This document shows positions 1 to 64,000 of a DNA stretch of 64,000 nucleotides, piece by piece; the stretch's first letter is position 1; each line of letters opens with the position of its first letter. The translations under genes and the position numbers were made by a program. The notes below the pieces were generated by a model, which was given only the letters and a program-made list of their open reading frames with translations, ran no database searches and had not been told where the DNA came from. Location of the stretch: positions 1-64,000 of the forward strand of contig JBIOIY010000002.1 in the NCBI GenBank assembly GCA_044450345.1, in the 5' to 3' direction. The DNA is from Thermodesulfovibrionales bacterium (GTDB lineage: Bacteria; Nitrospirota; Thermodesulfovibrionia; Thermodesulfovibrionales; UBA6898).

Positions 1-121
1 CTGTCCTTGGAAGCGGTTCATTCCCCACTATCTTCGCCAGCGCCTCGCTGGGTTTCATGGCCTTCATAAATGCCGGGTTAGGGGATCCCTTCTTTGCAAC
101 TTTCTTATCCTTTTCTGTCAT
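1..121 (-). CDS. SWIB/MDM2 domain protein (partial; runs off the window start)
   Basis: Manual translation from ATG at 121 (AAGGAG SD upstream): MTEKDKKVAKKGSPNPAFMKAMKPSEALAKIVGNEPLPRT. This matches the PNxAFMKxxxPSxxLAxIVGxxPLPRT start of bacterial SWIB proteins. Not in the ORF track. Confidence 0.85.
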   Translation of the reverse strand, partial: MTEKDKKVAKKGSPNPAFMKAMKPSEALAKIVGNEPLPRT

Positions 122-297
122 CGATGTTCTCCTTACTGTGTACGGATTCAGAGTCTGAATTCCTATATTTTCAGAACGTACGTTTCTAAAAGTATACACT
201 AATCCGACATTTCTGCCCAAAATCCGGATATTCTTGTTTCAGAGAAAAGCACTATCAAGTGACACAACACATGGTAAAATATTAATTAAGTCCACTT

Positions 298-1863
298 TTG
301 ACGTCACAGGAGGTCACCATTTTGCTTTTATCCATGCTGCTTGCGGCATCTTTGATGATCGATGCACTCCACCCTTTGCCACCGACAGCTCCAGGGACTG
401 TTATTGTTGCTGATCAGGACAAGGCTGGAGAAAAACAGCCGGAAAAGAGTGAGCATGAAGTCCCCATGACAAAACCTGTGGTTACCGAACACAAGGTGAC
501 CGTGGAGGGAAGGGAAATAAGCTACACTGCAACGGCAGGTGAACTGGCGATAATGAATGATGCCGGCGAAACTGAGGCACAAATCTTTTTTATTGCTTAC
601 GCTGTCAACAACAAGTCAGCTCCCGGCAGTAGGAGGCCTCTCTTGTTCGTATTTAACGGCGGACCCGGCGCTTCTGCAGTCTGGCTTCACCTCGGCGCTG
701 TCGGTCCCCGGCGTGTCCGAATGCTTGCGGATGGCAGTATGCCGCCGCCACCGTACGTGCTTGTGGACAATGAATTCACCTGGCTGGATAAGGCCGACCT
801 TGTCTTTATCGACCCGGTTGGCACGGGCTATAGTCGGGCAGTCAAGCCTGAACTTACCAAAAAGTTTGCCTCGGTGTCGGGCGATATAGATTCGGTGGGC
901 AGATTTATAAGGCTTTATCTGACACAGTATGAGCGTTGGAGTTCGCCGCTGTTCTTGGTGGGGGAAAGCTATGGGACGTTCCGTGCCGCCGGCGTGTCGG
1001 AGTATCTGGTTGAGCATGGCATCGCTCTAAACGGGATTATCATGATCTCTTCCATAATGAACCTGCAGACCACCTCTTTTGATCACGGCAACGACCTCCC
1101 GTATGTTTTGTTCCTCCCCGGTTACACTGCGACGGCTTGGTATCACAAAAAGCTTGCAGCGCGAACTGACCTGGACAAGACTTTGGAAGCAGTAGAGGTT
1201 TGGACCGAGACTGATTATTTAACGGCCCTTGGCAAGGGGGACCGACTGTCGTCCGAGGAGCGGGAGACGGTAGCGGGAAAGCTGGCAGAATTTACAGGGC
1301 TTGACAAGGCCTTCATCGATAACCGCAACCTGCGCATTGATCGTAAAAGCTTTGTCAGTGAGCTTCTTCGGAAACAGAGGCACGTGGTCGGATACATGGA
1401 TAGCCGTTTTACCGCTCCGGACCTTGATCCGGCGGGGCCTTCCGGTTTTGACCCGACAGTGGCGACAATCCGGCCGCCCTTTACGGCTACGTTCAACGAG
1501 TATGTCCGTGGTGAACTCGGGTTCCGGTCTGATTTGGAGTATTTCACTTTGGGCGGCGGCATCGGGCACTGGGACTGGGAGGCAAAAAACAGCTATGCCG
1601 ATACCAGTGATAACTTACGGAACACCTTTGCCAAGAACCCCTACATGAAACTCTTTATAGCGACAGGCTGCTTCGACCTTGCAACGCCTTATTTTGCGAC
1701 TGAATATACCTTATCACACCTGGGGCTGACACCAACTCTCAGGGCTAACATCACGACGCGCAGATACCGATCAGGGCATATGATGTACTTGGACGGCGAC
1801 TCTATTTCCCAACTGAAGCGAGATGTCTCGCAGTTTATAAGCAGTACCCTGGCAGTGCATTAG
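298..1863 (+). CDS. Peptidase S10 family serine carboxypeptidase, probably secreted
   Basis: FNGGPG, IDPVGTGYS, catalytic GESYG and C-terminal GHM motifs; hydrophobic N-terminus. Start may be ATG 334. Confidence 0.9.
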   Translation: MTSQEVTILLLSMLLAASLMIDALHPLPPTAPGTVIVADQDKAGEKQPEKSEHEVPMTKPVVTEHKVTVEGREISYTATAGELAIMNDAGETEAQIFFIAYAVNNKSAPGSRRPLLFVFNGGPGASAVWLHLGAVGPRRVRMLADGSMPPPPYVLVDNEFTWLDKADLVFIDPVGTGYSRAVKPELTKKFASVSGDIDSVGRFIRLYLTQYERWSSPLFLVGESYGTFRAAGVSEYLVEHGIALNGIIMISSIMNLQTTSFDHGNDLPYVLFLPGYTATAWYHKKLAARTDLDKTLEAVEVWTETDYLTALGKGDRLSSEERETVAGKLAEFTGLDKAFIDNRNLRIDRKSFVSELLRKQRHVVGYMDSRFTAPDLDPAGPSGFDPTVATIRPPFTATFNEYVRGELGFRSDLEYFTLGGGIGHWDWEAKNSYADTSDNLRNTFAKNPYMKLFIATGCFDLATPYFATEYTLSHLGLTPTLRANITTRRYRSGHMMYLDGDSISQLKRDVSQFISSTLAVH

Positions 1864-1992
1864 TATCACAATTGCACCTGAGAGCGCAGTTATTCTGAGC
1901 CGCAACTGACGAAGGCTTCGTCTCGAGTACAGTTTCACTCCGAAGTGTGCGTGGCCTCCGGACGGTGCGTAAAGCAGACCCGCGATTGCCGA

Positions 1993-2364
1993 TCAAAACC
2001 CGCATTCTTCTGAGGGAGTTGAGTTTGCAGAGTACATGTCGAAGTCGACTTCTCCCAAGGAAGGCCCGCCGTTTTTTAATATTTCACTGAGCTTTTTGAA
2101 GTATTCATCGATAATTGGCCGTATCTTAGTTTCCTGCTCTTCGGTAAGCCTAAGACGATCCTTCAAAGGGTACATTAACTGCTCAGGTGATTTACTGATA
2201 CTCGAGAAATCGCCCGCCCGCACTGACATCGGCTGCATTATAATTATCGAGGCAATAAGCAATATATACGCTGCAAGGGATTTCATAAGACTTCTATGAC
2301 TTACCACGACGATGACGCATCGCAGGACAGTCATGGCAGCTTGTGTTACTAAATCACCATGCAT
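1993..2364 (-). pseudogene. Hypothetical exported protein, probably truncated (Spy/CpxP-like helical segment)
   Basis: Strong SD (AAAGGAGG) before ATG 2364; signal-like segment followed by LKDRLRLTEEQETKIRPII; sequence looks unrelated after KNGG. Confidence 0.35.
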
Positions 2365-2529
2365 GGGAACCTCCTTTCTATAAATAAGCCCCAGCTAAAG
2401 AAATCCTTCTTTATTTTGGGGTGAGAGAATGTCACCAAGAGCGACAAGAAGGAATACTTCTTCACCTTGTTGAAACAGAGACGATGCGAATACGAAGGCG
2501 GTTACATTTTTTCCCGCCTGGAGGAGTCA

Positions 2530-2691
2530 TTATGTAGTCTTTCCAAGACCAGCCTCGATTAGTAAGAGACTTTCATTTGACGATGAGATAATTTCGTTCT
2601 TGGAGAACAGAAGGATAGTCTCGCCCTCAAGAAATGTCCCGACAAGCAACGCCCAATATCCATATGTCTTGACGAAAGATTCTAACAACAT
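2530..2691 (-). pseudogene. DedA family membrane protein, 5' remnant
   Basis: MLLESFVKTYGYWALLVGTFLEGETILL matches the DedA N-terminus (YGY...GxFLEGE). Similarity stops after about 28 aa. Confidence 0.65.
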
Positions 2692-2823
2692 GTGACTATA
2701 ATACACCCGAGAAATGAGGATTTTGAGATTTTCCTGAATGACAAAAAAATGTTTGGTAATTAGAGCCAAACGAAATATGCAGGCCTGACCCGGCGAAGTC
2801 CCATTACTCGTCGACCCTCGTCT

Positions 2824-4155
2824 TTATCTGGATTCGTCTTTGATAGTGCTCTTCATGATCACCTGTCCATAAGGGTTCCATGTGGACATGGTGTAGTAGA
2901 ATGTCGAAGTCCCGAGCGCCTCATCGCCAGCCGTGAAGCCGGGGATCAGATACGGCGCATAGTTGCCGCCTGATTGCGCCTTTCTCTCGGGCGGACTCAA
3001 GGTGTCACATGCCGTAGGGTTCTGAACGTCTACAGCGCGATGTATGAAGTGGCAGAGTCCCTCGTCACGTTTGGCATTAAAGATGGTTTGCGGAGCGCTC
3101 CACGGCCCCCAAGGCTTCTCCGCAAGCCTTATCCAGATTCCGCCAAGAGTGGCACGAGTATGATTGGCGCAACTGTAAAGCATCACCCAGCGGTGAATGA
3201 ATTGGTTCCACTGGACCGAAAAATTCGCCATGCAATTGTGCGGCTCGGAGCTGTCGTCCAGGTAATCCTGGAAGAGTGGCGAAGCGTCGATCTCGGACGA
3301 CGAGAAGCGTGGCTTTCCGCCGGAATCCAATCCGGCGAAGTACTCCATTCCTTCTGGATGTTCGAGGAGTTCCGCCTTCCTGCGCGCGAAATACGGAGCA
3401 CTCTGACGGTAGTGTGCACCCCCCTGGGCTCCCCAGAAATAGATGTAATCATCCGCACCTTGCGCCATGGATCCGTAAATGAATTTGGCATCGGGTCCCT
3501 TGGAGAGATCATAAAGATAGTGAAAAGTCCGGGCATCGTCGTCCGAAACCGCCATCACACTTCGTGTTGGTCCGCCCCGGGGTTTCCTGGGTCCGCCGGG
3601 CGGATTGCTGAGGATGTTGTCTGTTCCGAAGATTACGTACATCCTCTCTTTCACGCTAATCCCCGAAATTGGCATTTCATTAGTCCGAAGAGTGATTGCC
3701 GGTTGCCCGTCGGCGTTCAGGACAACGGGACTCTTATAGGCGTCGTTAGGATTGGTAATAAATTCAAGCCTCGGGCACTGGTCGGTCCGCATGTCGGCAG
3801 TGAAAGCTATAGCGTCATCATCATCCGGTAATCGCGGCGGATCCCTTCTACGGTTGGGTTTGCCATGGAACATGGGGCTCGGTAAGGCGTCACCGAACAG
3901 GAAGAACAGCTTGCCGCGGTGCTCGAACGAGTAGCCAAGATCGGCTGCGATCAGCCCGAAACGCTTAACGGTTTGATTGACAGTCGGCTGACCGGTCTCG
4001 TGGTCCAACTGGCCAGTGAACTGGCAGACTTTCTTTGTAGAGCCCTGGACATAGACAATGCTATTAGGAAGCGAAGGCGGTGCGCTTGCGTCCCCGGAGG
4101 CAAATGCAGGGCAGGACAGCGTTAAACTTACTAATGCGAGAAGTAGGCTTTTCAT
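2824..4155 (-). CDS. Secreted DUF4185 domain protein (GH183-like putative glycoside hydrolase)
   Basis: Signal peptide MKSLLLALVSLTLSCPAFA after GGAGGT SD; ADLGYSFEH...FLFGD, WVMLY...PWGPWS, YAPY and TWNPY motifs. Confidence 0.75.
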   Translation of the reverse strand: MKSLLLALVSLTLSCPAFASGDASAPPSLPNSIVYVQGSTKKVCQFTGQLDHETGQPTVNQTVKRFGLIAADLGYSFEHRGKLFFLFGDALPSPMFHGKPNRRRDPPRLPDDDDAIAFTADMRTDQCPRLEFITNPNDAYKSPVVLNADGQPAITLRTNEMPISGISVKERMYVIFGTDNILSNPPGGPRKPRGGPTRSVMAVSDDDARTFHYLYDLSKGPDAKFIYGSMAQGADDYIYFWGAQGGAHYRQSAPYFARRKAELLEHPEGMEYFAGLDSGGKPRFSSSEIDASPLFQDYLDDSSEPHNCMANFSVQWNQFIHRWVMLYSCANHTRATLGGIWIRLAEKPWGPWSAPQTIFNAKRDEGLCHFIHRAVDVQNPTACDTLSPPERKAQSGGNYAPYLIPGFTAGDEALGTSTFYYTMSTWNPYGQVIMKSTIKDESR

Positions 4156-4178
4156 CGGAAGTACCTCCACGCGAATTG

Positions 4179-6281
4179 CTAAGGCGATCCCTTAATCGTG
4201 GTCTTCATAATGACTTGAGTGTATGGGTTCCATGTGTCCATCGTCCAGTAGAAAGTCGAAGTCGCGCGAGACTCATCTCCAGTTGTGAATCGCGAGATAA
4301 AATATGGCCCGTAGTCGCCGCCCCACACCGAGAGACGGTTAGGTGCACTTATGTCATCGCAAGCCTGGTTGTCAGCTGTCACGGCGCGGTGAATGAAGTG
4401 ACAATATCCGCCGTCTCTCATGGGGCTAAAGATCGTCTGTGACTCGCTCCACGGCCCCCATGGCTGTTCTGCAAGTCTCATGTAGATTCCGCGAGGATGG
4501 GATGCTGTATTGTTTAAACAGTTATAAAGCATCACCCAGCGCTTCACAAACCGGTTCCACTCGACCCCGAGTTCACCCATGCAGTTGTGCGGCTCGGAGT
4601 TGTCGTCCAGGTAATCCTGAAAAAGCGGCGATGCCTCGGCTTCGGATGATGAGAAGCGGGGCTGCCCGTCCGGCCCTGCTCCGATGAAGTACTCCATCTC
4701 CGGCCGGTCCATGAATTCGGCCCGTTTTCGCGCCAGATAAGGCTTGCTCTTCCGGAAGAGATCCCCGCCTTCGGTTCCCCAGAAATAGATGTACCCGTCA
4801 TTCCCAGGGGCAATGGCCGTATTGATGAATTTAGCTCCGGGTCCCTTTGAAAAATCATACAGATAACGGAATGTGTTGGCATCGTCGTCTGACATCGCCG
4901 CTACCGTTCGTGTTGGGAAGCCCAGGGGTTCCGGGGGGCGGGCCGTGCCTTTAGGGTTGTCTGTCCCGAAGATAACATACATCTTGCCACCCTGGCTGAT
5001 TCCCGATATCGGGCTTTCATTTGTCCGAAGCCTGATTGCAGATTGCCCCTGGGCATTCAGGACTACAGGGTTTTTGTAGGCGCCATTAGAGTAATGAATA
5101 AATTCAAGCCGAGGGCACTGTGCAACACTCATATCCGTTGCGAATGCGATGGCATCATTATGGTCAGGCGACCGGGGTGGATCGTTCTGAGCATTCGGCT
5201 TTCCCCTGAATCTTGGACTCGGTCTCACGTCCCCAAAGAGGAAGAATAGTTTTCCGTTATGCTCAAATGAGTAGCCATGGTCCGCTGCAACCAAACCGAA
5301 TTGTGTACGCGTCTTATTAACAGTGGGCTTATGTAACTGGCGATCCATCTCGCCAGTGACCTGGCACACCTTCTGCGAGGACCCTTCGACATAGATTATG
5401 CCGCTGGCCAGCGGTGCCGAAAGCGACGTTATGGTTGCCTTATTTGAGGACTTCGGCGCAACGGCAGGTGGCACGACTATGCTTGGTGGGGCAATCACCG
5501 GGGGCTTTACCTCTTTCCCTGCTGAAGCCCCGGTCTGACGTGTCAGATTGGACAGTACCGCGCGTATAGCAGGCGCCCAGGCACGCGCCATCTTATCATA
5601 GCCGCTGGCATTGGGATGAAGCCCGTCTGCATAATCGTCTCTGGAGAGGATGTTCTGCATGTCGACCTTTGAGACCCGCGGACCTTTGGACGCCACAATT
5701 TCTGCGACCGCCTCGTTGTAAGAGCGGTGCACCCGTTCCGGACCGCGCCGAAAGGGAATAATCTGCGCCACGATAACGTGTGTATTAGGCAGACGCTTAA
5801 GAATATCGTCGAGCAGAGCCGAAAGATTGCCTGGTGCCTCGGCCGCCTGACGGTGGCTGATATCGTTTGTGCCGATATGCAGCAGAATAATATCCGGCTG
5901 ATAGGTCTCAAGCCAACCATCAGAATCAATACCGTCCTTGATCTGCGCGATTGTCCAACGAGGGTGACCCTCATTGTACGGTTCGGGAGCGATACCGATA
6001 CCGCTCCTTCGGGACCCCACGAAGTCAATCTTATGGCCCTCGTTCTTGAGAAGCGTCCAAAGCAGGTGCCGATATCCGCCGTAGCCGGGATCGGGACTGC
6101 CAAAGGTGATGGAATCTCCAAGCGGCATGATCTTAACGCTGAGATTCTGTGAGGACGCTTCGGCATAGGCTACACTTTTCGTTAACTGCCCCGGAATCGT
6201 CGGGGATGTGATTGCTCCATCAAATGCAGATGTCGGAAGCAAGAGCGTCAAACTTACTAAGATAAAAAGTACATGTTTCAT
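4179..6281 (-). CDS. Secreted SGNH/GDSL hydrolase - DUF4185 fusion protein
   Basis: Signal peptide; PLGDSIT, IGTND and DGLHP SGNH blocks; Pro-rich linker; C-terminal domain paralogous to 2824..4155. Confidence 0.8.
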   Translation of the reverse strand: MKHVLFILVSLTLLLPTSAFDGAITSPTIPGQLTKSVAYAEASSQNLSVKIMPLGDSITFGSPDPGYGGYRHLLWTLLKNEGHKIDFVGSRRSGIGIAPEPYNEGHPRWTIAQIKDGIDSDGWLETYQPDIILLHIGTNDISHRQAAEAPGNLSALLDDILKRLPNTHVIVAQIIPFRRGPERVHRSYNEAVAEIVASKGPRVSKVDMQNILSRDDYADGLHPNASGYDKMARAWAPAIRAVLSNLTRQTGASAGKEVKPPVIAPPSIVVPPAVAPKSSNKATITSLSAPLASGIIYVEGSSQKVCQVTGEMDRQLHKPTVNKTRTQFGLVAADHGYSFEHNGKLFFLFGDVRPSPRFRGKPNAQNDPPRSPDHNDAIAFATDMSVAQCPRLEFIHYSNGAYKNPVVLNAQGQSAIRLRTNESPISGISQGGKMYVIFGTDNPKGTARPPEPLGFPTRTVAAMSDDDANTFRYLYDFSKGPGAKFINTAIAPGNDGYIYFWGTEGGDLFRKSKPYLARKRAEFMDRPEMEYFIGAGPDGQPRFSSSEAEASPLFQDYLDDNSEPHNCMGELGVEWNRFVKRWVMLYNCLNNTASHPRGIYMRLAEQPWGPWSESQTIFSPMRDGGYCHFIHRAVTADNQACDDISAPNRLSVWGGDYGPYFISRFTTGDESRATSTFYWTMDTWNPYTQVIMKTTIKGSP

Positions 6282-6393
6282 CGGAAACCTCGGTCTATGG
6301 GAAATATATATTATCGGTTCATAGTTGTGTTAAGAAGTTGCAGGCCTGCACCTCCTTCTGTCTTCCCCAACAAACCGAGCATATCAGGAATTT

Positions 6394-6477
6394 GTCCTTC
6401 GGCAACACAGCCATCTTGATTATAAAGGTGCAACCGCTTTCGTTCATTTTTTCATAGGGTTTGGTTTTATCGAAGAC
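6394..6477 (-). ncRNA. Degenerate cyclic-dinucleotide (c-di-GMP-I/GEMM-I-like) riboswitch candidate
   Basis: Minus strand CTTCGATAAAACCAAACCCTATGAAAAAATGAACGAAAGC...CTT-TATAATC-AAGATGGCTGTGTTGCCGAAG keeps GEMM-I landmarks (AAACC-N4-GAAA, ACG-AAAGC, AAGA..GC..G.TTGCCGA) and a closing stem. P2 and P3 pairing is poor. Confidence 0.45.
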
Positions 6478-6489
6478 ATCATTGTTTAC

Positions 6490-6518
6490 TGGATATCATG
6501 AAAAAATTGATCTGTCAA
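6490..6518 (-). promoter_or_regulatory. Putative sigma70 promoter of the DUF4185 operon
   Basis: TTGACA-17 bp-TATCCA with TG extension; would start transcription just before the riboswitch candidate. Confidence 0.4.
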
Positions 6519-6709
6519 CGCGAAAGCAACACGAATCTTGGCTTAAAAAGCACTTATATTGCGTAGTCGCGGCGTTTGTTATTGGTTGAAGTCTTGCTGG
6601 ATGCCCTTTATTTCCAAATGAAAGTTGACGAACACTGAGGGGCGCGAACGCAGCGATCGTCCCGCCCCAGCATTGTGTCCTCAACGCTGCGCACTTGTCT
6701 ACCGCGTTA

Positions 6710-7237
6710 TCATTCAGGATAAGTGATTTTCATCCCTTCCACCGTGGCCCATGGGGTCAGGGTGTGGGAACGGATTGAATGTTTGCTTGTAATGTCCTGG
6801 ACGTCTACCCCGCGGACGAGAAGGGCGTCTCCTATAAGGGAGCGGTGGCAGCGCCAGGGCAAGGCTTCTGCGCACATTATGGCTACTGTCTCCTTTTGAG
6901 CGATCTCGATCAATTTCTCAAGATTAATCCCGAATTCCTCAGTCTGCATGTAGTCCGCAAAGCCCCGAAATGATGCGTTTCTCCATGCGGTGTTCGAGGA
7001 ATCCTTTCTTGCATGACGGAGGCCGCCGAGACCTGGCATATGGAGGTAGCCGATACCTTCGGACCGCAGGCTTTTTTCAAGTTCCTCCCGGTTGAACTGG
7101 GGGTTATGACGCGACTTCGGTATCGTCCTTACATCCACAATCCTTTTTATCTCAAGGCACCCCAGGATCTCGATGAACTCCGAAATAGGATGGGTGGAGT
7201 GTCCGATGGCGAATAGTACGGTCTGAGACTTATTCAT
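6710..7237 (-). CDS. DUF488 domain protein
   Basis: IGHSTHP, VDVRTIPKSR, LGGLR and MCAEALPWRCHR motifs. Confidence 0.9.
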   Translation of the reverse strand: MNKSQTVLFAIGHSTHPISEFIEILGCLEIKRIVDVRTIPKSRHNPQFNREELEKSLRSEGIGYLHMPGLGGLRHARKDSSNTAWRNASFRGFADYMQTEEFGINLEKLIEIAQKETVAIMCAEALPWRCHRSLIGDALLVRGVDVQDITSKHSIRSHTLTPWATVEGMKITYPE

Positions 7238-7447
7238 GATATTAGTAATCTAATCATATCCCTATCTCCATCCCTGTCAGCAATCAATTAACACGGAACG
7301 CAGCGGCTGTCAACGCGCTATTGCCATACACGCAAGTGAGGATGGTCCTGCAAAGCCATTGACCGTAACCGCTGAAACGTTGGGTGGTGTCCTGTTAGGA
7401 CACGACCAAAGTTGATTAGTTCAGGCCCGGCATGATACATTTTATTA

Positions 7448-7630
7448 ATGGGCAATAAAGAGTTATGGTTTTTTCTCTTCTTTTGCGGGGTACTCCTTTT
7501 TAACTGGCCTTTCCTTGAGATCTTCGACCTTTCCCTGCCCTATTATCTATTCGGTGTTTGGGCTGCCCTGATCATTGTCCTCGGCATGGTTGTCAAGAAG
7601 ATGAATAAGCAGAGTAGCGGGCGTGTTTAA
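7448..7630 (+). CDS. Small two-TM membrane protein overlapping the SLC5-kinase start
   Basis: 60 aa with two hydrophobic helices (LLFNWPFL motif); overlaps the GTG at 7623. Confidence 0.7.
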   Translation: MGNKELWFFLFFCGVLLFNWPFLEIFDLSLPYYLFGVWAALIIVLGMVVKKMNKQSSGRV

Positions 7631-10628
7631 GGGCTGGCTCCTTTTTATCTTTATTCTCGGTTATCTGAGCCTTCTCTTCCTTGTCGCATATTATGCCGAC
7701 AGGAGGGAGAAGGCCGGAAGGAGCATAGTATCCAACCCATATGTCTATGCGCTCTCAATGGCCGTATATTGCACTTCGTGGACCTTTTACGGGAGCGTCG
7801 GCAAGGCGGCCACGTCCGGTTTGTCCTTCCTCACTATTTATCTTGGGCCTACGCTGATGGCCTCTTTATGGCTGGTCGTCCTGAGAAAGATCATTATCAT
7901 AGCGAAGGAGAACAGGATCACTACTATTTCCGATTTCGTCGGGTCCCGCTACGGCAATTCCATCTTCCTGTCGGCACTTGTCGCGATTGTTGCCGTGGTG
8001 GGAATCACCCCTTATCTCGGGCTCCAGATCAAGGCCATTATGAAGACCTTTACCATTCTCGCCGGGGAGACGAAAGGGAGTGCCGTGGCGGGATGGTTCA
8101 TAACGCTGATCCTCGGCATCTTCGCCATCATCTTCGGGGCGAGGAGGCTCGATTCATCGGAGAGGCATGAAGGTCTGATCTTTGCAATTGCATTTGAATC
8201 CATTGTCAAACTCCTCGCCTTCCTGCTGGTCGGGGTCTTCGTTACGTACGGCATGTTCGATGGGTTCTCCGACATCTTCACGAGGATAAAAGACTCGGAA
8301 TACAGTGAACTGCTTTATCTCGGCACGTCCGTCAGCTATAAGGAATGGGCCTCGCTGCTCTTTCTTTCCATGATGGCGATCATGTTTCTGCCGCGGCAGT
8401 TCCATGTTGCCGTAGTAGAGAACTCCGATGTCTCGCATGTTTCGAAGGCGATGTGGCTGTTTCCTCTCTATCTCTTCCTTATTAATATTTTCGTGATCCC
8501 TGTTGCCTTCGGCGGCCTTCTTCTCGGTGGAAGTCAGGCGAACGCGGACAATTTCGTGCTTTCTATCCCCCTCGGGCAGAATGCGTCCCTCCTTGCGCTG
8601 ATTGTTTTTATAGGGGGTTTTTCTGCCGCAACGGGCATGGTGATTGTCGAATCCCTGGCTTTGAGCACTATGGTGATGAACAATCTGGTAATGCCTGGGA
8701 TATACAGGTTCAACACGATGAAAGGATTCCCTGTAATCATACTGAACCTGAAGAGGGTTATAATCCTTGTCTGCGTTTTTTTAGGCTATTTTTTCGCGGT
8801 TTCGGTTGGTGAATTCTATAGTCTTGTCGATATAGGCCTGAAGTCTTTCGAGGCCGTGACCATATTTGCCCCGGCGATGATACTCGGGCTTTTCTGGAAG
8901 AGAGGAAACAAGAAAGGGGCCTCAGCCGGGATCATCGCTGGTTTCACCGTATGGTTCTATACCCTTTTGATGCCTGCGCTCTTAAAATCAGGCGTCATTA
9001 CCGAAAAAGGCCTGTTCGGCTATTTGCTTCATTCCGAGATGCTTAACCCCCATGCGCTCTTTGGGGTGAAAGGTTTAGATAAGTGGAGCCACTCACTCTT
9101 CTGGGGCCTTTTCTTTAACATACTTTTTTACATCGGGTTTTCTATTTTTACGCGGCAGAATGAAGAGGAGCAGAAACAGTCTCTACTGTTCGTTGAGTTC
9201 TATTCCCCGAAGATGCTTCCTTCAAAAGGCAATTACAGTATCCAGCAGATCACCGATGTCCTCGGGCAGTACATCGGAAGAAGAGAGTCGAGAGAGATCG
9301 TAGACAATTTCATCATGCGAAACCGTATACGACGGGAATCCATCTCCATGGAGGAACTCATCAAACTGAAGGACGAGGCCGAGAGGATCTTATCAGGGGC
9401 CCTCGGCTCGGCGATATCGACAATTATCTTCGAGGATAAGTTGACCCTCACGGAGAGTGAGAGGGGGGAACTTTCGAACTCGATAAAGCAGATGACCGAG
9501 ACGCTGAGATTGTCCAGACAGGAACTTGCCGAGGCAAACAGGAACCTGGCTTACCTCAAGGAGTTCAGCGAAAACATCATCGAGAGCGCTCCGTTGGGAA
9601 TCGTTACCATTGATTCTGCATTGATGGTGAGGTATTGGAACAAAGAAATCGGCAGTATCACGGGGATAAGGAAGGGGGAAGCCTTCAACCGGCCGGTGAC
9701 TGAACTTATGCCTTGGGTCTCGAAGGAAGTTTTTATGCAGAACGAACAGAGAGAGATGACCGTGCAAACGCCTTCCCTGCAGACGTTCAAGATAAATATC
9801 AGCCCCTTCAAGGACCCTTCGGGAGGGTTTGTCGTCATCTTGGAAGACATTACGGAAAAAAAGAAGATGGAGGAACAGCTCCTGCAGGCGTCAAAGCTTG
9901 CGAGCATCGGGAAATTGACCGCCGGCATCTCCCATGAAATCGGCAATCCTCTTGCGTCGATATCCTCGCTTGTCCAGGAGATCAGGTCCCTAAAGACGAG
10001 GACATTCGGTAACGCTCTTTACGAAGGCGCGGGGACGGAATCGAATGATGAGCGGGCAGGAGCGGCCGCTGAAGACAGCCGGTTTTTTGAAGAGTCGCTT
10101 AAAACAATCAACAACCACATCGAACGAATCGCCAAGATAGTGCGCAGTCTGAGCGATTTTGCAAGGACATCGTCGCGCGAAAAGATCATATCAAACATTT
10201 CCGAGATCCTGGACAGGACAGTCAATCTTGTGAGATACGACAAGAGGTTTAAGAACATCCGTCTTGTCTCCAACATCGAGCCTATACCGGCTTTGAGGAT
10301 AAACCCAGATCGTGTGCAGCAGGTATTTCTGAACCTTATGCTCAATTCGATCGACGCCATGCCGGAGGGAGGCGAACTCACCGTCTCTATGAAACAGAAA
10401 AGGGACTCTGTCGAAATTGTCTTTAGCGACACCGGTGTTGGTATCGACGAGGTGATCATGGACAGGATATTCGATCCCTTCTTTACCACTAAGCCCTTCG
10501 GTAAAGGTACGGGCCTGGGGCTGAGTATATGCTATGGTATAATCAGCGAGCATAACGGGGCTATTTCCGTAAAGAGCAAAAAGGGCGAGGGAACTACCTT
10601 TGCGATCAATCTGCCGGTCGAGGAATGA
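7623..10628 (+). CDS. Sodium:solute symporter (SLC5)-STAC-PAS-histidine kinase fusion (CbrA/CrbS family)
   Basis: SSS domain (YCTSWTFYGSVG, FLPRQFHV), STAC-like segment (AERILSGALGS), PAS domain, H-box ISHEIGNP, N/G1/F/G2 boxes. Confidence 0.9.
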   Translation: MFKGWLLFIFILGYLSLLFLVAYYADRREKAGRSIVSNPYVYALSMAVYCTSWTFYGSVGKAATSGLSFLTIYLGPTLMASLWLVVLRKIIIIAKENRITTISDFVGSRYGNSIFLSALVAIVAVVGITPYLGLQIKAIMKTFTILAGETKGSAVAGWFITLILGIFAIIFGARRLDSSERHEGLIFAIAFESIVKLLAFLLVGVFVTYGMFDGFSDIFTRIKDSEYSELLYLGTSVSYKEWASLLFLSMMAIMFLPRQFHVAVVENSDVSHVSKAMWLFPLYLFLINIFVIPVAFGGLLLGGSQANADNFVLSIPLGQNASLLALIVFIGGFSAATGMVIVESLALSTMVMNNLVMPGIYRFNTMKGFPVIILNLKRVIILVCVFLGYFFAVSVGEFYSLVDIGLKSFEAVTIFAPAMILGLFWKRGNKKGASAGIIAGFTVWFYTLLMPALLKSGVITEKGLFGYLLHSEMLNPHALFGVKGLDKWSHSLFWGLFFNILFYIGFSIFTRQNEEEQKQSLLFVEFYSPKMLPSKGNYSIQQITDVLGQYIGRRESREIVDNFIMRNRIRRESISMEELIKLKDEAERILSGALGSAISTIIFEDKLTLTESERGELSNSIKQMTETLRLSRQELAEANRNLAYLKEFSENIIESAPLGIVTIDSALMVRYWNKEIGSITGIRKGEAFNRPVTELMPWVSKEVFMQNEQREMTVQTPSLQTFKINISPFKDPSGGFVVILEDITEKKKMEEQLLQASKLASIGKLTAGISHEIGNPLASISSLVQEIRSLKTRTFGNALYEGAGTESNDERAGAAAEDSRFFEESLKTINNHIERIAKIVRSLSDFARTSSREKIISNISEILDRTVNLVRYDKRFKNIRLVSNIEPIPALRINPDRVQQVFLNLMLNSIDAMPEGGELTVSMKQKRDSVEIVFSDTGVGIDEVIMDRIFDPFFTTKPFGKGTGLGLSICYGIISEHNGAISVKSKKGEGTTFAINLPVEE

Positions 10629-10713
10629 TAAATTTTCGAACGCTAAGTTCTCATTATTAGGGGACGTGCGCGGATATAGTAGAGATCCGGGATGGAATAC
10701 ATAAGGAGTCAGA

Positions 10714-12060
10714 ATGTCTGAAAGACTGCTCATCGTTGAAGATGAAGAGACACTGCGGGAGTCCCTGAAGCGGGTCTTCCTCCGGGAGGGGTATGAGGCG
10801 GATGTGGCAGACAGCTCGGAGACTGCGCTGAAGATAATGGATGACAGGCTCTATGACTTGATAATTACCGACATAATCCTGCCCGGTATGAACGGTATCG
10901 AGCTTATCAAAAAGTGCAAGGAACAGAACTCCGAGCAGATAGTAATCATTGTTACTGCTTATGCTTCGCTGGAGACGGCGGTGGAGGCGCTGCGGGCCGG
11001 CGCTTACGATTATATCGTAAAACCCATAATCCACGAAGAGATCAAAAGGATAGTCAGGAACGCCCTCCGTGAAAGGTCCCTGAGGACTGAAAACACTATT
11101 CTCAAGAAGCAGATCGAGGAGCGGTATGACTTTGAGAAAATTGTAGGAGAGAGCAGGGTTGTGACTGATTTGATCGGCGAGATAAAAAAGATCGCCGACG
11201 TCAGGAGTAATGTGCTTCTGCTCGGGGAAACAGGCACCGGCAAGGAGTTGTTTGCGAGGGCGATACATTTCAACGGATCGAGGAGGGACAAACCCTTCGT
11301 ACCGATAAACTGCAGCGCGATCCCGGAAAACCTCCTCGAATCCGAGCTCTTCGGCTATGTCAGAGGGGCTTTTACAGGGGCGGTCAGTTCGAAGAGGGGA
11401 CTCTTCGAAGAGGCCGACGGCGGGACCGTATTTCTTGACGAAATAGGCGACCTCAATCATTCCTTGCAGGCAAAGTTGCTTAGGGTGATAGACGACCACG
11501 AGATAAGGCCCCTTGGGGGCGTGCAGGCCAAAAAGGCTGACATTAGATTTATCACTGCTACAAACAAAGATATAGGCAAGGCGGTCAAGGAGGGCACGTT
11601 CAGGGAAGACCTCTTCTTCAGGATCAATGTCGTGACGCTTAAAATGCCTCCTTTAAGAGAGCGCAAGGAAGACATCGTTATTCTTGCGAGGTATTTTCTT
11701 GACAGATACGCCAATGAAATAGGCAAAAATGTGAAGTTTATCGACGACGCTACCCTCAAGCTACTGACAGGGTACTACTGGCCTGGCAATGTGAGAGAAT
11801 TGCAGAACATAATTGAGCGGGCGGTGCTCATTACCGACGGCAATACGATCTTTCCTGAGCACCTGCCTGAGGGTATGAAGGGGGTCTCCACATTCTCTTC
11901 GGAATCAGTCGAAAAGGCGCTCTCGATTGAGGATTATACTAAAGAATTCATATTGAGGTACCAGCATAGCTATGGAGAACAAAAACTTTCGAATTTGCTT
12001 GGAATAACGAGAAAGTCTTTGTGGGAGAAGAGAAAAAAGTGGGGAATTGCCAGGAAATAA
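10714..12060 (+). CDS. Sigma54-dependent NtrC-family response regulator
   Basis: REC domain, GETGTGKE Walker A, GAFTGA, WPGNVREL, C-terminal HTH. Confidence 0.95.
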   Translation: MSERLLIVEDEETLRESLKRVFLREGYEADVADSSETALKIMDDRLYDLIITDIILPGMNGIELIKKCKEQNSEQIVIIVTAYASLETAVEALRAGAYDYIVKPIIHEEIKRIVRNALRERSLRTENTILKKQIEERYDFEKIVGESRVVTDLIGEIKKIADVRSNVLLLGETGTGKELFARAIHFNGSRRDKPFVPINCSAIPENLLESELFGYVRGAFTGAVSSKRGLFEEADGGTVFLDEIGDLNHSLQAKLLRVIDDHEIRPLGGVQAKKADIRFITATNKDIGKAVKEGTFREDLFFRINVVTLKMPPLRERKEDIVILARYFLDRYANEIGKNVKFIDDATLKLLTGYYWPGNVRELQNIIERAVLITDGNTIFPEHLPEGMKGVSTFSSESVEKALSIEDYTKEFILRYQHSYGEQKLSNLLGITRKSLWEKRKKWGIARK

Positions 12061-12064
12061 AGAT

Positions 12065-12181
12065 ATGTTACTGAATTATACGTTTATTTAGATAGATGTT
12101 ACTTTTAGTAATAACATATAACTAATTGAAAATAAAAAAGATATTATGTTAATTTTAACGCTAGGTAACATTAAGTAACAT
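12065..12181. promoter_or_regulatory. Candidate enhancer sites (TGTTAC/GTAACA repeats) plus IHF-like site
   Basis: ATGTTACT at 12065 and 12096; GGTAACAT at 12164; AGTAACAT at 12174; TAACTAATTGAAA at 12119-12131 resembles the IHF consensus; AT-rich region. Confidence 0.55.
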
Positions 12182-12298
12182 AACTGTTTTATTTTAAATC
12201 TCAAGCTTTACTTTGCCTCCGACAAATAGCTTTAACTCCCCCTTTTAACATCCTTACATTAAAGAATAATTTCTTTTTCTTCGGCTAAAGATGACCTC

Positions 12299-12314
12299 AG
12301 GCATATCGATTGCA
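12299..12314 (+). promoter_or_regulatory. Sigma54 -24/-12 promoter
   Basis: AGGCATATCGATTGCA = GG-N10-GC with TTGCA, downstream of a sigma54 activator gene. Confidence 0.7.
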
Positions 12315-12326
12315 CATATTTATATA

Positions 12327-14231
12327 GTGGTAATTACCGAAGATGTCATAGAATTTTTGAAGAATGTACCGCCGTTTCAATTTCTTGACGAGAAAGCCTT
12401 GCGAGACATTGCGGCAAACATTTCGATGGAATTTAACCCGACGGGGACAACGATTCTTCACCAGGACGGGCCCCCGAGTGAGTACCTCCGGATTATTAAA
12501 AAAGGAGGGGTGAAAGTCTTCATAAAGCCTGACAAGGGGGAGGAGGTCCTGATCGATTACAGGAGTGAGGGCGACTCCTTTGGGCTGTTGTCCCTGGTCA
12601 GCGGCGACAAATCCCGGGCAACCGTAATCGCTATAGAGGATACCACTTGTTACCTGATGAGCAAGGCAGAGATCTTAAAGCTGGTAGATTCCAACGTTGC
12701 ATTCACTGAATTTTTCTTAAAGTCCTTTTTGAACAAATTCATCGATAAGACATATCAGGAAATGCATAATAAGAGCCTTCTTTATGGTGGGGGTGACAAG
12801 CTCCTCTTTACGACTTCTGTGGGGGAAGTCGCCACAAAGAAGGTCATGACCGCGCCTCAGGAGATCACGATAAAAGAGGCCGCGGAGATGATGTCCCAAA
12901 ACAGGAATAGTTCCCTCGTGCTCGTCGACGGCGAAGGGGTCCCCACCGGCATCGTGACCGACAGGGACCTCAGGGACAAGGTGGTATCCAAGGGCAGGCC
13001 GGTGACAGACGGAATAAGCAATATCATGAGCGTCTCCCTCATAAAATCAGATGCGCGTGATTACTGTTTTGAGGCGCTGCTCAAAATGATACGGTACAAC
13101 GTACACCATCTGCTTGTTGTGGACGAGGGGAGGCTGAGGGGGATTGTGACGAACCACGACCTTATGATGCTTCAGGGGAATTCTCCGATCTCGCTCGCAC
13201 GGGACATAGAGAGTCAGCAGACGATCGAGGGCCTTGTTCCAGCTGCCAAGAAGACGAACGAGATCATAGGCCTTCTGCTTAAGGAGGGGGCGAGGGCGAC
13301 CAACATTTCGCGGATCATTACCGAGATTAACGACAGACTCCTCAGAAAGATACTCGAGATCGCTGAAATGGAGTTCGGCAGGCCGCCTCTTCGGTACTGC
13401 TGGATCGCTTACGGAAGCGAAGGCCGGAAGGAGCAGACCTTCAGGACGGACCAGGACAACGCGATCATTTATGAAGACCCACTGACTGATGGTGAAGAGG
13501 CCGAGGCCAGGACGTATTTCACTGTTTTTTCGACCTACGTCCGGGACAGCCTCTTAAAATGCGGTTTTCCACGCTGCCCGTCCAACTACATGGCGAGCAA
13601 CCCGGAATGGCGCCAGCCCCTGAAGGTATGGAAGAAATATTTCTCGACATGGGTGTATACCCCGACGCCTGACGCGGTCCTGAAGTCCCTTATATTTTTT
13701 GATTTCAGGCCCATATATGGTGATTTCAGCCTTGCCGAATCTCTTAGGGACTCACTCAAGTCTCTTCTTGATGGTCAGATGATATTTCTCGGATACATGG
13801 CCAACATGATAATAAAAAATACACCGCCTGTCGGATTCTTTAAGTCCTTTATCGTTGAAAAAGGCGGGGAGCATAAGGACGAGTTGAACCTGAAAGTCAA
13901 GGGTATCGCGCCTCTTGTAGATATGGCGAGACTCTTCAGTCTTGAAAAGGGCATCAAGGAAACTTCGACTATCGAGAGGCTTTCGTCGTTGAGAGAAAAA
14001 CATACGATTGTAAACGAATTCGCGGATGAGATCGAACACGCCTTTGAGTTCATCATGCTCCTCAGGATACAGCATCAGTTCGAGCAGATCGAGTCCGGGA
14101 AGGAGCCGAATAATTTTATCAACCCGAATAGACTTAGTAACCTCGAGAAAAAGACGATGAAGGAATCTTTCAATCTCATAGCGAGGTTGCAGGACATCAT
14201 TATAGAGCGGTATAAGCCGCTCATCTGGTGA
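12327..14231 (+). CDS. cNMP-binding / CBS pair / DUF294 nucleotidyltransferase-like signal protein
   Basis: FLKNVPPF cNMP start, CBS pair (GIVTDRDLR), NTase motif GSEGRKEQTFRTDQD, FFDFR. GTG 12327 preferred because ATG 12291 lies upstream of the sigma54 promoter. Confidence 0.9.
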   Translation: MVITEDVIEFLKNVPPFQFLDEKALRDIAANISMEFNPTGTTILHQDGPPSEYLRIIKKGGVKVFIKPDKGEEVLIDYRSEGDSFGLLSLVSGDKSRATVIAIEDTTCYLMSKAEILKLVDSNVAFTEFFLKSFLNKFIDKTYQEMHNKSLLYGGGDKLLFTTSVGEVATKKVMTAPQEITIKEAAEMMSQNRNSSLVLVDGEGVPTGIVTDRDLRDKVVSKGRPVTDGISNIMSVSLIKSDARDYCFEALLKMIRYNVHHLLVVDEGRLRGIVTNHDLMMLQGNSPISLARDIESQQTIEGLVPAAKKTNEIIGLLLKEGARATNISRIITEINDRLLRKILEIAEMEFGRPPLRYCWIAYGSEGRKEQTFRTDQDNAIIYEDPLTDGEEAEARTYFTVFSTYVRDSLLKCGFPRCPSNYMASNPEWRQPLKVWKKYFSTWVYTPTPDAVLKSLIFFDFRPIYGDFSLAESLRDSLKSLLDGQMIFLGYMANMIIKNTPPVGFFKSFIVEKGGEHKDELNLKVKGIAPLVDMARLFSLEKGIKETSTIERLSSLREKHTIVNEFADEIEHAFEFIMLLRIQHQFEQIESGKEPNNFINPNRLSNLEKKTMKESFNLIARLQDIIIERYKPLIW

Positions 14232-14552
14232 GAGGACGGGCAGATGGGTTTTCTGAAGGCGAAAAGCGCAAAGGATTTGGTGAGACTAACGAAGGATTTG
14301 AAAGGAGGTGATGAGGGAAGGTTTCGGTATGAATATTTTGCAGTGTTTTGGGGCGCGATTGAGAATGTTTCACCGATAAGCGGCGAGAACCATGCGAAAG
14401 AGGTTACGGGAAGAGCGCATGAACTCTGCGGTGGAAAGGTTTTTCGATTCCTCGTGCCGGCGGGTCGTCATTAAGTGTGGTCCGTCTCCGGAGTTAAAGA
14501 GAGCAGGCAGAAGGAAAAGAAGTCACGATAACATTCTGTAAGGAGGATAAAA

Positions 14553-15866
14553 ATGACAGCACAAGAAGAAAAAGTTCCGGGCAAGGCATGGGTCGTTGTC
14601 TTTGCCGGCACCGCGATCAATCTTTGTCTGGGTATTTTGTATGCCTGGAGCGTCTGGGCAAAGGCGTTGATCTCGCCTGATGTAAAACTGGCAGGGAGTC
14701 CACTGACCGGGCTTAACGAGGGTTGGATATCTCTTACTAACGCGCAGGCAGCAACACCGTTTTCTCTCTGCGTCATTGTTTTCGCGTTGTTCATGATACC
14801 CGGCGGACGTATCCAGGACAAATTCGGTCCCAAAGTCGGCGCTACCCTCGGCGGGTTGTGCCTTGCTGCCGGTTGCATACTCTCTGGTCTAATGAAAAGC
14901 TATACTGGGCTTATCATCGGGTTCGGGCTTCTGGGTGGAATCGGCATGGGTATCGGGTATGCCGCTCCGACTCCGGCTGCCCTGAAATGGTTCGGTCCTC
15001 ACAAGCGCGGGCTTGTTGCCGGCCTGGTCGTGGGAGGGTACGGAGGCGCGGCGCTTTATATATCACCGCTCGCTAAATACCTTATAGACAATTACGGGAT
15101 TTCCGGCAGTTTCATTTCATTGGGCATTTTCTTTGCCGTTGTCGTCATTATAGCAGGGCAATTACTCTCCTGGCCGCCTACCGGCTATGTGCCTCCCGCC
15201 GGGGGCGTGGCTGCAGCTGCCCAAGCGAAGAAGCAGACGACACATAACTGGACCGCCGGGGAAATGACCAAGACATGGCAGTTCTATGCGCTGGTCGTCC
15301 TGTTCATCGGTTCGGTGCAGTCCGGCCTTCTCATCATTGCAAACGCAGCGGGCATACTGGCGACAACTGCCAAAGGCATACCTTTCCTTCTTGCGAATGC
15401 CTGGATACTCGCCTCTTTCGGCGGCGCGATCAATGCCCTGGGAAGAGTAGGGACCGGTATGTATTCGGATAAATTAGGCAGAGCGAATGCATATACAGTC
15501 AACTGTGTTGTTTCGGCCCTCTGTCTCTTTGCGATGCCGAGCATTATCGCATCCAAGAGTGTCTTTCTTCTGTTCCTGGCGGTAGGTATTGCATACTGGC
15601 AGTATGGCGGCGGACTTGCGCTGCTCCCGGCCATGACTGCAGATTTCTACGGTTCGAAGAACCTCGGCATGAATTACGGGCTGGTGTTTCTGGGATGGGG
15701 GCTCGGCTTTTTCATGGCAAGACTGGGCGGCACCATTAAAGACGTTACCGGCAGTCTTGACTATGCATTCTATATGTCGGGTGCAGTGCTGATAATCGCG
15801 GTCATTCTTGTCAAGCTTACTTCAAGACCCATCTGGAAGTCGACGGAATTGTCACCTGGAACTTAA
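14553..15866 (+). CDS. OFA (oxalate/formate antiporter-like) family MFS transporter
   Basis: GILYAWSV, GRIQDKFGP, KWFGPHKRGL and FYGSKNLGMNYG motifs; 12-TM pattern; AAGGAGG SD. Confidence 0.9.
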   Translation: MTAQEEKVPGKAWVVVFAGTAINLCLGILYAWSVWAKALISPDVKLAGSPLTGLNEGWISLTNAQAATPFSLCVIVFALFMIPGGRIQDKFGPKVGATLGGLCLAAGCILSGLMKSYTGLIIGFGLLGGIGMGIGYAAPTPAALKWFGPHKRGLVAGLVVGGYGGAALYISPLAKYLIDNYGISGSFISLGIFFAVVVIIAGQLLSWPPTGYVPPAGGVAAAAQAKKQTTHNWTAGEMTKTWQFYALVVLFIGSVQSGLLIIANAAGILATTAKGIPFLLANAWILASFGGAINALGRVGTGMYSDKLGRANAYTVNCVVSALCLFAMPSIIASKSVFLLFLAVGIAYWQYGGGLALLPAMTADFYGSKNLGMNYGLVFLGWGLGFFMARLGGTIKDVTGSLDYAFYMSGAVLIIAVILVKLTSRPIWKSTELSPGT

Positions 15867-15914
15867 AAATTACTCATATGAGTAAAATACAAATCTGATG
15901 GAGGAAGAATTACA

Positions 15915-17990
15915 ATGGCAGAGATTAAGAAAAAAGAGAAAGACCTCATGAAAGAGGGTGTAGAAACATCCGAAGCCGAGATTGCGGTGCATTGGGGGGA
16001 AGAGCAATTCTACTATCCTTCCACAAAATTCATTGCCCAGGCGAACATGACTGATGAGACGGTTTATGACCGGTTCAGTCTGGAGAACTTTCCAAACTGT
16101 TTCAAGGAGTATGCAGACCTTTTGACATGGTATAAGTATTGGGATGAAATACTCGATACCAGCGATGCCCCTTGCTTTAAGTGGTTCAAAGGCGGGTTGA
16201 TCAATGCAAGTTACAACTGTGTTGACAGACATCTTGCAAAGAATAAAAACAAAACAGCGATCCACTTCGTACCGGAGCTTGAGACTGATAAGGTGGAGCA
16301 TGTCACCTACCAGGAGCTGTATGTGAGGGTGAATGAGTTTGCGGCAATCCTCAGGGATTACTGCGGTCTGAAGGCAGGAGACCGGGTAACGCTCCATATG
16401 CCGATGGTGGCTGAACTCGCTGTCACCATGCTCGCCTGCGCGCGGCTCGGCATTATACACTCCCAGGTCTTCGGCGGGTTCAGCGGTAAGGCCTGCGCTG
16501 ACAGGATAGTTGACTCAGGGAGCGAATACCTGATAACGATGGACGGGTATTTCAGGGCCGGGAAGATGCAGGATCACAAGGAAAAAGCTGATATTGCAGT
16601 TGAACAGGCAGCAATAGATGGACAGAAGATCAAGAAGGTCCTGATATGGCAGCGTTACCCCGGCAAATATTCTGCTAAGACCCCGATGGTAGAGGGTCGC
16701 GATTTCATTATCAACGACCTGCTGAAAAATTATTATGGCGTAAGGGTTGACCCTGTCCCGATGCCTGCCGAAGCGCCGCTCTTCCTTATGTACACCAGCG
16801 GCACCACCGGAAAGCCCAAGGGAGCACAGCACAGCACCGGCGGCTATCTTGCGTATGTGACCGGGACATCGAAATACATTCAGGACATTCATCCTGAAGA
16901 CGTATACTGGTGTATGGCCGACATCGGCTGGATCACAGGTCATTCTTACATTGTATACGGTCCGTTGGCACTATGTGCATCCAGTGTTATTTTCGAAGGC
17001 GTCCCAACATATCCGGATGCAGGAAGAGCGTGGAGGATTGCCCAGGACCTGGATGTTAACATCTTTCATACCGCACCTACCACTATCAGAGCGCTCAGAA
17101 AGGTCGGTCCCGACGAGCCCGCAAAATACAATTACCACTTCAAACATATGACAACCGTCGGTGAGCCGATTGAGCCTGAAGTTTGGAGGTGGTATTACAA
17201 CGACGTTGGTAAAAAAGAGGCGGCCATTGTTGATACATGGTGGCAGACTGAAAACGGCGGTTTCCTATGCAGCACAATCCCTGCGCTTAGACCCATGAAG
17301 CCCGGCAGTGCCGGCCCCGGCGTACCGGGTATCCATCCGATTATTTATGACAACGACGGGAACGTAGTCCCGAAGGGGTCCGGCAAGGCAGGCAACATCT
17401 GCATACAGAACCCGTGGCCCGGCATGTTCCAGACCATCTGGGGAGACCGCGACCGTTTTGTCAAGGTCTATTTTGAAAGATACTGCAAAGACCCGAAGAG
17501 CAAGAGGTGGCAGGATTGGCCGTATCTTACCGGTGATGCTGCGGTTATGGCTGCCGACGGCTATGTCCGTATCCTCGGCAGAATCGACGATGTCATCAAT
17601 GTTTCCGGTCACAGACTCGGTACCAAGGAAATAGAATCCGCCGCGCTGACCCACCCGGATGTTGCGGAAGCGGCTGTTGTGCCGGTTAAACATGAAATCA
17701 AAGGCAAGGAGCCGGATCTGTATGTTGCCCTGAAACCCGGCAAGAAGGCAAGCGACGAACTCGCAAAAGCAATATCACAGTGTATAGTCAAGGAAATCGG
17801 CGCGATCGCAAGGCCGAGGAAAGTCTGGATTGTGTCTGATATGCCCAAAACCCGTTCGGGAAAGATCATGCGTCGCGTACTTGGTGCTATTTCCAACGGC
17901 ACGGATGTAGGCGATGTTATGACATTGGCAAATCCTGAGATTGTCGAGGCGATCACGAAAATGGTAGCTGAAAGCCCGGTCGAGTTTTAG
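15915..17990 (+). CDS. acs: Acetate--CoA ligase (acetyl-CoA synthetase)
   Basis: YTSGTTGKPKG, ADIGWITGHSY, DTWWQTE and PKTRSGKIMRR motifs. Confidence 0.95.
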   Translation: MAEIKKKEKDLMKEGVETSEAEIAVHWGEEQFYYPSTKFIAQANMTDETVYDRFSLENFPNCFKEYADLLTWYKYWDEILDTSDAPCFKWFKGGLINASYNCVDRHLAKNKNKTAIHFVPELETDKVEHVTYQELYVRVNEFAAILRDYCGLKAGDRVTLHMPMVAELAVTMLACARLGIIHSQVFGGFSGKACADRIVDSGSEYLITMDGYFRAGKMQDHKEKADIAVEQAAIDGQKIKKVLIWQRYPGKYSAKTPMVEGRDFIINDLLKNYYGVRVDPVPMPAEAPLFLMYTSGTTGKPKGAQHSTGGYLAYVTGTSKYIQDIHPEDVYWCMADIGWITGHSYIVYGPLALCASSVIFEGVPTYPDAGRAWRIAQDLDVNIFHTAPTTIRALRKVGPDEPAKYNYHFKHMTTVGEPIEPEVWRWYYNDVGKKEAAIVDTWWQTENGGFLCSTIPALRPMKPGSAGPGVPGIHPIIYDNDGNVVPKGSGKAGNICIQNPWPGMFQTIWGDRDRFVKVYFERYCKDPKSKRWQDWPYLTGDAAVMAADGYVRILGRIDDVINVSGHRLGTKEIESAALTHPDVAEAAVVPVKHEIKGKEPDLYVALKPGKKASDELAKAISQCIVKEIGAIARPRKVWIVSDMPKTRSGKIMRRVLGAISNGTDVGDVMTLANPEIVEAITKMVAESPVEF

Positions 17991-18086
17991 TTCAGGTGGA
18001 GGAACTGGACACTTCGTTACCGACCCTTCGGTGGTCGCTAATCTCGTGAAGGAGAGATTGTAAGGTTTTTTCAGGACGCATCTATG

Positions 18087-18121
18087 AGGGGAGCAGGCCC
18101 AAAAGCCTGTTCCCCTTTTTT
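18087..18121 (+). terminator. Intrinsic terminator after acs
   Basis: AGGGGAGCAGGC-CCAAAA-GCCTGTTCCCCT followed by a T run. Confidence 0.8.
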
Positions 18122-18158
18122 ATTAGTAGATTGTTAGAATATCAGGCGATAATGCGAG

Positions 18159-18716
18159 GTGAAGATGGATAAGTTTTTTCTTGAAAAGAGTGAAGCTGTT
18201 TTGGTTTTAGTCGATATTCAGGAGAGACTCGCCGCGGTGATGAGTGAACGAAAGAAGGTCATCGACAACTGCCTGCACCTGATCGAGTTGTCGAAGCTCC
18301 TTGGTCTGCCGGTCATACTGAACGAGCAGTATCCCAAGGGGCTCGGTCCTACCGTGAGCGAGATAAGGGATGCGCTTCAGCCGTATGAGCCGCTTGAGAA
18401 ACTTACCTTCAGCTGCTGCAAGGGGCCGGCCTTTCCGGAAAGACTCGCCGCCGCCGGAAAGAAAAAAATCATTCTTGTCGGAATGGAGACCCACGTCTGT
18501 GTCCTTCAATCCTGCATCGGCCTTTTGGCTGCTGGATACGAGGTCCACGCGGTCAGCGATGCCATCTGTTCCAGGACGAGTGAGAACTTCCGGACCGCCA
18601 TCGAGTTCATGCGCGACGCAGGGGCTGTGATCACCTGTACCGAGACAGTTCTCTTTCAGTTACTTGATAAGGCGGGGACAGAAGAATTCAAGATCATATC
18701 GAAGAGGATTAAGTAG
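18159..18716 (+). CDS. Isochorismatase family hydrolase
   Basis: VDIQERL, EQYPKGLGPT, EKLTFSC and GMETHVCV motifs. Confidence 0.9.
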   Translation: MKMDKFFLEKSEAVLVLVDIQERLAAVMSERKKVIDNCLHLIELSKLLGLPVILNEQYPKGLGPTVSEIRDALQPYEPLEKLTFSCCKGPAFPERLAAAGKKKIILVGMETHVCVLQSCIGLLAAGYEVHAVSDAICSRTSENFRTAIEFMRDAGAVITCTETVLFQLLDKAGTEEFKIISKRIK

Positions 18717-18771
18717 GGGTTACCGGCAGGCTTTATTTGTAGACGCCGCTACTATCTTGTATAATATCTTC

Positions 18772-19011
18772 ATGTGTTTAGCTATTCCATCGAAGATCGT
18801 CAGGATCGACAACATGGTCGCCACGGTCGATGTCTATGGCGCGCGGCGGGACGTCAACCTGATGCTTATGCCGGAAGATGTCGGAATCGGCGATTATGTG
18901 CTTGTGCATGCTGGTTTCGCCCTCCAGAAGGTAGATCAGGACATTGCTGAGGAGTCGCTCAAAATGATCAAAGAGACCTTCGAGCAATCTCCTGACGAGT
19001 CATTTCTCTGA
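18772..19011 (+). CDS. hypC: Hydrogenase maturation chaperone HypC/HupF
   Basis: MCLAIP start and GDYVLVHAGFA motif; true start is ATG 18772. Confidence 0.93.
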   Translation: MCLAIPSKIVRIDNMVATVDVYGARRDVNLMLMPEDVGIGDYVLVHAGFALQKVDQDIAEESLKMIKETFEQSPDESFL

Positions 19012-19014
19012 GTT

Positions 19015-19560
19015 ATGGTCAAGAACGACCGGTGGATAATAGAGATGGCAGAGAAGGGTATGATCGAGCCATTCAATACCGAGCAGGTCAGGAAGGGCGT
19101 GATATCCTTCGGCGTCAGCTCTTATGGCTACGATATACGGATATCCGATGAGTTCAAGATACCCAGTCCCGGCGGCGGAATTATCGATCCCAAGAACTTC
19201 AACGACTCTCACTTCCGCGATTATAGGGGTGATATCTGTGAGATGCCGGCGAATTCATATGTGATCTGCAGGTCTCTTGAATATCTCAGGATACCGAGAG
19301 AGACGCTTGTGCTCTGTTTCGGAAAATCCACCTACGCAAGGTCGGGGGTCCTGGTTAATATTACCCCGCTTGAACCCGAATGGGAAGGCCATGTCACAAT
19401 TTCAGTCTCGAACACGTCTCCTTTTCCTGTCAGATTATACGCAAACGAAGGGATTGCCCAGATCGTTTTCATCGAGGCGAAAGACCTCTGTGAGGTCTCA
19501 TACGCCGACAAGAAGGGAAAATATCAGGCGCAAAAGGGGATCGTCCTTCCTAAGGTCTGA
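19015..19560 (+). CDS. dcd: dCTP deaminase
   Basis: ISFGVSSYGYD, GKSTYARSG, TPLEPEWEG and YANEGIAQ motifs. Confidence 0.95.
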   Translation: MVKNDRWIIEMAEKGMIEPFNTEQVRKGVISFGVSSYGYDIRISDEFKIPSPGGGIIDPKNFNDSHFRDYRGDICEMPANSYVICRSLEYLRIPRETLVLCFGKSTYARSGVLVNITPLEPEWEGHVTISVSNTSPFPVRLYANEGIAQIVFIEAKDLCEVSYADKKGKYQAQKGIVLPKV

Positions 19561-19646
19561 ATTCTTTTCATCGGATCTGTGTGAGTTGCTTTTAAGACTG
19601 TTATGCCTTCACAATAAGGGATTTACTCTTATGCATTTTATGAGGG

Positions 19647-20375
19647 ATGGTTAAGATGGAGATCAATGAAAAATTAATACTGGCTCTCGACATCTCTGAT
19701 GAGGGTTATGCCATAGAACTTATTGATAAATTCAGTAGTTATATAAGTATATTTAAAGTTGGACTTGAACTGTTTACAGCAGCAGGTCCGTCCATTGTGC
19801 TTGAGATACAGAAGAGGGACAGAAGGGTATTTCTAGATCTGAAGTTCCATGACATACCGAATACCGTTTCGAAGGCCGGCATCTCAGCAGCGAGGTTAGG
19901 GGTCTTTATGTTTAATGTGCACGCATCGGGTGGACTTGATATGATGAAGAAATGCAGTGAAGATGTCGTCAATGTCTGTCTGAAAGAGAACCTCAACAGG
20001 CCGAGAATCCTCGCGGTGACCGTATTGACCAGCATGTCCCAGCATGTCCTCAGGGACGAAGTCGGCATTCAGCATAGTCTGAATACACATGTCAGGCATC
20101 TATCGGGACTTGCGCTAAAAGCCGGTCTCGACGGTGTGGTTGCATCGGGCCGGGAGGCCGCCATGGTGAGGGGCCACTGCGGAAGGGGGTTTCTCGTTGT
20201 TACTCCCGGCATCAGGACATCGTGGACACCGGTTGATGACCAGATGAGAACCATGACGCCGAGGGACGCGCTGAGACAAGGCGCGGACTATATCGTCATG
20301 GGCCGATCAATATTGAACCAGCCGGATCCGATAAAAGCCATTGAACTGATCGGCGCAGAAATGCAGTCAGCCTGA
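19647..20375 (+). CDS. pyrF: Orotidine-5'-phosphate decarboxylase
   Basis: FKVGLELF, FLDLKFHDIPNT and VTPGIR motifs. Confidence 0.95.
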   Translation: MVKMEINEKLILALDISDEGYAIELIDKFSSYISIFKVGLELFTAAGPSIVLEIQKRDRRVFLDLKFHDIPNTVSKAGISAARLGVFMFNVHASGGLDMMKKCSEDVVNVCLKENLNRPRILAVTVLTSMSQHVLRDEVGIQHSLNTHVRHLSGLALKAGLDGVVASGREAAMVRGHCGRGFLVVTPGIRTSWTPVDDQMRTMTPRDALRQGADYIVMGRSILNQPDPIKAIELIGAEMQSA

Positions 20376-20390
20376 GCTTTACCGCCTGCT

Positions 20391-21848
20391 ATGCGGACAG
20401 ATATTTTTCCTCCTCTTTTTAAAGAAATACCGTTCGAAAGACCGGACATCGTCTACCGTAGACTGAGATCAAAGAACAGCTTTCTCCTCGAGAGTGTCAA
20501 AGGGTCGGGGAAGACGGCCGGATATTCCTTTATCGGCATTCAACCGTATCTGATACTCAAGGTCAGGGAAGGTGTAATCGAGATAGAACTCGACGGTAAA
20601 AAAACAGTGTCTTCGAGAAAACCCCTGTCCCGGCTGAGGGAACTGCTTCAGGCTTACAAGCAGCGTCCGGCGGCAGGACTGCCTCCTTTTCAGGGCGGGG
20701 CTGTGGGGATGCTTACCTATGATTTCGTGCAGTATATCGAGAAACTTCCGAAAAGTGCAGCAGACGATCTCGGGCTCCCAGAGGCGCATTTCTTTATGAT
20801 CGACAAGCTTGTGGCTTTTGACCACGTGAGCTCCAGAAGCTGGATAATTGTATGTCCCGGCGCGAGAAAAACAGCCCTCGGATATTCCGAGATCGATGGG
20901 GACAAAGACTCGTGCATAAAGGAAGCCGAAGAAGAGCTGGAAAAGATGGCCGTGCTGATTGAAGAGGACAGCCCTTTTTTTGATGAAGAGGGCATCACCT
21001 CTTTTCGCGGGAGCTCTCCTGCAATTGAAATCAAGGAGGATACCGGTAAGGAGCGATATATTGCGATGGTGAAGAAGGCCAAGGAGTATATCGCGGCCGG
21101 GGACATCTTTCAGGCCAACCTGTCGCTTCGGCTGAGCGCTGAAATAGGTGACAGGGACCCCTGGCAGCTATACTCGATTCTCCGTGAGATCAACCCTTCC
21201 CCTTTTTCTTCATTCATCGATTTCGACGATTATCAGATTGTCAGTTCTTCACCTGAACGGCTTGTGCGGGTTAAAGACGGCGTGGTCGATACGCGGCCGA
21301 TAGCGGGAACAAGGCCGCGCGGAGGCAATCGCATCGAAGATGAGTTGATGCGCTCGGAACTTCTGCTTAATGAAAAAGAGAGGGCGGAGCATATAATGCT
21401 GATCGACCTCGAAAGGAACGACATCGGGAAGGTCTCCGATTACGGCACCGTCGGCGTGGATGAGCTTATGGTGACCGAGGACTATTCGCATGTGATGCAT
21501 ATAGTCTCAAACGTGAGGGGGCGGCTTGCAAAGGGCAAAGATTGTTTCGATGTAATAAAGGCGACATTTCCCGGAGGGACCATAACAGGCGTTCCGAAGG
21601 TCAGATGCATGGAGATCATCGATGAGATCGAACCGGTGAGGAGGGGGCCTTATACAGGCTCGCTCGGATATATAGGCTTTAGCGGGAACATGGACCTCAA
21701 TATCATAATAAGGACCTTTCTCATCAAGGACCGCTGTGCTTATATACAGGCCGGAGCCGGCATTGTTGCCGATTCCGACCCCGAGCGCGAATACTCCGAG
21801 AGTTTGAAAAAGGCCGAGGCGCTGATGAGGGCGCTCGAACAAATATAG
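20391..21848 (+). CDS. Anthranilate synthase component I / PabB family chorismate-binding enzyme
   Basis: LLES, GDIFQANLS, NPSPF, SSSPE, PIAGTR and FPGGTITGVPK motifs. TrpE versus PabB not resolved. Confidence 0.9.
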   Translation: MRTDIFPPLFKEIPFERPDIVYRRLRSKNSFLLESVKGSGKTAGYSFIGIQPYLILKVREGVIEIELDGKKTVSSRKPLSRLRELLQAYKQRPAAGLPPFQGGAVGMLTYDFVQYIEKLPKSAADDLGLPEAHFFMIDKLVAFDHVSSRSWIIVCPGARKTALGYSEIDGDKDSCIKEAEEELEKMAVLIEEDSPFFDEEGITSFRGSSPAIEIKEDTGKERYIAMVKKAKEYIAAGDIFQANLSLRLSAEIGDRDPWQLYSILREINPSPFSSFIDFDDYQIVSSSPERLVRVKDGVVDTRPIAGTRPRGGNRIEDELMRSELLLNEKERAEHIMLIDLERNDIGKVSDYGTVGVDELMVTEDYSHVMHIVSNVRGRLAKGKDCFDVIKATFPGGTITGVPKVRCMEIIDEIEPVRRGPYTGSLGYIGFSGNMDLNIIIRTFLIKDRCAYIQAGAGIVADSDPEREYSESLKKAEALMRALEQI

Positions 21849-21938
21849 CATCAACTATCCAGGGTCTGAAATAGTACGAGAAACTCTGCTCTCCCTCTTC
21901 TGCTCTGATTGCTCTTGAGCGGCTGCCTGAGCTGAAAT

Positions 21939-24773
21939 CTAACCGGTTACCCATTGTGTTCCGCAGATGTACTGGAAGACGCACTTCGGGCAACTGTTCT
22001 TCCTGTTCGAGGTGGCGGCAAATGGGACCGCCGGGTCAACTATCTCTTCCAGAAGACCCAGGATTACCGTTCTTAATCCGTCGAACTTCGGAATCTCATC
22101 ATCTGTATCGAACAAAGGAAGTTCGATCTCTTTGTTGATCAAGGACCGGCCGAGGAGCAAAAAAATTCCTCTCAGGTCCTCTGTTTTTATGCCGTAGCGC
22201 TTAGAATATAGGATGAGATAAAAAGGAAGCTGAAGGCTGCCGACCGCTTCATCCCAGGTATCTCTACTATCCGGATCAAGCTTGTTGAAGTTGATCTTCA
22301 GGTTCTTTGCATAGGAACCGCTTTTATAATCGACTATGCAGATCTTACCGTCCCTTTTTTCGACTAAGTCCAGCCGACCTTTGAGTTTGTAAGAGTTGAG
22401 AGTCGCTTCGATAGACTCTTCTACCCCGATAATCGTCACTTTATTCTCTTTGATGAGAGGTATGCGGTACTTGCTGAGATAGTCTCCCAGATGAACTTTG
22501 ATCTGGGCTTTCAGAAGGTACACGGCTCCGGCGGGGTTAGTGCCGTATTCCCTCCCGAAAAGATCGTCGATCAAATTGTCCATCTCTTCCAAATCGATAT
22601 CCTCTTTTTTTAGAACTCTATTCAGCCTTCCTGAAAAATATGATGAAATAACACGGTGGACGAACTTGCCGACATCGGCTCTTTCGATTTCCCCTGTGAT
22701 CTCCTCTTTTTTCCCGAGATCGAGTACGTAGCGGTAGTAGAACTGAAGCGGGCAATGGAGATATGTGTCAAGGGCTGTGGCAGTATATGTGAAATCCGTC
22801 AAGAAGCTTACTACCCTGTCGGATTTAGGAATGCCGGCCGGGGTATCATTCCCGAGCTTTACTTTGTACTGGACAGCCTGCACATAATCACTTGCTCTGG
22901 TAGATTTGTCCCTTTTCTGTCTGTCCCATAGGAGGCTTTCCACGAAGCGTGATCTCTCCTTAGTATCATTTTCTACAAAGAAAATGTGGACTTCCCTGGC
23001 GCCTCTTACGAGAGTATTGAAATAGTAGGCAGACAGCCTGTCCCTGTCCAAATAGGTCGGCAGTTTCAAGATTTCTCGCGCCTTGAAAGGCAGAAGCGTA
23101 TCTTCTTTAGAAGTGTTGGGGATCACCTCTTCATTCGCATCGAGGATAAAAACAGTGTCGAACCTGATGTTTCTCGTTTCAAGGAAGCCAAGGATCTGGA
23201 CACCCTTAAGAGGAGTGCCCGGAAAGGGCACGTGACCCGTCATAATGTATTTTCTAAAAAATGTGAAATAGCTCGTCCTGTCCGCAAACGACATGTCCTT
23301 CATCAAGGATTTGGAGACAGTGTTCAAGGCCCTTATGAAGGACTCCGAAAAAGGGTAGAAGAGGGGATGAAGACGGGCCGTACTGTTATTGAAGACAAAT
23401 GTGAGAAGTTCGGTGCATTTTTCGGCGAAGTCCCCGATATGCCTGAAGGAGAGAAATTTCTCAATCGTGTTGAGATGGACCATCCTTAAGTGTTCTCTGA
23501 TCTCAGCCCTGGTCATGCCTTCTTCTTCCTGGCTAAGCTTTCCGGCGATGCCGTTGAGTATCCTTTCGTTGTTTTCTATCCCCGACAGGGTTGCGAACAT
23601 CCTGGTCCTGGATTTCTGGAGTATCTCCTCTATGGTGTGGAACATAATCCTCGTGACCTCGGCGTTTCCCTTGCAGTAAATATTCTTCATATACGGGTGT
23701 AGTATGAACTTCATATAGTCAGGGACGTAAAACCGGTCATCTTCCATGGAACCGATCAATTCCATAAGATTATTAAGAAAGCCGAAGACCGGCGTCCTGT
23801 GCAATGGATATCCGAGAGAGATGTTGAAGTCGTCCTTGTCTATACATGTCATCCCCTGCCGGAGAAGGGGGAAAAGGGTCTCCGAAGACGGCAGTACTAT
23901 TGTGGTCTTTTCGTCGGGCAATACTTTATTCTCAGACTTTCCCCTGAGAATGCTTCCAAGGGCGAAGACCTGGCCGTGGGTATCGGGGCTGCTGTAAAAA
24001 TGGATTTCCGGTTCAGGGTGAGAGGGTCGGGCATAGGTGGCGTCTATTCCCAGTTCCGACAGTTGTTCGCCCAGGCCAGGACCATCCTGGAATATGAAAA
24101 TTACTTTTTCGCCCGGCAACAGCTTCCTGAAAAGGTCCTTCTCGCACCTTGTCAACGCATAGAATCCCGCGAATATCACCTTTTCAAGCCTGTCAATGCC
24201 GCTTTCGAGGATCCTCTCCGCTGCCATGCGGTATCTCATGGACCTGGTCGCCATACCCAATTGGGAAATCTTTTCGTAAAAGGTCTTGTAGAAGAAATGC
24301 AATGATTGAAGCCTCACCAGTGCATGCTTGGGTATCATTTCGTCGGTGAAGGGCTGGATTTCCTTCACCATGGCAGGAGGCACCCCCTCAATAGAGAGCT
24401 CCTCAATGTCCGTGAAAAGCTTTATTCCAAGAGGAAAGAAACTATCGAGAGTGAGGAACCTTTCTCCGCCGAGGGGTTCCGGGGCGCTCCTGTGGATCTG
24501 GTAGAGGATGGCAATGGCATCGACTGTCTCCACATCCTTTACGGGGTGTACGGCTTCCGTAACGTAATCCATAAATCCGTCCATGGACAGAATTAAGGGA
24601 GGTATGAAGCTGCCCTTTCCCCTCTGTGCCAACTCCCTTCGAAGGAAATGCGCCGGTCTTCTGCCCGGAAAAACGACAAGGTTGTGAGAGTAGTCTTTCC
24701 TGGGAGGACCTATAAGACTTGCTGTCTTTTCGATGAGGTTTTCGTGCGGGCCTATGATCAGCGCGGTGCTCAT
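21939..24773 (-). CDS. addB: AddB-like PD-(D/E)XK nuclease subunit
   Basis: Inactive helicase-like body; C-terminal GRLD..VDYKS nuclease motif; four Cys (YLHCP...CPKC...C). Confidence 0.8.
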   Translation of the reverse strand: MSTALIIGPHENLIEKTASLIGPPRKDYSHNLVVFPGRRPAHFLRRELAQRGKGSFIPPLILSMDGFMDYVTEAVHPVKDVETVDAIAILYQIHRSAPEPLGGERFLTLDSFFPLGIKLFTDIEELSIEGVPPAMVKEIQPFTDEMIPKHALVRLQSLHFFYKTFYEKISQLGMATRSMRYRMAAERILESGIDRLEKVIFAGFYALTRCEKDLFRKLLPGEKVIFIFQDGPGLGEQLSELGIDATYARPSHPEPEIHFYSSPDTHGQVFALGSILRGKSENKVLPDEKTTIVLPSSETLFPLLRQGMTCIDKDDFNISLGYPLHRTPVFGFLNNLMELIGSMEDDRFYVPDYMKFILHPYMKNIYCKGNAEVTRIMFHTIEEILQKSRTRMFATLSGIENNERILNGIAGKLSQEEEGMTRAEIREHLRMVHLNTIEKFLSFRHIGDFAEKCTELLTFVFNNSTARLHPLFYPFSESFIRALNTVSKSLMKDMSFADRTSYFTFFRKYIMTGHVPFPGTPLKGVQILGFLETRNIRFDTVFILDANEEVIPNTSKEDTLLPFKAREILKLPTYLDRDRLSAYYFNTLVRGAREVHIFFVENDTKERSRFVESLLWDRQKRDKSTRASDYVQAVQYKVKLGNDTPAGIPKSDRVVSFLTDFTYTATALDTYLHCPLQFYYRYVLDLGKKEEITGEIERADVGKFVHRVISSYFSGRLNRVLKKEDIDLEEMDNLIDDLFGREYGTNPAGAVYLLKAQIKVHLGDYLSKYRIPLIKENKVTIIGVEESIEATLNSYKLKGRLDLVEKRDGKICIVDYKSGSYAKNLKINFNKLDPDSRDTWDEAVGSLQLPFYLILYSKRYGIKTEDLRGIFLLLGRSLINKEIELPLFDTDDEIPKFDGLRTVILGLLEEIVDPAVPFAATSNRKNSCPKCVFQYICGTQWVTG

Positions 24774-27700
24774 AATGTCGTGATCTTTCCGAGGTCTATA
24801 TACACGATCCTGCCTTCCAGACGTCTATCAGGATAAATATCCTTCGCGATATTCATATATTTTCTCATTTGTGCCCTGTGTTTCTCATCACCCATGCCTT
24901 CTCCCCCTGTCTTGAAATCCAGGACCGTAACCCTGTCCGGGTCGATCACGACCCTATCCATCCTGAAGAGATGTCCTTCTTCGTCCGAGAATTCCTGCTC
25001 CCTTTTCACCTCTCTTCCGGGCTGCGGATCGAAATAGGTCGCTATCTCTTTGCGTCCGAAGAGGTCAAGAAGAAGCTTTTTTACTCCCCCCGTGACCGAC
25101 TCCGATATTGTTTCCTCGTTGACTTTTCCGATGATGTCCTCAAGCACGCTTTCCATTCCATCGTGCAGATATTCGACGTGGTAAAGGACCCTGTGGATGA
25201 ATTCTCCCCTTGCTCTCTCTTCGATGCTGATCATTTCGTCCGTTCTGACCTCTGCCTCTATCTGTTTAGGGTGATGTCTTGCACTGAAGACCTTAGAAGA
25301 TTTTGCGGCAGGAATGTCACATCTCACAGGTTTCACCGTGGCCGCAAAGTCGCTCGCGGGAAGGAGATCGAAGGGAAATGTCTCGCTTTTGCCCTTTACA
25401 CCGATTACGTAGAGTTCTTCTTCTGCCCGCGTGAATCCGACATACAGGCTATTCAGCCTGTTCACATCTTCCTTTGTCGCCTCCTCTTCATATAGCATCT
25501 CGAACGTGGAATCGCTGAGCATGGTCTTCTTGTTGATCTTGAGCAATCGCACCCCGTTTTCTTCCTCCTCTATGATGTAATCAAACCCCCTGTTCCGGCC
25601 TTCATAGAGAAGGACAATGACTGCGGGGAATCCGAGACCCTTTGCCTTGTGGATTGTCATTACTTTGACGGCGTTCAGGACCTTAGGGACGTCCATATTC
25701 CACTCCGACTCGCCGCTGTCGCTGTCGCCTGCAAAGTCAAGAAAATCCCTTATGCTGTTGCTGCCGGCCCCCTCGAACTCCATGACTGCCTCGAGTATTT
25801 TCACGAGTGCCGCCTCCTCGTCCCCAAGTGTCTCAAAGACCATAAAGACCGCGTACGCCTCTGTCACAAGGTCGTAGATCGGGAAATACCCCGAGGCCTT
25901 GAAAAGGCCGGCAAAGTATCTCTCCCATAAAAGGGGGAATTCTTTTTGGAACGATTTGTAGAGCGGAGGGCTCTCTCTATGTCCAAAGAGAAACTCCCCG
26001 ATCCTCTCCCTGGTAATCTCGGGATGGTCCTTACGCAGCAGGGCGCCGAAGACCTCTCCGTTCATAAAGGTAGAAAAAGAGAGGTCATCCATGGGTGAAT
26101 CGAGGAAGTTCAGCAGCGCCACGATCTCGCCGGTTATCTTCCTTCTCCGTATGTCGAGGTTGCTGTAAGAAATGAAGTCGATGTTCTTCTCGTTAAGCCA
26201 AAGGGTGATCTTTACGACGTCTTCATTTCTCCGGGTCAGTATGGCTATGTCGCCATAGTCGAACCCCCGCGATCTAAGTTCTCCGACGAGGTCCTGTAAG
26301 ACGCGGCGCTCCGGAATTGTTTCGTCGTCCCTTTCCCGCAGAATCACCTCGCAGTATCCCTGAGCGCTGCCATCTCTGGCGCATTGGACGTAGTCGGTCA
26401 GACCGCTTCTGGTACCCGCCTCCTTGTATTTGTCATTTCCCGCCGCGATCTCCTTGAATACCTTCTCATTGAAGGCAAGGATCTTCCTGAGGCTTCTGTA
26501 ATTTGTCGTAAGTTCCTTTACGTATTGCCTGGCGGAAGGGAAGGGGTTGTTGCGTTCGGACTCTCTCATGATCGTGTAGTCGGCGTTGCGGAAGCCGTAG
26601 ATCGCCTGCTTGGTGTCGCCTACGACGAAGAGGCTTCCACCCTGAGACAGAGCGTTCTCGAAAAGGGGGTAGAGGTTGTGCCATTGAATGAGGGAAGTGT
26701 CCTGGAATTCGTCGATCAGGAAGTGGTAGATAGTCTCGCCGATTCTGAAATAGATGTCGGGAACGATTTCCTCGTTAAGGTATTCGGCAAGGTTTCTGCT
26801 GATGTCTTCGATGAATACCTTTCCCTGGCGTCTCTTGACGGATTCGACGATTTCTTTGAACGATTCATATACCTTGAGATACGGCATGGAACGGGAGCGG
26901 ACGAGGAGGGCGATGTATTTGTTTATAAGACCGGCGGCGTTCTCCCACTGTCCGACAATCTGACCGAATGAGGTCTGAAGGGCTGATTGGCCTTTTCCCG
27001 GCTTGTTAACAGGTGGGTTCTTAAGCCCTTTTCCGATCAGGTCCGCGAACCTTCTCTCCCTCACGAGCCCGAGGACCGCATCGAAAGAAGAGTTTGCCCG
27101 TTTTGCAAGTCCTGACTTGAGGATCACCTTTTCAAGGTCCTCGACGGCAGTTCTTATTTCATTCTTTATATCATCAAAAACTCCTGAGTAGTCCTCTGTC
27201 ATAGGGTTCTTGCCGGTCGCCGAGAGCTTTCCATAAAGGTTTTTCACCTCTTCAAGGAGCGCTGATGAGGGGTCCCACATATAGGCTTCCTGGCCCTGTT
27301 TCCCTTCCTGGACCGCTGAGATTATACCGAGAAGGAGTTCCGCCTCTTTTGTGCCCTCCCTGACGCCCCTCAAGAACAGATCGAAAGAGTATTCCATGAG
27401 CGCGTCACTGTTCATAAGGATATCGAACTCTGTGTTGAATCCAAAGTCGATGGCGGACGTCTTGAAGATCGATGTCATGAAGCTGTCTATGGTCCTCACC
27501 TCGAAATCAGCGTAATCCCATAGTATCTCCTCTACCATCTGCCCGGCGCGCTCAGCCAGTTTCTCCCGGTCCATGGAGACCGCCTCAAGCATCTGTTCCG
27601 TTAATTCCGGGTCGCCGAAATGAAGTAATTTGAGCCAGTGCAGGATCCTCCCCTTCATCTCCTTGGAGGCATTGTTCGAGAAGGTAATGGCAAGAATATT

Positions 27701-27853
27701 CCGCAGGTTGTTCTTTGATATTTTTTCGGAAAGAATGAACTGTACGAACCTCTTGGTGAGCATGTGGGTTTTGCCTGAGCCTGCGGAAGCCTTCAGCATA
27801 GTAAAATGAGGGAATTTCAGATCGGAGTCTTTTTCTATAATAGGGATTTCCAC
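24770..27853 (-). CDS. addA: AddA-like UvrD helicase-nuclease
   Basis: ASAGSGKT, IDEFQDTS, VGDTKQAIYGFR, MTIHKAKGL and RMDRV..LDFKTG motifs. Confidence 0.85.
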   Translation of the reverse strand: MEIPIIEKDSDLKFPHFTMLKASAGSGKTHMLTKRFVQFILSEKISKNNLRNILAITFSNNASKEMKGRILHWLKLLHFGDPELTEQMLEAVSMDREKLAERAGQMVEEILWDYADFEVRTIDSFMTSIFKTSAIDFGFNTEFDILMNSDALMEYSFDLFLRGVREGTKEAELLLGIISAVQEGKQGQEAYMWDPSSALLEEVKNLYGKLSATGKNPMTEDYSGVFDDIKNEIRTAVEDLEKVILKSGLAKRANSSFDAVLGLVRERRFADLIGKGLKNPPVNKPGKGQSALQTSFGQIVGQWENAAGLINKYIALLVRSRSMPYLKVYESFKEIVESVKRRQGKVFIEDISRNLAEYLNEEIVPDIYFRIGETIYHFLIDEFQDTSLIQWHNLYPLFENALSQGGSLFVVGDTKQAIYGFRNADYTIMRESERNNPFPSARQYVKELTTNYRSLRKILAFNEKVFKEIAAGNDKYKEAGTRSGLTDYVQCARDGSAQGYCEVILRERDDETIPERRVLQDLVGELRSRGFDYGDIAILTRRNEDVVKITLWLNEKNIDFISYSNLDIRRRKITGEIVALLNFLDSPMDDLSFSTFMNGEVFGALLRKDHPEITRERIGEFLFGHRESPPLYKSFQKEFPLLWERYFAGLFKASGYFPIYDLVTEAYAVFMVFETLGDEEAALVKILEAVMEFEGAGSNSIRDFLDFAGDSDSGESEWNMDVPKVLNAVKVMTIHKAKGLGFPAVIVLLYEGRNRGFDYIIEEEENGVRLLKINKKTMLSDSTFEMLYEEEATKEDVNRLNSLYVGFTRAEEELYVIGVKGKSETFPFDLLPASDFAATVKPVRCDIPAAKSSKVFSARHHPKQIEAEVRTDEMISIEERARGEFIHRVLYHVEYLHDGMESVLEDIIGKVNEETISESVTGGVKKLLLDLFGRKEIATYFDPQPGREVKREQEFSDEEGHLFRMDRVVIDPDRVTVLDFKTGGEGMGDEKHRAQMRKYMNIAKDIYPDRRLEGRIVYIDLGKITTL

Positions 27854-27976
27854 GCTATCTCATAGTACGCTCAAGAGATTTCATTTTTCAACTTTAACTA
27901 CTCGGGTGGATAGCCTGAAGGTAGAAGGCTTTTAGGTACTGGGGCAGTGCGTCTTAAATCTCTTTCCTTATGATCG

Positions 27977-28031
27977 GTCATTCCAGCTTGTCTGGAATCT
28001 TTCAGAAGGATTGCGGACAAGCCGCAATGAC
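27977..28031. repeat. REP-like double hairpin (GTCATT...AATGAC), copy 1
   Basis: GTCATTCCAGCTTGTCTGGAATCT...GGATTGCGGACAAGCCGCAATGAC; homologous to 31235-31293. Confidence 0.75.
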
Positions 28032-28076
28032 AGCCATTTAAGCCACATTATGTAAAGAAGCGTTGGAATCACTACA

Positions 28077-30347
28077 CTAGTTGGCGGGTGTGAGCGAAAG
28101 CGTCGCTGCGGGGGCGTGACTGAGTGTAACGCCGGAATTTTGCGCGATGACGTCGGTCAGCACGGAGATGCCCTCCTGGATATAAGGGTCTTCCCTCACT
28201 TCCTCGAGCCATATATGCCGTCTCTCTTCATCAGAGAGATTCGAGGTGTCGGGGTCCTTTCCCTTGCCGTCTTTGCCCTTTGATTTTTTTGAATCGTGTT
28301 TCGCCTTCAGCGCCGTCATTGTCTTCCGTTCCTTCTCGGCCTTTTTGAGATTGAGAGACTGAAGTGTGTTTTTCTGTTTTGCGAGCAGTTCCTTGGCTTG
28401 TTCATCGATGTCGATGAACTCCTGCTTTGCACTTACCCTCTTGGCGCTTCTTGCCCTCAGTTCCCGGAGGTCTATCGGATACTGCTTCCATTTCGAATAC
28501 GGAACAGGCTGTATGGTATCCCAGGGAAGGGCAAAATCGAGAAATTGCTCACCGCTCTTGAGGCCCTGGAAAAGGTCCGGCAGTATGATGTCGGGGGTGA
28601 CGCCGCGATACTGGGTGGACTCTCCGGTGATCCTGTAAAATTTCTGTATGGTGAGTCTCAACGCGCCGAGTGATTCGTCCATCTTTATCTCGTCGCCCTT
28701 TTCTCTGCTGTGATATGAAAGGAAGTTATTAAGGTCGATTATCGACTGGACCGTGCCTTTGCCGTGCGTATGCTCGCCGCCCATGACTATAGCACGGCCA
28801 TAGTCCTGGAGCGCTCCCGCAAGTATCTCGGAGGCCGACGCGCTGAACTTGTTTACGAGAATCACCAAGGGGCCGCTATAGCTTAAGGAAGGGTCATCGT
28901 CGGAAAGGATTGAGATCTTGCCGTCGCTGGCTTTCACCTGGACCACGGGACCGGTCTTGATAAACAGTCCGGCCGTCTTTATCGCATCGGTGAGGGCGCC
29001 TCCGCCATTGTTCCTCAGATCGAGGACAAGACCGCTGACCTTTTCGGGGTCTATCTTTTTCAGCTCCTTAACCACATCTTCGGTAACGTTCCGCCCAGTC
29101 CCTCCGTTTCTTGTCTTTTCGAAGTCCCTGTAGAAAGAAGGTATCTTTATATATCCGAAGGTCCTGCCGCTTTTTTCATCCTTCATCACGGCACCCTTCA
29201 CAAATGAATCTTCGAGCTTGATGACATCGCGTGTTATGGAAACCACAAATTGGGCGCCGTCGGGTTTTTTGATGGAGAGTTTTACTTCGGTGCCCTTCTT
29301 CCCCCTGATCAGTTTTATAGCCTCCCTGATGCTCATATAGGTAATGTCTACGGGTTCCTTGTCTTTCTCGCCGACCTTCAGGATGATGTCTTCTGCATGA
29401 ATGCCTCCCTGCTTGGCAGCCGGGCTGCCCGGCACCACGGACGTCACTTTAATATATCCGTCTTCCTCTTTCAAGGTGGCGCCGATGCCTTCGAGGGTCC
29501 CTCTCATCCCTATATCAAAATCCTCCTTGCTCGCAGGAGGCATGTATTCCGTATGGGGATCGAAGGTCCTGGTGATGGCGTTGAAAAAACGTTCATAATT
29601 TTCCATCTCCTTCCTCTCCCGGATCCTCGAGAAAAAGGTCTTATGGTTCCGCAGCACTCTTTCACGGGCGGTTTGCTGAAGCGCCCCGTGCTGCGGCAAC
29701 CCGTTCTTTGCGTCTTTTTCCTTTGCAGAGGCGTCTTCCTGCAAGGTGAGGTACTGTCCGAGCACCTGCAGCTTCAGATATTTCCTCCATCGTTCCCTCA
29801 GGTCCTTCTCCGTCTCGCAGTAAGCGATTTTTTCCGGGTCTGTCTCGTAGTATTCATCTGCCGAAAAATCGAAATCAATCGCAAGGATGTCACCGACCAT
29901 CTTCTCTGCATCGGTCGCCCTGCGGGCAAGGATGTCCGCCGCGAGCAACGGGAGGTCGAATGTGCCGCTCTTTATTTCGTCGTCGATCATAGTGGAATAG
30001 ACCGAGAGCTTCTCTACATCTTCTTTCAGGAGCAGAAGTTTTTGCCCGTCGAGTTGTTTCAGGTACTGAGAAAAGGCCTCTTTCGAAAAAGTATCGTCGA
30101 TCTTCTTGTGGCTGAAATGCAGGTTGCTCAGATCCTGACGGAGGACGAAGGCCAGGACCTTTGCCCTCAGATAGTCGGAACTTTGCGCCTCGCTTCCGTA
30201 AGCGAATGAGCCGACACAGAGCGAAAATATAACGGCGAGGAGGACAACTCCCCTAAAGAGCGCTGAATTCCTTCCTGCTCTCATCGTTGTACCTGTAGGG
30301 GAGTAAGAGGAGTTCCTGCTTCCGGCATGATTACTGATGCATCTCAT
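28077..30347 (-). CDS. prc: Carboxy-terminal processing protease (S41, Prc/Tsp type)
   Basis: FDPHT, PDZ domain (GIGA), DLRNNGGG, SASASEI and GKGTVQ motifs. Alternative start at 30284. Confidence 0.9.
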   Translation of the reverse strand: MRCISNHAGSRNSSYSPTGTTMRAGRNSALFRGVVLLAVIFSLCVGSFAYGSEAQSSDYLRAKVLAFVLRQDLSNLHFSHKKIDDTFSKEAFSQYLKQLDGQKLLLLKEDVEKLSVYSTMIDDEIKSGTFDLPLLAADILARRATDAEKMVGDILAIDFDFSADEYYETDPEKIAYCETEKDLRERWRKYLKLQVLGQYLTLQEDASAKEKDAKNGLPQHGALQQTARERVLRNHKTFFSRIRERKEMENYERFFNAITRTFDPHTEYMPPASKEDFDIGMRGTLEGIGATLKEEDGYIKVTSVVPGSPAAKQGGIHAEDIILKVGEKDKEPVDITYMSIREAIKLIRGKKGTEVKLSIKKPDGAQFVVSITRDVIKLEDSFVKGAVMKDEKSGRTFGYIKIPSFYRDFEKTRNGGTGRNVTEDVVKELKKIDPEKVSGLVLDLRNNGGGALTDAIKTAGLFIKTGPVVQVKASDGKISILSDDDPSLSYSGPLVILVNKFSASASEILAGALQDYGRAIVMGGEHTHGKGTVQSIIDLNNFLSYHSREKGDEIKMDESLGALRLTIQKFYRITGESTQYRGVTPDIILPDLFQGLKSGEQFLDFALPWDTIQPVPYSKWKQYPIDLRELRARSAKRVSAKQEFIDIDEQAKELLAKQKNTLQSLNLKKAEKERKTMTALKAKHDSKKSKGKDGKGKDPDTSNLSDEERRHIWLEEVREDPYIQEGISVLTDVIAQNSGVTLSHAPAATLSLTPAN

Positions 30348-30427
30348 ATTTTTTTATGTTACACATTTTCCGGCTGTATTGGCAAGCAGAGTCCGGGGGT
30401 AGGTCTCACGTGCACAGATGCGGCCCT

Positions 30428-30457
30428 GTAGGGGCGAGGCGGTGCCTCGCCCCTTAC
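30428..30457 (+). repeat. GTAG-family REP palindrome
   Basis: GTAGGGGCGAGGC-GGT-GCCTCGCCCC: GTAG tetranucleotide with a GC-rich 10 bp stem. Confidence 0.65.
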
Positions 30458-30468
30458 CTAGATTTCCA

Positions 30469-30522
30469 TTGACAACCAAAAGCCGCTTCGCCTATAGTAA
30501 AATGTAAGTAAGCGCTAACATT
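30469..30522 (+). promoter_or_regulatory. Sigma70 promoter and probable TetR operator
   Basis: TTGACA-18-TATAGT, then the imperfect inverted repeat AATGTAAGTAAGCGCTAACATT (30501-30522). Confidence 0.6.
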
Positions 30523-30531
30523 AATAGAGAG

Positions 30532-31158
30532 ATGACAAAGGACACGAAGGAGAAGATTTTGGACGCCGGCCTGAGCCTTTTTTCGAAGAAAGGCTATCTA
30601 GGCGCGACCACGAAGGAGATCGCTAAAAAGGCGCGGGTGGCCGAGCTGACGCTCTTCAGGCATTTCTCTTCCAAGGAGAGACTTTTCGAAGAGGCGATCA
30701 AGAGGCGGTCTTTCCTGCCCGCACTTAAGGGTCTCTTGCCTGAGCTGAAGGACCTTGCATATAAGGACGCACTGATCGAGATCGCGAACCGCTATCTGGA
30801 GAGGTTGTCGGAGAGAAGGGACCTTATAAAGATAATGCATTCTGAGATACATTTATATCCTGTAAAGGTGAGGGAGATCCAGCAGAAATTTGTAGGGGAA
30901 ATAGTCGGCACGCTTGCCTCCTATTTCAGGGGCCTTCAGGAAAGGCGTATGTTGAACGACTTTGATCCCGAACTCGGGGCCCGGGCTTTCTTGAGCATGT
31001 TCTTTTCCTATTTTACCTCTCAGGAGTTCGTAGCGGACAAGAAACAGAGGTTTTCCGACAAGGATGAAGTGGTCGGTGAATTCGTGAAGATATTCGTCTC
31101 GGGAACGATGGCGACCGGTCATGTCGCTGATCTACGAAACCGCGGGAAGGCCGACTGA
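30532..31158 (+). CDS. TetR/AcrR family transcriptional regulator
   Basis: N-terminal HTH: LFSKKGY.GATTKEIAKKARVAELTLFRHFSSKE. Confidence 0.95.
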   Translation: MTKDTKEKILDAGLSLFSKKGYLGATTKEIAKKARVAELTLFRHFSSKERLFEEAIKRRSFLPALKGLLPELKDLAYKDALIEIANRYLERLSERRDLIKIMHSEIHLYPVKVREIQQKFVGEIVGTLASYFRGLQERRMLNDFDPELGARAFLSMFFSYFTSQEFVADKKQRFSDKDEVVGEFVKIFVSGTMATGHVADLRNRGKAD

Positions 31159-31234
31159 GTCTCCTTCGGTGAATCAAGCGAATTGAATTTTTTTATAGGT
31201 TTTTGAAAGAGCGAAAAGCAATGTCATAATAATT

Positions 31235-31293
31235 GTCATTCCGGCTTGTCCGGAATCTTTATTCCAGAAGGACTCCCGACAAGCGGGAGTGAC
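31235..31293. repeat. REP-like double hairpin (GTCATT...AGTGAC), copy 2
   Basis: GTCATTCCGGCTTGTCCGGAATCT...GGACTCCCGACAAGCGGGAGTGAC; compensatory changes relative to copy 1. Confidence 0.75.
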
Positions 31294-31367
31294 AGATCAA
31301 GGATAAAAGGCATAGGTCGTTAGATATACAGTAATCATTTTATTATGAAAGGGTCAGGTTTACTGCA

Positions 31368-32570
31368 ATGAAAAAGATTGTTATCGGAATTGCTATTTTG
31401 GCAATTATAGGGGCAGCTGCCTTTTTTGTGCTCGGCAATAAAGGGGGCGTGCCGCAATTCAGGACGGAAAAGATCACGAAGGGAGACTTAACAACGGTGA
31501 TTACCGCAACCGGGACAATGAACGCGGTGACGACCGTCCTTGTGGGCACACAGGTTTCCGGTACGATAAAAACGCTCCATGCGGACTTCAATTCACGCGT
31601 AAAAAAGGGACAGATGATCGCACAGATAGACCCGGCCCTCTTCCAGGCGCAGGTTGAACAGGCCAGGGCGAACCTTGTCACGGCAAAGGCGAACCTGGCA
31701 AAAGCGGAGGTGGCGGTTGTGGACACCCGGAGGACACTGGAGCGGAACCGCCAGCTTTTTTCCAAAAACCTCATCGCGAGGTCCGACCTCGATACGGCCG
31801 AGACCAACTATGACAGCGCCGTCGCCCAGGTGAATGCCAGCAAGGCTCAGGTGGAGCAGGCTGCTGCTGCGCTGAGTACCGCCGTGACAAACCTCGCCTA
31901 CACGCGCATCCTTTCACCGGTCGACGGCATAGTCGTCTCGCGGAATGTGGACGTCGGCCAGACAGTTGCCGCGAGCTTCCAGACGCCTACGCTCTTCAAC
32001 ATCGCTCAGGACCTGACCAAGATGCAGATAGACACGAATGTGGCGGAGGCGGACGTCGGAAGAATAAAGGTCGGGCAGGAGGTTGATTTCACTGTCGACG
32101 CCTATCCCGATACCACCTTCAAGGGCAGGGTGGGGCAGATCAGGATCGCGCCGATCACCGTACAGAATGTCGTCACCTATGACGTGGTCATCGTTGTCGA
32201 CAATCAGCAGCTAAAGCTTATGCCGGGGATGACCGCCAATGTCTCCGTCATAGTGGAGGAAAAGAAAGACGTGCTCAAGGCGCCGAATGCGGCCCTGAGG
32301 TTCAAGCCGACCGATCGGACAAAGGGAGGTCCTGCTGATCTGGCAAAAGGAGGTTCGGCCGCTAAGGCCAAGGGCGGGACCGGCGAAAAGGGGCCCGGAG
32401 TATGGATCATCGAAAACGAAAAACCCAAGCGCATTCGGGTTGGCGTAGGTATAAGTGACGGGAGTTATACGGAACTCGTTTCAGGCGGATTGAAGGAGGG
32501 GCAGGACGTAATAGTAGAGTCCCTTACCAAACCGAAGCAGCAGTCTTCGACAGGACCCAGGATGTTTTAA
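31368..32570 (+). CDS. macA: MacA-like efflux periplasmic adaptor
   Basis: VGTQVSG, alpha-hairpin, SPVDGIV..GQTVAASFQTP and LMPGMTANV motifs. Confidence 0.85.
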   Translation: MKKIVIGIAILAIIGAAAFFVLGNKGGVPQFRTEKITKGDLTTVITATGTMNAVTTVLVGTQVSGTIKTLHADFNSRVKKGQMIAQIDPALFQAQVEQARANLVTAKANLAKAEVAVVDTRRTLERNRQLFSKNLIARSDLDTAETNYDSAVAQVNASKAQVEQAAAALSTAVTNLAYTRILSPVDGIVVSRNVDVGQTVAASFQTPTLFNIAQDLTKMQIDTNVAEADVGRIKVGQEVDFTVDAYPDTTFKGRVGQIRIAPITVQNVVTYDVVIVVDNQQLKLMPGMTANVSVIVEEKKDVLKAPNAALRFKPTDRTKGGPADLAKGGSAAKAKGGTGEKGPGVWIIENEKPKRIRVGVGISDGSYTELVSGGLKEGQDVIVESLTKPKQQSSTGPRMF

Positions 32571-33266
32571 ATGGCGCTCATAGAAGCAAGGGAGATCGAT
32601 AAGACTTACCGGCTTGGCGATTTCGAACTGCATGCACTGGCCCAGGTATCTACTGTTATAGAAAAGGGCGAGTTCGTTGCGGTGATGGGACCTTCAGGAT
32701 CAGGGAAATCAACGTTTATGAATATCATGGGTTGTCTCGACAAGCCGACTGCCGGCCACTATCTCCTTGAAGGGATCGATGTGGGCGGCCTGGACAGGGA
32801 CGAGCTTGCCGGCATAAGGAACAAGAAACTGGGCTTCGTCTTCCAGGGATTCAATCTCCTTGCCCGGACCTCGGCGGTCGAAAACGTCGAACTCCCGATG
32901 CTCTATGACGGCCTTACCGCCAGGGAGAGGCGGAGCAGGGCCATGGAGGCGCTGAAGAGCGTCGGACTCGAAGGGAGAGAAGGGCACCATCCGAACCAGC
33001 TCTCGGGAGGTCAGCAGCAGAGGGTTGCGATTGCGCGGGCGCTTGTGAATAACGCGCCTATCATACTTGCCGACGAGCCCACCGGCAACCTCGATACGAA
33101 AACCAGCGCGGAGATTATGGAACTCTTCGTGAGACTGAATACGAAATCCAGCATTACCATCATCGTCGTCACCCATGAGCCTGATATCGCCACATACAGT
33201 AAGAGGATAATCAAGTTTCTCGACGGGCGCATCATCAGCGATACACACCAAGAGGGAAGGTCATGA
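32571..33266 (+). CDS. MacB-type ABC transporter ATP-binding protein
   Basis: GPSGSGKST, LSGGQQQRVAIARAL and ADEPTGNLD motifs. Confidence 0.95.
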   Translation: MALIEAREIDKTYRLGDFELHALAQVSTVIEKGEFVAVMGPSGSGKSTFMNIMGCLDKPTAGHYLLEGIDVGGLDRDELAGIRNKKLGFVFQGFNLLARTSAVENVELPMLYDGLTARERRSRAMEALKSVGLEGREGHHPNQLSGGQQQRVAIARALVNNAPIILADEPTGNLDTKTSAEIMELFVRLNTKSSITIIVVTHEPDIATYSKRIIKFLDGRIISDTHQEGRS

Positions 33267-34492
33267 TAAATATTCCTTCCACCGTAAAAATATCCCTTAG
33301 GGCCTTGAGGGTGAACAAGATGCGCTCCGCCCTTACCATGCTCGGCATCATCATCGGAGTGGGCGCGGTCATTGCGATGCTTGCCGTCGGTACCGGCGCA
33401 AGCATGCAGATAGCGGCCCAGATTTCAAGCATGGGGAGCAACCTTCTTATTATCCTGCCCGGTGCGACAACATCGGGAGGTGTTAGGATGGGATCGGGCA
33501 CTCAACCTACACTCACCATGGGAGATGCCGAGGCGATACAGAAGGAATCGCCGGCGGTTTCGGATGTCGCCCCTGTGCTGAACGGTGTGGCGCAGGTCGT
33601 GAACGGCCATCAGAACTGGTCGACCGGGGTACAGGGGACCACGCCCGGCATGCTGAACGTTAGGGACTGGCAGCTGTCGTCCGGCAGGCCGTTTACTGAT
33701 CAGGACGTAAAGAGCGCCACAAAGGTCTGCCTGCTGGGACAGACGGTTGTGGACAACCTTTTCGGGGACGAGAACCCGGTAGGGCAGGTCATCAGGATCA
33801 AGTCGGTACCGTTTGTGGTGGCAGGGGTGCTGGCCGAAAAAGGTCAGTCTCCCAACGGCCAGGACCAGGACGATACGATCTATATCCCGGTGACTACAGC
33901 GCAGAAAAAGCTTTTCGGGACCTCTTTCCCGGGCATGGTCCGGATTATCATGGTGAAGGCCAGGAGCGCTGAAGACCTCGGTCCGGCGGAAAAGCAGGTA
34001 ACGGAGCTGATCAGGCAGAGGCACCACATCGGACAGAAACAGGAGAACGATTTTTCGGTCAGGAACCTCACCCAGGTCATGCAGGCGGCTGAACAGTCTA
34101 CCAAGGTGATGACGCTCCTCCTTGGAGCGATAGCCTCGGTCTCCCTCCTTGTCGGCGGCATCGGTATCATGAACATCATGCTCGTCTCAGTGACCGAAAG
34201 GACAAGGGAGATCGGCATCAGGATGGCAATCGGTGCAAAGACATGGGACATAAGGCTGCAGTTCATCATCGAGGCGCTTACTCTTTCGTTGATGGGCGGC
34301 GTAATCGGCATTATCTTCGGGATATCGGGTTCGAAGATAATTGCGATGGTCGCAGGATGGACCACGGTGGTCTCACCTTTGTCGGTAGTGATGGCCTTCG
34401 GTTTTTCAGGCCTCGTCGGAATATTCTTCGGGTTCTATCCGGCTTACAAGGCATCGCTCCTCGACCCGATAGAGGCATTGAGATATGAATAG
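33263..34492 (+). CDS. MacB-type ABC transporter permease
   Basis: RSALTMLGIIIG and VGGIGIMNIMLVSVTERTREIGIR motifs; ends ALRYE. Confidence 0.95.
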   Translation: MINIPSTVKISLRALRVNKMRSALTMLGIIIGVGAVIAMLAVGTGASMQIAAQISSMGSNLLIILPGATTSGGVRMGSGTQPTLTMGDAEAIQKESPAVSDVAPVLNGVAQVVNGHQNWSTGVQGTTPGMLNVRDWQLSSGRPFTDQDVKSATKVCLLGQTVVDNLFGDENPVGQVIRIKSVPFVVAGVLAEKGQSPNGQDQDDTIYIPVTTAQKKLFGTSFPGMVRIIMVKARSAEDLGPAEKQVTELIRQRHHIGQKQENDFSVRNLTQVMQAAEQSTKVMTLLLGAIASVSLLVGGIGIMNIMLVSVTERTREIGIRMAIGAKTWDIRLQFIIEALTLSLMGGVIGIIFGISGSKIIAMVAGWTTVVSPLSVVMAFGFSGLVGIFFGFYPAYKASLLDPIEALRYE

Positions 34493-34517
34493 ACTAGCAT
34501 TTGATTCCACCCCTAAG

Positions 34518-34596
34518 ATAACGCCCCCAGCTCCCTGCCTGCCCTCAGACATGGCGCTCTCCCCCTCTTTAACAAAGAGGGGGGTAGGGGAGTTAT
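34518..34596. repeat. Palindromic repeat element with a nested degenerate CCTGCC mini-palindrome
   Basis: ATAACGCCCC...GGGGAGTTAT outer stem; CCCCCTCTTT-AAC-AAAGAGGGGG inner stem; CCTGCCTGCCCTCAGACATGG at 34534-34554. Confidence 0.55.
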
Positions 34597-35899
34597 GATT
34601 CCTGCGCTTCTCTTGCTGAGCATTGCCGGTGCATTCTTCTCGGTGCATTCCGTATCAGCCGAGGTGTTGACGCTTTCTGAAGGGTTGAGGCTTGTAACCC
34701 AAAACAGCAGACTCATCAGGATATCTCTTGGCGATGAAAAAATATCCGAGGCCGATTCGTGGATCGAAAAAGCCAGGCTATACCCCGCGGTAAACGCAGC
34801 GGCGAGCGGAACCATGCTCGCTCACCAGCCAGGCGCGATATTCGGCGACCTTGCGGTCCCTATGTCACAGAAGGACTTTTATGCATACAGCCTGAACATC
34901 CGGCAGACCCTTTACGATTTCAGGGAGAACGCCTCCAGATACGGGTCGTCCAAAATGAAGGTCGAGGCGAGGAAGCTCGATACGCGCAGGGTCAGGAACC
35001 TTGCGGCGATCGAGTTTGCGGTCATCTATTTCGACATCCTCGAATCAGAGAAGATGGCCTATGTCGCTGAGAAAGAGGTCGAGAGGCTCGAATCCCATCT
35101 GAGAGATGCGAACAACCTCTATGAAGAGGGTGCGATTACGAAGAACGACCTGCTTCAGGCAGAGGTGAGGCTTTCAGACGCAAGGCAGAGGCTCCTGACT
35201 GCAAGGACAGGCAGGGAGATAAATGCCTCCCGTATGAACAATTCACTTGCCAGGCCGCTTAAGACAAAGGTCGAGGTGGTCGACGTGAGGGAAATTCCGC
35301 CGGAGGTCCTGGATATTCACATGGACATGGAAAATGCCTGGGAGGCAGCTGAAAAGCAGAGGCCCGAGATACAGATCGTAGACGCCACGCTCAAATCTCT
35401 CGACCTCGACGAAGAGGCGAAGAAGGCTGAATTCTACCCGAAGCTCTTTGCAGAGGGTTCATACGATTATACCCAGAACCGCTACCAGACGCCCCAGGGG
35501 AATTGGGCCGCCGTCCTCGGTCTCGGCATCAACCTTTTCAGCGGCGGAAAGACAAAGGCCGAAGTGGCGAAGGTCCGGTTCCAGAAGGAGAAGTTGATAG
35601 AGCAGAGGAATCAGCTCGTAGATGAGATAAAACTTGAAGTGGAAAGATATGTCCTCGACTCGAAGACCGCACGGGAGAGGGTACAGGTCACGAAGGACGC
35701 GGTCCTCCAGGCAGAGGAAAATCTGAGAATTAACAGGGTGAGGTATACGGAGGGCGTCGGCACTGCCACTGAAGTCCTCGACGCGGTGACATTGCTCTCC
35801 GTTGCAGAGACGAATTACTATAGATCGGTCTATGACTTAGGGAAGTCAGAGATATCGGTGCTCTATGCGATCGGGAAAGACCTGGTGGAGGTTTATTAA
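34595..35899 (+). CDS. TolC family outer membrane efflux protein
   Basis: Two OEP repeats (YEEGAITKNDLLQAE; YTEGVGTATEVLDA); signal peptide. Confidence 0.9.
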   Translation: MIPALLLLSIAGAFFSVHSVSAEVLTLSEGLRLVTQNSRLIRISLGDEKISEADSWIEKARLYPAVNAAASGTMLAHQPGAIFGDLAVPMSQKDFYAYSLNIRQTLYDFRENASRYGSSKMKVEARKLDTRRVRNLAAIEFAVIYFDILESEKMAYVAEKEVERLESHLRDANNLYEEGAITKNDLLQAEVRLSDARQRLLTARTGREINASRMNNSLARPLKTKVEVVDVREIPPEVLDIHMDMENAWEAAEKQRPEIQIVDATLKSLDLDEEAKKAEFYPKLFAEGSYDYTQNRYQTPQGNWAAVLGLGINLFSGGKTKAEVAKVRFQKEKLIEQRNQLVDEIKLEVERYVLDSKTARERVQVTKDAVLQAEENLRINRVRYTEGVGTATEVLDAVTLLSVAETNYYRSVYDLGKSEISVLYAIGKDLVEVY

Positions 35900-35901
35900 G
35901 T

Positions 35902-36065
35902 AGCTGACAGCGGATAGCGATCAGCATTCAGCTAAGAATAAAGGCATGATGATCGCTTGAAAGATGCGGATAGCATTCAGCAATCAGATGAGAATAGAGG
36001 TGGCATTGAAGACTAGCGGCTTATGGCTTGGAAGGTATTTCGCTGACAGCTGATCGCTGATGGCT
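35902..36065. repeat. Inverted arrays of 7-nt tandem repeats (AGCnnnn / GCTGAnn)
   Basis: AGCTGAC AGCGGAT AGCGATC AGCATTC at 35902; TGCGGAT AGCATTC AGCAATC at 35965; GCTGACA GCTGATC GCTGATG at 36042. Confidence 0.7.
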
Positions 36066-36083
36066 AATAAAGGTGAGGATAAA

Positions 36084-37199
36084 ATGGATGAAATAAAACA
36101 AAACGAGGGTAATCAGCCCGTCAACAACAGCCAAAGTAGAAAGAAGGCAGCCTTGATTGTCTTTGCCGTCCTTGCGATCATCGGCGCCGTCGTAGTCTTT
36201 TTTTATTTGCAGTATAAGAGCACTCATATCACCACAGACGACGCGTTTATAGACGGGCATATCCATACGATAGCGGCAAAGATAAATGGGACGGTGAAGA
36301 CGGTCTTTGTGGAACATAATCAATTGGTCAAGCAGGGTGACATCCTTGTCGAGGTAGATCCGATTGATTACGATGTTAAGGTAAACGAGGCAGCATCTGC
36401 AGTCAATGCGGAAAAGGCAAAGCTTACCGAAAGGGAGGCGGGGATTGAGGCCTCGAAGAAATTACTGGCAGAGCTTGGGGCAAGACTTGAGGCCGCAAAA
36501 GCGAACCTGCAACTTCAGGAGGCCAACTTTAAGCAGGCCGAGATTGATGTGCGCCGGGCCGAGGGGCTTTTCAAAAAAGATACAATCTCGAAAGAGAGAC
36601 TCGAAAGGGTGCAGACCGCATTCGATGTCTCAAAGGCACAGGTCAAGTCAGCAAGGGAACTCCTGAAGCAGGCCGAGGTTGCGCTCGAAACCCAGCGGGC
36701 CATGGTCAAGCAATCAGAGGCCGCAAGAGCGACGCAATCGGCAACTGTGAAGCAAAAGGAAGCAACCTTAGAAACAGCAAAGCTGAATTCGGGCTATACA
36801 AAGGTTGTTGCGCCGATAGATGGTTATGTGACGAAGAAGTCTGTAGAGGTGGGCAACCAAATACAGGCGGGACAGCCTATCATGGCGGTTGTACCCCTTA
36901 GCGATATTTATTTGACTGCGAATTACAAAGAGACCCAGCTTGAGAAGGTGAGGCCGGGCCAGAAAGTTGATATCAAGGTCGATACGTATCCGGGGAAGAT
37001 ATTTAAAGGTAAGGTCGAAAGCATCATGGCCGGTACCGGCGCGGTGTTTTCCTTGTTCCCACCGGAGAATGCTACGGGGAATTTTGTGAAGGTTGTCCAG
37101 AGGATACCGGTCAAGATTGTGTTTGATAAGGATACCGACCCCGAGCATGTGTTGAGAATGGGGATGTCGGTGGAGCCGACGGTGATTGTGGAAAAATAG
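36084..37199 (+). CDS. emrA: EmrA/HlyD family multidrug efflux adaptor
   Basis: TTDDAFIDG, ANYKETQL and FSLFPPENATGNFVKVVQRIPV motifs; GAGG SD before ATG 36084. Confidence 0.9.
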   Translation: MDEIKQNEGNQPVNNSQSRKKAALIVFAVLAIIGAVVVFFYLQYKSTHITTDDAFIDGHIHTIAAKINGTVKTVFVEHNQLVKQGDILVEVDPIDYDVKVNEAASAVNAEKAKLTEREAGIEASKKLLAELGARLEAAKANLQLQEANFKQAEIDVRRAEGLFKKDTISKERLERVQTAFDVSKAQVKSARELLKQAEVALETQRAMVKQSEAARATQSATVKQKEATLETAKLNSGYTKVVAPIDGYVTKKSVEVGNQIQAGQPIMAVVPLSDIYLTANYKETQLEKVRPGQKVDIKVDTYPGKIFKGKVESIMAGTGAVFSLFPPENATGNFVKVVQRIPVKIVFDKDTDPEHVLRMGMSVEPTVIVEK

Positions 37200-37206
37200 T
37201 GTTTGA

Positions 37207-37482
37207 TCATAAAATCACTCGGGGATATGAATGACAAAGCCAGACTAAAACAGTTGACACTATCGGCCCAACGAGCAACAAAAGAATCATCCACGGATCA
37301 TTGAGTTGCACTAATCCAGTAATGGTAATGGCTAAAATTGCCCATGCGGTGGTAACAAAAAATTTGAAAAGGGAGACAAATCTGTCAGCATGTGCAGAGA
37401 GCTCATTGTAGTGGATTGATAGAAGAGTCATTAGGCTCTCTTGTGTTAATCTAACGCCTTTATTGTCCGAATGCCAAGTCAT
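37207..37482 (-). CDS. Hypothetical membrane protein, likely a fragment, in an AT-rich segment
   Basis: 91 aa ORF with two hydrophobic stretches; no recognisable motif. Confidence 0.35.
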   Translation of the reverse strand: MTWHSDNKGVRLTQESLMTLLSIHYNELSAHADRFVSLFKFFVTTAWAILAITITGLVQLNDPWMILLLLVGPIVSTVLVWLCHSYPRVIL

Positions 37483-37713
37483 TTCATAACCACTTTAAAG
37501 TGTTTCCCGCGCTCTGTGGTCTTGGTATTAATGCATTGTTGAAATCCAACAATGTTACTCTAATCTACCGTTATCCGATTTGACTGTTAATCATTAAGTA
37601 TTGCAGAATTATCTTATTGTGTGCGTGAAGTGGCGGGGCCTGGCTTTGTTTATTTGTTTTTACTGCAATGGCGGGCTTGGGCAATGGGAGCTCATATATG
37701 TTTAGATCATCCC

Positions 37714-38001
37714 CTACACCCCTATGGGCCAGTAAACGTCATCATGCCTTCCGATATCAACCGGAATTATCTCATTTTCGGTTATTACGAATGCGATGAC
37801 GATCCTGTAGGCGAAGTTTATGGAGACCGCGTGTTTACCGAGAAACTTTCCCTTCAGTTTGTGCAATCTTAGAGCGGGATGGGCCGGATTTGCTTCGAGG
37901 AGTTTCAGTATCTTCTTGTATCGTTCTACCAGTTCGGGATGTTTCTTTATGAACGCCGCTTCCCGTCTCTGGTAGCTTTCGGTGAAGACGAGCCGGTACA
38001 C
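37714..38001 (-). CDS. Type II toxin, RelE/ParE superfamily
   Basis: NPAHPALRLHKLKG...SINFAYRI...DIGRHDDVY; start overlaps the antitoxin stop. Confidence 0.88.
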   Translation of the reverse strand: MYRLVFTESYQRREAAFIKKHPELVERYKKILKLLEANPAHPALRLHKLKGKFLGKHAVSINFAYRIVIAFVITENEIIPVDIGRHDDVYWPIGV

Positions 38002-38249
38002 TAAATGCCGATCCTCTTGAAGTGTTTTTCGGCGGTCTCAACGACGAAGCGGCCTTTCTTATAGTCCTCCTCCGCCTCGCGGACGGCCATTTCAAGGTCG
38101 GCCTCTTTCAGGCGCTCGTATTCCTCGATCGGCAGCAAAACAAAGCGGCTCTTGCCCCGGACGGAGATGAAGATTTCCTTGTATTTCCGCAGAAGACCCT
38201 CCAGATATGATATCCCTTTTGTCTTCAACTCGTTCGCAGTAACGATCAT
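38001..38249 (-). CDS. Type II antitoxin, Phd/YefM family
   Basis: VTANELKTKG...IFISVRGKSRFVLLPIEEYERL; GGAGGT SD before ATG 38249. Confidence 0.88.
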   Translation of the reverse strand: MIVTANELKTKGISYLEGLLRKYKEIFISVRGKSRFVLLPIEEYERLKEADLEMAVREAEEDYKKGRFVVETAEKHFKRIGI

Positions 38250-38268
38250 GTCTTTTACCTCCCTAGCA

Positions 38269-38290
38269 ATAGTACTCTTAAAAGTATTAT
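38269..38290. promoter_or_regulatory. Probable antitoxin operator
   Basis: ATAGTACT-CTTAAA-AGTATTAT inverted repeat just upstream of the antitoxin SD. Confidence 0.5.
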
Positions 38291-38474
38291 ATATAGTTCT
38301 CTGAAAAATGCCAAATGAAAACGACATCATGGGAATACAGCATACATGGTTGACCTCAATAAGACAGGATGATAAAGAAATACAGCTTCAGGAGTCCCGG
38401 ACCTCCTTCGAACGGTTGAAAATGACCATAAATAATGCTACTATTTCTATGTATAACTTTCATGGAGGTTTGTC

Positions 38475-38684
38475 ATGTCAAGAACTACCATAACCCTTCC
38501 CGGGGACCTCGTAGACGAACTGATGTCCGAGGTGAAGGCAAAGAGCAAGACCGAGGCCGTGATCAGGGCAGTCAAGGATGAAATACGGGCGCTGAAAAAG
38601 GAAAAGATAAAGGCCATGGCCGGTAAGATGGAATTTACCAAATCGGCCGAGGAACTGAGGCACAAGGACAGGCGTCTTGGATAA
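38475..38684 (+). CDS. vapB: VapB-type (RHH) antitoxin
   Basis: MSRTTITLPGDLVDELM...SKTEAV; GGAGG SD; overlaps the PIN gene. Confidence 0.8.
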   Translation: MSRTTITLPGDLVDELMSEVKAKSKTEAVIRAVKDEIRALKKEKIKAMAGKMEFTKSAEELRHKDRRLG

Positions 38685-39069
38685 GGTTTTGGTCGATACA
38701 TCGGCCTGGATAGAGTTCTTCCGGAAGAAAGAACCTTATTACAAGATCATTTCGGATTTAATGGAGCATGATAAGGTCTGTTGTATAGGGATCGTTATTG
38801 CGGAACTCCTGCAAGGGGCAAAATCAGGCAAGGAACTGAGCACGTTAAAGGAGTTCGTCCATGTCTTCGATCTGCTGCCTGAGACGGCGGCCCTATGGCA
38901 GAGGGCAGGGGAATTGTCCTTCAACTTAAAGAAAAAAGGCGTGTCTGTGGGACTGTCGGACTGCTATATCGCATCCATTGCAGAAGCGGCAGATATCAGG
39001 CTTCTCACCCTGGACAAACACTTCTCTTCCATCGTCGGGGAGACCGGGCTGAATTTGTATAAGGTCTAA
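38677..39069 (+). CDS. vapC: VapC PIN-domain toxin
   Basis: VLVDTSAWIEFF, AELLQG, SDCYIA and TLDKHF acidic PIN motifs. Confidence 0.92.
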   Translation: MDKVLVDTSAWIEFFRKKEPYYKIISDLMEHDKVCCIGIVIAELLQGAKSGKELSTLKEFVHVFDLLPETAALWQRAGELSFNLKKKGVSVGLSDCYIASIAEAADIRLLTLDKHFSSIVGETGLNLYKV

Positions 39070-39104
39070 CTTTTGTTTCTTTTGTCGACCTGATAAACTA
39101 CCGG

Positions 39105-39884
39105 ATGGATGAGTGGAAGAAAAACGTCTATTTTGTCCTTGTGGAACCGAAGGAAGCCGGCAATATCGGCGCGTCGGCGAGGGCGATAAAGAACATGGGG
39201 TTCGGAAACCTTTGTCTCGTTAAGCCGCCTCCTGAGATGTCTGAAGAGGGGAGATGGTTCGCCCGCAACGCCCATGACGTTCTCGATGCCGCGGAGGTCT
39301 ATGATTCCGTTGGGGAGGCGATAAAGGACAAGGCGTTAGTCGTTGGGACGACGAGAAGGAAGGGGAAGAGGCGCGGCGTGATATTGCCGGTAGAAAAAGG
39401 GGTGACAAGGGTCTGCGACATAGCCGCGGACAATAAGGTCGCCATCCTCTTCGGCAGGGAGGCGAGGGGTCTTTTTAACGAAGAGGTCGAGGAATGCGGC
39501 TTTATGCTCAACATCCCAAGCAGTAAGATCCAGCCTTCTTTGAACCTGGCCCAGGCCGTCTTGCTCACCGCATACGAACTTTCGAAATGCGGATATGGGA
39601 CTGAGGACGCGCGGTGCGACATCGGAAAAAAGAAATTGAACAACTGGACCCTGAAAGGGGACCTTGCGGGCCATGGAGAGGTCGATCCGTTATATGCGAG
39701 GATCTCGGGCGTGCTGGAGCTGCTCGATTACATCCCGAGGGGTGACAGGAACCTGAGAGAAAAAATCATCACGAACCTGAAGCATTTTATCGGAAGGGCA
39801 GGACTTACCGAGTGGGAGCTGAACATGCTCCACGGCATATGCACCCAGATCGAAAAAAAGGTGCCGAAGAGGTCGGGAAGTTAA
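39105..39884 (+). CDS. trmJ: TrmJ/LasT family SPOUT RNA methyltransferase
   Basis: GNIGASARAIKNMG, LFGRE and SLNLAQAV motifs. Confidence 0.88.
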   Translation: MDEWKKNVYFVLVEPKEAGNIGASARAIKNMGFGNLCLVKPPPEMSEEGRWFARNAHDVLDAAEVYDSVGEAIKDKALVVGTTRRKGKRRGVILPVEKGVTRVCDIAADNKVAILFGREARGLFNEEVEECGFMLNIPSSKIQPSLNLAQAVLLTAYELSKCGYGTEDARCDIGKKKLNNWTLKGDLAGHGEVDPLYARISGVLELLDYIPRGDRNLREKIITNLKHFIGRAGLTEWELNMLHGICTQIEKKVPKRSGS

Positions 39885-39896
39885 TAGAGGAACTTC

Positions 39897-41438
39897 GTGA
39901 ATAAGTGGAGTAAATGGATCATCGCCCTGACAGTCATGCTTCCGACGCTGATCGAGATCATCGACACCTCCGTGGTGAACGTGTCGCTCGATCATATCAG
40001 GGGCAGTCTGTCGGCCGGCATCGACGAGTCTACCTGGACGATTACCTCTTATCTTGTCTCAAACGCGATCATCATTCCTATGACCGGTTGGTTGAGCAGG
40101 CTCTTCGGCAGAAAGCGGTACCTCGTCATTTCAGTAACGCTCTTTACCATTAGCTCTTTCCTCTGCGGTATGGCATGGAACCTCCAGAGCCTTGTTATTT
40201 TCAGGATACTTCAGGGCGTAGGCGGCGGCGCCCTCCAGCCGATATCACAATCCATATTGCTCGAGACCTTTCCCCGAAAACAGCACGGCATGGCGATGGC
40301 CCTTTTCGGGGTCGGAATAATGTTCGGCCCTATTATCGGGCCGGTACTGGGAGGCTGGATCACTGACAACTGGTCGTGGCACTGGATATTCTTCATAAAC
40401 ATCCCGATCGGGATCGTTTCGGTCCTTATGATACTTTTATTCATACAAGACCCGCCCTATATGCAGCGGATGAAGATGAAGATCGATTACTGGGGACTTG
40501 CGCTTCTGAGTGTCGGGCTGGGCTGTCTGCAGATAGTCCTCGACAAAGGCCAGAGAGACGACTGGTTTTCTTCGGAATATATAACGGTTCTGACCCTTAT
40601 TTCTGTCATTTCCCTATTCCTTTTTGTGATTGTAGAGCGCTTTTTCGCCGAGCATCCCATAGTAAACTTCAAGACCTTCAGGAACCTCTCCTTCAGTACA
40701 GGCAACGCCGTGATGTTTTTTGCCTTCTTCAACCTCTTCGGCAGCATCGTGCTGCTTCCGATATACCTGCAGACCCTTATGGGATACAGCTCCACTTTAG
40801 CGGGAATGGTGCTCGGCCCCGGGGGTATTGCTACATTGATCGCAATGCCGATCGCCGGCAGGCTTGTGACGAGGGTGAACCCCAAGGCACTCCTTGCCTT
40901 CGGCATTATAGTTGCCGCGTATTCAACGCACCTTATGTCTCAGTTCAGCCTCCAGGCAGATTTCAACACGGTCATCTGGCCGAGAATAGTCCTCGGCGTC
41001 GGCATGGGGTTCCTCTTTATCCCTCTGACGACGATGACGATGTCGAGCATCAAAAAGGAGGACATGGGAAATGCATCTGCCATATACAATCTCCTTCGGA
41101 ACCTCGGGGGGAGTTTCGGCGTCGCCTTTGTCACGACGATCATCGCCAGAGGCGCCCAGACGCACCAGGCGCATCTGGTGGAGCATGTTACGCCCTTCGA
41201 CAGGGGCTACCAGATGGCAGCTTCACAGGCGGCGCATGCGCTGAAGTACTCGGGAATAAATCCCGCCGTTACAGACAGCGCAGGGCCGGGTATGATATAC
41301 GGGCAGCTCCTTCGCCAGGCGTCGATGCTTTCTTTTAATGAAGCATTCCACCTCCTCAGCATCTTCATGATCCTGATACTGCCGCTCGTTTTTCTTATGA
41401 AGAAAGCGAAGGCCGAGACGCAACCCGGGATGCATTAG
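39897..41438 (+). CDS. emrB: EmrB/DHA2 family MFS efflux permease
   Basis: EIIDTSVVNV, WTITSYLVSNAI, GPVLGGWITDNWSWHWIFFINIPIG and RNLGGSFG motifs. Confidence 0.92.
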   Translation: MNKWSKWIIALTVMLPTLIEIIDTSVVNVSLDHIRGSLSAGIDESTWTITSYLVSNAIIIPMTGWLSRLFGRKRYLVISVTLFTISSFLCGMAWNLQSLVIFRILQGVGGGALQPISQSILLETFPRKQHGMAMALFGVGIMFGPIIGPVLGGWITDNWSWHWIFFINIPIGIVSVLMILLFIQDPPYMQRMKMKIDYWGLALLSVGLGCLQIVLDKGQRDDWFSSEYITVLTLISVISLFLFVIVERFFAEHPIVNFKTFRNLSFSTGNAVMFFAFFNLFGSIVLLPIYLQTLMGYSSTLAGMVLGPGGIATLIAMPIAGRLVTRVNPKALLAFGIIVAAYSTHLMSQFSLQADFNTVIWPRIVLGVGMGFLFIPLTTMTMSSIKKEDMGNASAIYNLLRNLGGSFGVAFVTTIIARGAQTHQAHLVEHVTPFDRGYQMAASQAAHALKYSGINPAVTDSAGPGMIYGQLLRQASMLSFNEAFHLLSIFMILILPLVFLMKKAKAETQPGMH

Positions 41439-41452
41439 GCACGGATAATTTA

Positions 41453-41566
41453 CAAACAGGAGAAGACCATCTTTTTTTTCTCCAGGGAATCCGTCTGTGA
41501 CGGACGCTCATTATCGGTCCCGAAGGCTTTCGGGAAAGCCGCTCAAAGACAGTCCTCTCCTGTTTG
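41453..41566. repeat. Fold-back element family A, copy 1 (3' of emrB)
   Basis: Arms CAAACAGGAGAAGACCATCTTT / AAAGACAGTCCTCTCCTGTTTG (19/22 complementary); shared core CGCTCATT...AAGCCGCTCAAA. Confidence 0.75.
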
Positions 41567-41596
41567 ATTAAGAGGTAATATATCGTGACATTTGTT

Positions 41597-41625
41597 TTGA
41601 CATTTACTTTGAGAATATGTATCAT
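41597..41625 (+). promoter_or_regulatory. Sigma70 promoter of csp
   Basis: TTGACA-17-TATCAT. Confidence 0.6.
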
Positions 41626-41659
41626 CATCATGAAGTTTAAGGAGTTTTTGTTTCTGAAG

Positions 41660-41695
41660 AGGCCGCAAAGACTTTTAGCTTTGTGGCCTTTTTTG
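41660..41695 (+). terminator. Terminator-like hairpin inside the csp 5' leader
   Basis: AGGCCGCAAAG-loop-CTTTGTGGCCT followed by a T run, between the promoter and the csp SD. Confidence 0.6.
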
Positions 41696-41752
41696 TTGAG
41701 GCGGTGCAGTCACATCCCGAGACTTTAGTTTATACGTAAGGAGGATACCGAT

Positions 41753-41953
41753 ATGGCGAACGGAACAGTGAAGTGGTTCAACGAGTCAAAGGGTTTTGGC
41801 TTCATCACCACGGAAGACAGCGGCGATGTATTCGTCCACTATTCCGCCATCCAGAGCAACGGGTTTAAGTCCCTTGCCGAGGGTGATGCGGTCAGCTTCG
41901 ACATTGAAAAGGGCCCCAAGGGTCCCAAGGCAATAAATGTAACGAAGGTCTAG
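41753..41953 (+). CDS. csp: Cold-shock protein
   Basis: [15 protein letters not shown] and DVFVHYSAI (RNP1/RNP2); AAGGAGG SD. Confidence 0.97.
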
Positions 41954-41973
41954 TCGGCTTCACTCAATTGAAG

Positions 41974-42005
41974 AAAAAAGTCCCCCTGCGAAGGGGGATT
42001 TTTTT
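41974..42005 (+). terminator. Intrinsic terminator after csp
   Basis: AAAAAAGTCCCCCT-GCGA-AGGGGGATTTTTTT. Confidence 0.85.
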
Positions 42006-42052
42006 GTCTTCCCGTCCTAAGTAAATCATCAAAGTTCTCGTTTTACACATTA

Positions 42053-42186
42053 TGACGGAGGGACTGTCTTTTCGCTCATTCCCTGCCTGCCAGCAGGCAG
42101 GTCGCTTCGCTCCGAGGCAATTTCTCGCCTCGCCTGCGGCAGGCAATACGAGAAATTGAAGCCGCTCAAAGACAGCCCCTCCATTA
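42053..42186. repeat. Fold-back element family A, copy 2 (3' of csp)
   Basis: Arms TGACGGAGGGACTGTCTTT / AAAGACAGCCCCTCCATTA; internal CAATTTCTCG..CGAGAAATTG stem; nested CCTGCCTGCCAGCAGGCAGG. Confidence 0.85.
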
Positions 42187-42222
42187 CGGCTGAATAATAT
42201 GTTAGGTGAGGCGGCCTGGTGT

Positions 42223-42244
42223 CTCGGAGCGAAGAAATGAGCGA
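42223..42244 (-). repeat. Inverted partial core of family A without a nested palindrome
   Basis: Reverse complement TCGCTCATTTCTTCGCTCCGAG matches the core of copies 2 and 3. Confidence 0.6.
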
Positions 42245-42355
42245 GAATGCGGATCCGTTGACTTTTTCCTCAGGATTATTCTATAAAGAATAAGGGCCGG
42301 CATCATTCACGGCCCTTCGCAGTGAAATCTTGTTACTACTATTGTGAGGTGTGAT

Positions 42356-44293
42356 ATGACTGTTCAGAAATTCGAATTTAAGACGGAAGTAAAAGAGCTT
42401 CTCAACCTGATGATCCATTCCCTCTATTCCCATAAGGAGATCTTCGTCCGTGAACTTATCTCTAACGCCTCGGATGCTATTGACAAGGCGCGTTATGAGT
42501 CGCTTACAAAGAGCGATATCATCGATAACGCCGGTCCCTGGAAGATCATGATAAAAAGAGACAAGGCCGCGGGCACGCTGACTGTGAGCGATAACGGCAT
42601 CGGCATGACAATGGATGAGATAGTCGATGCCCTCGGCACTATCGCCCATTCCGGAACTACGGACTTTCTCAAGGCGCTGCACGACAAGGACGTCAAAGAC
42701 CTGCCTACCGGACAGGCAGGCAAGCCCGACCTCATAGGACAGTTCGGCGTCGGTTTTTATTCGTCTTTTATGGTGGCCGACACGGTGACGGTCATTTCGA
42801 GAAAGGCCGGTACAACGGATAAAAAGGCGGTCTCTTGGCAATCCGCTGCGGACGGTTCCTTTGAAGTCGGAGTTGCCGAGAAAGAAACGGTCGGCACGGA
42901 CGTTGTGCTGTATCTTAAAGAGGAGGAAAAGAAATACCTCGAAGAATGGGAGTTGAGGACCGTCATCAAGAAATACTCCGACTACATCGAATACCCGATC
43001 GTCATGGAGGTGGAAAGGGAAAAGGAGGATGAAAAGGAGAAGGGCAAAAAGGTCAATGTGACCGAGGAGGAGAGGGTCAACTCGGGAAAGGCGATATGGC
43101 TGAAAGATAAGTCCGAGGTTCAGGACGACGAATATAAGGAATTTTACCGGCATATCTCTCATGATTTCGGCGACCCTGCGAAGGTCATCCATTATAAGGC
43201 GGAGGGGACCTCGGAGTTTACCGCCCTTCTTTATGTACCGGCCAAGGCGCCTTTCGGGATGTTTTATAAGGATTACAAGATCGGCCCGTCCCTTTATGTA
43301 AAAAGGGTGCAGATTATGGACCATTGTGAACAGCTTGTTCCGGAATACCTCCGGTTTGTGAAAGGTGTGGTCGATTCGTCGGACCTTCCCCTGAACGTGT
43401 CGAGGGAGATACTCCAGAACAACAGGCATGTGGAGATCATAAAAAAAAATATCGTCAAGAAGGTGCTCGATGGCCTCGCCGATATGAAAAAGAATGAATA
43501 CGTTCAGTATGTCGATTTTTATAAAGAGTTCGGCAGGGTCCTGAAGGAGGGTATCCATTACGATCTGTCAAAAAAAGAACAGATATCAGATCTTCTCCTT
43601 TTTCCCTCCACAAAGACCGGGGCGGATACATTCACGACCCTTCAGGATTACGTGAGCGGGATGCCGGAGGGCCAGGAGAGCATCTATTATATTACCGGAA
43701 GGACATACGAGGAAGCCTCCAAGTCCCCCTATCTTGAGGCATTCAGAGACAAGGAGTACGAGGTGCTGATCATGCTGGACGAGATCGATGATTTTATTAT
43801 GGGCGGCCTCCTTGAGTACAAAGGCAAGAAATTGAGGTCTGTGGTCAAAGGCGACATCGATCTCGATAAGGACGGCACTTCCGCGAAGGAAAAGGTGAAA
43901 GGCGAATTCGAGAAACTGATCGAGTTCATCAGGGAGATGCTGCGGGACGATGTCAAGGACGTACGCCTCTCCGGAAGGCTGAAGGACTCGGCCTGCTGTC
44001 TTGTTACGGAAGAGGGCGGACTCGACCCCAACATGGAAAAAATCCTGAAGGCGATGGGGCAGGAGGTCCCTTCTACGAAGAGGATCCTCGAAATAAACCC
44101 TTCACATCCGCTCCTTGAAACCATGAAAGGAGTTCTGGAGAAAGAGGGGAGGGCGCCCGTGCTGAAGGAATTCGCAGAACTCCTCTATAACCAGGCATTG
44201 CTGCTCGAAGGATCACGGCCGAAAGACCCTGCAGCATTTGTTAAGTCTGTTGCAAAACTGATGGTCGATAACGCAAAACAAAAGACCGGCTGA
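42356..44293 (+). CDS. htpG: Molecular chaperone HtpG (Hsp90)
   Basis: MIHSLYSHKEIFVRELISNASDA, DNGIGM, IGQFGVGFYS and DLPLNVSRE motifs; GAGGTG SD before ATG 42356. Confidence 0.97.
   Translation: MTVQKFEFKTEVKELLNLMIHSLYSHKEIFVRELISNASDAIDKARYESLTKSDIIDNAGPWKIMIKRDKAAGTLTVSDNGIGMTMDEIVDALGTIAHSGTTDFLKALHDKDVKDLPTGQAGKPDLIGQFGVGFYSSFMVADTVTVISRKAGTTDKKAVSWQSAADGSFEVGVAEKETVGTDVVLYLKEEEKKYLEEWELRTVIKKYSDYIEYPIVMEVEREKEDEKEKGKKVNVTEEERVNSGKAIWLKDKSEVQDDEYKEFYRHISHDFGDPAKVIHYKAEGTSEFTALLYVPAKAPFGMFYKDYKIGPSLYVKRVQIMDHCEQLVPEYLRFVKGVVDSSDLPLNVSREILQNNRHVEIIKKNIVKKVLDGLADMKKNEYVQYVDFYKEFGRVLKEGIHYDLSKKEQISDLLLFPSTKTGADTFTTLQDYVSGMPEGQESIYYITGRTYEEASKSPYLEAFRDKEYEVLIMLDEIDDFIMGGLLEYKGKKLRSVVKGDIDLDKDGTSAKEKVKGEFEKLIEFIREMLRDDVKDVRLSGRLKDSACCLVTEEGGLDPNMEKILKAMGQEVPSTKRILEINPSHPLLETMKGVLEKEGRAPVLKEFAELLYNQALLLEGSRPKDPAAFVKSVAKLMVDNAKQKTG
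42700..42720. repeat. 21-nt mini-palindrome inserted in frame in htpG
   Basis: CCTGCCT-ACCGGAC-AGGCAGG; near-identical to 42082-42101. Confidence 0.75.
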
Positions 44294-44311
44294 AATTCTG
44301 ATTTCGAAAAC

Positions 44312-44436
44312 ACACCGTACGGGACTGTTTTTCGCTCATTCTCGTCCCGAGAAAGTCGGGACTCCGAGGCAATTTCTCGCCTCGCCCGCGGGCGATACGA
44401 GAAATTGAAGCCGCTCAAAACAGTCCCGCACGGTGT
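44312..44436. repeat. Fold-back element family A, copy 3 (3' of htpG)
   Basis: Arms ACACCGTACGGGACTGTTTT / AAAACAGTCCCGCACGGTGT (19/20); core colinear with copy 2; nested GTCCCGAGAAAGTCGGGAC. Confidence 0.85.
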
Positions 44437-44460
44437 CAATTAGGCTAAAAAGTGCGGTTC

Positions 44461-44650
44461 CGGCCAATGCAGGAGCATGTGGAGAAAATCTTTATCTGTT
44501 CTCCCCGGCGAATCCGCTGAGGCGGACGCCACCTTTGTAAGGACATCATGCACTTTCGTGGACACATATTTTCATGACTGAGGCTTATACTCCTGATCAG
44601 CAAATTGCGACATTATAAAGTTTTTCGGAGCATGTTCCTGCATTAACCGT
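44461..44650. repeat. About 190-nt element with roughly 35 bp imperfect terminal inverted repeats
   Basis: CGGCCAATGCAGGAGCATGT..GAAAATCTTTAT versus ATAAAGTTTTTC..GCATGTTCCTGCATTAACCG. Confidence 0.55.
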
Positions 44651-44689
44651 TTTTTTGGGTAAATATCTTAGAGATGGTAAATTCAGCAT

Positions 44690-45274
44690 TTATAGGACAT
44701 GAACGCCGAATTTTTTAAGGGCCTCCACCAGGGAACTCAGGGGTAGGCCGATGACATTGAAATAATCCCCCTCGATCCTATCGATGATTAGAGAGCCCAG
44801 GCCCTGAATCGCATAGGCGCCGGCCTTGTCGAGGGGTTCTCCTGCCTTCACGTAAGACGCCAGCTCCTGTTTCGTCAATTTTCTGAACCATACCTTTGTC
44901 TCGACCGACCTTGAAAGAGTCTTACGGGACGCGGTATCTATGATCGTAAACCCGGTGATTACAGAATGGGACTGCCCGTTCAGAAGGCCGAGCATCCGCA
45001 TCGCGTCTTCTTTAGAAGAGGGTTTTCCAAGAAGAATGTCCCCGAATACTATAAATGTATCTGCGGCAATAATCAGCGCATTCCTGTATTTTTTCGCGAC
45101 CGCTTTTGCCTTTTTGCAGGAGAGCCGTCGGGCCAGAAGACGGGGGTCGACGCCGGGGACGAGAACCTCCTCATAATCGCTCGCTTCGACAGTAAAAGTC
45201 AGCCCTGTCAGGGAAAGCAATTCCCTCCTCCTTGGAGAAGAGGACGCCAGCACTATCTTCCTGCTGTCAGACAT
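44690..45274 (-). CDS. maf: Maf family nucleotide pyrophosphatase
   Basis: LASSSPRRRELL, IAADT, GKP and DKAGAYAIQG motifs. Confidence 0.95.
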   Translation of the reverse strand: MSDSRKIVLASSSPRRRELLSLTGLTFTVEASDYEEVLVPGVDPRLLARRLSCKKAKAVAKKYRNALIIAADTFIVFGDILLGKPSSKEDAMRMLGLLNGQSHSVITGFTIIDTASRKTLSRSVETKVWFRKLTKQELASYVKAGEPLDKAGAYAIQGLGSLIIDRIEGDYFNVIGLPLSSLVEALKKFGVHVL

Positions 45275-46442
45275 AATGGCCCGCTGCAGACCCGGAGGCC
45301 CAGGCCCAATGAAGGTTGAATCCCCCCAGTTGTCCCGTCACATCGAGGACCTCACCGATGAAATAGAGACCCGGGACCTTCTTCACTTCGAATGTCTTCG
45401 AAGACAGCTCCCTGGTATCGATTCCTCCTACGGTGACCTCGGCCTGGATGTATCCCGCTGTGCCCTCAGGTCTCAGAGACCACCGATGCAGCCGGCTGGC
45501 GACATCTTCGAGTTCTCTCCGGTTGTATTGATAAAGAGGCTTCGAAACAAAATAGCGCGTACAAAACATTTTGCTGAACCTCTTCGGAAGATATCCCGCG
45601 AGCCAGGTATGCGCCTCGATTCTGCTCTTCGGTTCGTTTATGAGGAGTTCCAGGGCATCGCGGCCGGGAAGCAAATCGATAACGATGAAATCCCCTCTTT
45701 TCCAATAAAGCGAGGTCTGGAGGACTGCCGGACCGCTCATGCCGCTATGGGTAAAAAGGATTTCTCCGCGCACTCCGGTCTTGCCGCATTGTATGGACGC
45801 CTCGAGCGAGACGCCGCTCAACTCCTTGAAGAATGCCGCGTCGTCCGTGGCGAAGGTAAAAGGGACCAGGCCGGGGGACAGAGGCGTGATCTTCATGCCG
45901 AACTGCCTGGCGATCCGGTATCCCAGGTCGGTCGCCCCCAGCGGCGCATATGACAACCCTCCGGTCGCAATGACGAGCGACTGGGATTCAAGGACTTCCC
46001 TGCCGGTCCCAACGACGAAGTTATGTCCTTTCTCTATGGATCTGACACTCTGATGAAGGAGTATTTCAACGCCTGCATTCCTGCATTCGGCATGGAGCAT
46101 CTCTATAACATCGCGCGCGGTGTGACTGCAGAACAATTGACCGTTCTCTTTCTCATAATAGGGGACCCTGTATCTGTCGAGAAGGCGGATGAAATCTTCG
46201 GGAGTAAAGCGGGAAAGCGCTGATCTGCAGAAATCCGGGTTTTGGGAAAGGTAATTGCCCGGGCCCGCATGAAGATTCGTGAAATTGCAGCGTCCGCCTC
46301 CCGAAATACGAATCTTGGACGCCGTCTTTGCGGCATGATCGATAAGCAGCACCGAGCGTTTCCTTTTCCCTGCTTCTCTTGCGCACATGAGACCCGAAGC
46401 CCCGGCGCCTATGATAATCACGTCTCTCTTAAGCGGCATCAC
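45267..46442 (-). CDS. HI0933/BaiN family NAD(P)/FAD-dependent oxidoreductase
   Basis: IIGAGASG, KIRISGGGRCNFTN and GEVLDVTGQLGGFNL motifs. Confidence 0.92.
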   Translation of the reverse strand: MMPLKRDVIIIGAGASGLMCAREAGKRKRSVLLIDHAAKTASKIRISGGGRCNFTNLHAGPGNYLSQNPDFCRSALSRFTPEDFIRLLDRYRVPYYEKENGQLFCSHTARDVIEMLHAECRNAGVEILLHQSVRSIEKGHNFVVGTGREVLESQSLVIATGGLSYAPLGATDLGYRIARQFGMKITPLSPGLVPFTFATDDAAFFKELSGVSLEASIQCGKTGVRGEILFTHSGMSGPAVLQTSLYWKRGDFIVIDLLPGRDALELLINEPKSRIEAHTWLAGYLPKRFSKMFCTRYFVSKPLYQYNRRELEDVASRLHRWSLRPEGTAGYIQAEVTVGGIDTRELSSKTFEVKKVPGLYFIGEVLDVTGQLGGFNLHWAWASGSAAGHYV

Positions 46443-46515
46443 AGATGACTATTGTACAACATCCCGGCCCTCCCGGGCTTTTTAAACATTTGCCGGAAAA
46501 TTGTACAATAGATGA

Positions 46516-47505
46516 GTGAAATTCTTTGATTCGTATATAGGGATGTACGTGCTTCAGTCGATTGCCCACTCAGTCGTTACCCTGCTTATTGTCGAGATGT
46601 CGCTCCGCATATGGGAGGTAACTATAGCGAGGGAAAGGTTCCGGTACAGGCTGCTGGTGCTCATCCTGCCTCTCTTTATGTTTCCCTTCTTCCAGTTTAT
46701 CAATCCCGAAAGGGGCTCTTTTTATTTTATGGAAGACACAGCCCTTTTCTGCAGTTCGAGATGGCTGGGAATACAGATACTGGGTCTAAGGCCTCTGCTC
46801 TATTTTTTTTATTGCATGATGGGTATTGTTTCGGCCGTCGTTTTTCTACAGGAGATGGTCCCTATTTTGAGGGACTGGTTCAATAAGCCCCAGGAATACG
46901 GCAGTGATGGGCGGCCGGCCGGACCTGAGATCGACATGCTGGTGGGTGAGATAAGCCGATTTCTGGAGACACCCAAGCCTTCGGTGCTGATTGTCGATGA
47001 CCCAAACCCTATTATATTTACGACGGGCACTACAAGCCATTCGATCGTACTTTCGGAGCCTCTTTTTTCCGTGTATAGCGCGAAAGAACTGAAGAGCGCG
47101 CTTGCCCATGAGATCGCCCATATCGTGCGGAGGAGCAACATCACTACCTTGCTCGTTTTTATTGTCAGGATCTGCATGTTCTTTAATCCGATCCCTCTCC
47201 TCGAATTCCGCAAGCTTGTCCAGGACGACGAACATATATGCGATGATATCACCGTCTCCGTGACAGGCGATCCCGGGGCCCTTGCCTCTGCGCTCAAGGT
47301 CTTCTGTCTGGACATACCGCATAGCGATGTATTTAAACTCTCCTTCGTAAAAGAAGCCATTGAGAGCTCCAGCCACAACCTGCTGCTTCAGGAACGGATA
47401 GAAAGGCTTGAGAATAACGGTCCTTTCGTTTACCATGCATATGGGTGGGGAAGATACGTCCTTACCATGGCGGTGATCATGGCGGTGAACTATTATGTTG
47501 TGTGA
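46516..47505 (+). CDS. Membrane Zn-metallopeptidase (M56 BlaR1-like / M48)
   Basis: N-terminal TM helices; AHEIAH (HExxH) and downstream EHICD. Confidence 0.8.
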   Translation: MKFFDSYIGMYVLQSIAHSVVTLLIVEMSLRIWEVTIARERFRYRLLVLILPLFMFPFFQFINPERGSFYFMEDTALFCSSRWLGIQILGLRPLLYFFYCMMGIVSAVVFLQEMVPILRDWFNKPQEYGSDGRPAGPEIDMLVGEISRFLETPKPSVLIVDDPNPIIFTTGTTSHSIVLSEPLFSVYSAKELKSALAHEIAHIVRRSNITTLLVFIVRICMFFNPIPLLEFRKLVQDDEHICDDITVSVTGDPGALASALKVFCLDIPHSDVFKLSFVKEAIESSSHNLLLQERIERLENNGPFVYHAYGWGRYVLTMAVIMAVNYYVV

Positions 47506-47519
47506 GAGGGAATAAGGCG

Positions 47520-48047
47520 ATGCGGTTGCAAAAATATATCGTGTTCGTGATCATGGTGGCTGTTTTTGCCGTACTGTTGAATCTCCTTAACTGGGTCCCT
47601 ACTGTCTTCCAAAAAGAAGGGGTGAGGAAATACAAAACGATCGAGGACGTAAGGGGCGAACTCAAACTCAATAGATTATTCCTCCCTTCTTATTTCCCTC
47701 AATATCTGATATGGCCTCCCTCAGAGATTTACGCCCGCAAGAAACCCGCCAAGATGGTCTTGATGCACTTCATCAACTACGACAGGAAGGACGTTGTCCT
47801 CTCTGTTATGCAGGCGGAATCGTCCGATCCACATCCTCTAAGGTCGAGGATCGAGCCTGTCAAGACAAGAAAGCGGGACGCGATACTCATCAAGGGCAGG
47901 AGAGGGGAGCTTTCCCTTGCCCTCTGTTCGGGAGGAGAACCGTGCAATTCGGTGACCTGGGAGGAGGATGGGTATACTTTTACCATTATCGCTAAAGACT
48001 CTGTGCGGGAGCTTCTCAAGATCGCCGAGAGCATGATTTCCGAATAA
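47520..48047 (+). CDS. Hypothetical membrane-anchored periplasmic protein
   Basis: N-terminal TM, LFLPSYFP motif, ends ELLKIAESM (DUF4367-like pattern). Confidence 0.65.
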   Translation: MRLQKYIVFVIMVAVFAVLLNLLNWVPTVFQKEGVRKYKTIEDVRGELKLNRLFLPSYFPQYLIWPPSEIYARKKPAKMVLMHFINYDRKDVVLSVMQAESSDPHPLRSRIEPVKTRKRDAILIKGRRGELSLALCSGGEPCNSVTWEEDGYTFTIIAKDSVRELLKIAESMISE

Positions 48048-48346
48048 TGCGGTTTTTTCCGGCAGATAGGCTTTTTTGTAGAGTAAAACAGGAACTATTT
48101 CGGATTGTTTGCGACTGCCGGATTTGATACCCTTTAATGGGAGAAAAGGGAAACAGGTGAACCTGACTGTAAGGGGTACCAGAAAAAGGAGTCTAAATGT
48201 TAACATTAAGGCGCATAGGCGGAGAGATGAAGAATTGTCTGAAGACCTATATCAAAATGGAAGAGGAAAAAAAGGAATGAATTCAGGGAAGGGACCATTT
48301 CCGGCAACGTATGGCGGCCCTTTTCACGTAACGCCTGGAGGGCTAC

Positions 48347-49732
48347 ATGGTGAACCGTAACACATTCTTGCCATTAATAATCATCTGCATCGTCTTTGCA
48401 TTGTCAACCGAAAGTCAGGCGACCTATCTGGCAGGGGAAGAGGGCGCGGTATGCCTGGGCTGTCATGAGAACAGGGAAATGTCCCTTACCTTCAAAAGCG
48501 GAGAAAAGATGTCCCTCTACGTGGACGACCATGCGCTTCTGGGGTCGGCCCATAAGAATCTGGGATGTTCGGCCTGCCACGGCTTTACCGGCGGCGACCA
48601 TCCGAAGAGGCAGTTTAAAGACAGGAGAAGCTTCACCGCATCCATCTCCGATGCCTGCAAACAATGCCATACCTTTAAAAAAGGCATCCACCTCAGGATG
48701 ATGAGCATGCTGAAACAGGTGGTCTGCGCCGACTGCCACGGCTCCCATTCCATAAAACCCGTAAAGGAATCCGGGGATTCCTGTTTCGGCTGCCACAAGT
48801 ATGGCTTTTCACTTTCTTTCAACGACGGCAGCAGAACATCTCTCGAGATACAGGAGGAGGTCCTTAAGGCCTCGGTACACAACAAATTGAGATGTTCGGA
48901 CTGCCACTTCGGTTTTTCGTCCAAGGAACATCCCGATAGGAATTTCCAGGACAAGAGGAACTTCACGATCGTCACGTCCGAGACTTGCAGGCGATGCCAC
49001 TTCGACAAGTACACGAAGACCCTTGAAGGCATCCATTTCAATATGCTTCTCAAGGGTAACCTCAAGGCGCCGGTCTGTGTCGACTGTCACGGCGCACATG
49101 CCATAAACTCGGGACGGAAGGAGAAGTTGCGAAGTGCAAGGAGGTGTCAGACATGCCATCAGGATATCTATGCGATATATGCGATGAGCGTTCACGGCAA
49201 GGCCCTCCTCTCTTCAAACAACCAGGACGTGCCCGTTTGTTCTGATTGCCATAGGGCGCACGATATTTCAGACCCGAGGATGGCTGATTTCCGGAACGAT
49301 ATCCCCCAGATGTGCAGCAATTGTCACGCTAACGAGGAATTGATGAGGCGATATGGCCTTTCGACCGCGGTGCTGCAGTCATATCTGGAGGATTTCCATG
49401 GCGTCACCGTTTCGTATTACAGAAAGCAGAAAAACTCGATCAGGCATATTGCTGTCTGCACCGACTGCCACGGGATTCATGATATCACGAGGACGAAAGG
49501 GCCTGACGCCTCCGTCGTGAAGGCGAATCTCATCAGAAGGTGCAGGAAATGTCATGCGGGCGCGTCTGAGAACTTCCCTGACAGCTGGATTTCCCACTAT
49601 GAACCGAACTTCAAGAGGGCGCCGCTCGTATACGCTATAAATCTTATTTACACGATATTTATTCCGTTCATGATCGTCGGGCTCGTCCTGCAAATAATCC
49701 TGCATATCTGGCGCTATGCGGTCAACAGGTAA
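48347..49732 (+). CDS. Multiheme cytochrome c, 13 CxxCH motifs, C-terminal membrane anchor
   Basis: Signal peptide; 13 CxxCH counted (CLGCH...CRKCH); C-terminal TM helix. Confidence 0.93.
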   Translation: MVNRNTFLPLIIICIVFALSTESQATYLAGEEGAVCLGCHENREMSLTFKSGEKMSLYVDDHALLGSAHKNLGCSACHGFTGGDHPKRQFKDRRSFTASISDACKQCHTFKKGIHLRMMSMLKQVVCADCHGSHSIKPVKESGDSCFGCHKYGFSLSFNDGSRTSLEIQEEVLKASVHNKLRCSDCHFGFSSKEHPDRNFQDKRNFTIVTSETCRRCHFDKYTKTLEGIHFNMLLKGNLKAPVCVDCHGAHAINSGRKEKLRSARRCQTCHQDIYAIYAMSVHGKALLSSNNQDVPVCSDCHRAHDISDPRMADFRNDIPQMCSNCHANEELMRRYGLSTAVLQSYLEDFHGVTVSYYRKQKNSIRHIAVCTDCHGIHDITRTKGPDASVVKANLIRRCRKCHAGASENFPDSWISHYEPNFKRAPLVYAINLIYTIFIPFMIVGLVLQIILHIWRYAVNR

Positions 49733-49743
49733 AAGGGGGCTTT

Positions 49744-50508
49744 ATGATTGAGGTTGAAAAGAAAGACAGCGAATATTTAAGAAGGTTCCATCCCTTGCGC
49801 ATCATAGAGCATCAGGCGAATGCCATCGCGTTCATCGTACTCGTTATTACGGGACTTTCTCAGAAGTTCCATGATTCGTCGTGGGCGGAATGGATCATAA
49901 TAAACCTTGGCGGGATCGATAACGCAAGGCTCATCCACCGCTATTCCGGGCTTTTGCTAGGGTTCCTTACGGTCCAACATATACTGATCTCCTCCTACGG
50001 GGTCATCATGAAGAGGTGGATGCCGTACATGGTTATCAACATCAAGGACTTTACAGACGCCGTAGACAATCTGAAGTATTATTTCGGCATTACCGACAGC
50101 CCGGCCAGATGCGACCGCTACGACTACAAGCAGAAGTTCGAGTATTGGGGAGTGGTGATCGGGGGGATACTGATGGTCCTTACAGGGCTTACCCTCTGGT
50201 TTCCGACACGGGTCTTTCATCTCATCCCGTTCCTTCCCGGACAGATCATTCCGGCGGCGAAGGCCCTGCATACGAACGAGGCGATGCTCGCATTTCTCGT
50301 CATCGTCATATGGCATATTTACAATTCGGTATTCAGTCCCGACGTTTTTCCGCTGGACACCGCCATCTTTACGGGCAAAATTTCGAGGGAGCGGATGATC
50401 CATGAGCATCCCATCGAATACGAAAGACTGACCGGCGTGAAACTTCAGGACCATCATGAAGGAGATGCCGGGGAGAAGGCTCAGGAAGATGATGTAAAGA
50501 GCGCCTGA
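49744..50508 (+). CDS. Cytochrome b subunit (FdnI / Ni-Fe hydrogenase cytochrome b-like)
   Basis: Four TMs with His ligands (IEH, LIHR, ALHTNEA, IWHIY); RYDYKQKFEYW. Confidence 0.88.
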   Translation: MIEVEKKDSEYLRRFHPLRIIEHQANAIAFIVLVITGLSQKFHDSSWAEWIIINLGGIDNARLIHRYSGLLLGFLTVQHILISSYGVIMKRWMPYMVINIKDFTDAVDNLKYYFGITDSPARCDRYDYKQKFEYWGVVIGGILMVLTGLTLWFPTRVFHLIPFLPGQIIPAAKALHTNEAMLAFLVIVIWHIYNSVFSPDVFPLDTAIFTGKISRERMIHEHPIEYERLTGVKLQDHHEGDAGEKAQEDDVKSA

Positions 50509-50586
50509 TGAGGTGCGCTTTCCTTTACATCATGGAGACGAACGTTTTCAGTGGTCAACGATGACTGATATAATACGGCGGAGTCG

Positions 50587-52449
50587 ATGCAGAAAAAAAT
50601 AATTGTCTCGACATTGCTGAGTGTGATCGTTATCCTTTTGAGTCTCGGGATTATGAGCAATCTCAGCATAAACGACAGCATAGGACACTCCCTTGCCGAA
50701 AGAACTGATCTGGCCGGCATCCTTGCAAGCTATACGGATTACCGCCTCCAGAACAATCTTACAAGGCTTTATGATATCTCCCTGTCCGGTACAATAGACC
50801 TGAACGACGACGATTGGGAGCCGGAAGACAATGCCTTGAAGACCGCATATCAGTATTCGATATTCACGGACGGGATATTCCTTCTCGACCTTAAAGGGAA
50901 CGTCGTACGGTCCTATCCTCCGGGGCTGCAAAAGAGGAACCTCATGGGCAATCCGTACGTGAAAAAGACGATAGAGGAGAACAGGGCGGTCATCTCGAAC
51001 ATCTATACGGAGGAGGGGACGAAAAAAAAGGTGGTTTACGTCCTCGTTCCCCTGAGGGATAAAAGCGGCCGGACTATAGGCGCAGTGGGTGGTGAGATCA
51101 ACCCCACAAACTATGTCCTGACGAACCTCATACGGTCGATACCTACCCGGGGGGACACGATCATCGAACTTGTCGACAGTTTCGGCGTGGTGATCGCCTC
51201 GAACAATCCTGTTAGGGTCTTTGCCTGCAGCGACCGCAACAAGATCCTGGGCAACCTTATTGCCGCCAAAAAAACCGCGGTAATGAAATGCCACAGATGT
51301 CACGAGGGAGAAAACGGGTCGGTCGGAGCGGACCGGGAGAGGACTATCGACATGCTTGCCTTCGCGCCCCTTTCCGAGGCGCCGTGGGGCATCTCGGTTA
51401 GGGAATCCGAAAAGAGGGTCTTTGCCCCGTCGTCACAGCTCAAAAAGAAATTCCTGATACTGGCCTTGATATCTATAGGAACCGGCCTGGTTCTTTCACT
51501 TGGGATAAGCAAGAGCATTGTAAAGCCGATCAGGTCCCTTACGATCGCTACCAAGAAAATAGCAGGCGGCAACCTTAAAGGCCCTGTTACAGTTGTTTCC
51601 AGGGACGAGATAGGAGCGCTCGGCATGAGTTTCGAGGCGATGAGACAGAGGCTGTCCGACTCTCTCGATAAAATCCAGAAATATAATACCGAGCTTGAGG
51701 AGAGGGTGGTAGAGAGGACTGAAGAGTTGCAACAAAGCCGCAAGAGGCTGTCCATATTGCTCCATGAGGTCATACGGGCGCAGGAAGAGGAGAGAAAGCG
51801 CATCGCTAGAGAACTCCATGACGAGACGAGCCAATCCATAGCGGCGCTCGGCATGTCGATCGAGATTGCGGCGATCGCGCTTAAGGAAAATGCGCTTACG
51901 CCAGAAAAAATATACGAACTCAGGGCGAAGGTGACCCAATTGCTCGAGGGCATCAGCCGTCTTATCCAGGACCTGAGGCCGCCGGTCCTCGATGACCTGG
52001 GCCTGGAATCGGGGGTGCGGTGGCTGCTTGAGAGACATCTCGCGGTAAAAGGGATAAAATATCAGCTGACCGCCTCTGAAGAATTCCAAAAACTCATTTC
52101 GAGCGAGGAAACCATACTGGATGACAAGACCGTCTTCAGGCTTTTCAGGATTATCCAGGAGGCGGTGATCAATGTCTCGAAACACGCCAAGGCGACCGAC
52201 GTAACGGTATCGCTCCTTTTTGATGGTCAGGCGGTCAAGGCATGTATCAAAGATGACGGTGTAGGCTTCGACGTGCAGACGGTGCTGCGAGAGGCCGATT
52301 CGGGGGCGCGGTCGGGATTCGGCCTGATCGGGCTCAAGGAGCGGGCCGCCCTTCTCGAAGGGACTGTGGACATCCGTTCCATTCCCGGCGAAGGGACTGA
52401 AATTACGATAATCATACCGTTAAGTTCCCTGGAGGTTCAGAATGTCTAA
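50587..52449 (+). CDS. Cache-HAMP sensor histidine kinase (HisKA_3) with periplasmic CxxCH
   Basis: Periplasmic CHRCH; HAMP domain; ERKRIARELHDETSQ; DDGVGF; GFGLIG. Confidence 0.92.
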   Translation: MQKKIIVSTLLSVIVILLSLGIMSNLSINDSIGHSLAERTDLAGILASYTDYRLQNNLTRLYDISLSGTIDLNDDDWEPEDNALKTAYQYSIFTDGIFLLDLKGNVVRSYPPGLQKRNLMGNPYVKKTIEENRAVISNIYTEEGTKKKVVYVLVPLRDKSGRTIGAVGGEINPTNYVLTNLIRSIPTRGDTIIELVDSFGVVIASNNPVRVFACSDRNKILGNLIAAKKTAVMKCHRCHEGENGSVGADRERTIDMLAFAPLSEAPWGISVRESEKRVFAPSSQLKKKFLILALISIGTGLVLSLGISKSIVKPIRSLTIATKKIAGGNLKGPVTVVSRDEIGALGMSFEAMRQRLSDSLDKIQKYNTELEERVVERTEELQQSRKRLSILLHEVIRAQEEERKRIARELHDETSQSIAALGMSIEIAAIALKENALTPEKIYELRAKVTQLLEGISRLIQDLRPPVLDDLGLESGVRWLLERHLAVKGIKYQLTASEEFQKLISSEETILDDKTVFRLFRIIQEAVINVSKHAKATDVTVSLLFDGQAVKACIKDDGVGFDVQTVLREADSGARSGFGLIGLKERAALLEGTVDIRSIPGEGTEITIIIPLSSLEVQNV

Positions 52450-53095
52450 GATAAGAGTCATGATAGTTGACGACCATTCACTTGTGAGGGAAGGCATTAC
52501 CGCCCTCCTGAAGTTCCATGACGATGTTGAAGTCATTGGGGAGGCAGCTGACGGCAGAGAGGCGATCGAGGCCGCCTCAAGGCTAAAACCCGATGTCATA
52601 CTTATGGATATCGCTATGCCGGGACTCGGCGGGCTCGAGGCGACCCTGGAGATAAAGAAGCATCATCCCGAGATTAAAATACTTGTCCTTAGCCAGTACG
52701 ACGACAGGGAATACGTGAGCAGATTTCTTAAGGCCAATGTCTCGGGCTATATCCTTAAGAGGGCCGTCGGCGGCGAGCTCATTACCGCAATCCGGGCGGT
52801 TGCGAAAGGAGAATGTTACCTCCATCCATCGATCGCTGCTAAGGTTGTCGACGGCTACATAGGGAAGACAGTAGAAGTTTCCGACCCGTATGAGTCTCTG
52901 ACGGACAGGGAAAAACAGATTTTAAAGCTTATAGGCGAGGGTAATACCCATAAGGAAATGGCCACCATGCTCGGTATCAGTGTGAAGACAGCGATAGCCC
53001 ATCATACTAACATATGCGACAAATTGGGTCTTCGCTCGAAGGCTGAACTCATCAAGTTTGCGATACAGAAAGGCATAATCAGGCTCGAAACCTAG
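52442..53095 (+). CDS. NarL/LuxR family response regulator
   Basis: VDDH, MDIAMP, and LTDREKQIL HTH. Confidence 0.95.
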   Translation: MSKIRVMIVDDHSLVREGITALLKFHDDVEVIGEAADGREAIEAASRLKPDVILMDIAMPGLGGLEATLEIKKHHPEIKILVLSQYDDREYVSRFLKANVSGYILKRAVGGELITAIRAVAKGECYLHPSIAAKVVDGYIGKTVEVSDPYESLTDREKQILKLIGEGNTHKEMATMLGISVKTAIAHHTNICDKLGLRSKAELIKFAIQKGIIRLET

Positions 53096-53173
53096 TGTAA
53101 TCCCTTTTCTTTGTCGGCACTCCTTGTTCCCTAAAGGCCTTGGAACTCAACGGAATTGTGATAGAATTTTTGT

Positions 53174-54907
53174 ATGAGATTTGAGCGATACCGCATCCCC
53201 CTGAAGATCAGCCTGATTTACTTGCTCGTGGGAGGGGTGTGGATCCTTTTTTCGGACCTGCTGATATCGGCGCTGTTTAAAGATCTTTCATTTCTTATGC
53301 GCCTTGAGATCTTTAAGGGATGGTTCTTCATCGCGGTTACCGCTGTCATACTTTATATCGTTATACTGCGCAACATCGATGCCATCCGCACTTCTGAAGA
53401 GGCGCTTCGTGGAAGCGAGGAACGTTTCCGTCAACTTGTCCAGAGAATTACTGATTATGAAATCTTTATGCTCGACCCGTCGGGACATATCGTAAGCTGG
53501 AATATCGGGGCGGAGAAGAGCAAGGGCTACAGACCCGATGAGGTGCTCGGAAAACACCATTCTCTTTTTTTTACAGCCGAAGATGTCAGGCGAGGCCTGC
53601 CGGAGATGGAGCTGAAGATCGCAGGCGACAAAGGGAGGTTCGAGGACGAGGGCTGGAGGGTCAGGAAGGACGGTTCCCTCTTTTGGGCCAGCGTGGTGAT
53701 AACGACGCTGAGGGACGAAGAGGGGTATCTCCGGGGATTCTCTAAGGTGATCAGGGATATTACCGAACGAAAGAGGGCGGAAGAGACGCTGAGGGACAGC
53801 GAAGAGAAGTATCGCATCATCGCGGAGACCGCATCCGATGCGATTATTACCATAGACGAAAGTGGTGTTGTCGTGTTTGCGAACTCCGCTATCGAAAAGA
53901 TTTTTGGCTATTCTCCTGAGGAGATCACGGGAAAGCCTTTGACCATTTTGATGCCTGAGCGTCTCCGGGAGGCCCATTTGGCCGGGATGAGACAGTTCCT
54001 GACGACCGGCAAAAGAGATGTAAAATGGGAGGCGATGGAACTGCCCGGCCTGCATAAGGACGGGCGCGAGATACCTCTGGAAATATCGTATGGCGTATTT
54101 ATCAGGGAAGGGAAGAGTTTCTTTACCGGGATAGTCCGCGACATTGCCGAAAGAAAGCTGGCCGAGAAAGAAAAGGAATATAAAGACATGCTTGAACGCT
54201 TTAACCAGGAGTTGGAGACGCTCGTGGCGGAAAGGACGATGAGCCTGATGGCCCTCAAACTGGCTGACAGGGTAAGGACGCCTGCATCCATAATAGGGCT
54301 TCTCGGGAAAAAAATGCTCGGGAGGGGTGATGCACCCGACAGGACGCGGGAAGCCGTCGAGACCGTTGTGGCGGAGGCGGAAAAGCTCGATGTCATTGTG
54401 AAGGAATTTCAGGCGCTGCTGACGAAACAGAAATCAGTTTTCGGTTATGAGGACATAAATGAAATCGTCAGGGACATGCTGGCGATCATAGAAAGGGAGG
54501 CCGTCTCGAAACATGTGGAATTCAGGGTAAGATTGGCGGCGGGACCATTGAAAATCAACGCTCAAAAAGACCTTTTGAAAATGGCTGTTTTCAATATACT
54601 GAGAAACGCCGTCGAGTCGTCGCGCGAGGGCTGCTGTATCACGGTAGAGACGGCGGGAGACGGTGACCACATATATCTCAGTGTTTCAGATACCGGACGC
54701 GGCATTCCCGGTGATCTGCTCGATAAGATATTCGATCCCGTTTACAGCGGGGATTTCTACAGGTTCGGCATTGGTCTGCCTCTCATCAAGCAGATAATAT
54801 CCGAACACCTCGGTGAGATACGGGTCGAGAGCGAAACAGACAAGGGCACAACGTTCAAGATCTCTTTTCCCGTAAGATGGAAGGAGGGGAGCGCTCGGCC
54901 CGCCTGA
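53174..54907 (+). CDS. PAS-PAS sensor kinase-like protein with atypical H-box
   Basis: Two TMs, two PAS-PAC domains, HATPase (NAVES, DTGRGI); LADRVRTP where LxHExRxP is expected. Confidence 0.85.
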   Translation: MRFERYRIPLKISLIYLLVGGVWILFSDLLISALFKDLSFLMRLEIFKGWFFIAVTAVILYIVILRNIDAIRTSEEALRGSEERFRQLVQRITDYEIFMLDPSGHIVSWNIGAEKSKGYRPDEVLGKHHSLFFTAEDVRRGLPEMELKIAGDKGRFEDEGWRVRKDGSLFWASVVITTLRDEEGYLRGFSKVIRDITERKRAEETLRDSEEKYRIIAETASDAIITIDESGVVVFANSAIEKIFGYSPEEITGKPLTILMPERLREAHLAGMRQFLTTGKRDVKWEAMELPGLHKDGREIPLEISYGVFIREGKSFFTGIVRDIAERKLAEKEKEYKDMLERFNQELETLVAERTMSLMALKLADRVRTPASIIGLLGKKMLGRGDAPDRTREAVETVVAEAEKLDVIVKEFQALLTKQKSVFGYEDINEIVRDMLAIIEREAVSKHVEFRVRLAAGPLKINAQKDLLKMAVFNILRNAVESSREGCCITVETAGDGDHIYLSVSDTGRGIPGDLLDKIFDPVYSGDFYRFGIGLPLIKQIISEHLGEIRVESETDKGTTFKISFPVRWKEGSARPA

Positions 54908-55042
54908 ATGCGGGCCGGATATTTCTCATTTAGCCGCAGGTCCGATGGATTTGCATTAAGGCATCTAAATGCCTAAAATAGTTGTATTCTGTTGCGGATA
55001 TGATTTCATGTCCATAAAAATTATTTTCAGAAAGGAGTTCGC

Positions 55043-55747
55043 ATGAGACGTTTGTTGGCAGTTATTGCGGTAGGCACGCTTTTTTTGGCGGTGCAGGTGT
55101 ACGGGGAGGAGATTTCGTTGAAGGAGAAGAAAGACAAGGTGAGCTATGCCATCGGACTGGATGTAGGCAACGCAATGAAAAAGCAGTCTATCGATATCGA
55201 CACCGATATCTTTGTGAAGGGGTTAAAGGACGCGTTGTCTGGCGGTAAGAAGTTGATGACCGATGATGAAATACGCGAAACCATGACCGCTTTTTCACGC
55301 GAAATGGCAGACAAACAGAAGGAGACGATGAATAAACTTGCCGAAAAGAACAAGCAGGAAGGCGACGCGTTTCTGGCCGAAAACAAGAAAAAGGATGGTG
55401 TAAAGACCCTTCCGAGCGGCCTCCAGTACAAGGTGGTCACGGAGGGCACGGGCAAGACGCCGAAGGCTGGAGATACGGTGACGGTTAATTATCGTGGCAC
55501 CCTCAGCGACGGGACCGAGTTTGACAGTTCTTTCAAACGCGGCCAGCCGGCAACATTTCCCGTAAACGGTGTAATCAAGGGATGGACCGAGGCACTTCAG
55601 CTGATGAAGGAAGGGGCAAAGTGGCAGCTTTTTATCCCCTCGGATCTGGCGTATGGAGATAAAGGGGCGGGAGGTACGATAGGACCCAATGCCGTCCTCA
55701 TCTTTGACGTTGAGCTGATCTCGATCAAGGAAGCCGAGAAGAAATAG
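55043..55747 (+). CDS. FKBP-type peptidyl-prolyl isomerase (FkpA/Mip)
   Basis: KVSYAIG, SGLQYKV, GTEFDSS and VIKGWTEAL motifs. Confidence 0.95.
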   Translation: MRRLLAVIAVGTLFLAVQVYGEEISLKEKKDKVSYAIGLDVGNAMKKQSIDIDTDIFVKGLKDALSGGKKLMTDDEIRETMTAFSREMADKQKETMNKLAEKNKQEGDAFLAENKKKDGVKTLPSGLQYKVVTEGTGKTPKAGDTVTVNYRGTLSDGTEFDSSFKRGQPATFPVNGVIKGWTEALQLMKEGAKWQLFIPSDLAYGDKGAGGTIGPNAVLIFDVELISIKEAEKK

Positions 55748-55751
55748 ATAT

Positions 55752-55789
55752 AAATAGAAAGGCCGATGATTGCATCGGCCTTTCTATTT
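55752..55789. terminator. Bidirectional terminator between convergent genes
   Basis: Perfect 17 bp stem AAATAGAAAGGCCGATG / CATCGGCCTTTCTATTT. Confidence 0.85.
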
Positions 55790-55811
55790 TATTCGGCTGC
55801 TGCCTGCTCTT

Positions 55812-56510
55812 TTATTTTTTTATGCTTGCTTTTTCCATGATCACTTTGTATTTATAGTTACTGCCGAAGTCTTTGTCCTTCGCTATGGTGCCGGTGGCGG
55901 TAACGATGTCTCCCACCGCTGCGGATTCTTCGGTCGTGATGACCAGATCATGGCTCCCTTTCTTCGGGTCACCGGTACCGTCCTGCAGGTGTATCCAGGT
56001 CATATTCATGATCCCCGTCGAGACTTTTACTACCTTTCCCTTTAGAGAAACTTTTTTCTTGTCGAGACCTTCTATGTTCTTGTATATATCTTCAACCGTA
56101 TAGGCATCCGGCCCCGATGCCTTATCGACCTTGATCTTTTCGGCCGGGACAACGAGGGCGCCCTTGCTGGCGGCGGAGACTCCGGAATCACCCTGTGAAG
56201 ACGGGCCAGCTGCCACTCCGGCGGAAAAGACGATTGAGTTGAAAGTGCGGTTCAGTGTTTTGCTCTGAAAATTATCCATCTCAACTCCCGGCAGGAACGT
56301 TATCGTCTGCCCCTTCACGATCTTGGTCTGGGGTACGGCGATCCATGTCTTTTTATCGCCTTTTTCGACGAGCGCGTAGGTGTAACCACCGCTGCTCATT
56401 GTTTCCACGACCTTACCCGACAGCTCACCGTCGGCAAAAGCTCCCCCTGCAAACATTGTCAGAAGGGCTACTATTACCCCAAACCCTGCCGCTGCCAAAA
56501 ACTTTTTCAT
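55812..56510 (-). CDS. Exported two-OB-fold protein (NrfJ-like)
   Basis: Signal peptide; GKVVETM..GGYTY, FQSKTLNRTF and WIHLQDGTG motifs; AAAGGAG SD. Confidence 0.75.
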   Translation of the reverse strand: MKKFLAAAGFGVIVALLTMFAGGAFADGELSGKVVETMSSGGYTYALVEKGDKKTWIAVPQTKIVKGQTITFLPGVEMDNFQSKTLNRTFNSIVFSAGVAAGPSSQGDSGVSAASKGALVVPAEKIKVDKASGPDAYTVEDIYKNIEGLDKKKVSLKGKVVKVSTGIMNMTWIHLQDGTGDPKKGSHDLVITTEESAAVGDIVTATGTIAKDKDFGSNYKYKVIMEKASIKK

Positions 56511-56661
56511 GTGTGCTCCTTTCAGTAATCCTGATCTCATCCGGCATAATGTGCATCAATTCCGTATGTACTTATTATAAAGAAGTCATGTCTTTTTTTG
56601 GTAGTGGGTCACTACCCTTTTTTTCCTCAATCAGTGCCGGAAGGTTATAATAACCGGTAGA

Positions 56662-57846
56662 ATGATAGCGAGGAGCAAAATACTTGTCAGTTGTCCCAAG
56701 GGACTCTCGTCTTTTCTGTCAAGGGAGATCCTTTCACTGGGATTCCCTGTTACGTCTGAAACAGCTTCGGGAGTGATGACGGAAGGGACATTCGAAGACA
56801 CGCTGAGGCTTAACCTGTTCTTGAGGACCGGCCATCGGGTGCTTTACTACCTGGAGGGTTTTATGGCGCGAAACCCCGGGGACCTTTACCATGGGATGTC
56901 GAGGATACACTGGGAGGATTACATCCCTGCGGATGGATATCTGTGCGTATCGTCGAGCGTCTACCACGAGAGCATCAGGGATTCACGCTATGCCAATATG
57001 AAGTGTAAAGACGCTATAGTCGACCGGATCAGGGCAAAGTGCGGCCGTCGCCCTGACTCCGGGCCCTCAAGGGAGGGTGTGGTCATATTTTTTCACTGGA
57101 CGGAAGAATGGTGTTCGGTATATCTGGACACGTCGGGTGAGTCCCTGTCAAAAAGAGGATACAGAAAAACGCCGCTGAAGGCGCCGCTCCAGGAGACACT
57201 TGCGGCAGCGGTCGTTATGGCGACGGGATGGGACGGAGGCAGCAATTTCATAAACCCGATGTGCGGGAGTGGGACCCTGGCGATAGAGGCCGCCCTCATT
57301 GGACTCAATAAGGCGCCTGGCCTGATAAGGGACAATTACTCATTTATGCACATCAGCGGGTTTAATGCGTCCCTATGGGAGCGGCTTAAAGAGACTGCAC
57401 GGGCCGAAACGAAGAAGGACTTAAGCGCCAGAATTATAGCGACGGATGTAAATCCCGCAGCAGTTGAGGCCGCGAAGAGGAACGCGGGGAATGCGGGGGT
57501 CGAGGACCTCATCGGATTCAAGGTCTGCGACTTCGCCGAGACACCGGTCCCGGGCGGTGGCGGGGTGGTTGTTCTAAACCCGGAATACGGCCAGAGGATG
57601 GGTGAAGAAAAGGATCTGGAGGAGCTTTACAAGAGGATCGGAGATTTCTTCAAGCAGAGCTGCAGGGGATATGCGGGGTATGTATTTACAGGAAATCCTT
57701 CTCTGGCTAAAAAAGTGGGGTTACGGGCTAAACGCAGGGTCCAGTTTTTCAACAGCACTATAGAATGCAGATTGCTCGAATATGAACTGTATGAAGGCAG
57801 CAAAAAGAATAGAAGGAGTGATGAAGATAATGCCGGGAGTGAATAG
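56662..57846 (+). CDS. THUMP-domain SAM-dependent RNA methyltransferase (RlmL-like)
   Basis: LRTGHRVL, DTSGESLSKRGYR, APLQETLAA, NPMCGSGT and NPEYG motifs. Confidence 0.9.
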   Translation: MIARSKILVSCPKGLSSFLSREILSLGFPVTSETASGVMTEGTFEDTLRLNLFLRTGHRVLYYLEGFMARNPGDLYHGMSRIHWEDYIPADGYLCVSSSVYHESIRDSRYANMKCKDAIVDRIRAKCGRRPDSGPSREGVVIFFHWTEEWCSVYLDTSGESLSKRGYRKTPLKAPLQETLAAAVVMATGWDGGSNFINPMCGSGTLAIEAALIGLNKAPGLIRDNYSFMHISGFNASLWERLKETARAETKKDLSARIIATDVNPAAVEAAKRNAGNAGVEDLIGFKVCDFAETPVPGGGGVVVLNPEYGQRMGEEKDLEELYKRIGDFFKQSCRGYAGYVFTGNPSLAKKVGLRAKRRVQFFNSTIECRLLEYELYEGSKKNRRSDEDNAGSE

Positions 57847-59644
57847 AACACACAAAGCAGCCTGGGACCTCACTAAGCTTTTCCGTGACGACAATGATCC
57901 CCGGATCGAAGAAGTAATCCGGGCGGTCGAGAGAGAAAGTTATCGTTTTATCCGCAAATGGAGGTCGCGCAGGGATTATCTTTCCGATCCGTCCGCGCTG
58001 CGCAATGCCCTGAACGAGTACGAAAAGTGGAAGAGGCGCTTTGGCTTCGATGGTGACGCGGGATACTACTTCTGGCTTAGAACGGAGCAGGACCAGAACA
58101 ACCCCGACCTCAAGGCAAGATTCAACAAGATCGAAGAGTTCGGCCGCAGGATAGAAAACGATATCCAGTTCTTCCATTTACGGCTGGCCAAGATCACTCC
58201 GGGCCGGCAGAAAGGATTTCTTGCATCTGAAGGGCTCAGGGATTACAGGCATTTTCTGGAGCGGATATGGGCAGAATCGAAGTATCTGCTTACCGAACGG
58301 GAAGAGAAGATACTGAACCTCAAGATGTCGACTTCTTATTCCAACTGGATAAGGATGACGTTCGGTCTCCTCGCTAAGGAGGAGCGGAAGGTCATTTTGG
58401 AAAAAAGGGGCGCAGGCATGAGGCCTTTTTCTGAAATAACCGGCCTGATGAACAGCAGGGACAGGAAGGTGAGAGATTCTGCAGCAAAGGCATTTAACGA
58501 CATACTGTCGCGAAACGTAGAGGTGGCCGAGGCTGAAATCAATTCGGTCCTCGCGCATAAGAAGACGGAGGATGAACTTCGGGCGTTTCCCAGGGCGGAC
58601 CTTTCAAGGCATCTTGCAGACGACATAGACAGCGGGGTTGTTGATTCTCTGCTGAAATCCGTCTCAAGAAGGTTCGATATCCCCTCCCGTTTTTACAAGC
58701 TTAAGGCCCGCTTGATGGGCGTTAAAAAACTTAAATATCATGAGCGAAATGTTACCTATGGAGACATCAGAACCAAATACTCGTTCGGGTCCTCGTGCAG
58801 GCTTTTACGCAAAACTCTCTCAGGGCTCGACGGTGAATTCTCACGGATCTTTGAAGGGTTCATTGAGAACCGTCAGATCGACGTCTACCCGAAAAAGGGA
58901 AAGGCCGGCGGCGCGTTCTGTGCGCACCACCTTATCTCCCAGCCTACCTATATCCTTCTTAACCACACGGGTGAGCTGAGTGATGTGCTCACGCTGGCCC
59001 ACGAAGTCGGACACGGCATCAATAATGAACTTATCAGGAGGAGTCAGAACGCCCTTAATTTCGGGACGCCGACTTCGACGGCCGAAGTGGCCAGCACGTT
59101 CATGGAAGACTTTGTGCTTCAGGAGATCCTTAGTAAGGCCGGCGGTGAACTGAAACTTGCGATCATGATGAAGAAACTTGATGACGACGTCTCAACTATT
59201 TTCAGACAGGTCGCATGTTATAGGTTTGAGGCCGCCCTCCATGAGTTGTTTAGAAGTAAGGGCTATCTCTCAAAGGAGGAGATAGGGAGGCTGTTCAGAC
59301 GCCACATGGCGGAATACATGGGTGATTGTGTCGAACAGACAAGAGGGTCTGAAAACTGGTGGGTCTACTGGAACCACATCCGCTACTTTTTTTACGTCTA
59401 CTCGTACGCAAGCGGTCTTCTCATCTCGAAGTCCCTACAGAACGCGGTAAAAAAAGAACCGGCCTTTATAGCCAAGGTCAAGGATTTCTTGTCTTCCGGT
59501 CTTTCGGACTCTCCGAAAGATATCTTTCTCAGGCTCGGGATAGACATAGAAGACGAAGGGTTTTGGGAGAGCGGGTTGGACGAAGTCGAGCACCTTCTCG
59601 ATGAGACGGTCAATCTGGCGAAGAGGCTGGGCAAATTGCAGTGA
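57830..59644 (+). CDS. M3 family oligoendopeptidase F
   Basis: WDLT start, GKAGGAFC, TLAHEVGH, AEVASTF and FYVYSYA motifs. Start uncertain (57821-57839). Confidence 0.9.
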   Translation: MPGVNRTHKAAWDLTKLFRDDNDPRIEEVIRAVERESYRFIRKWRSRRDYLSDPSALRNALNEYEKWKRRFGFDGDAGYYFWLRTEQDQNNPDLKARFNKIEEFGRRIENDIQFFHLRLAKITPGRQKGFLASEGLRDYRHFLERIWAESKYLLTEREEKILNLKMSTSYSNWIRMTFGLLAKEERKVILEKRGAGMRPFSEITGLMNSRDRKVRDSAAKAFNDILSRNVEVAEAEINSVLAHKKTEDELRAFPRADLSRHLADDIDSGVVDSLLKSVSRRFDIPSRFYKLKARLMGVKKLKYHERNVTYGDIRTKYSFGSSCRLLRKTLSGLDGEFSRIFEGFIENRQIDVYPKKGKAGGAFCAHHLISQPTYILLNHTGELSDVLTLAHEVGHGINNELIRRSQNALNFGTPTSTAEVASTFMEDFVLQEILSKAGGELKLAIMMKKLDDDVSTIFRQVACYRFEAALHELFRSKGYLSKEEIGRLFRRHMAEYMGDCVEQTRGSENWWVYWNHIRYFFYVYSYASGLLISKSLQNAVKKEPAFIAKVKDFLSSGLSDSPKDIFLRLGIDIEDEGFWESGLDEVEHLLDETVNLAKRLGKLQ

Positions 59645-59728
59645 CCTATCCCCCTGCAGGAGTTCGTTATATCTGATATACTTTTTCTATGAGCGGGTCG
59701 TTCTTCATAAGGGGGAAGAGGTATCAGG

Positions 59729-61609
59729 GTGGACGGTAGGCTTGAACAGATATTGAGAGCTTACCCGGAAAAGTTCGCCGCGGAAGAAGAGGTATTTGCC
59801 CATATACACCCCGGAGACAGGATATTCGTGGGTACCGGATGCGGTGAACCGCAGTGTCTTGTGCGGGCGCTTATAAAATATGTCCAGTCTCACCCGAAGG
59901 CATTTTTTGACGCTGAGGTGCTCCAGGTTTGGAACCTCGGCGTTTCGCCTTACGCTGATGAGAAGTTTAAGGACAATTTCCGGTACAACTCCTTCTTCAT
60001 CGGTGAGAACTCGAGGGAGACCGTCAATCAGGGCGCCGCGGATTACACGCCGATCTTTCTGTCGGCGGTGCCGGCTCTTTTCTACAGCAAGCGGATTCCG
60101 ATCGACGTCGCGCTGATACAGACTTCTACGCCTGATGTCCATGGCTTCATGAGTTTAGGGATAAGCGTCGACATCGTCAAGGCCGCTACGGAAAGCGCAT
60201 CACTGGTCATTGCGCAGGTCAACTCCAGTATGCCGCGGGTCCACGGCGACACCTTCATACACGTGAGGGACATAGATTTCATCATCCCATACGACGAGCC
60301 GCTGCTCGTATTCAGGACGGTGGTACCTGATGAGATCGCAGAGAAAATCGGCAGATATGTATCAAGAATAGTGCTGGACGGGGACACGATACAGGTCGGC
60401 TACGGAAGTATACCCAATGCGATACTCGGGCATTTGCGCGAAAAACGTCACCTGGGGGTGCATACGGAACTTCTCAGCGACGGGATCGCAGACCTCATGA
60501 AAAGGGGGGTCATAGACAATACCAGGAAGGCCCTGAACAGGGACAAGACCGTGGCCGCCTTTTGCATGGGCACGCCCGAGACTTACGAATTCATCAACGA
60601 CAACCCAAGCATAGAATTCAGGCCTGTAAGCTATACGAACAACCCTCTTAACATTGCGAGGAACGAAAATGTTACGGCGATAAACAGCGCGCTCGAAATA
60701 GACCTTACGGGCCAGGCAACGGCCGAGTCTCTCGGCAAGTATTTTTTCAGCGGGATAGGGGGACAGGCGGATTTCATGAGGGGAGCGATCCTTTCTAAAG
60801 GGGGTAAAACGATCCTTGCGCTCCAATCGACGGCCCAGGACGGCGAAGTGTCAAGAATAGTGCCTTTCCTGAAGGAGGGGGCGGGAGTCACGCTTACGAG
60901 GGGAGACGTCCACTACGTGGTGACTGAGTTTGGCATCGCCTATCTCCATGGGAAAAACATCAGGGAGCGTGCCATGGACCTGATCGCCATCGCCCACCCG
61001 AAATTCAGACATCGCCTCATAGAGGAAGCGAAGGAGCTGTCACTTATCTATAAGGACCAGGCATTTATACCTGGGAAAAAGGGCGAGTACCCGGAGACGC
61101 TCGAGACCTACAGGACGACAAAGGGCGGGCTGAAGATATTTTTACGACCCGTAAAGATAACAGATGAACACTCACTGAAGGATTTCTTCTATTCACTTTC
61201 CGGCGACAGTATGTATCGCAGGTTCATCTCAATCCGCGCAGATATGCATCATGACCGAATTCAGCAGTTTGTGGTCATAGATTATACGAAGGAAATGGTT
61301 ATCCTGGCGGCAGAGCAGGAGGGAGACAAGGAGGTGATCGCGGGCATGGGACAGTATTTTATCAATGAGAATACACATACTGCGGAGGTAGCTTTTTTGG
61401 TCCGTGATGAATATCAAGGCCAGGGAATAGGCACCGAGCTCCTGTTATACCTTACGTACCTCGCGAAGAAGAATGGGTTGCACGGTTTTACCGCAGAGGT
61501 GCTGGAGGACAACAAGCCGATGCTCCAGGTCTTCGAAAACGCGGGTTTCGAGATCGAGAAACATGTCGAAGCGGGCATGTATGAACTCGCAATGTCCTTC
61601 AGGGACTGA
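59729..61609 (+). CDS. Acetyl-CoA hydrolase/transferase - GNAT acetyltransferase fusion
   Basis: GTGCGEP, HTE and SGIGGQADF CoA-transferase motifs; C-terminal GNAT (YQGQGIGT...N.PM). Confidence 0.9.
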   Translation: MDGRLEQILRAYPEKFAAEEEVFAHIHPGDRIFVGTGCGEPQCLVRALIKYVQSHPKAFFDAEVLQVWNLGVSPYADEKFKDNFRYNSFFIGENSRETVNQGAADYTPIFLSAVPALFYSKRIPIDVALIQTSTPDVHGFMSLGISVDIVKAATESASLVIAQVNSSMPRVHGDTFIHVRDIDFIIPYDEPLLVFRTVVPDEIAEKIGRYVSRIVLDGDTIQVGYGSIPNAILGHLREKRHLGVHTELLSDGIADLMKRGVIDNTRKALNRDKTVAAFCMGTPETYEFINDNPSIEFRPVSYTNNPLNIARNENVTAINSALEIDLTGQATAESLGKYFFSGIGGQADFMRGAILSKGGKTILALQSTAQDGEVSRIVPFLKEGAGVTLTRGDVHYVVTEFGIAYLHGKNIRERAMDLIAIAHPKFRHRLIEEAKELSLIYKDQAFIPGKKGEYPETLETYRTTKGGLKIFLRPVKITDEHSLKDFFYSLSGDSMYRRFISIRADMHHDRIQQFVVIDYTKEMVILAAEQEGDKEVIAGMGQYFINENTHTAEVAFLVRDEYQGQGIGTELLLYLTYLAKKNGLHGFTAEVLEDNKPMLQVFENAGFEIEKHVEAGMYELAMSFRD

Positions 61610-61632
61610 GCGCGCGACGTTAGGGGAAAAAA

Positions 61633-62313
61633 TTACTTCTTTTGCGACCTTTTCCCGATAAATGAGTCTATCGCTGCCTTATAGGCAGGCTGCAGACCGA
61701 CATATCGCACGCCGAAGCGGAGCATACCATCATCGCTTTTGACTATCCTCATGACCTCGGCATCTGCGGCGATTTTTGCGGCGCCGGGAAGGAAGAAAGA
61801 ACAGCTCATAATATCCCCCTTTTCGAGGGCCTTGTCCGTTTCAAGCAAGAGGCCGGTTGCACTAATGTCCTGTGAGGAACAGAAGAAAGGCTCGTTACCG
61901 AATTTGCCGTCGACCTTGGCCTTGAGGAGTACGCGGTAGCTCTTTCTCTCCGGAATATCCAGTAGCCTGCTGACATTTTCGATAAACTGCAGCGGCCGGA
62001 TAGGCTTTGTGACATGTGCATTCGCCTTGCACCTTGCAATGCGGCTAAGATCCGATTCACTCCCGCCGCATAGCATGATAAACGAGACCTGCTTCAGTTC
62101 CCCGTCATTTCTGATCATCGTACAGAGTTTGTCGCCGCTGATGACGGGCATGTCGAGATCGGCTATTATAAGATCGACCTTTTCCTTCCTATGAATAGCA
62201 AGGGCCTCATCGCTCGACATGGCGGTGAATATTTCGATATCCGACCTGTTAAGGATAGTCCGTTCCTTTTCAACCACCGTTTGCGCGTCGTTAACCAGCA
62301 ACACTTTCTTCAT
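61633..62313 (-). CDS. Response regulator receiver - PilZ domain protein
   Basis: REC domain (IADLDMP, TKPI); PilZ motifs RKSYR and DISATG. Confidence 0.85.
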   Translation of the reverse strand: MKKVLLVNDAQTVVEKERTILNRSDIEIFTAMSSDEALAIHRKEKVDLIIADLDMPVISGDKLCTMIRNDGELKQVSFIMLCGGSESDLSRIARCKANAHVTKPIRPLQFIENVSRLLDIPERKSYRVLLKAKVDGKFGNEPFFCSSQDISATGLLLETDKALEKGDIMSCSFFLPGAAKIAADAEVMRIVKSDDGMLRFGVRYVGLQPAYKAAIDSFIGKRSQKK

Positions 62314-62433
62314 CGAGTAATTTTTATACTTGAATCGCGCCCTCTTTGTCAAGAAAACCGTTTTTGACACCGTCAAATAGGACGATTTCGTCCCGCGTAC
62401 CAGGAAATCATCGGGACGACAAGATGAGTCGGC

Positions 62434-63225
62434 TTATTCGACTGCTCTGTTTACCTTGACTGCAAAGAGAAAATATCCGGCCGTTAGCGGTATGCTTGTG
62501 AGCCACCAGAATGGAAGGACAATCCCCGCAATATTAAGGACCGCACCAATGGCCATCACAGGCGTCATAGATACGGCCGCCAGCCGCATATATTTTCGGT
62601 AGTCCGAAGGTGTGCCCGGCGATCGCGTAATAAAAGAAGCGATTGCAGCAAAAATGGCTACCTCTATAAGGCGGACGAGGAAAAAAAAGAGCACCGCGAA
62701 AGGATACAGGATAACGGCGAAAGACCCTTCCAACTCATCTATCCATTCATAAAGAAGCCGCCGGTCCATGGAAAAACCGTCGATCCCCGATAGGTCGATG
62801 GTCCTGGTCTCCCCGGTACTGTTCCTGACAATGAGGGACGACTGTGAAACAAGTACAGCCGCCTTAGAACCCGTTAATGTGCGGATCTGTCCGGTCGTGT
62901 CGAAGACAATGAGAGGCTCTCCGGATTTTTCATCCTTCACGTAATACGGTTCAGGTCTGTCTATCGACACCTTTCCCTTGATGATCCTGACGGCCGGCAT
63001 CTGCGTTACTATTCTTGGCGCTTCTTCATTCAGCAGGGCTGAGAGTTCCGATTGAAGCAGAAGCACAAAAGGGATTGTGCAGAGGGCAACAATGGAGAAA
63101 AGGAAGAGAAGTCCGGCACCCTTCCAGTTCCTTCCGACATCTTGGTACAACGACCTCGAGAAGAAGGCCATAAAGAGCGGATGGATCAAAGAGTAGCGCT
63201 GCATATCATGATCGCGGGAAGTCAA
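62434..63225 (-). CDS. DUF1189-like membrane protein
   Basis: FFSRSLYQDV..W, periplasmic region with FDTTG, several TMs. Start may be ATG 63204. Confidence 0.65.
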   Translation of the reverse strand: MTSRDHDMQRYSLIHPLFMAFFSRSLYQDVGRNWKGAGLLFLFSIVALCTIPFVLLLQSELSALLNEEAPRIVTQMPAVRIIKGKVSIDRPEPYYVKDEKSGEPLIVFDTTGQIRTLTGSKAAVLVSQSSLIVRNSTGETRTIDLSGIDGFSMDRRLLYEWIDELEGSFAVILYPFAVLFFFLVRLIEVAIFAAIASFITRSPGTPSDYRKYMRLAAVSMTPVMAIGAVLNIAGIVLPFWWLTSIPLTAGYFLFAVKVNRAVE

Positions 63226-63239
63226 AAGCGTTTTTTCCT

Positions 63240-63689
63240 CTAGTCCCGCGGCCAGACCGTCTTGATCATGAGCAGCAAAATCCCTATTGTGAGGGCCGAA
63301 TCCGCCACGTTGAACGCAGGCCAGTAGAAATCGCCGGCGTAGACCTCCAGAAAATCAATCACGTATCCGTGGACGACCCTGTCGGTCAAATTTCCGGCCG
63401 CGCCGCCCAGAATAAGCGAAAGGCCGGGCCTGTTGCCTCCGTCCTTTACGATCATGAGGGAGACCACCGCTATTGCGGCAGCCGATACTAAAATAAAAAA
63501 AGGATTCCCCATGCTCTTGAACATGCCGAAGGCCGAGCCTATGTTCCGGTAATACACGAGGTTGAAGGATGGGAGGACTTTAATAACCTGATAGAGGCCG
63601 AGATTATTTGTGATTATGTATTTCGTCACCTGGTCGCAAAGGAAAACGATGAGTGCTACTACAAAGTAGACGTAGGTTCTGGTTTTCAT
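63240..63689 (-). CDS. lspA: Lipoprotein signal peptidase II
   Basis: DQVTK, NIGSAFG, GNLTDR, VIDF and FNVADS motifs. Confidence 0.95.
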   Translation of the reverse strand: MKTRTYVYFVVALIVFLCDQVTKYIITNNLGLYQVIKVLPSFNLVYYRNIGSAFGMFKSMGNPFFILVSAAAIAVVSLMIVKDGGNRPGLSLILGGAAGNLTDRVVHGYVIDFLEVYAGDFYWPAFNVADSALTIGILLLMIKTVWPRD

Positions 63690-63705
63690 TCAGTCAGGCT
63701 TCCGG

Positions 63706-64000
63706 TTAAACAATGTAGATCAGGGCGAATTCGTCGCATTCCGGGAATTTGGGGCATCTAATGCAGTCACCCCATATTTTTTGGGGAAGGTCCGATTTGT
63801 CAATATCTGTAAACCCCAATTTCTTGAAGAAAAGAGGCCGGTAAGTAAGGGCAAAAACCCTCTTTACTCCCAGTGCCTTTGCCTCGTCAAGACACCATTT
63901 TACCATCTTTTTTCCTATACCCATCCGTTGGGACTCTTTTTTTACCGCTAGAGAACGTATTTCGGCGAGGTCTTCCCACAGGATGTGCAGGGCGCAGACA
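63706..64000 (-). CDS. argA: Short ArgA-type amino-acid N-acetyltransferase (GNAT), partial at window end
   Basis: The frame stays open to the window end: CALHILWEDLAEIRSLAV...VFALTY...LPQKIWGDCIRCPKFPECDE. Confidence 0.85.
   Translation of the reverse strand, partial: VCALHILWEDLAEIRSLAVKKESQRMGIGKKMVKWCLDEAKALGVKRVFALTYRPLFFKKLGFTDIDKSDLPQKIWGDCIRCPKFPECDEFALIYIV

Follow-up and report, generated by a model that had tools for sequence, protein, structure and literature searches.

The htpG locus described here raises a simple question: how did the gene for a conserved chaperone come to carry, within its N-terminal ATPase domain, an in-frame 21-nt palindrome that recurs elsewhere in the same genome, and what kind of DNA is this palindrome? 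The locus lies in a 64,000-nt stretch (hereafter the window) of the genome of a soil bacterium (G000), a draft in 86 contigs. The gene encodes an Hsp90-family protein, with a GHKL N-domain bearing the NASDA, DNGIGM and LIGQFGVGFYS motifs and with HtpG similarity along its full length. It is 61–89% identical to its relatives over 645 aa and matches the E. coli HtpG chains 1y4s/2iop with an E value of ~5e-65 over residues 8–227. The palindrome, CCTGCCTACCGGACAGGCAGG (variant B), can form a hairpin, its 7-bp stem closed by a loop of 7 nt (DNA fold −6.1 kcal/mol), and is read between D and K as LPTGQAG, residues 116–122; because a C stands on both sides, the boundary of the insert is ambiguous by 1 nt. 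An initial sequence-only reading had proposed a 7-bp-stem palindrome inside htpG, in the ATP-lid region, and both points were confirmed by sequence and frame: in the N-terminal ATPase domain the insert occupies the lid, just N-terminal of LIGQFGVGFYS. An AlphaFold2 model of the N-domain (alignment of 20 sequences, mean pLDDT 74) shows no more than that it falls between two helices, in a part of the lid that is poorly modelled; the entire lid (model residues 92–124) has a pLDDT below 50.

Table 1. Positions of the htpG gene, the copies of the element and the neighbouring composite repeat in the window
Feature	Position	Strand	Remarks
21-nt mini-palindrome, variant B	42700..42720	+	in frame within htpG
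htpG (Hsp90-family chaperone)	42356..44293	+	intact 645-codon frame; ATG 42356, stop 44291–44293
R3-family composite inverted-repeat element	42057..42250		between cold-shock gene and htpG; inverted repeats I1–I4
Outer arms of R3 composite	42057–42071 and 42168–42182		
Inner hairpin of R3 composite	42118–42158		
Partial inverted copy in R3 composite	42204–42234		
20-nt sibling CCTGCCTGCCAGCAGGCAGG	42082..42101		non-coding; one mismatch from perfect palindrome; nested in R3-family repeat
Decayed copy	34534..34554		inside R2-family repeat, between ...ATAACGCCCCCAGCTC and CGCTCTCCCCCTCTTT

All 22 relatives with a readable lid, drawn from across the genus, family and order, have a short lid that lacks exactly these seven codons, and the closest of them (89% identical protein) reads GTCAAGGAC/AAGCCGGAG at the site (here and below, a slash marks the point of insertion). 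The same clean seven-residue indel, for which the sequence-only reading had suggested looking, separates near-identical strains: contigs 98–99% identical to G000 and lacking exactly the 21 nt at 42700 were present in 4 of 4 metagenome runs, from four studies. One could still suppose that the long lid is ancestral or adaptive, was lost in the relatives and resembles the repeat by coincidence, given that lid length varies between Hsp90 families and that E. coli HtpG has 8 residues fewer at this place (its alignment has an 8-residue gap facing LPTGQAGK). Against the uniformly short lids of the relatives, the insert-free strains and the identity of the 21 nt to five other genomic copies, however, this is exceedingly improbable. 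It is also very unlikely that assembly or binning placed the 21-mer in htpG as a repeat-induced chimera. The draft state of the genome would allow this, and the 27 bases formed by variant B and the following CAAGCC occur elsewhere in it, so short k-mers are ambiguous; but the htpG frame is exactly kept, and one further contig, from run X9 of an independent study, carries the 21-nt insert at the same position (record 28: 156 nt, no gap and 7 other differences, with 42 and 93 nt of htpG flanking the insert). We read the 21 nt in htpG as an insertion that is recent and precise and left no target duplication; it is polymorphic and not fixed in the species. As the filled and empty alleles in run X9 have two flanking SNPs in common relative to G000, the history of the insert may include recurrent insertion, precise loss or recombination.

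The inserted sequence belongs to a larger family. The exact 21-mer has six copies genome-wide, in htpG and five other places, and the main form of the family is a 20-nt perfect palindrome, CCTGCCTGCCGGCAGGCAGG, with 11 exact copies; together with a second 21-nt variant, these forms amount to about 40 copies. Fuzzy matching finds 44, and four other repeat families contain 33 of them as nested copies. The motif had been suspected of being commoner than composition predicts, and window shuffles, genome counts and a reversed-pattern control agree that it is: CCTGCC-N6-10-GGCAGG occurs twice in the window against 0.02 expected, a count that none of 100 shuffles reaches, and the reversed pattern has no match in any of the 41 genomes searched. 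Both further copies that the sequence-only reading had located in the window (Table 1) are real, the sibling in non-coding DNA and the degenerate copy, whose left half, CCTGCCTGCC, is intact and whose right half has decayed, at the usual position within R2. In these draft contigs, neither GC nor AT skew, taken over ±10 kb around the 19 asymmetric copies of G000, had a consistent sign.

What that reading had not contained is that the main form is 20 nt long and that most copies sit in the loops of other hairpin repeats. In the R3 family, the element has a fixed position, ...CGCTCATTC/TCGCTTCGCTCCGAGG, at which five genomic copies are filled; the R2 family has nine filled copies and one empty. 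Other host repeats likewise exist with and without the element, with 10 empty copies of GTCATTCCGGCTTG/TCCGGAATC, eight of GTCATTCCCG/CTTGTCGGGAATC and two each of ...GAAGCGCG/TCGGGAATC and GTCATTCCCGCG/AAGGCGGGAATC. Within the genome, filled and empty host-repeat copies differ by exactly 20 or 21 nt, and no target duplication was found at any resolved junction (htpG, host repeats and DapF). The commonest home of the element here is the loop of hairpins of the Neisseria NTS/SRM type (GTCATTCC..GGAATC). The genome has 61 NTS-like hairpins, of which five match the NTS core consensus and one the full consensus, and it is these hosts, not the element, that form inverted doublets. In other genomes the element also nests in itself, at its central CCGG. 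A search of Rfam with positions 41700–42900 matched neither the R3 composite nor the element. A composite repeat of 126 nt, resembling Rickettsia palindromic elements, lies in frame in a NifE/N-like gene of G000. For the copy in a histidine-kinase gene, no clear orthologue was found, and the best match (46% identity) has a different filler at the same loop.

The element is cosmopolitan rather than private to this genome, a point absent from the sequence-only reading. The identical 21-mer occurs in other genera and in another family of the order, with up to 34 matches in one genome, and the element recurs letter for letter in Patescibacteria, Bacteroidota, Omnitrophota, Planctomycetota, Chloroflexota, Nitrospirota, Gammaproteobacteria and viral contigs. 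We found no description of it in the searchable literature: exact 12-, 14-, 20- and 21-mers retrieved only two zebrafish nf1 papers, with the 12-mer; the peptides LPAGRQ, LPTGQAG, PACRQAG and LPAGQAG retrieved nothing; and, judged by title and the opening of the abstract, none of the papers listed for GIY-YIG proteins, mobile palindromic repeats and tRNA genes deals with this element.

The 123 loci taken from other genomes comprise 26 copies of 21 nt and 97 of 20 nt. Pfam-supported genes hold 9 of the former and 6 of the latter (Fisher p = 0.0005; p = 0.05 on a strict count of 5/26), such that the 21-nt forms are enriched inside genes relative to outside, as a comparison of lengths modulo 3 had been expected to reveal. 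Two in-gene copies of the 20-nt form can be resolved against close relatives, and both amount to a net gain of 21 nt. In DapF, a separate +1 G, located five bases further downstream, brings the 20 nt to this total, and in TrpRS the net gain is exactly seven codons; FtsK, whose relatives are too divergent (72%), and locus L100, with no match in 25 relatives, are not among the resolved empty sites. The proposal that the element survives in genes only when its length is a multiple of 3 thus holds for the net insertion, as DapF and TrpRS illustrate, but not for the length of the core. In Pfam-supported bacterial genes the frames are also strongly uneven (13 LPxGxQ, 2 PAxRxxx and 0 CLPxxR), a bias that is absent from long ORFs of viral contigs (14:7:21). 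Because only 3 of the 38 distinct ORFs on those contigs have a Pfam match, we do not claim a general frame rule.

The flanks of the htpG copy point to where it may have come from. In variant, orientation and flanks (GA/element/CAAGCC), it is the same as the element-loaded hairpins at C8:55822, C15:6670, C23:35956 and C25:1837 (contig and position) in G000 and as one in the relative G004 (L190). The ancestral htpG site matches the loop of a loaded hairpin over 12 nt, GGA/CAAGCCGGA. Next to the junction, the flanks of htpG and of the loaded hairpins agree over 2+6 nt, a level reached by only 0.7% of 20,000 random genome sites; GGA stands left of the site in G004 and in both X9 alleles, and in G004 the match extends to 3+9 nt. 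A 5′-GA precedes the element in 5 of 7 B copies in G000, and in 3/21 and 1/27 elsewhere. Our preferred reading, which we consider probable, is that the 21 nt in htpG are a recent, footprint-free insertion from a family, comprising a 20-nt palindrome and 21-nt variants, that multiplies within genomes and stays unchanged across phyla, and that the htpG copy derives most likely from a loaded NTS-type hairpin. For its entry and the joining of its ends, we infer that the element would come in while the DNA is single-stranded, either through copying over short flanking homology or through some enzyme that prefers this sequence. The gene would stay open, and the allele persist, because the variant is 21 nt long and stop-free and its Gly/Pro-rich LPTGQAG falls in a flexible lid loop. 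This reading has points against it: only the 2+6 flanking bases match in G000, no flanking bases were co-converted, and some 119 further GACAAGCC sites that lie outside hairpins have no element. The empty htpG site folds into no hairpin with the target in its loop. None of the 123 distant loci has GA/element/CAAG flanks, L136 alone having CAAG only; insertion sites in distant phyla lack such flanks, and a homology-free route must therefore exist.

In a rival explanation, a dedicated trans-acting protein would recognize the hairpin and place it at preferred sequences (such as GGA/CAAGCC or GA/CGCGC), with htpG hit as a mimic of a hot spot and not through homology to a donor; the best candidate is an Ssn-type mini GIY-YIG nuclease lodged in tRNA genes, and the other possibility is an HUH/Y1 transposase. 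The element stands directly after a duplicated 5′ part of a tRNA (...GGCAGA or ...GGTAGA), with a mini GIY-YIG ORF 10–60 nt downstream of it, in two relatives (L216/L219 and L220), a WWE3 genome (L092), and L136, L142 and L057. Of the 123 genome loci, 5 have a GIY-YIG gene within 200 nt, far more than chance would give for a gene of 80 aa, and such a gene is adjacent in two relatives; G000 itself has an 81-aa GIY-YIG gene lodged in tRNA-Ser. The junction GA/element/CGC(G/A)C is common to the tRNA-Leu cassettes and the hairpin loops of G000, the same two positions in the loops are filled by 20-nt and by 21-nt variants alike, and of 55 distant loci, 33 have a C after the element in its A8 orientation (p = 4e-8). 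Ssn GIY-YIG proteins have been shown to be ssDNA nucleases that bind hairpin repeats; they cut upstream of their hairpin and not in its loop (PMC11893778). Across 41 relatives, however, no enzyme tracks the copy number of the element, whether small GIY-YIG genes or Y1 transposases. Homologues of the cassette nuclease (at least 72% identity) are found only in the two relatives where it abuts the element, whereas in copy-rich genomes its best match is 36% identical (G000 and G017) or missing (G013 and G012); small GIY-YIG genes also occur in the copy-free genomes G034, G029, G025, G016, G010 and G037, and none lies within 400 nt of any of 80 viral loci. PF01797 matches, present in 31 of 41 genomes, are unrelated to copy number: none was found in G012, a 70% complete genome with 31+34 copies, whereas G008, G010 and G014, with 0 copies of the 20-mer and none or a single 2-mismatch match to the 21-mer, have three to five. 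The 137 ORFs within 800 bp of copies are all ordinary genes, none of them a Y1 transposase. GIY-YIG nucleases cut DNA, and we know of no joining activity among them. On balance, we regard an enzyme-driven origin as possible but rather unlikely.

Copying without a dedicated mobility protein, which we rate no higher, would have a nascent strand or ssDNA fragment of a loaded hairpin anneal to htpG through GGA and CAAGCCGGA during replication or gap repair, the hairpin looping out and being fixed as an insertion. This accommodates the identity of variant, orientation and flanks with the loaded hairpins (four in G000, and L190 in G004), the 1-nt junction overlap without target duplication and the lack of any mobility gene that correlates with copy number. 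Yet the homology is very short, the roughly 119 equivalent sites are unfilled, the many first arrivals at dissimilar sites go unexplained, and letter-perfect conservation across phyla is easier to understand if a protein reads the sequence. More tentatively, and with confidence that stays below even, we suggest that the element could be the smallest self-propagating bacterial DNA unit seen so far, pan-bacterial and horizontally transmitted. A conserved protein, perhaps the mini GIY-YIG nuclease lodged in tRNA genes, would recognize it, or it would hijack ssDNA replication; it would insert footprint-free into hairpin loops and look-alike sites in genes, continually adding Gly/Pro loops of 7 residues to essential proteins, and selection on reading frame and peptide would sort the copies. 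The core of the sequence-only reading, an ultra-short mobile palindrome that writes short peptides into proteins, is supported by the short lid of relatives, the strain polymorphism, the frequency of the motif and the length filter in genes.

The element has partial counterparts among known repeats. Cyanobacterial small dispersed repeats (SDRs, families SDR1–8; Elhai et al. 2008, Genome Res 18:1484) are reportedly palindromic, about 20 nt long, apparently mobile and mutually nesting, without an obvious transposase. Our element resembles them in its length, its self-nesting at the central CCGG and its precise 20/21-nt filled and empty pairs. It probably differs from them in sequence, and it spans many phyla and viral contigs; in-frame copies in housekeeping genes and a link to tRNA/GIY-YIG cassettes are not known from SDRs. 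A second counterpart is the NTS/SRM repeats. In Chenal et al. 2025 (PMC11893778), the SRM motif is HGTCWY..YYVSBRH..WNVSBRG..RNCYNB, ~28–30 nt long with oriented, non-palindromic flanks; the paper deals with cleavage by Ssn and an effect on transformation, and with neither repeat insertion nor in-frame copies. Our element is likewise a many-copy hairpin that, in some genomes, stands next to a single-domain GIY-YIG gene (~80–95 aa), a candidate for the ssnA type (cd10448), but it is a perfect palindrome (by eye) of 20–21 nt, without the GTC lead or asymmetric flanks, and its nuclease link is weak in this lineage; the host hairpins fit the SRM type, and the element is a guest inside their loops.

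REP/REPIN sequences are palindromic repeats of 20–40 bp that spread within a genome with RAYT (Bertels & Rainey 2011, PMC3116915), and the palindrome of a REP carries a conserved tetranucleotide, GTAG or CGTC, on one of its ends (Di Nocera et al. 2013, PMC3733652). The element is similarly short, palindromic and able to spread within a genome, but it starts with CCTG and ends with CAGG, with no GTAG/CGTC head, moves as a single hairpin and not as an inverted doublet, and is found inside genes, and Y1/RAYT genes neither track nor neighbour its copies. Rickettsia palindromic elements (RPEs), of ~150 bp and known only from Rickettsia, are selfish DNA that lies in frame in unrelated housekeeping genes and is translated into a conserved peptide (PMC10969869). 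Like them, our element is selfish palindromic DNA read as an extra peptide, but at 20–21 nt (7 aa) and with its cosmopolitan distribution it falls outside their size and taxon. MITEs, in the same source, are IS-derived, 50–500 bp long, and have terminal inverted repeats and a target-site duplication (PMC10969869), unlike an element of 20–21 nt with no duplication at any resolved junction.

If the element is mobile across phyla, short insertions in conserved proteins would have a source that has gone unrecognised, with in-frame landings in genes such as those for chaperones, tRNA synthetases, FtsK and ribosomal protein S6, and the element would confound alignments, quality checks of metagenome-assembled genomes (MAGs) and gene calling. 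The htpG case offers a natural population with a segregating allele, together with filled and empty host-repeat copies within one genome that define the inserted unit to the base, and the mechanism is therefore testable by reporter assays with a GGA/CAAGCCGGA site. It also ties the element to NTS/SRM hairpins, whose biology is only just starting to be described.

The palindrome CCTGCCTACCGGACAGGCAGG (7-bp stem, 7-nt loop; fold energy -6.1 kcal/mol as single-stranded DNA) lies within htpG, the sole long frame around it (645 codons counting ATG 42356 as codon 1), and encodes residues L116-P-T-G-Q-A-G122 between D115 and K123, in a segment that we take to be the ATP lid. We sought HtpG in 41 genomes (the window's own and 40 relatives) and found it in 24; the lid is 7 residues shorter in all 22 relatives in which it can be read, a 23rd relative's locus, left out of this count, ending before the lid. 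Where the closest relative, G004 (HtpG protein 89% identical), reads GTCAAGGAC/AAGCCGGAGCTT, the window has GTCAAAGAC, the 21 nt, then AAGCCCGACCTC; a C on either side leaves the boundary uncertain by one base, and the junction shows no target duplication. Aligned with E. coli HtpG (E about 5e-65), an 8-residue gap faces LPTGQAGK immediately before LIGQFGVGFYS. An AlphaFold2 model has pLDDT below 50 across the whole lid and so informs on location alone. Together with the metagenome contigs described below, these comparisons indicate that the 21 nt are a recent insertion.

The sequence-only reading had proposed an in-frame mini-palindrome reading LPTGQAG, a 20-nt sibling and a degenerate third copy, all of which we recovered (see table), and both its observation and its interpretation hold. 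The pattern CCTGCC-N6-10-GGCAGG is found at 2 places in the window where 0.02 would be expected (two or more in 0 of 100 shuffles). The R3 element beside htpG has nested arms, with an inner hairpin at 42118-42158, and no Rfam match; in this repeat family (5 copies in the window's own genome, G000, and related copies in G021) the palindrome always sits at one fixed internal position. The RF01766 match nearby scores 72.9 bits, slightly below the gathering score of 78, and is 5'-incomplete at the edge of the searched range.

Features of the window around the htpG insert
Feature	Position	Remark
21-nt element, variant B	42700-42720	in frame in htpG
20-nt sibling of the element	42082-42101	
Third copy of the element	34534-34554	half decayed
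Composite inverted-repeat element, R3 family	42057-42250	between cold-shock gene and htpG
cspA-thermoregulator-like leader (RF01766)	41700-42006	
Cold-shock gene, 66 aa	41753-41953	downstream of RF01766-like leader

The element belongs to a family dispersed through G000 (3.19 Mb, 86 contigs, 51% G+C), which holds 6 exact copies of variant B, the htpG 21-mer, 11 of variant A, the 20-nt perfect palindrome CCTGCCTGCCGGCAGGCAGG, and a second 21-nt variant, CCATGCCTGCCGGCAGGCAGG. Within three errors there are 44 sites, about 4 of which resemble chance. Classed by their flanks, 14 of the 44 lie in hairpins of type GTCATTCC..GGAATC, 11 in R2 (a repeat of roughly 120 nt), 5 in R3 (one copy upstream of htpG), 3 in heptamer-like repeats and 11 in other contexts including htpG. 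The GTCATTCC..GGAATC hairpins fit the Neisseria NTS motif, given as CGTCATTCCCGCGMAVGCGGGAATCYRG in Chenal et al. 2025 (PMC11893778); of the 61 NTS-like hairpins in G000, 5 agree with the NTS core and 1 with the whole consensus. As the same host repeats occur both filled and empty, the inserted unit is defined to the base. Hairpin clusters also differ between congeners, the spacer after hemC measuring 187 nt in G000 vs 42 nt in G004. In G000 this spacer (contig C8, L152:2860-3099) carries NTS-like hairpins as an inverted, REPIN-like doublet, one arm of which holds the 21-mer; the entire doublet is missing from the orthologous spacer of G004.

Host repeats of G000 found with and without the element (slash, insertion point)
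Host site	Empty copies	Filled copies
GTCATTCCGGCTTG/TCCGGAATC	10	with B and with a 20-nt variant
GTCATTCCCG/CTTGTCGGGAATC	8	with B
...GAAGCGCG/TCGGGAATC	2	with B and with A
GTCATTCCCGCG/AAGGCGGGAATC	2	2
R2 repeat	1	9, with 21 nt

How might the element have reached htpG? Its variant, orientation and flanks there are those of one hairpin type, TTCCGGA/B/CAAGCCGGAATGACA, copies of which lie on contigs C8, C15, C23 and C25 of G000 and in G004. Junction-adjacent identity between htpG and the loaded hairpins is 2+6 nt, a level of match to any copy seen at only 0.7% of 20,000 positions drawn at random from the genome. GGA stands left of the site in G004 and in both htpG alleles of metagenome run X9, and the G004 site, GGA/CAAGCCGGA, equals the hairpin loop over 12 nt; on folding, the empty htpG site forms no hairpin of its own. 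GACAAGCC occurs 142 times in the genome and is filled at 3 of these sites, 2 of about 22 in hairpin context vs 1 of about 120 elsewhere. We read the htpG copy as copied from, or targeted like, a loaded NTS-type hairpin, and both homology-templated copying and an enzyme with a hot-spot preference fit these data. The element's hosts in G000 are SRM-type hairpins, and the cognate Ssn nucleases of such hairpins cleave single-stranded DNA (PMC11893778). All 137 ORFs lying up to 800 bp from a copy are ordinary genes. A rare association is with GIY-YIG genes, which adjoin the element in 5 of the 123 genome loci listed and 0 of 80 viral loci. Two relatives, G021 and G022, carry the 5' part of a tRNA-Leu ending GGCAGA, the element, CGC(G/A)C..., a GIY-YIG ORF and a complete tRNA-Leu (in one of them 19 extra bases separate tRNA part and element), and a WWE3 genome (L092) has the identical arrangement. 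G000 itself has an 81-aa single-domain GIY-YIG gene (C12:102-311, minus strand, L228) directly 5' of tRNA-Ser(UGA) and preceded by a duplicate of the tRNA-Ser 5' end; this tRNA-gene cassette lacks the element. Among 41 genomes, neither small GIY-YIG genes nor Y1 transposases track element copy number.

Part of the window is present in 20 public metagenome runs from 8 studies, and we compared 4 runs from 4 studies in detail. In every one of them, a contig with 98-99% identity to the window is missing exactly 21 nt at 42700 (records 1, 6, 14 and 27, from runs X1, X5, X7 and X9, with 13, 9, 10 and 2 differences from the window, the first over 801 nt compared). A further contig of run X9 (record 28, 156 nt) contains the insert; 1 of its 7 differences, A42707G, falls within the element and yields CCTGCCTGCCGGACAGGCAGG. 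The insertion is thus polymorphic in wild populations. The two X9 alleles differ from the window in the same way at two flanking positions (42697G and 42724A), so presence of the insert does not track the neighbouring SNPs. Recurrent insertion, precise loss and recombination would each fit this pattern, seen in short, low-depth contigs.

Besides htpG, G000 has two in-frame copies, both composite. A histidine kinase (C5, L151:2749-4092, minus strand) reads ...RNPPPHLPTGQTGPSQEG... between its N box and G1 box (DxGxG), an in-frame nested repeat including a 21-mer copy with one mismatch (LPTGQTG); its best match in G006 has the same loop with a similar-length but different filler. A 928-aa NifE/N-like fusion ORF (C79, L176:870-3653, minus strand) has gained 42 aa in frame before INLIGEYN through an R2 repeat with a 21-nt element variant, read AMPAGRQGA, absent from G004 and G003 (25 residues there vs 67 in G000).

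The further proposal, that copies survive in genes only at lengths divisible by three, stands for the net gain but not for the length of the core. Among the 123 distant loci listed, the core is 20 nt in 97 and 21 nt in 26, and a Pfam-supported gene surrounds 9 of the 26 vs 6 of the 97 (FtsK, RfbB-like, S6, ScpB, DapF, TrpRS) among the matches listed (Fisher p = 0.0005; strict count p = 0.05); in 5 cases the 21-nt element lies within the matched domain (peptidase C26, peptidase S58, FtsW, S6, UxaC). Thus 21-nt forms are enriched in genes, but 20-nt cores occur there too. Two of the latter could be compared with close relatives. In DapF, the 20-mer is accompanied by a G run that is one base longer, five bases beyond it, a net gain of 21 nt vs the relatives G071 and G072 (85-87% identical), with the 21-column gap also in G074 and the more distant G084; TrpRS has gained exactly 7 codons, GLPAGRQ. 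As both net gains are 21 nt, frame restoration lets copies persist: those in genes are kept through the 21-nt variant or a +1 close by. Reading frame in Pfam-supported genes is strongly biased among the matches listed (13 LPxGxQ to 2 to 0), and long, mostly unannotated viral ORFs show no frame bias (14:7:21). Thirteen 21-nt copies in IMG/VR (13 loci within L260-L329) have a variable base added next to the central CCGG. They fall in long open frames that encode several unrelated, unannotated viral proteins and read (A/T)CL(P/T/S)xRQ(V/A), in a frame different from that of the bacterial genes.

Distribution is patchy. Variant B (up to 2 mismatches) occurs in 13 of 41 genomes and variant A (up to 1) in 19, A limited to 3 of the order's 13 families, one with a single hit, and B to 2; G012 has the highest counts (31 A and 34 B hits), and a reversed-pattern control gave 0 in all 41. 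With each species represented by one genome, a scan found at least 123 loci, among the matches listed in Patescibacteria, Bacteroidota, Omnitrophota, Planctomycetota, Chloroflexota, Nitrospirota, Gammaproteobacteria, Bdellovibrionales and cultured isolates, and IMG/VR has 102 stretches with the element. In the distant loci listed it frequently lies within larger hairpins, short tandem repeats or itself (at the central CCGG). In the 123 distant loci listed (L025-L147), 11 of the 127 sites have TC before the element and CG after it. In A8 orientation C follows in 33 of 55 distant loci among the matches listed, a possible sign that junctions overlap by 1 nt or that the unit is the 20-mer plus C (21 nt).

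Considered as REP/REPIN-RAYT or MITE, the element failed the defining tests of each, and as an SRM it failed the motif test. Cyanobacterial small dispersed repeats are closest to it in behaviour. In-frame colonization of genes is shared with Rickettsia palindromic elements (PMC10969869). No description of the element came up when the searchable literature was queried for its exact strings and peptides. What this case adds is an allele segregating in wild populations, filled and empty pairs exact to the base inside one genome, an element nested in NTS/SRM hairpin loops, and a genic target site that mimics such a loop.
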